A DNA stretch of 62,243 nucleotides, the filler included, from Platydemus manokwari (lineage: Eukaryota): assembly GCA_037951405.1 (NCBI GenBank). It is 5 parts of 5 records of this genome, joined end to end, with 100 filler letters (N's around TTAATTAATTAA, not from the genome) between each part and the next. Parts side by side here need not be neighbours in the genome. Positions count along the whole stretch, not along the records: positions 35,955 to 51,901 come from JBBMOY011225876.1; 4 more parts are not named here. One strand, written 5' to 3'. Below, piece after piece: positions 1 through 62,243 of the stretch. Under the pieces are notes generated by a model that ran no database searches, was not told where the DNA came from, and worked only from the letters and a program-made list of their open reading frames with translations. Position 1 is the stretch's first letter; each line of letters starts with the position of its first letter. The position numbers were made by a program, and so were the translations under genes.

Positions 1-1195
1 TCGATTTAATTATTTTATTTTCCTTTCATTATTATTTAATTTATTAAACATTTTTATTTAGGGTAATTTATATTACTTTAATTTTTCGTCGCATAGTTTG
101 TTTTTTGATATAACGAATTAATAACAGATAATAGATATTATCACACATTTATGAATCAAACGATGAAGTAGAAACCATCATTCATACAATATTTTTAAAA
201 TAACAATCAGCCATAGAATGATTATAAATAGATAGCGACATTTGATCCATACGATTAAAAGATAATTCAAAAATTTAAAGTTTAATCCTTAACACATTGG
301 AGAATATAAGTTGAATCATTAATTTTTGAAGATTGGTTTAAAACTCAAATATTCAACTGCACTGGCATTGTTGTTAAGATGCCGGGTTTTATATTTAAAT
401 TGTGTTTCATTGTTTTGGTTAGGGTTATGATTGTGGTATTTGAATCGAACTTAAACGATCATATAACAATCAATGGGGCATCAGTGCAGGATATTGGAAA
501 ATCTATTTCAAGAAAGGATTTCTAATCAGGTCCAGATGAATAATTGTAATCGTTCTTCGAAAAAGAGTGGGAAAAGATAAATAAAGCAAATCACACAGTT
601 TCGCTAAAATATTTGCTGAATAGTTACGTCATAATTTCTATAAATTAATTTGTAATTAAATTTGAAAGAACTTCGTGAAAATTTTTTGTAATAAATTTAT
701 AAAACCTATTAAAAACAATCTATCATCAAGTAAAAATTATCGCCCAATTTTCTTACTTGTTTGATTCGAGATCAAGATCTTTGAAAGTGGTTATTTATAA
801 AATAAACTTCCATGTAGATACTCAGATTTTAAATGATAAATTACTATGTATCTTTCAACCACTTTTATCTTGTATCCCATGTGAATTCATAGTTCAGTTT
901 TCAAGCCACTATTAATCATAAAATTCGAAATATCAGCTGTATTTAATTAGAATAGATTTTTATTAATGCAGATGTTGTACTTCGAATTTATTACAGAAAA
1001 TAGTCTTTAAATATTTTTTCCATGTATTTCATTCATATTCTTCGTTCATTTTTCAAGTCATATGCCTGGAAAATGTAATCAAATGATATTTAAATTAATA
1101 TGAAAATAAAATAAACATCTTCATACTGTTCTTGTACTATTTTAATTTTAATTTATTTTTGATATTCTTTATGCTTTGAGTGACGTAATTATTAG

Positions 1196-1479
1196 ATAAA
1201 TGCTTAAACGATGTAGCTGGTCATTACTATATTGGCACCATTGACGTAACAGTTTCCGGCAACAAATGTCAACATTGGAGCTCACAATATCCACACGAGC
1301 ATCATTTTTATTGGAGCAAACAATTTCCAGATGAAAACATCTGGAAAGCTGAGAATTATTGTCGGAATCCATATGATCAAGTAACTGGAAGTCTTAATTC
1401 TAGAAACAAACCGTGGTGTTATACTCGTAACAAGCTGAAGCGATGGGACTTTTGTCAAATCCCGATTTGTAAAGAAGAA
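1196..1479 (+). CDS. Kringle-domain exon of an unidentified secreted or membrane protein
   Basis: After the TAG acceptor at 1193-1195 the frame reads KCLNDVAGHYYIGTIDVTVSGNKCQHWSSQYPHEHHFYWSKQFPDENIWKAENYCRNPYDQVTGSLNSRNKPWCYTRNKLKRWDFCQIPICKEE. All six kringle cysteines are present, with the CQxW, NYCRNP and PWCYT motifs. GT donor at 1480. Absent from the ORF track because it has no start codon. Confidence 0.92.
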
Positions 1480-1713
1480 GTAAAAAATATTGAATACATT
1501 TATCGATATGAATTAAGTTGTTTAGACTGAAGATCACGAATAATGTTGGAGTTGATCAAAGGATATAGAAGTTTAAATTTAAGTATTCAAGTGATACATT
1601 TTGTGCTATTTTTGATTTTTATATTGCTAAATTGTAAAAAACTTAAAATATAAAATAAGAGCTTCACTAATGTGGTAGAAATGTTGTCATTCTAGTTTTA
1701 TGATAATTATTTA

Positions 1714-2259
1714 CCGTGAGATTCATAAGTACCCGTCTCTAAAGCTAAAATAAAAGTAAGAACAATCAAATGTATTGAGTTACTTTAATGCACAGCAAAA
1801 CACAATAACAGTAAGAATAAATAACGGTAAATAATAAGCAATTCCTTCATTCTCTTTTACAACATGACTTTCTCTTTTCTTTCATGACTTCATCAGACGG
1901 TCTTCCTGATTGCAACCTAGTTGGTAAGTTCCCAGTTCCTTCAAACATCAGATTCCAGTATTGAACTGTTGTTCTAGCTGGTGGTGCACGATTGAAATGT
2001 TGTTGAAATTCGTGGCAAGATTTGGCACTACTCTGCTACATTATTGCATGACTAACTATAAACACTATCCGCAAGCGAAAATTTAACATCACCAGCTGCT
2101 TCAGCCATATTGTAATAATGCAACTGATTAATAAGAAATAAAGTACATTAATCAGTGAATAATAATTAATATCAACGGGTATAAATATGTGAGTATAAAT
2201 TATATTGTGTTTTGTTGTTTTATTTTAGTTTTAGAGACGGAAACTTGTGAATCTCATGG
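1714..2259 (-). mobile_element. Internally deleted Tc1/mariner-superfamily element with an N-terminal HTH (DUF4817-like) remnant
   Basis: About 42-bp imperfect TIRs (left CCGTGAGATTCATAAGTACCCGTCTCTAAAGCTAAAATAAAA; right reverse complement CCATGAGATTCACAAGTTTCCGTCTCTAAAACTAAAATAAAA), flanked by TA at 1712-1713 and 2260-2261. The minus strand encodes EFQQHFNRAPPARTTVQYWNLMFEGTGNLPTRLQSGRPS, typical of the F-x-x-x-PP...F-x-x-TG...SGRP N-terminus of these transposases. Confidence 0.85.
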
Positions 2260-2330
2260 TATATATGTGTATTGATATATTAATTTCATTATTCTTATTA
2301 TTCTATGATAATCATTTTCTCATATTGTAG

Positions 2331-2947
2331 ATCGATACAATCTTGTCACTCAAGAATCATCAGATGCCTCATTACGTCATTTCGTAAATCGATATTATTC
2401 CACTGAACATACCAATTCCAGAAAAGACCAAAGAATGAATATTGGTAGGTCTCCTCTGTTATCTTATCAATTTTCTACTGAATCTTCACCATCCGACTCG
2501 CAAAGCCGTCGACCGATTCTCGATCCACTGGGAACTAGAGTGAGTTTTAAAAACGAAATAGCCATTGTAGAACCAGATATCATGACTCATCGATTGGAGA
2601 TGGATTCCAAGAATGACTACAATGATCCAAAGACATTCGAAATCTCCGATATCAATCCTTCCATTGAAAAAATGCGAACGGTTCTTCTGCGAACTGAGAA
2701 TCATCATATTGATTCAATAAACACAAATGGTCACTTTACAGTAGCCACCCCTATTCTGAACCAGAACGGACACAAAGAAAACACATTCATCATTATGGAA
2801 AAGCCTAATAATGCGACTAAAACTGTAAATATTGACCAATTGGAAGGCCACAGTGAAGAAATGTCTCATTTAGCCCTTAATTATGTGAATATAAGCAGTT
2901 TTGATGAGAATATTAGCGAAGATGATCGACTTTGTTCTCAAGTTTAA
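2331..2947 (+). CDS. Probable terminal coding exon encoding a Ser/Asn/Asp-rich unstructured tail; may belong to the kringle gene
   Basis: Acceptor ttttctcatattgtag ends at 2330. A phase-1 open frame of about 204 codons includes ORF 2435-2947 and ends at TAA. Such a long open frame is unlikely by chance in this AT-rich DNA. No domain recognised. Confidence 0.6.
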
Positions 2948-3522
2948 TAACTTCCTCGTTTAAATTTCATATTAATCCAAATGGGTCTGTTATAAATTAA
3001 TGTGTAATGATAACGTTTATTGGGTTTGTAATGTTTCCAAAAATTTTTTAAAAATAATTTGTTTTATTGATTTCTTAATATATACATATAATGGAAAAAA
3101 CCTCTATTTGCTTGTATATTTTTAAATACAAATTTAACCTTGATAATATTGATTGACATCTGAATTATCGGAAAATCATTCATCACCTTTTTAATTTAAT
3201 TCAATTATCGATAGAATTCAAATCTATATTTTTAACATCATTCAATATTATTATTGTACTTATTCGATTAAAGACCGCGATGCTTATTTGATTTATTGAT
3301 TTTTGGGTGCAATTGGCACAAACTTTATATTCCAACGAAATAAAATTACAGAAATATCAAACAGTATTGGAAATTGTTTAGATATCCCTGAAAATAAAAG
3401 TATTAATTTATCCATTGCAGTTTGGTTTCTTTGCAATAGCCAAAAACAGTAAATTTCTGTATTTGGTTTTGGTGTTGGATTTATTCGATTTGTTAATTTT
3501 TCGCGAAAATCTCTCCTTTTCA

Positions 3523-4188
3523 AGTTACTGGGATAGCACCAGGTTTATAATTCGAGGAAGAATTAAAAAAAAGAAATCAAATCAAGTGCAGTGACAGAGA
3601 AAACTCATAGTAATTCAAGAAGAATTCCAAGGAAATATAATCATTGGAAAAAACAAAAAGGGTATGACGTGTGTGATAAAAAGATCGAAAATATTTATAT
3701 AAACCATCGGAATAACTTTCAAAGGGATGCCACACTACAGTACAGAGGCACGCGTGCTAGTAACCAATCATAGGCATTTAAATTATCAGTCTCTGATTTT
3801 CTCTCGATTATCGATTTTGATGCACACAAACGACATGTAACGAACATCATGATACACCAATAACATAAGAAATAAAAGGATATTTGTCAATGGATTAGTG
3901 TCCTTACGATTTGAACAAATGAAAATCTAACCTGAAAGACAGATCTATAAACTCGATATTGTATAAGAGAAGTTCAACTTCGATAATAACATCCAGTCTT
4001 TCATGGTCATTAAGTTTTGTCGTTATTTTTATTTTTCTAGTGCTAAATCATTTGGAACTTTCGAATTCTTTGAGTAACTTAAATTTATGATCCTTGATTG
4101 TTGCACGTTAATGATCTTATTGAATTTGTGTGAACTGTTGTTTTACAATTATAATCTTGGGTATTCAGTTTAAGCAGTTATCGTAACA
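3523..4188 (+). mobile_element. Probable solo LTR
   Basis: Begins aGTTAC and ends CGTAACA (LTR-like inverted termini). Internal TATAA at 3962 with CCAGT 31 nt later. A-rich 5' half and T-rich 3' half. Confidence 0.4.
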
Positions 4189-7100
4189 ACTATAAGACTT
4201 GTCTTCTGTGAGACTTCTCGTTTGTGTGTATTGATATCGATACACGAGGCTTGCGCTTATATAATTCTATATTTTTGGATTGGAAAATAGTTTTCAAAAT
4301 TTATCTTAAGTTTGGATTTATTGATTACATTTTCCAACCGCAATGATAGTTTAATCAATTAAAATCGGAATTTATTCGAAAATTTTGTTTGGTTTACCCA
4401 CCAAAATTGTAATCCTAAAATTAAAAAAATCCTAAAACTCATTCTGAATGTGAAATCATATATTTAAACAAAACGTTTTAAAAATTCGATAGAAAACGTT
4501 GCATGTCAAAAATTAACTCATAGAGATTGTAAACGATATAAAACAGAGAGAAAATACTGGTGTAAAATCGGACATAATTCTGAATAAAATCAGCGATAGC
4601 AGAGGAAAATAGATGTGGCCCGTTCTTGGATTTAATAAACTTAAAAAATACTCAGTCCCAAATAAGCAAATTTATTAAAATTTTAATGATGCTAAAAGTC
4701 TAATTTAATTACAAACCTGTAAAGATGGCTGAGCTCAATCGTTTATTATTGTCAAAAATATTTTGCATTTTAATTTTAATACTGGTTTTTCATCCGTGAA
4801 AATAATCGTCCGCCGAGCTTCCTTGTAAACAATTAATAAAACAATAATAGAATACGATTCTTGCTTCGCACGAGTAATAAATTTATAAAGTATTATTAAC
4901 AAAATGATAAGTCGAAGCATTAATTTTGCATAAAATCTTGATGTTTCTCTCCTAAATTTATGATACAACTTTATGATACAACCGAAGTCAATATAATAAG
5001 ATTTTCGTTGGCGGTCAGATAATCTTACGAATAATTTGAAATCAAAACTATATTATAAGTAAATGAAGTGACAAACTTCATTTTAATGAATTGAATACGT
5101 ACAAGTACAATACATTGATTCCTTTTCGTTTACAGTTACTATCGTGATAAATAATAAATACATTCTTTGATGATTTTCCATCGTCAAATCCAAAGTCCCT
5201 GCCTAAATTTTCCTAATTTCAAAGATAAATAATTAATCTCTTTTATAAAGGCGATGCAAAAGATAGATTGAATTCGTTCTGAGAGACGGCAATAGAAACA
5301 GAATGCGCTTCTCTAGTTTTTGAGATGTATGTTAATAATTTAATCCATTCGATTATTTTTATCACTTCGGAAACTGACGGAGTGGAATGATAGTAGTACA
5401 TAAATGGTTTTTGTTTGATGAAAATATCGTCAGGGATTTATTATTTTTCGATTGTATTTATGTTTTAATGTTGATTACGATTATAAGAATTGTTATTTTG
5501 AAAATTTGTTATTAAATCTTTTCGAATTTTTATAGATAATAAAATCCACATCAAATAGAAGTAAATAAATCAAGAAAATTGTATTTAAGAAATTTTTCAA
5601 ATTATAACGTGATTTCTAAGATATTGAATTTCAGCTCAACGATAAGTTTATCCTACTCATCAATAATATACCAGTAATCCGGTTCAAATTTAAAATCCAA
5701 TATCGGTCTAACATTAAAATTTATATGGCCGTAATATCAACTAAATATTTCTGAGTTTCTGAGCCAAATCAAGTGCCATGCATAGACGCTTTTTAGGTCC
5801 ACCTATCCACTTTTGATTCATCTATTACGATCTTTATTTGCTGTAAAAAATTTGCTTACAAAACATAGTATACCGACTCTAATATATATATATGGTTATA
5901 AATATTCATTACAACATTGTTGTTTTATTGTTTTGATTGTTTTGTAGTTTTTAGTTTCTTCAAAAATAAATATCATCGAATCATAAAAACGACACCGCTC
6001 GAGAAATCGTGTATTTGATAAAGATAAAATTATCTAGTAACTAGAGTTATAATAATAAACAGACTTGTGTCATTATATCGTAACTATCGTATTTACATAT
6101 TGAAACAGCTATAGCTAATAAGAATTGTGATTAGAATACAATTTAGGAAAAACAATATTAATGACGATTTCGCTGTTACAAAGACTAACACAGAGTGAAA
6201 TCTGATAAGTTAAATCTTTAAATCAGTAAAATTTTCCAGCACTATAGTCATCATACTTGCTACTGAAAACCCTTTACGAACAAAACAGAAACCATAACAA
6301 CCTAATCTAATAAGTTCATTGAGTTTTAATAATTAGGATTGTACGAGGTCTTTATGATGAATGTTGTATCTCCAGATTGTGTTATAATTTTGACCGATAT
6401 ATTTTTGTGGTTTTTAAAATTGTGCCCTAATTTGGTATTTCTAAATCTGTGCGATACTGTTAATTTTTTATGTGATATATGTTCGATATTTTCGAACTAT
6501 TATTATTATTATTAATTAATTATAATCTTTAAATATCTATGCTTGCCTATGTCTATCTGTTATTTTTCTTTCGTTTTCCATTGTATTTTTTATTTAAGAT
6601 ATAATCTTTAATGTTCTTATTTGATAAATATTTGTTTACTTTTAAATTATATTTTTTACCTTTACTTTAATTTTCTTATTTTCAGGACAAAAATATTGAC
6701 ACATAAAATAAAACAACATAATAAATAACGGTTAATTTATCATTTAAGAAAATTGTATAATTAAATAAAGAATTTATTAATAATATAAGTTAATTAAATA
6801 ACACAAATTGAATTTAATATTAAATTAAATCGCCCATTGCGACTGGTAAAAGAAATGGTGTTCAAACTAATGAGAGAAACATTTTTTTGTTTTAATGCAT
6901 AATTTGCAATCCTGTTAGCCTATTTATGCATTGAAAGTAGCAAATCATTCGAAATTCACAAGCGCATTTATTGGTCTTACAGTATAAATTTTTTTTGGGT
7001 TACTGTAACTGATTATTTATTGATACTTAAAATTCTATCCAACAGTTAATTCCACCAATAGGCTTTATATACGGATTGGTGATACCTTCAGTTTCGTACC

Positions 7101-10100
7101 ATTTTCTATAAAAACCTTTTATACCTAAAATAATACTCCTAGCAATTGTGGAAGCCCTCATAAAGTTCTGAGGTTATTTGAAAATAGAAGCTATTATAAA
7201 CTTTTTGGAATGAAGTGAATATCAAAAAATTAAAGATGATCCACATTTCTGGAAGTAAATAGGTTTTCGATATTATTATACAAGTCCTTGTTTATTATTA
7301 GACTTTATCCATCGAAACATTTTTTCAATAATATTAAAATTATAAAAATGTGTCGTTTTTAAAACAAAAATATCGAATTTTTGTAAAACTCTTATCTTCA
7401 ACAGTGATTAACTGTTATCTTCACTCCTTGATTTATCATTGAAATTAGAACTTTAATTTGAGGAATATTTTTTTTGAGGAACCACTAACCACATAAAAAG
7501 AAAACCTAGAATTTATTGTAAGGTATGAGTGGCTATAGGTTTTATTTTATTAGATCCAGCTAGCCGAGCATGATATTTAGTAAAAACTAGGATTTATAAA
7601 GTCAAACATGATTATCTATAAATTCAAAATAAAAGGGGAATTTATTATTTATTCTTTAAATTTATTTTATAACTCAAAAAAATCCATTCAAACTCACCGA
7701 TAATCATCCAAACTATGTAGATCAAAATTTTCATCGGCTTCATTTCGAATTGTAGATATGTAAATGATGACTTGAATAAAATCAAGTTATATTAGTCAAT
7801 GAGCTCAACTTAATTGCTTAGATTTGTTGTGGCTACTATATGTGATATCATTAAAAACATAACAAGATTTATTTCTAAATTGTAAATCAAATTGACTGAT
7901 GTTCAAATCAATAATCGAAATTTGCTCCACTCATCAGATTATTCATTCGGCATACAAAAAGTTGGCGCTAAATATGAAAAATTCAACCAAAATAAGATAT
8001 ATTACTTGGATTGGGATTTCAAGAATAAAGTTAATTAGACTTTTGCATTCCCTTATGTGAATACTTCTGTTAGTTGTATAATAGAGCTATTATCAGCCAT
8101 GTTTATTTAGTATCAAACAAGAAACTTGTTTCTCCTAATAATAATAGAACTTATTAATCTAAAATTAATACATCTGTGAGGAATTTTGAAAATATAATTA
8201 AAATTTAAAAAACATAAAAATATAATATTTACTTTTATAAAATACAAATTCTGATCAAGATACATATTATTTTAAACCCTCTTGGAAATTTGTTTAAATA
8301 ATTTATTTAATTGGATATATTTTTGAAACCTTTATGATAAGAGAAATCAATACTTCAGATAATAAGCTAACTACCGATGCCAATTCAATCTGTCCCAAAT
8401 AAAATAACAAACAAGGGGAACAAGCATAAATTTTTGGGTTCTTAGTTTCCGTAACTATTGTACTAAAAAGTTTTTTTTTTAAATTGCTCTATTTATTTTT
8501 TCATTGAACAAATCAAAATATTTCAGAGAATATCACTTCAATATCAGTTTTAGGAAATACAAATCCATATTGCTAAAGTACTTTTATCGTAGTCAACATG
8601 TTTATAAAAAGAGTTTAATATGTTTACAATAGAATTTATCATGTCAAATATAACCACAGGTTTTTTAGAATATGGATTTCATCCGAGACATTCAATTGCA
8701 AAAGACAATACTAAAGCTACTGCTAAATTTCAGAGTTGTTATTAAATAGGTATCTGATAAAAATACGTGTTAGAAACACTAACATGTGGATATAAAAAAA
8801 TGCTATTGAAATTTTTAGCCATTTTAAATGAATTTCAAGACTGTTTGAAAGTTATTTTGAAATAAGTGTTATTTTAAAATAAATGGATATTTAAATTTAA
8901 AGTGTTTTTAATATATAATTATCGAAAATATTAGTGAGCTCAGAATTAGAACAAAACGATCTATTTTATTGCTGTTAGTTTCGGAAAAAGTATTGGAACA
9001 ATAAATAATAAGTTTAAAATAATTATTAACTTTTATCGACCACAGACGTTTTACATTATTAAACTATAAACATTTTGACAACAGGAAAGTTTTCTTGTTC
9101 ATGTCAGTGTATACCGGAAATTTGGTTAAGAGTCACATAGACATTTATAGTTCATTAAGTTTGGCAACACAATTCAAAAAATATATGGATACCAATTAAA
9201 ATAACAATAATAACAAAATATCAACAACTGTTCTCTTCCTCTGAACGAATACCGAAATAACATGAATTTTAATCGAGTTCTAAAAGAGAAAACAATAAAC
9301 AGCGTAAAATGCAATTGGCATCGTACTATAAAGTGGTCAACTGTGAGACGCTCACCAAAGGCTAAAATTTCAAACCAATAACAGTTATATCCTGGGTTCA
9401 ATCAACAATGAAATACTCTTCTAACCGTTCGTTCCTAAATTCGTTGAAAGTCAATAAGTCAATTATTTTTATCAATATGTGGCATAAAGATACTTAAAAA
9501 CCATAAATAAAAATAAATATGATAGATACTCATGTCTTAAAAATTTAAGGAACCAGCAATTTTAATAATATAAATTTACAATTTAAGTGTTTGATGCTGA
9601 TTAAGTGATACTTAAATAATAAAGAAACCTTTGAATTATTCCGCCGAACCATGTTAAAGGATGGAAAGTTTAATTAGCTACCTAATTTTGAAAAACAATT
9701 CCACGAAATACATTGAAATGCTCAGAACTATTGTTTTCAAAAAATATTATCCAATTTAGTATAACAATAACACAGGTAATAATAAAATTTCAATTTCTGT
9801 GAATATCGTACCCAAAAAAAGTTCATTCATTAATGTTAGCCATAAAGATTTCTTGATGGGTCGATTATTATTTGCATCAGTCTGATAACTCTAGACGGAT
9901 TTCAAAACCGTATAACCAATAATTACCATTTGTTATTCGAGCTTATTTCTTGTCGTAACCACACATTGTGGCTGAATTCGTGTACCATACCAATATGCCT
10001 TTTACCATTTAAAATTACTATTTGTAGCAATTCATGAATAAAAATCTCATTGAAAATCCCCACTAGATTTAGCAAATACAATGATATTTAAATGTCATTA

Positions 10101-11272
10101 AACACTGTTAATTACGCTAGTCTTAGTCAACAGAGGGCTGGAAATTGAACACCCTTAAACTGATGTAGCAAACAGATAAGATAAATATGGCTGACAAAAC
10201 CAAAAAAGAGGAGAACAAAAGAAAAGGAAAAATATTTAATACAAAAATCTAATCTTTTAAAATTTCTAACAGCCAAATGGGTAATTTTTGTGTTGATTTT
10301 ACTGACGTCTTAATAGCAATAATAATTAATATATTATGAGTACAGGATCATCTCCTGCAAAGAGGGTTGATTTGACATACAACTTTAAATGAAAATCTAT
10401 ATAAACAAGTTCTACACACCTTTAAAATGAAAATTCCATTACTTGTTCCTCTCGTTTTGAATCAAAGACCGTAACATTAACTCCAACGCTTGTATTTTTC
10501 CTACAGGCTCTCTTTATGGCAAGATAGTCTTAACGTTAAAATCAACAACGTTACATTTGACGCAAAGTTTTGTGATCGTATCATTGATCGAGTATTGCAA
10601 AAAATAATAACTGCTGCACCATTAATAAAGTTTAGCTGTCTTCATTTCGGTGATTTAGATCTGGAATTTTCAATTTGAAAGGAACCAGATTATTAATTTA
10701 CTTATCACCATAATCTTATTCAACAAAATGTTAAATAAAACTTATGAACAAAAATCGAGTGAAACCTGATAATTACTACAATAATAATTACATTACATTT
10801 TGTATATGTTTATTTTAATTAATTATAAATTATCGATTAAATCAACAAAGGATAATCACAAAGAAACTCAATTTACAAAAGGATCCAATAAAGTATTTCT
10901 AAAAAATTGAAATATCATTTTATGTAATGATAACCACAAATACTTTCTCTAAATAATAATTCTATTTTCAAATATTTTTTGGGTTTTAGGAAATTGACAA
11001 TTGCTTGAATTCTTCATTAATTATCAATGTATAAACGTAGTCAATTTTTGTTATTGACTGTAAAAATGGGAATCGTGAATATTTATTTTTATTCATTATT
11101 TTTATTCTCTTCAATGTGCAATAATTCCGAGACTAAAAGTCAAAATAATTTTTAAATTAGAATTGGCGAGGTGTTAATTACGATATAAAATATAGTTTAT
11201 ATTGGGTCTATAACTTAATAACCGGAATTTGACACCAGATGTAAACACTTGTGTGTGTGCTGTAGCAAATCA

Positions 11273-11372
11273 NNNNNNNNNNNNNNNNNNNNNNNNNNNN
11301 NNNNNNNNNNNNNNNNTTAATTAATTAANNNNNNNNNNNNNNNNNNNNNNNNNNNNNNNNNNNNNNNNNNNN
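11273..11372. other. Artificial assembly spacer (44 N + TTAATTAATTAA + 44 N)
   Basis: The identical 100-bp structure occurs four times. TTAATTAATTAA gives stops in all six frames. Confidence 0.98.
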
Positions 11373-11735
11373 TTTTTAAATTTAAATTTTTATAATTATA
11401 AATCAAGTTAGTTAATTACAGATATGTTTAATAATATCATTGGTTATTTTTATAAAATAATTGTATAAATTGTGAATATCTCTCAATTTGCTTCTGAAGT
11501 TAAAAAAGAGGTCCCCGCTAATTTTCAATAAATTGCTATTCGACATACTTTTATCACAATTTTTCAAATAATCAAATTTTAGGAGATTTTGAAGCACTAG
11601 TTTATTAGATATAATTTATTTCAAACAACTAAAATTCTTCTGAAGTACTTAAATAAAAATTCAAAATATTTTTAAAGAATTTAATTAAATAAACTATATA
11701 GAATTTTGTATTACACTCAATAAATTTAAAATTTT
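11373..11735 (+). repeat. Partial copy of the ~600-bp MITE family, truncated by the gap
   Basis: Aligns by eye to about 23835-24190 and 62154-62243 (shared GTTAGTTAATTACAGAYATGTTTAAT...ATCATTGGTTATTTTTATAAAATAATT). Confidence 0.85.
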
Positions 11736-12852
11736 ACTTTTAATTTTAATGTTATTATTATTATCAAAACTATTGCTTTGTAATATCATTAATATTACTA
11801 TTTTTCTTATTATAATTTTATAATTATTATAATTAAGATTATATTACTGAAAATTAGTATTTGAAGCTGAAAGCAAATCAATTTATTGAATTTGTGGATT
11901 GCGTTGATAAGTAAATCTGTTTCAAATGGTCAAACGGATTTCAAATAAATTTTTCCAACAGCTTTTAGAAATTAACAGGCTTATCTTGGCGGTGTTATTT
12001 TTACAAAAAGCAGCTTAAGCGAATAGTGAAGTTGAGCCACAATCAAATAATGAAGCTAGCACATAATAATATTAATAACAATGAAAATAATAATAATTAT
12101 TAGCTGCAGCTATTTCATTAAATCTGATTTGTAAACGATTAGTAGAAATATTTAATTTAAATATTCATATCTTTCATATTTTGTCACATTCTTCACATTC
12201 GTTGTCATTGAATTCAATTTTAGTCGGTTTTTTGTTTATCTATTTGTATTCTCGACATTTTCTGCATATACAATGTTAGTCGCTACTATTTTAAAAAGCA
12301 AACATTAAAAAACGAACTGAAAACTTAAGACAGAAAAAATCTATGTCAATACAAATATTTAAACAAAAAATCTAATTTTATATTAATATGATTTTTTATT
12401 AAATTAGAATTTATTTGAACAAAATTTGAATTTAAAGTGAATTAATGATGGTTTTGAATTAAATTTAAATTTATATTTTAATTCATATACAATATCTCAC
12501 ATATTTTATTGCCTATTTAAGCTGTTTCTATATTATGAAACTCGCATTGAAAACGAATTGAAAAAACAAAACACATAGAATATTTAACCAAATTATTTAA
12601 ACAAGCAAAATCGATAATTTACATTTTTAATATAAATTTCTATTACAAATCTTTTAAATTTTAATTCATTCAAGACTCCCCACAGTTTATATCTCCTATT
12701 TTTCTCTTCTGATCTTCTAATCTGTTATATTATCTATTTTATGTAATTTATTTTGTGTCGATCTTCTCAGAATCGAATCCGAATGTGTGATCTAAGTGTT
12801 ATCTGCACTATCTCAACAAATACGCTTTGAAATCTAACAATTTTTCGAATTA

Positions 12853-13361
12853 CCGTAGATTATGTGTAATAAGACTTTTTTGCAAAAAAATTCAGAGGTC
12901 TTAATAGGTGTAGTCAGAAACTTGGCTCGCTGAATCAATCATTAATGCATGTGATTAGCTAGTTTTCTGCCGTTATTCAGCGGCTTTATGATGCTACACA
13001 ACAAATTTATATTTAAGCTATCAAATTTGCGTTCAACTTTCTGATTCCCCTAAAATGACTGAAAGCCGAAATTCCTATACTGCAAGATACAAGCTAAAAC
13101 TGGTTGAATTTGACAAAATTAGCTTTGATAATTATGCTATTTTTGCACAAAGTGATTCTTCAGACACGGATGATGAGGAAATTGAAGAATTAGATACAAA
13201 GCTGATTAATCAACACTTGGAAACAGAAGATATGTTTGAGAGTGAAGAAGAATTTTATGGTTTCTATGACGAATAAAATAATTTAGGTTTTTCCAAAATT
13301 TTTGATCTAAAAATGAGGGGCATCTTAATAGATGTGGGGTCTTAATACGTGTAATTTACGG
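12853..13361 (+). mobile_element. Internally deleted pogo-type (POGK/Passer-like) DNA transposon
   Basis: TA|CCGTA...TACGG|TA termini with 23-bp imperfect TIRs (18/23 match). ORF 13055-13276 joins a Brinker-type DBD start (RNSYTARYKLKLVEF) to the acidic pogo-type C-terminal tail (SDTDDEE...ESEEEFYGF). Confidence 0.85.
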
Positions 13362-27577: not shown

Positions 27578-29137
27578 GTAATTTTATTTAAATTTTTTTT
27601 CTTAATTAGTACTTGAGATTTTTGAGTTTTTTTTAGTTAGATTTTACCCGTTTTTAAGGATTTTAAAAAATATATATGTTAGCCAATTTGTTTAATTTTT
27701 ATTTTATTGTTAATGCATTTTTATTTCCGATAATTTTTTATTGTTGATTATAAATTATAATCTTACACAATCAATAATATTATTTTAGTATAATCAATAT
27801 TTAAAACTAATTTTAGTCGTGAATTTTTAAAATAATTAATAAATTACTTATTAATTAATAAGCAATCACTATATTATTACTAATTGTCTTGTGATTCAGA
27901 TAATGATCGATTATTGATTTTTAGAATATTTTCTACTTTAAGAATAATTTTTCAGTAACCATTGGTTACCGATGATTTTGTATTATTAATATATTATTAG
28001 ACATAAAATTAATATCAAACGACAAGATATTATTATTAGTTGACCAATGAAGTTAAGCTGTGAATAATATACATTATGATCTGTAATTATATTATTTTAT
28101 AAGATATGATAAACATTATATATTAATCAATTCAATTATATTATTTTGTTGCCACTAAAGATAATGTGGAAATTGTAGAAATTAATTTTCAATTAGATTT
28201 CATTAAAAATATAGTGATGTAATTTTTGATTTGTTTATTTTTTGCTTTGGTTTAATTTATTCTGCTCTTTATTTATAAATCTAATATATTATAACAAACT
28301 AATTGATCAAAATTATCTCCCGGAAAAAGATTTTGAACATTTTTTTGTTTTTATCAAGAAATTTTGTCATAAATTGAAAATAAAATCTCAAGCACTGCTC
28401 GACGGAGAACTGAAATTTAGAAATTGATAAAATAGAAATTTATAAGTGAAAAATTGTTTTCAAATAACCTTAAAACCAATCCTAAAACCTTCAAGTTTGA
28501 ATTGGAATGAGTTGATCTTGAAAAAAAACAAAATAAAACATATTTTTCCATTGAAAATGTCTGTAGAGTTTGTTGAGAAATAGTTTTTCTTTTTGTGTAT
28601 ACATTTTCAGAGGAAATTTTTATTATTTACATTTAATTGTTTTTGATTGGTTAATAATATTCGTTTTGTTTATTTCTTAATTATTATTATTATCAAATAG
28701 ATTTGAGCCAATTTTATAAATGTTGAAATAAATTGAAATAGAATATTTCTCCAATATAAAATTATATATATATATACAGGATATCCAAAAATTTTCGCGT
28801 GATTTTATAAGATAAACGAATGTAAGTCATCAATGAATTTTATTGTATTGTGAATGAGAACTACCATAACTATGAATGAACCATATGTGAGTGATTTTAT
28901 TATATACTTCTAAATTTTTAAAAATCATTATTAACTAAAAAAATATTAAATGAATATTACCTCGAGTCTCTCAATTTTATCGTAGGAATAGTTTATTGAA
29001 TTCGGATAAATATTTATTCTATCGGAATTATCCCATTTTTAATACTACAAATAATAAATAAATTGCTATTCAAAATTAAGATTTGAAATTTTACTCATGA
29101 ATGAAATTATCGATTTAAAACATAATTCATTAACAAG

Positions 29138-29581
29138 GAAAAGCAACAATTCATGGCCAGTCTAACCGATTTGGTTGATAGTTTCCCTGATGATATCGCC
29201 AAGTACAAAATTCTACCTCATTTGTTAACATGTCATCAGTATGGTGCTGCTGGGATTGAAGTATTACTTCCTCTCGTAAAACTTGGAAAATTGTTGGAAC
29301 AAGCTGAATTAGAATCTAGTGTGGTACCTCGCTTGGTAGCGATGTTTCGCAGTAGTAATAGATCTACAAGAGTGCGATTGTTGGAACAGTTACCATCTTT
29401 TATTGATATTCTTCCATTTAAAGTGGTCGATGTCGACATTTTTCCAGCTGTTGTTCTAGGTTTAGCAGATACCAACCCGGTTGTTAGAGAAGCAACAATT
29501 CGATCTGTTGTTCATTTAGCTCCAAAATTAAGCCAAAAAAGTCTTAATGATGTTTTGGTGAATCACATAATGAATCTTCAG
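29138..29581 (+). CDS. SCYL1: SCYL1 coding exon 2 (HEAT repeats)
   Basis: AAG acceptor; EKQQFMASLTDLVDSFPDDIAKYKILPHLL...GLADTNPVVREATIRSVVHLAPKL. 444 nt, donor CAG|GTAATC. Confidence 0.95.
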
Positions 29582-29985
29582 GTAATCAATTATTTATCAA
29601 CATTATTCTAATTAAATATTGATTAATCCACCGATTTTATATTCTGTCATTGAAATTATTCCATTTTCTCCCATTCTATTAAATATTTTGATATATCTCT
29701 ACCTATAAATGATAAATTAAGATGAATGTTATTTTGATATCTTTTGAATTATTGGATCTGAGCACTCTCTTCTTATTAGAGGAAAGAATAACAAAAATTA
29801 GACTCTATTTTATTATATTTTTTTTATTACACCGAAATCGATTTTTAGTAAAAATTAGCCAGCAATTATCATTTTGAAAACATATATTAATTAGTTAAAT
29901 CGATGAACCAATGTGCAGTTTATACCTGATAGAATTATTTAAATAAAATATTGATAATAATCTCAGAAAAATATTTACAGTAATT

Positions 29986-30558
29986 GGCTGACGTTAAGAA
30001 AAGGGGTCCTAAAATAAAATTTAAATTTGTTAAGTGTATTACAAAATTCTATATTGTTTATTTAATTATATTTAAAAACATTTTCAATTGTTTATTGAAG
30101 CACTTAAGAAGAATTTTAGTTGTTTGACATCAAATATGAAATACATTAGAGCTTTAAATTATCCTAAAAGTAGATCGAATTAAAGTTTATTGAAAATCGT
30201 TGAGGACTCATTTTTTAACATTAAAAACAAATTGAGAGATATTCTCAATTTTTACAATTATTTTATAAAAATAAGCAATAATATTATTAAACATGTCTGT
30301 AGATAACTAATTTGATTTATAATTAAAAATAAATTAAATTTAAAAACTCAAAAAATCTTGTAGAAGTGTTGTGATTATAATAGGAATTTGGCTTTAAAAC
30401 TGTGTTTTGTTCCTATTAGATGTACTAAAAACTGACGTATTAATTGAATTATATGAGTAAATCAATTATAAATCACCATCCCAATTATAAATAAAATTAT
30501 CTCATACCCGAAGATTCATCTTTATGAAAGTAGGTCAAAGGAAGCCTTAATTTAAGCC
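29986..30558 (-). mobile_element. Inverted copy of the ~600-bp MITE in SCYL1 intron 2
   Basis: The reverse complement aligns to 23613-24221. Ends are GGCTGACGTTAAGAAAAGGGGTCCT and GGTCAAAGGAAGCCTTAATTTAAGCC. Confidence 0.8.
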
Positions 30559-31293
30559 GAATGATTCATTTTAATTTATTAAATGAAAATAGTTTATTTA
30601 TAGAATTGTTGGTTTCTAGAATTTTTATACTTTTTTATAATGTCTGCGTTCATTTATTTCCAATTATTGGTTCCAAAACACTTTGACTATTGTGTTATGC
30701 GTGTATATTCCACTATAAACACGTGTTCAATGATACTGCTTAATAACAAAAATAAATAGATTCGGATATGTATCTATATAATTAAGCCAATCGTGTATTC
30801 AGAGTTGATTTGATATAGCAATATACCAATCAAAAATATACTTATATTGATTTTAATTTTTATTATCTTTGATGAGTATTTATTGAGACTCAGAGGAAAA
30901 TTTTTAGAAAATTTAAAGATTGAAAAATTAGAATTCCATTTAAAAATACGTTTTAAAAATTTTCATTTTAATTTTTCTCGTGTTTCACTAAATTATCAAA
31001 AGATCTCATTGAAAATCTCGTCTTCAACTAAGCGATATTTTTACTAGCGAAGCGCTCTTCTGTGAATGCTCTATATTCTTTAAACTATTCTTTAAAATAT
31101 TGTTAAAAAGTAAAATATAATAATAAAAATTTTCAGTTATATTTGGCAGTTATTTTTTCTCTTTAATAATTTATCAGATTAGATTATTTTGATTGCATTT
31201 TATCTATTGATAATTTTAGCCTTATGTAAAATTAGTTGTTCGTCTCTCAGCTAATTTTGTTACCAATTATATAAGAAATATTTTTTAATTTAG

Positions 31294-31602
31294 TTAAAAG
31301 ATGAACAAGGTGGTATCAGAACCAATTCTACAGTGTGCCTCGCTAAAATAGCACATCTTTTATCCACTCAAACTCGTCAAACTAGTCTACTTAATATTCT
31401 TCTCAAGTGTACTCGCGATCCTTTCGTTCCTGCCAAATTGAGTGCAGTATCAGCTCTCGCTGCTTCTCAACATCTTTTCTTGTTGGATGATGTGGCGACT
31501 AAACTGTTACCGTGTCTTTCTTTTTTAACCATTGATCCTGAAAAGGAAGTTCGAGATCAGGCATTTAAAGCAATAGAATTTGCTCTTTCTCGTCTTAAAG
31601 AG
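31294..31602 (+). CDS. SCYL1: SCYL1 coding exon 3 (HEAT repeats)
   Basis: TAG acceptor; LKDEQGGIRTNSTVCLAKIA...TRDPFVPAK...LTIDPEKEVRDQAFKAI. 309 nt, donor GAG|GTTTGT. Confidence 0.95.
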
Positions 31603-31746
31603 GTTTGTTTATTAATCTGTTTTTCTAATGTGATTTGACGAGGAATGAGTTTAATTTGAAACAGGACAGTGAAAACCGTTTCAAATCATCTCGTCATTTC
31701 TCGATTATTGATTTGTCATTAATAATTTCAATATTTTCTCGATCAG

Positions 31747-32250
31747 TTTTCCCAAAATCCCGATCAAGTAAAAGCGGTTGCTTTGGAAAATAAAGAAGCT
31801 CAAAACTCAATCAGTTGGAAAAATTGGGCTGTGAGCCTCATTAAGAAAAGTGAGGCAAATCCTCAAGTTAGTCAAACCAACTCCGTGCCGGTTAATGTTG
31901 TGAAAAAAGAGAAAAATCATCTGCCCGAACCAAATATTGAGAAACCGACCGAGATTCCAAAACCGAATCAAGTGATGGAAAAATCCGAAGAAACCGAGGA
32001 TGACGATGAATGGGCACCTTTGGAGGACGTTAAATGTCCTGTCACTCCCGATAAAAGCTCCAAGAAAAACGATAACCAATGGGTGAATGAAAATCCTGAT
32101 GATTTTTTCGACAATCTAATTAAAGAGCCCGTTAATGTCACCCCGAAGAAAACTTTACAGTTGAATAAAAAGAACGGTGCTAAAGCACCAATTGGTAAGA
32201 AATTGGTGGCCTCATCTAATGAAGATGGCTGGGGTGATGTGGATTGGTAA
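31747..32250 (+). CDS. SCYL1: SCYL1 terminal exon (disordered tail ending GWGDVDW)
   Basis: CAG acceptor at 31744-31746, in frame with ORF 31783-32250; WKNWAVS motif and acidic-Trp motifs. The spliced product is 688 aa. Confidence 0.9.
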   Translation, partial: FSQNPDQVKAVALENKEAQNSISWKNWAVSLIKKSEANPQVSQTNSVPVNVVKKEKNHLPEPNIEKPTEIPKPNQVMEKSEETEDDDEWAPLEDVKCPVTPDKSSKKNDNQWVNENPDDFFDNLIKEPVNVTPKKTLQLNKKNGAKAPIGKKLVASSNEDGWGDVDW

Positions 32251-33899
32251 TATGTGGTGCTTAGAATATATTTTTGATTATTTTTCCTTTTACTTTGAAT
32301 GTTATCCAATTTTTTGATATAGCTTTATTGATTAGTTTATGACAATTTTGTTTGTCCTTGGGGAGTGAGTATCTCATATCCAGTCTGCATATTCTCATTA
32401 TATTTAACAAGGTGAACAATTGATTTGTATAGATTTTCAAACTTTTCGAATACTAAGATTATTTCCATTATTAAAACTGCTAATGTTTTCTGTAGCTTTG
32501 CCAATCTCTTCATGTGTTATTTTAATCAATATTTCGATTATTCCTTGATTTTAAAAGCATTTCATTTATTAACTATTATTTGGTGATCAAAATAAAACCT
32601 TGGATCCTTTAATAAACTTGCAAAATACTTAATCGAATGAAAATACATTATTTTTGTGAAAATCTTGGAATCTTATCGATCTCAATCATAGCCATAATCT
32701 CAAATAATAAAATATAATTATAATAAAAAATTAAGGAATACAAATTAATTATTTGCTTTAAGTATCACAAATGACTGGTAAAATCAAAAAGCACAGTGGT
32801 GAGATAAGTGAAACTATGGTAACCAACGCTGGCCAATTCAAAATTTTAAATAGAGAACATAAACTCAAAATTACACAGTCGAATTGACAGTCTTCAGAAA
32901 TATATTACTTCTGAGGCTTGTTGGTTTCGATTTTTGTTTATTTAAAGTGAGAGTGCTCTATTTCTTGTGATAATTACTAGCCTATTGGATCAGTACTAGT
33001 GATACTATTCAGTTCCAGGTAACTATTCCTAATCATATGGTTTTTGTTTTGAATTTTAATGATAATGATAAATTCGATTATTAAATTACAGCAAATTTTG
33101 TTGGGCATATTTGAATTTAAATTATAATGACACATGACAAGGACAGAGATAATAATGCAAATTGACACTAATGTTGGGGATTTCAAAAATTGACCTAAAA
33201 ACAATTTATAAATGTACATTTAGTAGAGAAATTTTACCTGTATAAATGTATATCTGCAGTTATTGTATGGAGTTTCTACATTGTAATTTTTTACTTAAAA
33301 CAATCTTGTAATTTTTACATAAGCAGTGTTTACCCAATTAAAATATACCTGAGTTACAATGTAGAAATCTGAAACGTTATAATTTTACATTGTAAATAAT
33401 TTATTTACTTATTTACTTATACGGATATATTTTGACTGTTGAAGTGGAATATCATTTTTGTTGTACAAATTTTTATTATTTAACGGTCTTGTACAAACAA
33501 TAATCCATTTGACTAAAAGCTTGACAAATAAAATAGAACAATAGTAATAATAAAGAATTTTCGGGAATAAGTTGACGGTTAAAATAAAATCAACAATATA
33601 ATATTTACCTTGGAAAAATAATAATGGTGATTTTAATTGCAAATCTTTGAAGAATATCGGGAATAATCTATTCCATTAGAAATAATAAGTTAGATTTACG
33701 CTCACGCAATAGAAATCATATTAATAGGAAGAAATTTTAATAACACCCGCCATTATTGGAGAAACCACTAGGAAGAACTCTAACTTTGAAAAGTGTAAAA
33801 GCTGTCAACATTATTATTATTACTAGTTTTTTATGCTATTCGAGTTTGCAAACCATTGCCAATAAGCCTATGATGTTGAGTAAGCATCTTATATTGTAA

Positions 33900-34900
33900 A
33901 CAACTGATTAATATTATAACATCTGTAATTTCCTTCTATCGAGCTGTGTCTCGAAAATTTTTCCTTAAAAGGATTTGCTCCAAGATCATGGAGCGTATAA
34001 ACCGTAAATTACTCTTTTGTGGAATTCCGATCTCAAACATCGTTGATAAACCTTCCCTTTGAATAATCAATTTCTCCAATTAAATACTTCTTTTAAAATT
34101 TCTGCTGATAAATTTCGAACTCCATTCAGTTGATTAGCGCTTATTGGGTAAATTCTTAAATGCTATTTGTAGATAATATTCTTCCTTCTAGAGGTTCATG
34201 TATTTCCTTAATGGCTCATTATAGGTTTAGAATTAATACGTTGTAGAATTATTGTTGTTGAGAAATTTTACGAGCTATGGCCTCTCAATTATACCCATCT
34301 TAACCGAATCCGTTCTTGTAGAGTACGTAATCGATTAGTGGATGATATATCCTGAATTCATATCTACTCTCATCGCCCTTTTTTGATAAATTCATTGTAG
34401 TTTGAGTTATCTGCTAGACTGAGTGCGTCACTGTAATGATAATGAACACTTTTTAAAAATTGATCTTCGACAGATTTTCGAGTTCAAGCTGGCTATTTTG
34501 TTTTTGATCAGGATTATTTTACTGCTATAGTTGGAAGTTAGTAAGCAAAATCTCTAATTATTTCATCGTTTTTTGAGTTCTCAAAAAGAATTTTTGGAGA
34601 ATGATAAGAACAACGTCTCCGCTGATCAATTATTTCTATAGAGCATCTTTCATGACTGCTCATTGAATTATGTTTCTTCAATCAATTTCATTGTAGGCTT
34701 CTCTCGCTGAACCCTATAGATAAAGGTAGCTGTTGTATCACATTTAATTTGATATTCTATTTTTTCAATTTCAAATAGACCTATCAATTCTCAATGGTCA
34801 GGATTGGCTAATCCCTATCTGCAAATAGTTATGAAGCAGTGTCCTCTTTCGAATTAGAATCTTCCTAGCAGTGTCTTATTTGACTGGCAAGTTTCTATGC
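33900..34900 (-). mobile_element. Possible heavily decayed non-LTR retrotransposon (LINE) RT relic
   Basis: Minus-strand fragments TLYKNG, TIILQRIN and GIPQKSNL occur in the order expected for LINE RT motifs (LxKKG...RI...GVPQGS). Many stops; boundaries approximate. Confidence 0.35.
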
Positions 34901-35854
34901 CTGCATGTTCGTGTAAGCATATATGTGTAAAACGTCAAAATAGAGGTTCCAAGGTGCCAAAATTGTATTTTTTGTGTTATGTTCATCTTTAACCAGCCAT
35001 TAGATTATGGATTAATAATTGATTTTATTTTTATAAATATCAATTAGGAAATTCCCCAAGGAACAAATGCGACAACTGGCTAAATTTTCAATATTATGTT
35101 GAAAAATAAAAAAAAATAGTGAATAGTTATATATTTATAATCTGGATATTTCGTTATTATCTGCTTGCACAGTGGGCTACACATCCGTGATACTTTTCTA
35201 TTGATCTTTTCAATGTGTCCTTCTAGGACCAGTAGTAATTAATATTGAATACCCATCGTAACATATATTTAATAAATATATGTCTAGTTCAGTGTTTTAT
35301 ATATCAACTAACATTACGATCGACTCATCTAATTAGATGAAGGAACGGCTTATTTAATCTGTTACATTTTCGTAATCTTTTAGCTTAACAAAGGCTATTG
35401 CATCATCATACTTTGTTCTTTATGTTTATCAATAATTGACCTATAGGCTATTTTTAGATTTACATTGAAACTATTTTTTAAATTGAATAAAGTCCGTATA
35501 TTTGAAATACCCGATTTAGAATCCAAAGATATAAACCAAATAAATAGCATTGTAATGTTGGGGTTCTGACAAAAAACTCTGAAATATACAATAGACGATC
35601 TAAATAGATTGGTATTGTAATGTACAAATAGTGTAGATCAATGTATATTTATGTAAAACTTTATATGTAAATTGTGTAATATTTTTAATTAGTTTTTATG
35701 AAAAGTTCTTTAATTCTTGAGTGACGATAGAAATTGATTAATAATTCTGAAGGAATTATTGGAGTGAAAAATAACATGTCAAATTTTTATCGCATTGTAG
35801 CGACAGTATTTTATTTTCATGTCAATTGTGTGACATAATTTTAATGAAATTTTT

Positions 35855-35954
35855 NNNNNNNNNNNNNNNNNNNNNNNNNNNNNNNNNNNNNNNNNNNNTT
35901 AATTAATTAANNNNNNNNNNNNNNNNNNNNNNNNNNNNNNNNNNNNNNNNNNNN
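35855..35954. other. Artificial assembly spacer
   Basis: 44 N + TTAATTAATTAA + 44 N. Confidence 0.98.
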
Positions 35955-36145
35955 TTATTGTTTTCACTATTTTTATTACAGTTAAAATAACTTTATTAAT
36001 TTAAATCTTAGTATTTTTCTTTATTAAAAAACAAATTAAAATTAAACAAAAAATTAAACAAATAAAAATCAAATTAAATATTTTTTGTTTAACACTTTCT
36101 AAATAAAGTTTTTTCAAAATTTATAAAATAATTTTTTTATATCAA

Positions 36146-36177
<32 letters not shown>
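36146..36177. repeat. (AAT)n microsatellite
   Basis: About 10 consecutive AAT units. Similar tracts occur near 13537-13562 and 18514-18541. Confidence 0.85.
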
Positions 36178-36179
<2 letters not shown>

Positions 36180-38517
36180 TATATTTATCATAAAATTTTT
36201 AACAATTTATTTGTCGATATCTATCTTTTCCCATAGATGGATTAATGAAAATTCATCGCCTAATTAATTTACAATACTTTTCAATTCGTTGCCTATCTGA
36301 TTAGGTTTATTTTCAATCTAAATTTAATTAGAATTCAAGGGAATGAATATAAAAATTTTAATTATACTGAAACAACATTAGAGATGAAACGAAAACTCAT
36401 GAGTTATATATAAATGATAGAAATAAATTTTACTGTTATTTGAGATTGAGCAATAGCTGAAAATACTATGTTTCGTGGTATGATTTTCAAATTCTTGCCA
36501 CTATTCAGTCGATAAGAAGTGGTGTTGGAGGAGGGCAATGACTGGCCAGACAAACGCAATCCCATTGATGCATCAATCGTTTGCCGGCGGCGATGATTAA
36601 AAGTTGTCTTTTGGTAATCTGAATCAACAAAGCGATCAAGATAATAAATTGCATAACGGAACATCATTATAAATCACTTGTGAAATTTAGTCGATTAGTA
36701 CATATTTATATTCATATTCTGAACTTTTATGTTTATCTCTAAAAACCAATAATTGATTAGTTTTATTCTAATCGAAAATCCAGTCGTCATTTACTATATA
36801 TTACTGATAATTGATAAATTCTTATTATCATTGTTAGAGCATCTAAAGATCGCAACTAGATTGTGACTAAGGAAAACTCATAGCGTGCCAGTGTGATTTT
36901 ACAAATTTAGGACTTGTTCAAATTCGCCTTGAGGCACTTATTTTTTGTTGAAGAATGAAGAGCATATCCAACTGAAATTGAAGACCTGCAGGAAGAAATT
37001 TGTTAAAGGTTTTGCGAAGTTCTGGAGAATGGTGACATCACACACATATTATGGAATTAAGATAAATGTCAAACAAATCATAAAATTTCAATAATTTTAA
37101 TTTTGAAAATCTGTAATTTTACTAAAAAATTAATTTTTCGACTTGTGGGTTGGTAAATTCGATGTTATTTTCAATAGTAGTGAGTAAAAGAAAGGCGAAA
37201 CTGATCGACCTATTTGAAACAACAATTAAGTTTATAAATTTTCATCGTAAATGAGATAAATAAGTACAGCAACATTAATTTTAATCTCACTTGATATTGC
37301 ATCACTGAATTGCGGTTCATAAAAGGAAAGTGTGGTTTATGGGAATATATTATTCTTTCTTAGAGCATAATTGATATTATTATAAAAAGGTTTTCCGATA
37401 AAGATCTAGATGGCCTTAAGCACAATGTTTATAGTTTTTGTTAGATTAAAAACCCAATGACAAAATTGAAATCAATTTTCATTTGCCAGTCAAATAAGAT
37501 GATAGGTAGGAGAAAGCATATGGATGATATTATTAAATAAGATTAGTCGTGGAAGTTAACTTGCTACAAAAAAAGACAATTTAAATAGTTAGGAACTATT
37601 GATTACTTGATTATTATAAGGAATATATCAATATGAAATACTAATCCTAAAAACTGACAACGGTAAAGAAAAACCCAATTTGATTAAAATGATCATGAGT
37701 TCAAAATTTGCCAGTGAGCAAATTATGAAAAATAGATATAATGACTCAATCAATATTATTGGTTTATGATTCCGAACAATTAAATAATTACTGACTAGAA
37801 AAATCGAGGGATATAAGCTTTATTTCTAATTCACGTACTAATCACTGCAAATAAGAAAAAAAGGTAAAGATACAATTAAACTTGATTAACAACTGGCACT
37901 CGTACTACTCAGTATGACGTTAAATTAGCGACAAAAATGTAACCAAAACTTTACTTCCAATTAGCAGTTGACCATCTTTACAACGGTATTTATAATCGAT
38001 ATCTGAGTGTAATTTTTGTGACATGGTTGAATCACATTCTGATTTGATCTTTATATTTCCATGTTTCCAGTGAGCTTATTTGTTTTTATATATGCTGGAT
38101 TGGTCAATCCCTGTGTGCTTGTGGTTGTGTGGCTATGTCCTTTTTTCCAATTATCGTTGTGCATTTCACTCAGCTATAATTTGTTGATTGCCATGCCTGT
38201 ATGGTTGTGTATGCATGGAACTGTTTAAGTGCTAAATCAAGGGTTCCATTGTGCAAATCAGTTTTTCTTTTGTAATATTTCATCTTATTCAACAATATTG
38301 TAAATAAAGTAGTACAAAATGTAGCTGCCTATGGAAACGTCATTGATTTTATTATCAAACAATAATTATCCAATAATTAACGATAATCAATTCTTGCCAA
38401 TGTTATTAATTAATAAATTAAGAAAAATTCAATAAAGAATATCTGCTAATTATTAATGAAAACTCTCGATTTTTCAAATAATTAGAGAGATATAGAAAAA
38501 AACATCCGAATAGAAAC

Positions 38518-38694
38518 CTGCATTCTCTTCCTTGGTTGAACCGACAATGAATGATGTAGCTTTGATGGATTTTTCAGATGATTTCAAATTGGTTGCAGTA
38601 CTTAAATTTTTATTTACCCTCAAAATTGGTGCCGAAACTTTACGAATTGCCTGAGATCCAATTGATAAGCTTGTTCTAAGAGAAGAATTTCTGT
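38518..38694 (-). CDS. Candidate internal exon of an unidentified gene (Ser/Lys-rich)
   Basis: Acceptor ttttttcag, a 177-nt symmetric phase-1 open frame (RNSSLRTSLSIGSQAIRKVSAPILRVNKNLSTATNLKSSEKSIKATSFIVGSTKEENA) and donor CAG|GTTTCT. Confidence 0.45.
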
Positions 38695-41600
38695 CTGAAA
38701 AAAATTACTAAAATTATTCTCTTCTTATTTAAGATTGTCAGTTGTCTCTGATTTTATATTTTGTTATCACAATTATAATTTTCAATAATTCAATAGAAAA
38801 TCAAATTTGTTTATCTGCATTGAAAATGAAATATGAAAATTCATCACAAATTCAAACAATACGATCTATAATATCTTCTTTATAATAATCTTTGAATTAG
38901 TTTCATTACTGTCTCTTGGAATCAAATTAATTAACCGTTCCGAAATTTAAAAATTTTTGAATATATAAGTCATCTATTTGAGTTCTTGAAATAATATATT
39001 TTTATATTTCATACGTTTCGCCAAAAATTATTAAAGCCATTTTTATATAACACAATGAAACTTTAAAAATCGAAAATTATTTATCATAATAGTTGATAAA
39101 TATTTTAGACATTATATAACTACGAATAGCAATAGTGTATGACAGAGCTTTCGTCTTGTTAGGGCGTGGCTCACTACTGCAAAATCAAAAGAGTAAATCG
39201 GGAACACTGATTCCGTATTCAATAAGTGAAAAAAACTAACTTTTGCCGCGGTCAGTAGAAAAAAATACCTACTCCAAATTAAAATACTCATAAATAAGTA
39301 TATAAATTTGAATATTAAGATAATCCGAATGCTATACAATGTCAATAAATGGAAAAATTAGAAAGTGTCTTTTTATATTTTTATCAGCTTTCAAGCTGAG
39401 AACTGATCATCGGTAATTTATTCGAATAGAAATCGTTGTTGGATCTGTGGATGATTTAACGGCGATATAATTATAATCTTGATGAAATACAAGCTCAAAC
39501 ATTTATTATCTAACTGAAATTTATTTCCAGCTGTTCAAATTAATTTATGGTATCGAATGGAATTGCAAATAGAAAATGAAAGTGTATTAAGTTATCGAAC
39601 GGGGATATTGAATTTCAAAATAGTTTGGAATACCATTGAAAAATGAGAATTTCAAATTCAATACAGGTGGACAAAAAAATGGAAAGATTAAGAACCAAAT
39701 TAAGTCGTCATACAATGCCAAATATTATTCCCAGAGAATTTTAGAAACATTAAACGTGACTTTACAAAAGAAGTTGCGAAATTATAGTATCTTCACTAAA
39801 CAAATTATCTTATATTGAATTGTTCTCCTATTTTGTCTGGCTTACTTCACCAAGGAATCGCAATGGAATTGACAATAGGATTGGTTAATTATAACCGTTT
39901 ATTTATTGATTTCATATAAATTTAATGGTTTCTCAAAGGACTGTTTAAAGTTGTACTTTATTATTGCTGTGATAATAATGATAAATGTCAGCTGCTAATT
40001 CTAAATAAAAACTAATCTAAGTATATTTAATGACAATATTCACACAAATCACTTAAATTTATTCTTGTTTAAATTTAAACGTATTTTTTAAAATTTTAAA
40101 ATCCTCACAATTTTTATGAAAACGAAATTGAATTATTTTATAAAGAATCAATATCAAAGGTAAGAAAAATAAAATGTTGAGACAATCAAACATAGATAGT
40201 CACATATTTTTAAACCTTAATAAAATATCACATTTTCTTGATGAAATAATTCATTTTCAACTGTAATTTTACAGATATTCATTACGATATTCAATTTTTA
40301 ATTTTAATCTAATAACACTCTTTAGCTCACTAAAATTGATTTAAAATTTAGAAAATTTATTTCTCTCTCTCTCACACATAAATGCGAGCTGAAAGATTAT
40401 CGATTGAAATACATCAAAATACAAACTGAGATCATAGATAGATAAATAGAATTGAAATGCAAAACATTTTATTATACGTATCTCGATTGAGCTAATCATT
40501 AGAAAGAAAATAATTTTAGTAATAATAATCATAGTATAATATATAACTCGCCCCTCGTTTGCCATTTCAAGTCAGTTCAAATATCTAAACTACAAATTAC
40601 AGCTATTCTGTCTTTCTTCAATTATAATTTACCAATAAAACACACTGAAGATATTACAAGAAAAATTATAAAATAATGAAAGAAATTCTTTAGTGTTAGA
40701 AGAAAGAAACGAACTAAGCAGATTTAATAGTACAGTGTGAGCATATTCTTTGAGGTTTAATTATTTAATTATCTTCATTAAAAATAGATTTCCAATGTTC
40801 TTTTATTTCACTGAATGCAGCTCCGTACCGAATAATAACCTGAACTTCTCCTTTCTAGTCTTTGCATTCTACAGTTAATTTCTTTGTCATGCTAATGTTT
40901 TGTATTTTCCATCCATCATCTGTTCCTTTTAAAAGGCTCTATTTAGATTACTATCAATAATTTCCTCATACTTATCTTGTATAGATTTTGCTGCATTCTA
41001 TTCATCAGCTAATGAGTTTATTCCCTTAGATTGCAATGGAATGTTCAAAGAATGTTCTCAACGGAATATTCTTTATATGTCGAAGCTTCTATTTTATTTA
41101 CTTCTTATACTGTATTATTGTAAACTAGGATTGCTTCAGCGAAAATAATTAAATGCTAAAAGGCTCTCTGCTTTGCCATTTTAGCAAACTAATGATGCAT
41201 CATGATATTCTGGTTCCTTGAGAATTTTGCGTTTCCTTAAATTTTGAAAACACAGATAGGCTTTGATATTACTTTATAAAGTCACTTCATCACTTTGCTT
41301 TCAACAGATTTCAGTTTCCAGGCATATTGGAAATTTTAATAATCCAGGTATTAAGGTTTATTTCCCCCCAATGTCACTTTTTTATTAGTCTTCAGTTTTA
41401 TGCGGGTTTCAGATTACCGGGCCTAAGCCTATAATAATCTGTGAATTCTACTGACAAGACCTTCAATACAAATCTTGATTACTCGACTCACTATTGAAAT
41501 CTTAATTCCTTTCAAATTAATTTTTAAAGAAATTTACAGTTTTAAACTAAATTGATATACACTTAATATGAAATTAATAAAATAAAAAGCTCTAATTATA

Positions 41601-43949
41601 TTTTAGAATTTGTGAAATTATTTTCTGTATATCTTGATTCTGTTCTAATTTCTAATATAACTTCGAAATACTGGAGCTCCAAATTGAAATGGCTACGAAT
41701 ATTATTATTTCAAAAGTTTCAGAAACAGTTGCGACTTATATTATTTTCTATAATTATCATAAATTTAGATTCCAGTTAACAACCATTAGAGTAAAATTCT
41801 ATGTTTACTGAAGTACATAATGACTAGAACGAGCACATTAAAATGCCACTCATGAAAAATCAAATTCAATTTATTACTGTCATTAAAATTTCTTGACATT
41901 GAAAATTTTTTTAAAATTTTCGAAAATACATATGACAAATCTTAGAATTAACTAGGACATGAAATTGGAAACAATAGTGTAATTCGGATAAAGTGCAATA
42001 ATACAAGCATGATTATATTAAAGATCAAAAATAATTATGATTGAAATTTATTTTATACAGAATCAAATTTTATATAAAATTAAATCTTTAAAAATTTTAA
42101 TTCAATTTCAAAAGCTCACAATTCCCTTATTATAATTTTGTATCTATTTTAATGACCATCAGAAATTTGACTGGATTTTTGTTGCTTTATCAAGTCTAGA
42201 GTTTGTTATCAAAATTTAATTTATCAAATGGATTTTATAAGATGCAGGCTACTCTTAAATTGTATTTGTCAAATATTGCTTATCTCGAGTAAAGACCAGA
42301 CAAAATTATATAAAAATATCTCATATTTAATAATTGATCAGATTCTTATGAATTTTAATTTTTAGTGATTACGAGATAATTTTACAAATTCCATTCCAAA
42401 TATTTAAATATATGAGCTCAACAACTTGCTAGTGACCTGCCTCTCAGAGCAGAATTAAAAGATTACTTGAAATTCCATTGTCCGCACATCTATTTTGGAA
42501 TTATTATTCTTAATTTCAAATTTATTTTTTATATTTTTCAATTCCAAACCATTGACAACAAATTTGAGATAATCTTATGAACGAAAATTTCTCGTTTTAA
42601 TGGCCAGGTATATTCTACAATTCATTGGTTTCGAAATCTATTATAACAGTTGTTCCAGATGACTGCAGATTGATCAATTTAATTTGATTTTTTTTCATGC
42701 CCAATAATTTTTGTTAGCAAATATTTGAATTGAAAAGAAAATCAAATATTGATTAAAAAAATAATTTGACTTTAATCGGTATGCGTCCACTGTAAGGATT
42801 TCAAAATCAATTAACACTGAAATGATTATTTGACATAGAAGATATATTTGTATTAAAAATATATAAATAATCAATTTAATTCTCCTGTATTTTAATTAAA
42901 TATACATTTGTGGGTTGAATTTCTTATTTAGTTTTTATTTATTATTTCATGAAATAGAATCAGACAACAGCCTGACCATGTATTTGGGTTCTATTATACG
43001 ACGATCAGTGCCAGAAAATTGCAGAAGAGAATATAGATAAGTTAAAATATATTAGGCATAAATAAAGATTTATGTTATATAAAAATGTAAAGAAGTCGAT
43101 ACAGAGAATATAAAGAATAGATAAGGAGTTTCAGAAAGAATAAATAGAGTATTCGTTTTCAAGAAATGTGAAGAAAAATAAATATCCAAAGCAAGGGTGA
43201 TTAAAATTACATAATATTTAAATGATTCTTTTAAATAAAAGAATATACTTATACTAAAAATTATAAATGAGAAATTTTGTTTGTTTGAATATTTTAATTA
43301 AATAAATTTTGTGGTGGTCTTATTTCATTGCCAGTGAATATTCAATAAAATATTAGCAAGGAACATTCTATTTTGTGATAGTTTGTTAAATATGCAAGAT
43401 ATCAAATATAGATCATCGTGAGCATAACAAAACAATGACAGTCCTTTGAAATCAAAATTCATTTCGTATGAGGAAATATTTTTGCTGATATTTATTTCGT
43501 CAATCAATTCTGGTTTTTAAATACGTTAATCATCGGATTGATTTATTCAGAAATAATGCCTCTAGCATTCGTTGTCACGTTCACAATGGTTTTCTCCAAA
43601 TACTAACAATAATGATAATAGTTTTTCATTTATTGCAATCGGTGTAATAAATGGGATTTTGGAATTTTTTTTCGTTAAGTACATTTTTGTGTGATGATAT
43701 ATATTTTTTCAAAATTGATTTAAAAATCTCATAGCAAATATCACTGATATATATCTCATTTATGCAAAGAATGAAAAAGGTCTTGATTAACTATTAAGAA
43801 CACTGCGAAACTTTCTTTTAATATATGCCATTAGATCCAACAATGTGACATTATTACCATTGAACATTCAATATGTTTAAATAATTACAAAAATAGCAGT
43901 TGATAACAAAATTTTCATGAAAATAATTTTAATATTGAAGATAATTGAA

Positions 43950-44635
43950 AATAATCAATGAAAAACATCTAATGAGATAGGAGAAACTCTTGGGATCAAC
44001 AGTGGCCAGGTAATTATGCCAATTTGGCCAAGGAATATGCACGGCATGAGCTAACAGCAAAAGATTAGATAAGCCGAATTTAATTTCCCTGATTTCTATT
44101 TTTTCTAAACGAAATCAATCTAATTTTTAAAGAGATCGTTTAGAACTGACGGAAAGTGAATTTTTACTAATAATGGTAAGAGTAAAAGATCTATGGTTTA
44201 AGGTGGGGGATGTCTTTTCAACCGGTGACCTTGTCACATTACACTACGAAATGATTAGGTAATGCACCTCGTGAAAGGTAAAATGTCTGTCGAAAAGAAA
44301 TCATTTATTATCAAGATTTACCTGAAAACCAAAATAGAACGTTTATTGAGATATTTGACAACCTGTTCGAAACTTTTACAACTTATCCAACTTATTCTCA
44401 CAAGATTAAGTCGTTACAAAAAAAAATTAAAAAATAATTTAGATGGTAAAACCATTTTACCTCGGAAGACTTGAAAAATTATTTGGAACAATTTTGTAGC
44501 CAGAAACCTCAGAAGTGCTAGGAATGCGGGAGCTATATAGCTACCAGACATTTAAGATGATGAACGTAATTTAAAGTAATTAAAATCTTTATCCAGCTAC
44601 TTTCATACATGACTACCTTTATCTTCAACCAAATA
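43950..44635 (+). mobile_element. Decayed mariner transposon
   Basis: Frameshifted remnants of the TGDEKW-x-Y-x-N region (about 44130-44200) and of the C-terminus LKNNLDGKT...EDLKNYLEQF...KP (about 44425-44555). TIR-like end CTTCAACCAAATA at about 44623-44635. Confidence 0.7.
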
Positions 44636-45483
44636 GCTTACAGGATCAACTATTTCTGTCAATATCAGCCCTATACTTAATTTCACAAATAAAAGTTCCT
44701 GCTATTAATAATTCGAATAATGGTGACAGTTAATGAAGAAATTATATTGTGTTTAATATATTCCAATTTATATTTCAAGAATATCAATTTTTTGTGATAA
44801 TGATAAAATTTTATCGAAAATAAATTTCACCGAAATTACAAATACTAAAATAGTTGAAAGGAGAAAAATCAATAATGCTTGATTTTCTTCAATATTAAAT
44901 TTCATTGTAAATTATTAATTTATTTGGGAGAACAATTTTCAAAATTTTCTTTTATAAATATAAATATTTTATATTTGCCAAATCACTGATTTCATTTATT
45001 GAAACGAAGAAGAATATTTTTTTTCTCGAGAATAATCAATTTTCATTGTGATGGAAAATATATATATTTTGTTTAATACGGTGCTGTGTTTTAAAATAGA
45101 TCAAATCAATTAGTTTAAAATTGATATGTAATAAGATTGATAAGATCATTACAAATGAACGCACTGAATCGTGGAGAGAGATTAACTTGAACTCTTTCAA
45201 TTTCCGATTCAAATACAGAATCGTCTTCGAATATGCCCGGATTCTTTTCACACATTTCAATCGACGACAATCTGAAACAGGAAAAATTAGCTTGTATATG
45301 ATTATAAATTAAGGCAAACATTGATTATAAAGCTGTTTATTTTATTTAATAAATAATACTGATCAAGTTAATCGATATACGTTAAGAGATCGGACTGGAA
45401 CAACATTTAATTTAAAAGAGAACATAGAACTAAATATTAATAATAATACTGCAAATACTGGGATTGACTGTATATTTATAAAA

Positions 45484-46090
45484 TATAGGATTGAAACGAA
45501 AAACTTGTCCGATAGAAAATAATATTTATTTAACAGATAAAGACAACATGCAAATTTAGAAATATAAACAAAACATAATTTGTTTGTAAACCTGAAATGT
45601 TGTAAATAGTCACTTTTAAGGTTCACACACCTTTGCCAGCGTTCTGGAAGTTGTTTTATGCTGTTTTCATAGAAATCCACAGGTTTTGAAGCGAAACAGT
45701 TTTCCAAATAATTGCTAACATTTTCAGCGGAATGATTCGTTTTCCCACGAATTGAATTTTTCATAGGAGAAAATAGGAAATAGTCTGAAGGCGCAAGGTC
45801 TTAGGAGTATGGTGGATGCGGTATTATCGCAAAATAGAAACATATTTTGAGTTAAACGTGCCGTATGCTGTCGAGCGTTATTGTGAAGGAAATGGAACTT
45901 TTCAAAACTGTTTCCACACAACCAGCGCCTCTTTTCTCGAATAGCATCTACATGTTTGTCCAACTGATTGCAGTAAATTTCTGCATTTATGTTCTCGCAG
46001 ACACAGTACCAGTGCCAAGCACGGGGTTAATCTTCTTCTCATTCCATCTTTGCACAAAGAATACGTCATGTTTTCAAGTTGCTTCACTTA
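45484..46090 (-). mobile_element. Decayed mariner transposon, 3' half
   Basis: Minus-strand FLHNNARQHTAR (HDNARPH), a frameshifted YSxDLAPSDY, and NYLENCFASKPVDFYENSIKQLPERWQRCVN. TIR-like end TTTCGTTTCAATCCTATA. Confidence 0.88.
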
Positions 46091-47555
46091 AATTTAAAAT
46101 TTAAATGAAAATATTTTTAAAAAGTGTAATTTATTTTGCAAGTTTATGTTTTTGAAAATAATTATTTCAAACAATAAACAATCAGTAGTTTATGAAAAGT
46201 AGTGGAATTAAAAACATATTATCATTGATTTTCTGCAAACTTTACATAGATACTTAGAGAACTTGCTCTGGTATACTACTTGTTTTTATAAATCAGTAAT
46301 ATGTTAAATAAATAAAAAATTTATTGTGTAATTTTAATAACAAGTTCGATGATTGAATGAAAAATAAAAAGGCTCTGAGTTTTTATATTAAGAACTTATA
46401 TATTTATTTTTCAAATCATTTTAACAGTAAAAACTAGAGAGAGTCTTTCATTGCATTCAATAATCGGAAGAGATTGTTTTAATCAGTATATTACACGATT
46501 TGGAATGTTTTGACGACAAACATAGTTGTTTTGCAACTAAAGACGGACAAAACAGTGCTATGAGCAACATATGTTCTAGATACAATTACTACAACAATTT
46601 TCCCAGATGGATAATAATCATGTTTTGTTGACATCATGAAGTGAACCAAGACTCAGATTTATTGATTCTTTTATTTCGAGTTATGTGAACGAGAACATTT
46701 TCCCCAATGAGCCCTTGAAAATCGATATATTAAAAATGAAATACAAAATCAATTTTGTATAAATTCGTAGAATAAATTTCTTCTGAAGACATTTTGCTGA
46801 CTCAAAAATTTGAAGATATCAAATTTTTAATAATTTCCATAATTATTTCAAAGGTCTGCACTTGACATTGAAATATACTTTCAAAATTATCTATTTTATT
46901 CAGAAATTTTTTCAGAAAATTCGTGAATGTATACAAAGTAGTTTAAAAGTATCTATAAATTTAAATAATAGATTATAGTCTTGAAATTAAAATTTTAAAA
47001 CAAAACCATGAAGAAAAATAAGTTCAATTCAAAACGCATTTCAAGGTCAATAATTGAGAATAAATTAAACTAACAATATTGTGAGATTGCTGCAATAAAT
47101 TATAATAAAATAATTAAGATAAATATTTGATAATAATATCTTATAAATTCCTCATTTTAAGCTGTATCACAATGTCAGAGATTAATTAATTTTGATATTA
47201 AATGTTAGTAGTAGCCACTTCACTTAAAACTAAGGATTCAACGAAAGAAGTCATTTCTACGATTTTCTTAACTAATACAAACTAATACCAACAAATCAAA
47301 CAATTTTTAAACAAATTCAAATCCTTTTTTAAAATCTGTTTCTAGAGAGCTTTAGCTATCAATCTTAATTATAAAATATTTTAATTAATTAATAATTACT
47401 TTATATTAAATAATTTTACAAAATTTTATTTTTTATTTTGAAACTTATTAAATTATTTTAAATTGTAATTAAAAAAATTTTTATTAAAATTATTATTTTT
47501 AAATTATCATTAGTTTATTTAAATTTTCCTCACAATGTTCTCAACAATGGCATAC

Positions 47556-47690
47556 CTCTACATGAGTATGAATCGACCATTCTTGAGACTCCATTGCATC
47601 GATGGTATTGATTTTACTAGGATCATCCTCTCGCTCTTCAAGAACGACTTCTTCAGTTGATAATTCCGTTGCCACAGTGACAGATAGATC
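47556..47690 (-). CDS. Cys-less pentameric ligand-gated ion channel-like gene, third visible exon
   Basis: A 135-nt phase-0 exon (CAG...GTATGC) encodes DLSVTVATELSTEEVVLEEREDDPSKINTIDAMESQEWSIHTHVE. It continues FPFDCQ|DLSV and contains the pLGIC xEW motif. Confidence 0.85.
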
Positions 47691-49836
47691 CTGGTAAATA
47701 TAATTGATAAATACTTTAAAATTTTTTATCAACCCAATTTAAAACATTTAATCCATTGCTATTAGTTAATGTAGTACTGATAAATGATTAAAATGTTTTA
47801 TGAGCTCGATGAACTTGATTTGTACAATTTAATGATGAGCATCAATATTAAGCAATCTCTCGAATATGGTTATTAATAAGTTTTCAATTTGAGAAACTTA
47901 AACCAGATACATTGATATATCAAATCTCATGTACGCGTATCGTATACAATTTCAATATCAAATGTGTTTGTCGATTCATTGGATACATTTTTAGAATGTA
48001 TCGGAATTGTTTCGAATCGATGGGTTGCTGAAATACTAAAACAAATACCAGCAGATCACTCAAATTATATTGTAATCAATTCTGGATTTTCATGGCCTTG
48101 ATCGAATTTTAAAAATATTTCTTCTAGCAGTGAAAAGTAATGATGCTAAAACCAAGAGAAAGCAAATAAGTGATTTAGGATTTCATTGAAAAAATCAACT
48201 TTGATATTTGGAGAGTACTTTGCCGGTTTTGAACCATTCACAATTTTAACAAGTAAACCACCTTGGACTTCATCGATATCTTACAGAATCTGATTGGCAA
48301 ATCTGTTTCATTTTCACTCACAAATTCATTTACTACTTGGCCATAGGTTCCTTAATAATTTCATTTCCATTTCATATAACCGTATGGATTACACGTATTA
48401 CTTTCTGACATTGGCTGAATAAATATGAAATCAATTAAAAGAATCTTCCAATTTGTCGCGACGATAATTAGAAATTATCTGTTTTTCATTCATTTTCTAT
48501 TATCAATGTGATACTGAAGTTTCAAGTTATTGTTCTCTGTTATTATAAAATGTTAACGAAGAAAAGGTTTCTCTCTTCAAATCAAGTTTGGGATGTTTAT
48601 TTGAATGATTATTTAAGAACTTTTAATTGTTATCAAAAATGACAACATTACTAGTAGCAATTTATTCGATTGCCGAAATAAAACAAAATTAAATAATGGC
48701 TACACAAATAACGAATTTGACAAAATAAGTAGTGACAAATATAAGTTTATAAAGTCACTACATTAAAAAAAATCAATATTTATTATATAAGATTTCTACA
48801 CGACGTGGTGGGGAAATTCATCACATCGACTACAAAATTGATTACACGGGTTTTATTAATGGTTTCCGAATGTGGATGAGAAATCTATCTGCAATGCAAT
48901 TTTTGTGCTGACTATTCAAATTCGATTATGCCAAGATTGCTTTTTGAATTTGTTTTGAGTTGATGAATTTTTGACGATGGTAGCTTGAAGAGAATTTAAA
49001 AGTTTGATGTTGTCGAAGTGATTGTGCCAAAAGAAAGGAATATATCAATTTTTAATGAGCTTTTGTCGGATGTCATTGATTCAAAATCTGTGCGAATGGC
49101 GAATGAATTTGAAGATGATGTTGTTAACACCAATATTGGTAGTCGAATTTGTTTCATTGTCGAAGTTTCAACTTTGAATTTCATATCGCGTTTCCATCGA
49201 TTATAATGTAACGGCACGTCGATTCGCGATTGCAGAAACCAATTTATGTACTTAACTGGAAAGGTTAGGTACAAATTGATAATTATCTTATTGGTATTCC
49301 GGTTAAAACTGCAGTTGGCTCATTTGTGGTAATCTCTACTGGGTAATAGTCCGAATCTGAGTTAGGGTGTGTTCAATTTGTTTTCATCGAATTTGCAGGT
49401 GAAGTTGAGAAGTGATGTTGTTTAGTGTCTGAGAGAATGCCAAAATTGTGATATTGCAGCACTATGGAGGTTATTGTTGGTTGGTATGGGGTCGACATGT
49501 TGTATAGGGTTCTTTTAATAAGATAACGATAACTATTGAAGAAATAAATTCAAAGTGTTAATTATTTATTCCTACAAGTTTTAGAATTATATCATTGTCG
49601 TAATCTATTGGGATCCCTAACATACCAATTTTGATGACATCCAATATAGTTTCATATCGTGATGCTGTTCAAATTTGAATCTTAACTGATTTATATTTTT
49701 CGAAGTGCGGTGCATGTCAAAATTTTTAACAAGATCAAATGATATTTTTAAATCAATAATGTTTATCTCCTAGTATAAAAAAAGTTAAATAATGATTAAT
49801 TAAAGTAAGAAAATATTAGTTGAAAGTATAAAGTAC

Positions 49837-50028
49837 CTGACAGTCAAAAGGAAATTGCATAAGTTCCAAGGTTTCATGAAAAACAGCTCGCATTCGCCTC
49901 TTCTGTAATACATACGCTATTCCATTTGTTTCAGGATAGATCACTTCTAGCGAGATATTATCCTTATTTTCTCTTGCAAGATTTTCTATGTATAGCTTTG
50001 GATTCCAAATTGTTTTGAAGTCAACACT
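49837..50028 (-). CDS. Cys-less pLGIC-like gene, second visible exon (contains the Pro-loop)
   Basis: A 192-nt phase-0 exon (AAG...GTACTT) encodes SVDFKTIWNPKLYIENL...KRRMRAVFHETLELMQFPFDCQ, with the WxPxLxxxN and LxxFPFDxQ motifs. Confidence 0.9.
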
Positions 50029-51027
50029 CTTGAAATAACAAAAATAATTGACTAGGACATTGTATGACATGTAAAATATAAAGGTCATTTATCAATTTAA
50101 GATCTAAGGTTTAAGATTGATTACTAATATTTATCTTCGCGAGGAATTTGCACTGATGTCGATATTATTAATACCAATAAAATTAATTATTAAATTCAAG
50201 TTAAAAATGTTTAATTTCAAAAGCACAAACTTAAATTAGAGAAAATATTTTTATAGGTTTGAATTATGTTTAAAATAATTACGGAAATACAAGGTTCTAT
50301 CATCGAATTTATTACAGGAAAAATTTGCAGACATTCATTGAATATTTAGAAATGGCATTTGTTGTATCCAATAAAATTTATTGACTTTAATAAATTAAAA
50401 TTGTTTGGATTATCGATTCTTTTATAAGTTTGTTTTTTCAATTTCAACCGTGTCACCAGGTTTTAATCTTTAAGAGTTTTATAAAAATAGAAAACTGTCT
50501 CAAAGCCAATTATTTCTCTAATATAAACATTCGAATCCACTTGAATTATTGACAAGGAGCACATGTTGAACTTCTTGATGATAATTCACCAAGATAAATC
50601 CTTGGCCGAAATATCATTAGGCTTTAAGCCTAGCATTTCTTTTCTTGGGATAATGAAAAGAGGTATACCAGAGGTATATCTCAAATCTTAGATTAACTTG
50701 CAAATAAAAGTTGAAACGTGCTCCATGGTGTTGATGAAAGAGTAGAGAGAGATATGTTATCGAGTTGTCGCGAATTGAGTTGAAATTAGTATTAATGAAA
50801 ATGTTGAACATTTTAAAACTAAAAATGAGGGTTCTAAAAGACTATGTTATTGAATAAATTACAGCAAATTTGTATTAATAACCGAAGATTGGATTTCGAG
50901 CCTATTCAACATTAAAATGAAATACTCGGTTGTGATTTAATATCAATTCGATATCAGAATATTTTTACAATGATAAAAGAAGCTAAGAATAATTTTTTCG
51001 CTTATTTATGAATTTGATAAAAAATAC

Positions 51028-51159
51028 CTTTAAATCTGTTACGTGGTCTAAAAGAGGTTCCCTCCACTTCGCTTGAAGGAATACTTCGGCATAATACTGT
51101 TCATTTACTGTGTCTATGTTGTAAATCTTGAGAAAGACGCACCTTAAATATACATGCAC
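51028..51159 (-). CDS. Cys-less pLGIC-like gene, first visible exon
   Basis: A 132-nt phase-0 exon (CAG...GTATTT) encodes VHVYLRCVFLKIYNIDTVNEQYYAEVFLQAKWREPLLDHVTDLK, the beta1-beta2 IxxIDxxxxxY...WxxPxL pattern. Confidence 0.88.
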
Positions 51160-51901
51160 CTGAAATAATATAAAATATACAGTACAATATGTCATACAAT
51201 TTATCAAATTCCCCAATTATTCAACTGTGCTGACTCGGGTTAACTAGATGTTAAAATCTTTTTGAAAAAACAAAAGATAAACATTTATTCAATTGGGGCT
51301 AGGTTATTTATCATCTAAATATATCAAAGAAACCCATATCACAAAAATGAAGATAGATTGATCCAATTAAAATTAAAAGACTTCCAAAGACTTTATAAAT
51401 TAAATATAATTCTCGAAAGAATATGAAGCTAGCAAATTAAAGCGAAACGGTAACTAAAAATAAAAAAAATCATTAAGAATTTATTTTCTTTGTTATAATG
51501 TAACAATCATGACGATAAACTGCAATCTTTAGATAAAATTAAACCATTTTGACACGTGTTTGTCAGGTCATTCATCATTGTCATATACAATCAATATTCT
51601 TTGGAATTTAAGCTTATTAATGGTTGGTTTCTTCTTGGAAAAATTCCTTACTAAATTCCTCATTTTATTAAAGTTACATGATATCTTTTTCCCCAAAGAA
51701 ATTTAATTATATCAACCATATTGAATTGTTTATATTTTTCTGATCTCATTGTTTTATTTGTAATCTATGGGTATTCACAAATGGAAATTTTATAATTTTT
51801 TATTGATATTGAACGAAATAAATTATTATTGGAATTTCAATTAATGATTATATTATAAATATTGATACTAAACTAATTGATATTAAGCAAGTTCAACAAT
51901 A

Positions 51902-52001
51902 NNNNNNNNNNNNNNNNNNNNNNNNNNNNNNNNNNNNNNNNNNNNTTAATTAATTAANNNNNNNNNNNNNNNNNNNNNNNNNNNNNNNNNNNNNNNNNNN
52001 N
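51902..52001. other. Artificial assembly spacer
   Basis: 44 N + TTAATTAATTAA + 44 N. Confidence 0.98.
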
Positions 52002-52099
52002 AGTAATTGTTGCTCAAAGAATCCAGAATATAAAAATACACAGATTAAAATAAAAATTGATACAATAAAAATTATTACGCATTTTGTACGTTCTGTCGT

Positions 52100-54100
52100 G
52101 CAAATATTGTATACATATTTTTCAATGTAAATTGATTGTTTTAATTAACTAGTTGGGCCAGAACCCCAACAGAACATGAAATACTAATTATGGATAACAT
52201 CGCAATTAAATTACCAGCGACATGAATGCCGTATAAATTGTTAGAAGAAGCTGAAATACAAATTAGGAATTTGGAAGAATCACCATTTTAAACATATATG
52301 ATTCCAGTTATAAAGATGGAGAAATATGCTTCAATAAAAACACCAAAGAAGACGTATTTTCGTTGATTAACTTAACGGGATTTTTTGATAAGTTAAATAA
52401 ACTATTACGCTAAATTAGATTTAGTTAGGGTTTAATCGAGTACAAATGAAAGAGAATGACTTTAGTAAAAACAACATTTTGTCTAAGAAAAGAACAGTAC
52501 GAATATGTTAAAATGCCATTTGGGTAACAGGAGCCCGGGAAACATTTCAAGGGTTAATTAATACCGTATTAACCGACTTAACACAAGTAATGATCTGTAT
52601 TGACAACATATGAGTCTATTCACCAACATTTGAAAAACATTTAATTGATATTGGAAGAGTAATTTCCCAATAAGAAAAGATGAATTAAAATTAATGTCCA
52701 ATAAATGTGAATGGACTAGACCAGAAGTAACATTCTTAGATCACGTAATATCATTGAAAGGCTTTGCACCTGACCAAACTAAAATTGAAAAAGCTGAAAA
52801 ATTTCCATAACCGGCAACAATAAATGAAGCAGAAGCGTTTTCAAGAATGACAAAATAATGTAGGAGATTTCAGGAAAAATATGGACATGCGTATGTGTTA
52901 AAAAGCAGCATCTAAATATAAGAAAAAGATTGTCAGGAAGAAAATAAAGAATAAACACCAATTAGAGGGGAAAGAAGTAAAGGAAAAAGTAATAGAATGG
53001 GGAGAACTAAAATACAATCTAACAAATGCATCGGTATTAAGACACCCTGATATTCCCAAATTACTTATAGTAATGACAGTCGCAAGTAATGAGACATTAG
53101 GAGTGGAAGGAAAAACATTGTTGTTATCCTATCATGCTCAATCCTTAGGAGGTTATCGATCAAAAAGAAAAAAAAGGAAATAAAAAGTAAATGATACTGG
53201 GATAATATAAAAAACGATGTAGAAAAATGGTGTAATCCGTATTCATAGGAAAAATACTGGCAGAATAAGAAAAGTACCTTTAAAATCATAACCACCAATA
53301 GAAATGTTTGCGATGAATGTAATGGGTCCATTACCAATAACAAAAAAGGAAACAAATATATAATAATGTTTAGCGACTTTTTTTACAAGACTGAAAGCAG
53401 CGTTTCAAACAAAAAATCATAAGATCGAAACAATACATAAATCAATTGTGGAAAAAACGATATTTCAAGATAGAGCACCGAATTAATTATTAACTGATAA
53501 GGAACAGGATTTTTACGTAACGTCATATAAGAAGTCAGTTTGTTATTCAAAATAAAGAAAAATTATAAAGCCCCATATATGCCACAAACGAATGGACTAG
53601 TTGAGCGATACAATCAAACGCTTCCAAATATGATATCAAATTTCATAAATAAAAAGAAAACTTATTGGGAAGCATATATATAAAACCGTGCTTATTTGCT
53701 TATAATACAGCAATAAATTAATAAACGGGTTTGTTCACCGTTTTATCTTATGTATTTTAGGATGCATATTTGTCAATAGATTTCGAATTCTTGTCAAAAA
53801 CATCTAGTTAATAGATCAATAAGAGTACTTAATTACCATAAAAGAAAGATTAGGGGAAACATACCAACATCCTTAATTAAAACTAAAATTCAATCCAGAG
53901 CAATAAAAACTATCATGATAAAAAGCGTATAATTATGGATTAAAATTAGGAGATATAATAAGGGTTTATGAGCCTAAATGTTCAGTCGTGTGAAAGCCAC
54001 ATAATGATCTTTCCATATGAAGCTTTCTAAAAGAAAAAAAATCAAAGCGTATGCCAGATATGTACGGATAATAATAATAGACAACAATGATTAGAAACAA
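52100..54100 (+). mobile_element. Degenerate Ty3/Gypsy LTR retrotransposon pol region (RT, partial RNase H, integrase)
   Basis: Frameshifted motifs YAKLDL, KTTF, YEYVKMPFG, GARETFQ, CIDNI (YIDD), NKCEW...VTFLDHVIS, TVASN..LG, LTDKE, and PYMPQTNGLVERYNQTL, in the RT-RH-INT order diagnostic of Gypsy. Confidence 0.9.
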
Positions 54101-54599
54101 TTTATCACATAAGTCCTAACAGAAGCGAATACTCGAGGAGTAAAAATATGGAAACTATCAGATGATAGAATATATGAAAGTAACAGAGTAGTAGTGAACA
54201 TGTACAACTTAAGTTAGTCATAAGGGAAGGAAAAAGCACAAAATCCATAATTATCGAAACACCTAAAACGTCGAGGAAAGCACTCGTAGAAAAATTCATT
54301 AATCAAATACAAATTAGATGGAAGGAATTAAATTGCATGAATATGATAATGGACATTAATAAACATCAAGACGGGATAAATTCCTTTGAAGGAGTAAAGA
54401 ATCAAGAAATACAAAAGGAGCAAATAGTTCAAACATCTGGTATTACATGAAAAGCAATTCCAGGATGATAATTCATCAAGAACAAGAAATTATTAAGCCG
54501 AAAATTTCGAAGAAATTATAGCCTCAAGGAAAATAACAACAATTAAGGAAGAGTCGACAAGGAAGAGTGATCGGAAGAAACACCAAAAACTCTGGCTTC

Positions 54600-56450
54600 T
54601 AAAGTAAATGAAATCACTTTAGTAATGATAATAATAGGAGTAATGATAACCAGTGTAACCACAATGATTGTGATGTTCCTATATTACTAGTGGTACAAAT
54701 CAGTCTGTTTGAGGAATCATCAACACTTGGAAATTTTGCTCATAGCAATTACTGAAAAGGAAAATAAACATAGATGTATACAATATAATAGTATTAAAAT
54801 ATCAAAATCTTTGGTTATCAATCTTATGTACAATAGGTGCACATAGTATAATAAAACGTTGGTAATGAAATTTTTAATTAATAATAAAAAACAATGTATA
54901 TATTAGTCATTCCAATAAAGTCGAGGAATAAAATATTTGGCAAAAAATAATAGTGGGAATAAATTTTTAAATATTAAAAATTAAGTAATAAAAAATAATT
55001 CATTCAAATATCCTAAGTGATGAGAAACACCCCCGAGAAGAAAGACCAATCAGAAAACACACAATAATTAATTAACCAAAAGGAAAAAAGGAAACTTAAC
55101 CAACAAAGTTTCGCCCTTACAACCCTATATAAACCCATTGGCCTGACCAAAATTGTTATTTGGGAATTTCAATTAGCTAATGAAATGATCTTAATTAAAG
55201 AAATAAAAAGTATCATAAGATACTATCCCACAAATCCGCCACAAAAGAAGACAGAAGAATTCGGAATGAGAAGTTATTATGATTTGGCAAATACCAAAAG
55301 TGTAGAAAATGAACGGCTATAAGCAAACAAAGTTGGACCAAAAGGAAAGTTCATGCTTAATGATCAACTGGAGTCCTACAACACAGCAATCATAATTCAA
55401 TGGAAGACCGAGGAAATTAACCTAGAGCCATTTTTATCGACTCAAATATATTTAGAAAAAGTTTATCATACAAGCATAAAATTCGACCAAATTCGATTGA
55501 CTTTATCAGACTGACCAGTAGTGATTATGATAGAACAAATAAACAAAAATCAGAAACCACTGATGGAATCCAGAAAAACTAAAAAATTCAATAGACAGCC
55601 AAGTGAAAATTCATTTCAATTATTTGAAAAGCCAGTTATAATTTTGTGGGAAGTCACAAACATTAACGGCTTAAGAGGATAAACTATTTCTTATATCACG
55701 ACGCAAATATGGCCACTGATTTCAACGAAGAAAAGTATCGTGTTAGAGTCAGTTTAAGAAGATACAACGGCCAAATAATTCTTGAGAAAATGTTACCTCA
55801 TAGCAGAAATCAAACATTATTATGCTGCTATGCATATGATGCAGAAGAAACAAAACAGAAAGTGAATGAACTATCTTTATGGGAAAACATAGTTGGCTAT
55901 CATTTGAAAGATAAAATTCGAGTATTAGATATCATAATGGAATAATTAATGGGGATTCGAGACATCCAAGAATCAAAAGCCATCAAAAGGATTATACAAA
56001 GTGATGAACCGACAACGGATTTAAAATGTATCTATTTTAAATTGTTTAACAAACCATTCAAAAAGAAAGAAAACGATAGTAAAAAAAAGAGGCTGTCATC
56101 ACAATTTACCAAGATTTAGTAGATCAATGGCAAGACGACAATTTTTATTGCTCAGAATACCGATACACAAGAAAAAGAAGACTGCGAGTCACAAATACTA
56201 TGCATACTCACTTGAGCTTATCGAATAAGGATGAGTGAGGTGAAAATGATTAGAGATCCTGAAAGGATATAAATAATACAGTCTGCAGAACAAAATATTT
56301 TGAAAGAGAAGCGCGAGAAATTCTGGAGAAAGTATATCGTAACGTGTAATGATAAAATGAGACAATTCGGAAACAAGCAGGTCCAACATCAATAAGTCAG
56401 ACAACTGAAGAAGGCCGACAAAATTATAAAAATGAATGACTTGAAATGTA
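54600..56450 (+). pseudogene. Degenerate extra coding region downstream of the Gypsy integrase (possible env-like ORF)
   Basis: Same A-rich coding-like strand bias as pol. It begins with a hydrophobic stretch ITLVMIIIGVMITSVTTMIVMFL (about 54613-54681), has scattered Cys, and includes residual ORF 55709-55945. Confidence 0.45.
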
Positions 56451-56549
56451 TATGAATAACATTTTTATTATTCACCAATAATATATTTTTACCTGGAAAA
56501 GTTAATCTGGTTATATAGTTAAGAAGTATAAAAATAATAATGGTTATAG

Positions 56550-57160
56550 AATAAAATAATTATGATTATTGTAATAATAAATAACTAATAATTGTAATAA
56601 TAAATAAAACTGTAATAACCAATAAATAATTTTCCCCCAAGTCGCATGAAATAAAATAGTTAACATTTATTTCACCCTGCAACAAAATAATCTCTATTCA
56701 TAAAATTCTATTGAATAGAATTAAATAATAACCCATATCTGGCTCGGCAACAAAACCCGATTGTTAAAATATTCTAGTGAATAAAATTAAATAATATCCT
56801 TCTGTGAAAAATAACAATAACAGATTTTATTCAATGGATTTTATTCTAAGAACAATAACCCTGAATAAATTAAATAATATTATTGAATTAAAATAATAGG
56901 CCAGCATTAATAAAATGGAAATTACCCTCAAATAAGTAATAGCATAAATAGGCTAACAACAGTTAGTTGCTCGAACCGTCTGTTACAATTAACAAGCCCA
57001 TTATTAAACCCCTAGTAATAGCTAAATTATTCAAAAGCCCGTGAATCAAACATCAAGTCAGCTGAATTCCTCAAACATCTTAGACAATTATATGTGAATA
57101 ACTGGAAGATCATTTTGATATTGATATTGTTTTGCGAAGATTGTCCAATCCAACGCTAAC
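56550..57160 (+). repeat. AT-rich internally repetitive tract; possible 3' LTR of the Gypsy element
   Basis: Repeated AATAAATTAAATAATA and AATAACC units follow the coding remnant. No partner 5' LTR is visible (the element starts at a gap). Confidence 0.3.
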
Positions 57161-57955
57161 ATGAAGATCAGTAATCTTTCATCAAAATGTTCGATAAAAT
57201 TATCACCACCAGTATTAATGCATTACCCTTTGGTAAGGTGCAATCGAAGCAGTTAAAAATTTTAAATTTAGTAAATAATTATAAAATCTATAAATCAATG
57301 TCTAGAGACTCTTATACCGCCTATATACGTGAATTACAGTTGATCCAGGTGAAAGAATATCGTAACATTAGGCTCATCATTACTTGTGGGTCATTAGAAC
57401 TCAGAACACTGATAAGACTCAGACATTGCCAAAAAGGTGTCAATAAAAATAAAACCAAAAATAGATATAGACCCCAAAAATCAATAAATATATTGGAAGT
57501 AAAATAAAATTTAAAATATGATTATACGAGAAAACTCATCTTTTATATTTTCCAGTTGGTAAAACTAGTTATAAAATAGGTAGCAAAAGAATAGAAGAAT
57601 TAAATTCAGATACTTCTTCTAATGACTGCTTCTAGTGGCTTCTATAAAGGTCACCCAAGTCAATTGTTTATCTCCCCTTATATACTATTTTCTAGCTAAT
57701 GGATATATTCTGTCAGATTAATCATTTATTCTAATGCTTTCCTCTGGAAATAATTTTTTAGATTTTACTTTAAAGGGATTTAATTTATTTTAAAGAAGTT
57801 TATTTTATTTAGAGTAATGTATCGAATTTAAGGAATTTATTTAAAAATATTTTTTATTGATAAGACTTCTCTGGAATTATGAATTACAAATAAAATTAAA
57901 AGATCAAATAAATATTTTTGCATTTCTTATAATAAATGCTTTGACATCATTATTA

Positions 57956-58737
57956 CCGTAATCACCAAAGTATAATGCTCCCATTTTCGTCTCAAATTTC
58001 AACATTAAAAATGGGGGGGAGTATTATACTTGAGTATGTAAGAAAGATCTAATTGTGTAATGATTATGTAATAAGATAATTTTGTTTATTAACAATTTTT
58101 AAACGACAATCATTCTGAACCCCAACAAGCATGACTGACACACCAGAATTTAAAAAAAAGAGATCTTATTATGAAGCTTCCTTCAAGCTTGAAGTCATGA
58201 AGCAAATTGTAACTGGTCTTCTTCCAGAGAATTCACAATTCCGCAGACAAATGTCAGGTTGTGGAGAAAGCAGAAAGAATGTCTTATTGAGCTGCCAAAA
58301 ACTAAAAAAGCTTGCAGGGGCTTTCCAGCCAAGTACCCGGACTTGGAAAAAGAGCTCGTGGAGTGGGTAACCGACCAGAGATGCAATGGCTACATTGTCA
58401 CGATGCTTCATATCCAGCTAGAGGCTCTCAAAAGGAAGAGAGATCCAAGTTTCAAGGCTTCTCTAAATTGGGTCCACAGGTTCATGAAGAGAAATGGCCT
58501 AAGCCTAAGGCAGAAGACAAAAATCGCTCAAAAGCTACCTTCAGACCTTGATAACAAAGTAATTTCTGATTGAATTGCAGAAAATGTAATTGTCTGAAAT
58601 AAAATTTTATTCACAAAAAATCTTAAATTTTTAACAGAAAAATTTGAAAACTTAGGGGAGCGTTACACTTGGGTATGTCAAAAATACCAGTTTTTAAATT
58701 TAAAAGTAGGAGGAGCATTATACTTGGGTGATTACGG
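57956..58737 (+). mobile_element. Internally deleted pogo-type (POGK/Passer-like) transposon retaining DNA-binding domains
   Basis: 26-bp TIRs CCGTAATCACCAAAGTATAATGCTCC (25/26 match) with TA on both sides. ORF 58131 begins with a Brinker-type DBD (KRSYYEASFKLEV). The overlapping ORF 58259-58573 is a CENP-B/Tc5 HTH (YPDLEKELVEWV...FKASLNWVHRFMKRNGLSLRQKTKIAQKLP). The DDE domain is absent. Confidence 0.93.
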
Positions 58738-60215
58738 TATTAAACAATGTTAATATATGATTTTATAAATACAGAATCTCACCGTTAGATCTTCAGGTAG
58801 AATTCCAGATCCCCTACGCAAATGACCTTCTCTCCATTGGATCGTAATCACGTTGTTAGCTATTATCACTTCTTCTCTGTTGTGCAGCATTGTCTGACTT
58901 TGTATGTAAAAAATGTTCATACAATAGTTGTGATAACTACCTTATATTGGCAGCTCTGAGTCATTCGAAGATATTCTATACAATTATTATTTAATGCAAT
59001 GCATATATATTTAATGCGCTGAATTTTATTATGGCAGAAAAATTCTTTGTGATTAAATCCAATGCATGGATTTTCATCCTACAACAATTTTTTTTCTGCG
59101 AGATTATCTTGTTTATTGTGCACAATAATAGGTGAGAACTAATTTATGCTATCGCGCGATGATATATAAACGGTTATTTGTTAATATTATCTTAAATGCA
59201 AATTTATGACATGATACATTTTTTAATGGGTATTTTCAAATCTTATTAAGTTATTATTTTAATAAATATTATTAAATATTATTAAATAAAACTTGTACGA
59301 TAAATATTAAATAAACTGTAACGCCATATTAATTTGGATTTGTTTCTGCAAAACCCCCAGAATTTACATTAAAATATTCAATATTATTTCACGCAAAAAT
59401 TCAAATATAATCAAATTAAAAGTCTTTCAAATTGTTGCTAGCCTAGAACTTCAACATTAACCGACTTATGCTAACAAAAATACTTTAAAGTCTGAATATT
59501 TAATTAAAAAGTGAATTCAAGTAACGAGCACCTTAGATTTATTTAGCCACCAATTTTAATTAATAAAATTAGAACTACCAATCCACTATGAGAAGGTTTT
59601 CTCAAATCGTTAGTAGATTAATTGTAAATTATAAGATCTTATTCCATTAATCAATTCAAAAAACGAAATTTAAAAATGTATATTCATAAACAAATTCATG
59701 ATTGAATAACCAAATTTCAGATCAGCGATTTATTACCAAAATCAATTTAAACTTTTCTCGTTAAAAAAAAATTATCTCAAAATGATACGATTTGAATAGA
59801 TATGGTTTATTGGATTCCTTCACAATTATTCTTTCGGAAAAATAATTATCACTGCTTAATTTCTCATATAAAAACCATGAAGAAATAATCGATATTTATC
59901 TCAATTATTGATAATCGTGTAGGAATTGATGCGAATTTTCATCTGGTTTAAATCGTTGAATTTCAATGTAATCTGTTTGCCTGACACATCTAAATAATCA
60001 AGCACACAACTGAATGTCAGATTTGACACAATAGAATAATCGAACATAAGCGAGTTACTGGTTCAGAATTTATAATTATTAAAGACATATTATTAATTTT
60101 ATTTATTATGTAATCAGAATATGAAAAAAGGGTACAAAAATAATCAAAAAATTGTTTATTGATTCTCGCCATAATCGATTAATTGACTAATGAATAAAAT
60201 TATGTCCATAATTAA

Positions 60216-60549
60216 TTATAAAACGGTTTTGAAATGTTTCGAAAAATCAAAGTGAATCGGTCCATCTAAAATCGGTTGATCAACGAACTCAATGGAACAG
60301 TTTCCTTGACAATTGGCGCCTTCCAATTCAAATAAAACTATTTTATTCAATCCTTTCATTAATTTCGATTTTGGAACGAATAGAGTATACTGTGGACCTT
60401 TTGTGTTCCAATATCGTCCAAGATTGAAACCGTTCAAAACAGCAACACCTTTACTAAAATTTGTTGTCTTCAAAAATGTATCTTCGGGATTGGAATTCAA
60501 AGTGAATACCGATGAAAACCATCCGGCTTGAGTCGGAGCAACAATTTTG
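60216..60549 (-). CDS. Beta-galactosidase (GH35, GLB1-like), terminal exon
   Basis: CAG acceptor, phase 2. PEDTFL...FSKGVAVLNGFNLGRYW.TKGPQYTLFVP...GLNKIVLFELE is the conserved GH35 C-terminal domain. Stop at 60216-60218. Confidence 0.93.
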
Positions 60550-60603
60550 CTGAAACGGAATTTTTTGAAAATAATTTATTGTAAAATATCAGATCTCACT
60601 TAC

Positions 60604-60713
60604 ATTGGTGATATGATCGATTTGATATTGAGAATATTATCCGTTAAATTGATTTTGTAATGACTCCAATTTGATAATTGATTCCCATTCAGATATACGT
60701 TTCCAATTATACC
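60604..60713 (-). CDS. Beta-galactosidase (GH35) penultimate exon
   Basis: AAG acceptor; GIIGNVYLNGNQLSNWSHY matches the KGxxxxVxLNGxxLxxW motif. GTAAGT donor and a 54-nt intron, phase-compatible with the terminal exon. Earlier exons not seen in the window. Confidence 0.88.
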
Positions 60714-61933
60714 CTTAGTAAAATTAATGATTTTCAATTGAAAAAAATTAATTGAGCAATGAAAAATAGAAAACAAATTAATTTATTCGATATCAAATAA
60801 ACATTTATTAACGTTTATTAATAATTATTATCATCATTATCAACAATTGGTTCTTGAACAGAACTAAAAGTGATTATTAAAAACAAGACTTTAAAACTCA
60901 AGGAGCTAATCAGTATCCATAGTTACCTGAAATCGTTACAATCACTTAGTAGTTTGATGTACGGGCTCATTCATACGCAAAGAGTTAATATTTCTTACAA
61001 TTGCTACCGCTTAATGGCAACTTTTACACTCGGAGAGACATATTCGTATGAACATATCTACTAACAATATAATCGCTCGAGGCTTTATCAATGAATTGTT
61101 GTCAATATCAAAATATTATGGAACTGTACCACTCGCACGTGTATTAAAGTTGAAATCACAATATAAGTTATTCTTGTTGACTTCTGTCGAAACAAATATT
61201 TGAGTGTTTAATTTAAATTTTAATGAGCTCCTATATCCCAAAATTAGTTGGATTTTCATTGGTTAAATGATTTTGTTTTAAATTTAATCTTTATGATTCA
61301 CATATTTTGTTTACTTTTACTCAACTGTTTCTCGAATTATTTTTCCCATATTTATTTCATTATTAAAGGTTTATTCGACAATATTTGTCGAAATTAATCA
61401 TTTTTTCATATTTTAAATAATTTTTATGTGGATTTTTAGATTTTTTTGAATAATTCTGCGTGGTTTAATGTAAAATCAATATTTTTCTTTTAATGTAGGT
61501 AATTATTGATTGGTCTTCTTTATTGAGTGTCATATATATGCAGAAATAAAATAGAATTGATTTCCTTTTTTCAAAATTTTTTCCGTTTCCTTAAAAAATA
61601 ATTCTGATGATCCAGGTGAACCACGTGGTTCAGGTTGAGAATCCTTGTTTAAGTTCATAGATATCAATTTAATTTACTCTCAATTTAATTCGTAACTCTA
61701 TCTCCATTACTCTTTGTTATTCACCTTTCTTCAATAAATTTACGATTATTTTCAAAAAAATTTTCAATTTAAATTATATTTTAAGCCAGTCAATCATTCT
61801 GAAAATGGGGTGTTTGTTTGTTTAAAGCTAACATAATTTAAATATGCTAGTACTGCTAAACAAACAATGATAATTACAATCCATACAATAAACGTGTACC
61901 ACATTATTATTTATTTACTTAAATGTAAAACAT

Positions 61934-62243
61934 GGTTTAATTTAAGAATTGGGGTTCTTTGACCTACTTTTGTAATAATGAATTTTCGCGCATAAGATAA
62001 TTTTATAACTTCATTATATATAATTACGATGTTTGATTTATTCATATAATTCAGTTAATATCTCACTTTTTAGGATGTCTAATAGTGACAAAATAGTTTT
62101 AAAACCAAGTTCCTATTCTATTAATAAAACTTTTATATGATTATTTTTAAAGTTTTTAAATTAAATTTTTTTATAATTATAAATCGAGTTAGTTAATTAC
62201 AGATATGTTTAATAATATCATTGGTTATTTTTATAAAATAATT
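61934..62243 (+). mobile_element. 5' half of the ~600-bp MITE, cut by the window end
   Basis: Starts GGTTTAATTTAAGAATTGGGGTTCTTTGACCTA and aligns to about 23613-23920. Confidence 0.85.

Follow-up and report, generated by a model that had tools for sequence, protein, structure and literature searches.

Three exons of Platydemus manokwari predicted to encode part of the ligand-binding domain of a metazoan Cys-less pentameric ligand-gated ion channel

Background

Three short open segments on one contig of the flatworm Platydemus manokwari raise the question whether, once spliced, they encode the ligand-binding domain of a pentameric ligand-gated ion channel (pLGIC) that lacks the disulfide of the Cys-loop, and if so, to which branch of these channels the gene belongs, whether it is intact and how its product would be arranged in the membrane. 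They lie in the window, by which we mean the whole stretch of DNA analysed (62,243 nucleotides, made of five joined parts), and a sequence-only reading had described them as an orphan channel subunit of the Cys-less (Pro-loop) type.

Such a clade is not a new finding, since it has been described in 2016 and again in 2023, flatworms included. Its metazoan members come mostly from Lophotrochozoa, among them platyhelminths, and the two cysteines are replaced according to a rule: the first position is taken by a polar residue, the second by a hydrophobic one (Jaiteh, Taly and Henin 2016, PMC4795631). Humans lack the clade, which has attracted interest as an anthelmintic target; in planarians, homologues are reported from mechanosensory neurons, and their knock-down results in seizure-like movements (Johnson et al. 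2023, PMC9874803). The gene reported here adds one further, partial member to this catalogued clade of orphan channels, which is without electrophysiological characterisation so far.

Results

Exons and splice sites

The part of the window examined spans positions 35955-51901 (JBBMOY011225876.1) and has a G+C content of 27 %. Direct reading of its minus strand gives three exons, each in phase 0. Exon A (51159-51028, 44 codons) is bounded by the acceptor ...tttcag/G and the donor AAG/gtattt, exon B (50028-49837, 64 codons) by ...ttcaag/A and CAG/gtactt, and exon C (47690-47556, 45 codons) by ...taccag/G and GAG/gtatgc. All 153 codons are open and the splice sites are canonical GT-AG. The exon limits, the phase and the total length claimed in the sequence-only reading were all reproduced. 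The two intervening GT-AG introns, also on the minus strand and in phase 0, measure 999 bases (intron 1, 51027-50029) and 2146 bases (intron 2, 49836-47691), the latter interrupting the Pro-loop after FPFDCQ and before DLSV. The GTG at the beginning of exon A is an internal codon and is read as Val, and if the donor of exon C is ignored, translation runs into a stop after 4 codons.

The predicted A-B-C splicing is supported indirectly by intron positions that are conserved in two other species. Intron 1 falls just before WNP, at a point matched by an exon boundary of the Fasciola gene (P0051, locus L006). The intron between FPFDxQ and DLS occupies the same site in Fasciola (FPFDVQ/DLSV) and in the monogenean Cichlidogyrus (FPFDCQ/DLSI), and the donor of exon C coincides with the HVDV/ and HVDI/ boundaries of these two genes respectively. 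Among the public sequencing runs searched, no RNA run contained the stretch and only one DNA run did; contigs of this single run cover exons A, B and C with 0 differences.

The three exons can be laid out along the fold of a pLGIC ligand-binding domain. Exon A corresponds to strands beta1-beta2 and carries the conserved DT..E and KWREP.LD motifs, the latter with the loop D Trp. Exon B comprises loop A (IWNPKLYIEN), beta3-beta6 and the first portion of the Pro-loop, and its C-terminal end reads ETLELMQFPFDCQ. Exon C continues with the rest of the Pro-loop, beta7, the loop B region, which is devoid of Trp, and QEW, a conserved motif of beta8. Together they cover strands beta1 to beta8, approximately the first two thirds of the domain.

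A Pro-loop without the disulfide

Across the junction of exons B and C the loop reads FHETLELMQFPFDCQ/DLSV. The position of the first cysteine, 7 residues before FPFD, is occupied by Glu, and that of the second, 4 residues after FPFD, by Leu. The only Cys of the loop is the one inside FPFDCQ, and the C-x13-C of canonical Cys-loop receptors is not present; the same two residues and the same lone cysteine had been noticed in the earlier reading. The motif with the invariant proline, FPFD, stands at the end of exon B and is itself invariant across the family alignment. Glu and Leu are exactly the polar and hydrophobic pair of the replacement rule of Jaiteh et al., and the same pair is found in all clade members inspected.

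Homology searches

All searches were run exon by exon. Against the Pfam model Neur_chan_LBD (PF02931), exon A scored 13.2 bits (profile positions 27-63) and exon B 16.1 bits (positions 77-138); these two matches are collinear and both lie below the 26-bit cut-off. Exon C gave no match in Pfam, and phmmer searches of the PDB sequences with each exon singly gave none even at an E-value of 10. A full HMMER pass with exon B over 1.84 billion representatives, in turn, detected 235 proteins at E-values of 1e-3 or better, with identities of 35-54 %, and the long proteins among them carry both Neur_chan_LBD and Neur_chan_memb. Since single exons are sub-threshold in Pfam and have no phmmer match in the PDB, membership of the family rests on these intermediate relatives.

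Using 29 long relatives as tblastn queries against the part 35955-51901, the three exons were matched in order and at the predicted boundaries. The closest relatives showed 40-74 % identity per exon; for P0002, the nearest of them, exon A was matched at 74 % (residues 16-57) and exon C at 62 % (residues 120-166). Additionally, a family HMM built from 20 relatives was searched, with filters off, against all six-frame stop-to-stop segments of the same part. Exon A scored 63.4 bits (E-value 8.5e-19, HMM positions 44-86), exon B 85.7 bits (1.4e-25, positions 90-155) and exon C 46.6 bits (1e-13, positions 152-199), in collinear order, and the next best segment reached 4.9 bits. It is thereby confirmed that the three-exon match is far beyond chance. 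A ligand-binding domain match had been proposed as a check of the earlier reading; it was obtained as the sub-threshold Pfam hits of exons A and B and as scores of about 63, 86 and 47 bits against the model of relatives that themselves pass PF02931. In an alignment of 16 relatives there are 46 positions at which at least 80 % of them agree, and 41 of these positions are retained in this gene; the 5 changes are all conservative, and at least 2 of them are common to P0002.

Assignment to the metazoan Cys-less clade

These results support the view that the exons encode a pLGIC ligand-binding domain which, as predicted from its sequence, would lack the Cys-loop disulfide. P0002 itself is related to proteins of trematodes (Schistosoma, Opisthorchis, Fasciola) and to one of the monogenean Cichlidogyrus, and further relatives were found in molluscs, annelids, a nemertean and rotifers. 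One of the trematode proteins, P0195, is Schistosoma mansoni A0A5K4FCR6, named by Johnson et al. (2023, PMC9874803) to exemplify a 'Cys-less' LGIC clade in schistosomes. The nearest relatives thus belong to the invertebrate Cys-less clade and not to a well-characterised Cys-loop clade, which is the placement that the sequence-only reading had suggested, and assignment of the gene as one more, putative member of the metazoan Cys-less (Pro-loop) clade, of flatworm type, is supported. The description as a channel subunit held in one part: a pLGIC ligand-binding domain without the disulfide was seen, but only beta1-beta8 are encoded here. As loop C, beta9-beta10 and M1-M4 are absent from the part 35955-51901, we infer the membrane portion, and with it the term 'channel subunit', from the relatives.

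Sequence downstream and upstream of the three exons

In the relatives, the next exon is highly conserved and has about 95 codons, which encode beta9, loop C, beta10, M1, M2 and the LTYLDK motif. Exons for beta9, beta10 or M1-M4 were not detected on either strand of the 11.6 kb below exon C (35955-47555), using tblastn with the 29 relatives and positions 200-375 of the family HMM. An open reading frame at 46652-46494 (minus strand) looked pre-M1-like by eye and was rejected, its family HMM score being at noise level. The same region contains a degraded mariner-like transposase remnant (approximately 45366-46026; Transposase_1, 18.1 bits, below the cut-off), and a high-copy AT-rich repeat directly follows exon C (approximately 47180-47575), with a depth of 238-542 as compared with about 13.

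On the other side, the first coding exon and the start codon would be expected in 51160-51901 of the minus strand. No such exon was recognised there, the N-terminal region of these proteins varying too much between family members for detection. Two ATGs are candidates for the start codon: one at 51195, in frame and within the polypyrimidine tract that precedes exon A, and one at 51663, for which GT donors in phase 0 could lie after 51652 or after 51589.

Alternative explanations

The absence of the disulfide could also mean that this is a canonical anionic or cationic Cys-loop receptor in which the cysteines were lost secondarily, as in nematode lgc-34 or in a subunit of Dirofilaria immitis. 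Such losses do exist elsewhere, and the family profile scores the GABA-A gamma2 and beta subunits about equally to ELIC. A canonical receptor altered in this way is nevertheless very improbable here, for all relatives inspected among the 150 listed of the 235 exon B matches are of the Cys-less family, as are all 64 profile matches, each of which has Glu at the first Cys position, and no canonical receptor was encountered. Exon B, moreover, scores 85.7 bits with the family HMM as against 16.1 with the general Pfam model.

With membership of the Cys-less clade taken as the preferred reading, it is to be asked whether the gene is complete. We lean towards an intact gene whose next exon lies beyond the lower edge at 35955, across an intron of more than 11.6 kb, in keeping with the orthologous intron in Fasciola, which at 22 kb is the longest of that gene; the three exons look constrained, with open frames, canonical splice sites and most of the conserved residues in place, and the sequence simply ends at 35955. 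Less probable, though to be taken seriously, is a truncated gene or a pseudogene remnant in which only the first three coding exons have survived; rearrangement, deletion mediated by a transposon, or misassembly would then account for the loss of the others, and there would be no working subunit. The lack of transmembrane exons on either strand of the 11.6 kb speaks for such a truncation, which is also favoured because introns 1 and 2 are short, and the mariner-like remnant and high-copy repeats downstream, the lack of an RNA run with the stretch among the public runs searched and the incomplete beta-sandwich left by read-through of exon C point the same way. A soluble binding protein comparable to AChBP, consisting of the ligand-binding domain alone, would equally account for the missing membrane exons in this part. 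The three exons, however, are not a complete domain, because exon C stops before beta9-beta10 and loop C; its donor is a conserved intron site in relatives that continue to M1-M4, and no signal peptide exon was found in 51160-51901. We consider such a protein extremely improbable.

Discussion

Proposed subunit and mode of action

If the gene is intact, the three exons would represent the 5' part of the gene of a Cys-less pLGIC subunit. In such a subunit the beta6-beta7 loop would have no disulfide to hold it, like that of ELIC and GLIC, with Glu and Leu placed around the conserved FPFD. By analogy with the full-length relatives, the complete subunit may be expected to add loop C, beta9-beta10 and four helices, including an ELIC-like M2 (R0', Q2', T6', L9', A13', F16') followed by an ELIC-like M2-M3 loop. 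A linker of 13 residues would join M3 to M4, and beyond M4 there would be a basic helical tail. The pore would presumably be formed by five subunits of this kind.

Orientation of the ligand-binding domain in the family

A peculiarity at the level of the whole family concerns the side of the membrane which the ligand-binding domain faces. In approximately 50 family members, no signal peptide or hydrophobic segment precedes the domain, the one exception being a Schistosoma rodhaini model whose N terminus is hydrophobic. The N-terminal extensions, 16-400 residues in length, are hydrophilic, and in 4 intron-less transcript contigs the N termini are complete, because the start codon is preceded by in-frame stop codons. 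The loop between M3 and M4 has a median length of 13 residues. The tail after M4, with a median of 55 residues, is basic and includes RRRxMxxKDxE as a conserved motif; it is modelled as an unbroken extension of the M4 helix. Counting Lys and Arg within the Cys-less family only, and taking pre-M1, M2-M3 and the first 25 residues of the tail as the ligand-binding side, the mean was found to be 12.8 on this side and 4.0 on the other, with the bias present in 60 of 61 members. Across the family, the domain contains neither a conserved glycosylation sequon nor a conserved Cys pair.

Membrane proteins commonly follow the positive-inside rule, and a large N-terminal domain needs a signal sequence for its translocation; pro-neuregulin is a case in which a large ectodomain is translocated without a signal peptide. 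The charge bias, read with the positive-inside rule, and the lack of a signal peptide together suggest, though they do not prove, that the ligand-binding domain is cytosolic. We tentatively raise the possibility, to which we give less than even weight, that the whole clade, this gene included, may consist of 'inside-out' pLGICs, in which the ligand-binding domain, the M2-M3 loop and the tail would be cytosolic (N-in/C-in) and gating would respond to an intracellular ligand or condition. No discussion of an inverted topology of this clade was found in the literature searched. Were it true, it would be the first case of a cytosolic ligand-binding domain among pLGICs, and ligand screens would have to use inside-out patches and not bath application to oocytes. 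The main point of interest is this possible topology at the family level, more than the single gene described here.

Comparison with known systems

The nearest full-length relative is P0002 (UniParc UPI00060556C5, 358 residues), which in the alignment is 70, 54 and 60 % identical to exons A, B and C respectively. Both have the FPFDCQDLSV loop, neither has an insertion between beta2 and beta3, and they share a Tyr (KIY) and an Ala (K/R-A-x-F) that depart from the family consensus. P0002 differs in running on through beta9-beta10, M1-M4 and a 33-residue tail, whereas the gene reported here is followed to beta8. The AF2 model of P0002 (pLDDT 86.5, pTM 0.79) is a beta-sandwich with four helices, and a comparison with known structures detected GABA-A and glycine receptor chains at an E-value of 1e-21 and TM scores of 0.66-0.74.

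Similarly, schistosome and other trematode Cys-less LGICs, such as those of S. mansoni (A0A5K4FCR6, P0195) and Fasciola hepatica (THD23607, P0051), share with this gene the Glu and Leu pair, the sequence FPFD(C/V)QDLSV and QEW, and in the Fasciola gene the intron positions are identical. Their identity to this gene is only 40-54 %, and they differ further by an insertion of approximately 30 residues after beta2 and by N-terminal extensions of 300-400 residues. In the schistosome members, as pointed out by Johnson et al. (PMC9874803), a Glu stands two residues ahead of the M2 Arg, in contrast to P0002, where Tyr-Gly precedes M2 and the filter residues are neither acidic nor Pro-Ala; most other family members have Gln-Asn before this Arg. 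Because the residues before M2 vary in this manner between Glu, Gln-Asn and Tyr-Gly, ion selectivity is not readable from the sequence. The clade of Jaiteh et al. (2016, PMC4795631) covers the same taxa, namely molluscs, annelids and platyhelminths, to which the present searches add a nemertean and rotifers, and nothing distinguishes this gene from it.

When the family profile was compared with the PDB, the best match was ELIC (1e-26), with the GABA-A gamma2 and beta subunits and the glycine receptors at 1e-26 to 1e-20. The prokaryotic channels ELIC (Erwinia) and GLIC (Gloeobacter) resemble the animal family in lacking the loop disulfide and in having a very short M3-M4 linker. For ELIC the likeness extends to M2 and the M2-M3 loop, which are close in sequence (RLQxSFTLxLT...LPxxxYxTYxD): with the usual numbering of M2 positions in ELIC, the family has R0', Q2', T6', L9', A13' and F16', nearly as ELIC does, and the M2-M3 loop reads LPKISYLTYLDKY in the family and LPRLPYTTYIDQ in ELIC. 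Unlike ELIC and GLIC, the animal genes have introns, and their products have at the N terminus a hydrophilic extension that contains no signal peptide; the conserved basic tail of the family continues for approximately 55 residues after M4, whereas ELIC ends soon after this helix.

With respect to the canonical GABA-A, glycine and nicotinic receptors, the family, and this gene with it, differs in having no C-x13-C and no Trp in loop B, and the relatives additionally lack both a signal peptide and a large intracellular domain between M3 and M4. What they have in common with these receptors is the fold, as indicated by the family profile and the P0002 model, together with the WxP of loop A, the FPFD motif and the Arg before M1.

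Features of the Cys-less family

Four nucleotide loci (L001-L004) and a set of protein relatives from database searches (P0011, P0066, P0106, P0110, P0132, P0136, P0147 and P0191-P0230) were considered for features characteristic of the Cys-less clade. A signal peptide is absent throughout the clade, the M3-M4 loop comprises 13 residues, M4 leads into a basic tail about 55 residues long, and the content of Lys and Arg is threefold higher on the ligand-binding side. Many members additionally carry an N-terminal extension with a conserved amphipathic helix motif, approximately S-L-x-x-A-I-x-x-L.

Some database models contain two ligand-binding units (P0001, P0003 and P0007), among them a Pinctada model of 592 aa and one of 1034 aa that matches Exo_endo_phos weakly. 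They look like fused tandem paralogues or retroelement fusions rather than genuine two-domain proteins. EukProt assigns four family members (P0200 and P0242-P0244) to the apicomplexan Siedleckia nematoides, a parasite of polychaetes. Since these sequences cluster with animal sequences, a protist origin seems less probable than putative contamination by the annelid host.

Repeats and assembly around exon C

On its downstream side, exon C (47690-47556, minus strand), the third exon of the gene fragment, adjoins an AT-rich low-complexity stretch (47180-47575) containing two short tandem arrays. This stretch is a high-copy repeat, with a contig depth of 238-542 as against about 13 elsewhere; contigs here show numerous loose ends and alternative joints, and it is likely to be a weak point of the assembly. 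An (AAT)12 microsatellite lies at 36146-36181.

Also downstream of exon C, a degraded mariner-like transposase remnant (45366-46026, minus strand) is spread over two frames and retains the motifs NARQHTA and DLAPSDYFLF; its match to Pfam Transposase_1 scores 18.1 bits, under the cut-off of 24. Read depth climbs to about 90 over 46000-46196, in keeping with a repeat family.

Comparison with the Fasciola orthologue

The orthologue in Fasciola hepatica (L006, JXXN02002049.1) distributes 401 codons across 58 kb; its introns measure 11, 9.9, 22, 2.8 and 10.8 kb. Given a gene so widely spread, the absence of an exon from a 16-kb piece, such as the one with the three exons (35955-51901), is of little significance in flatworms.
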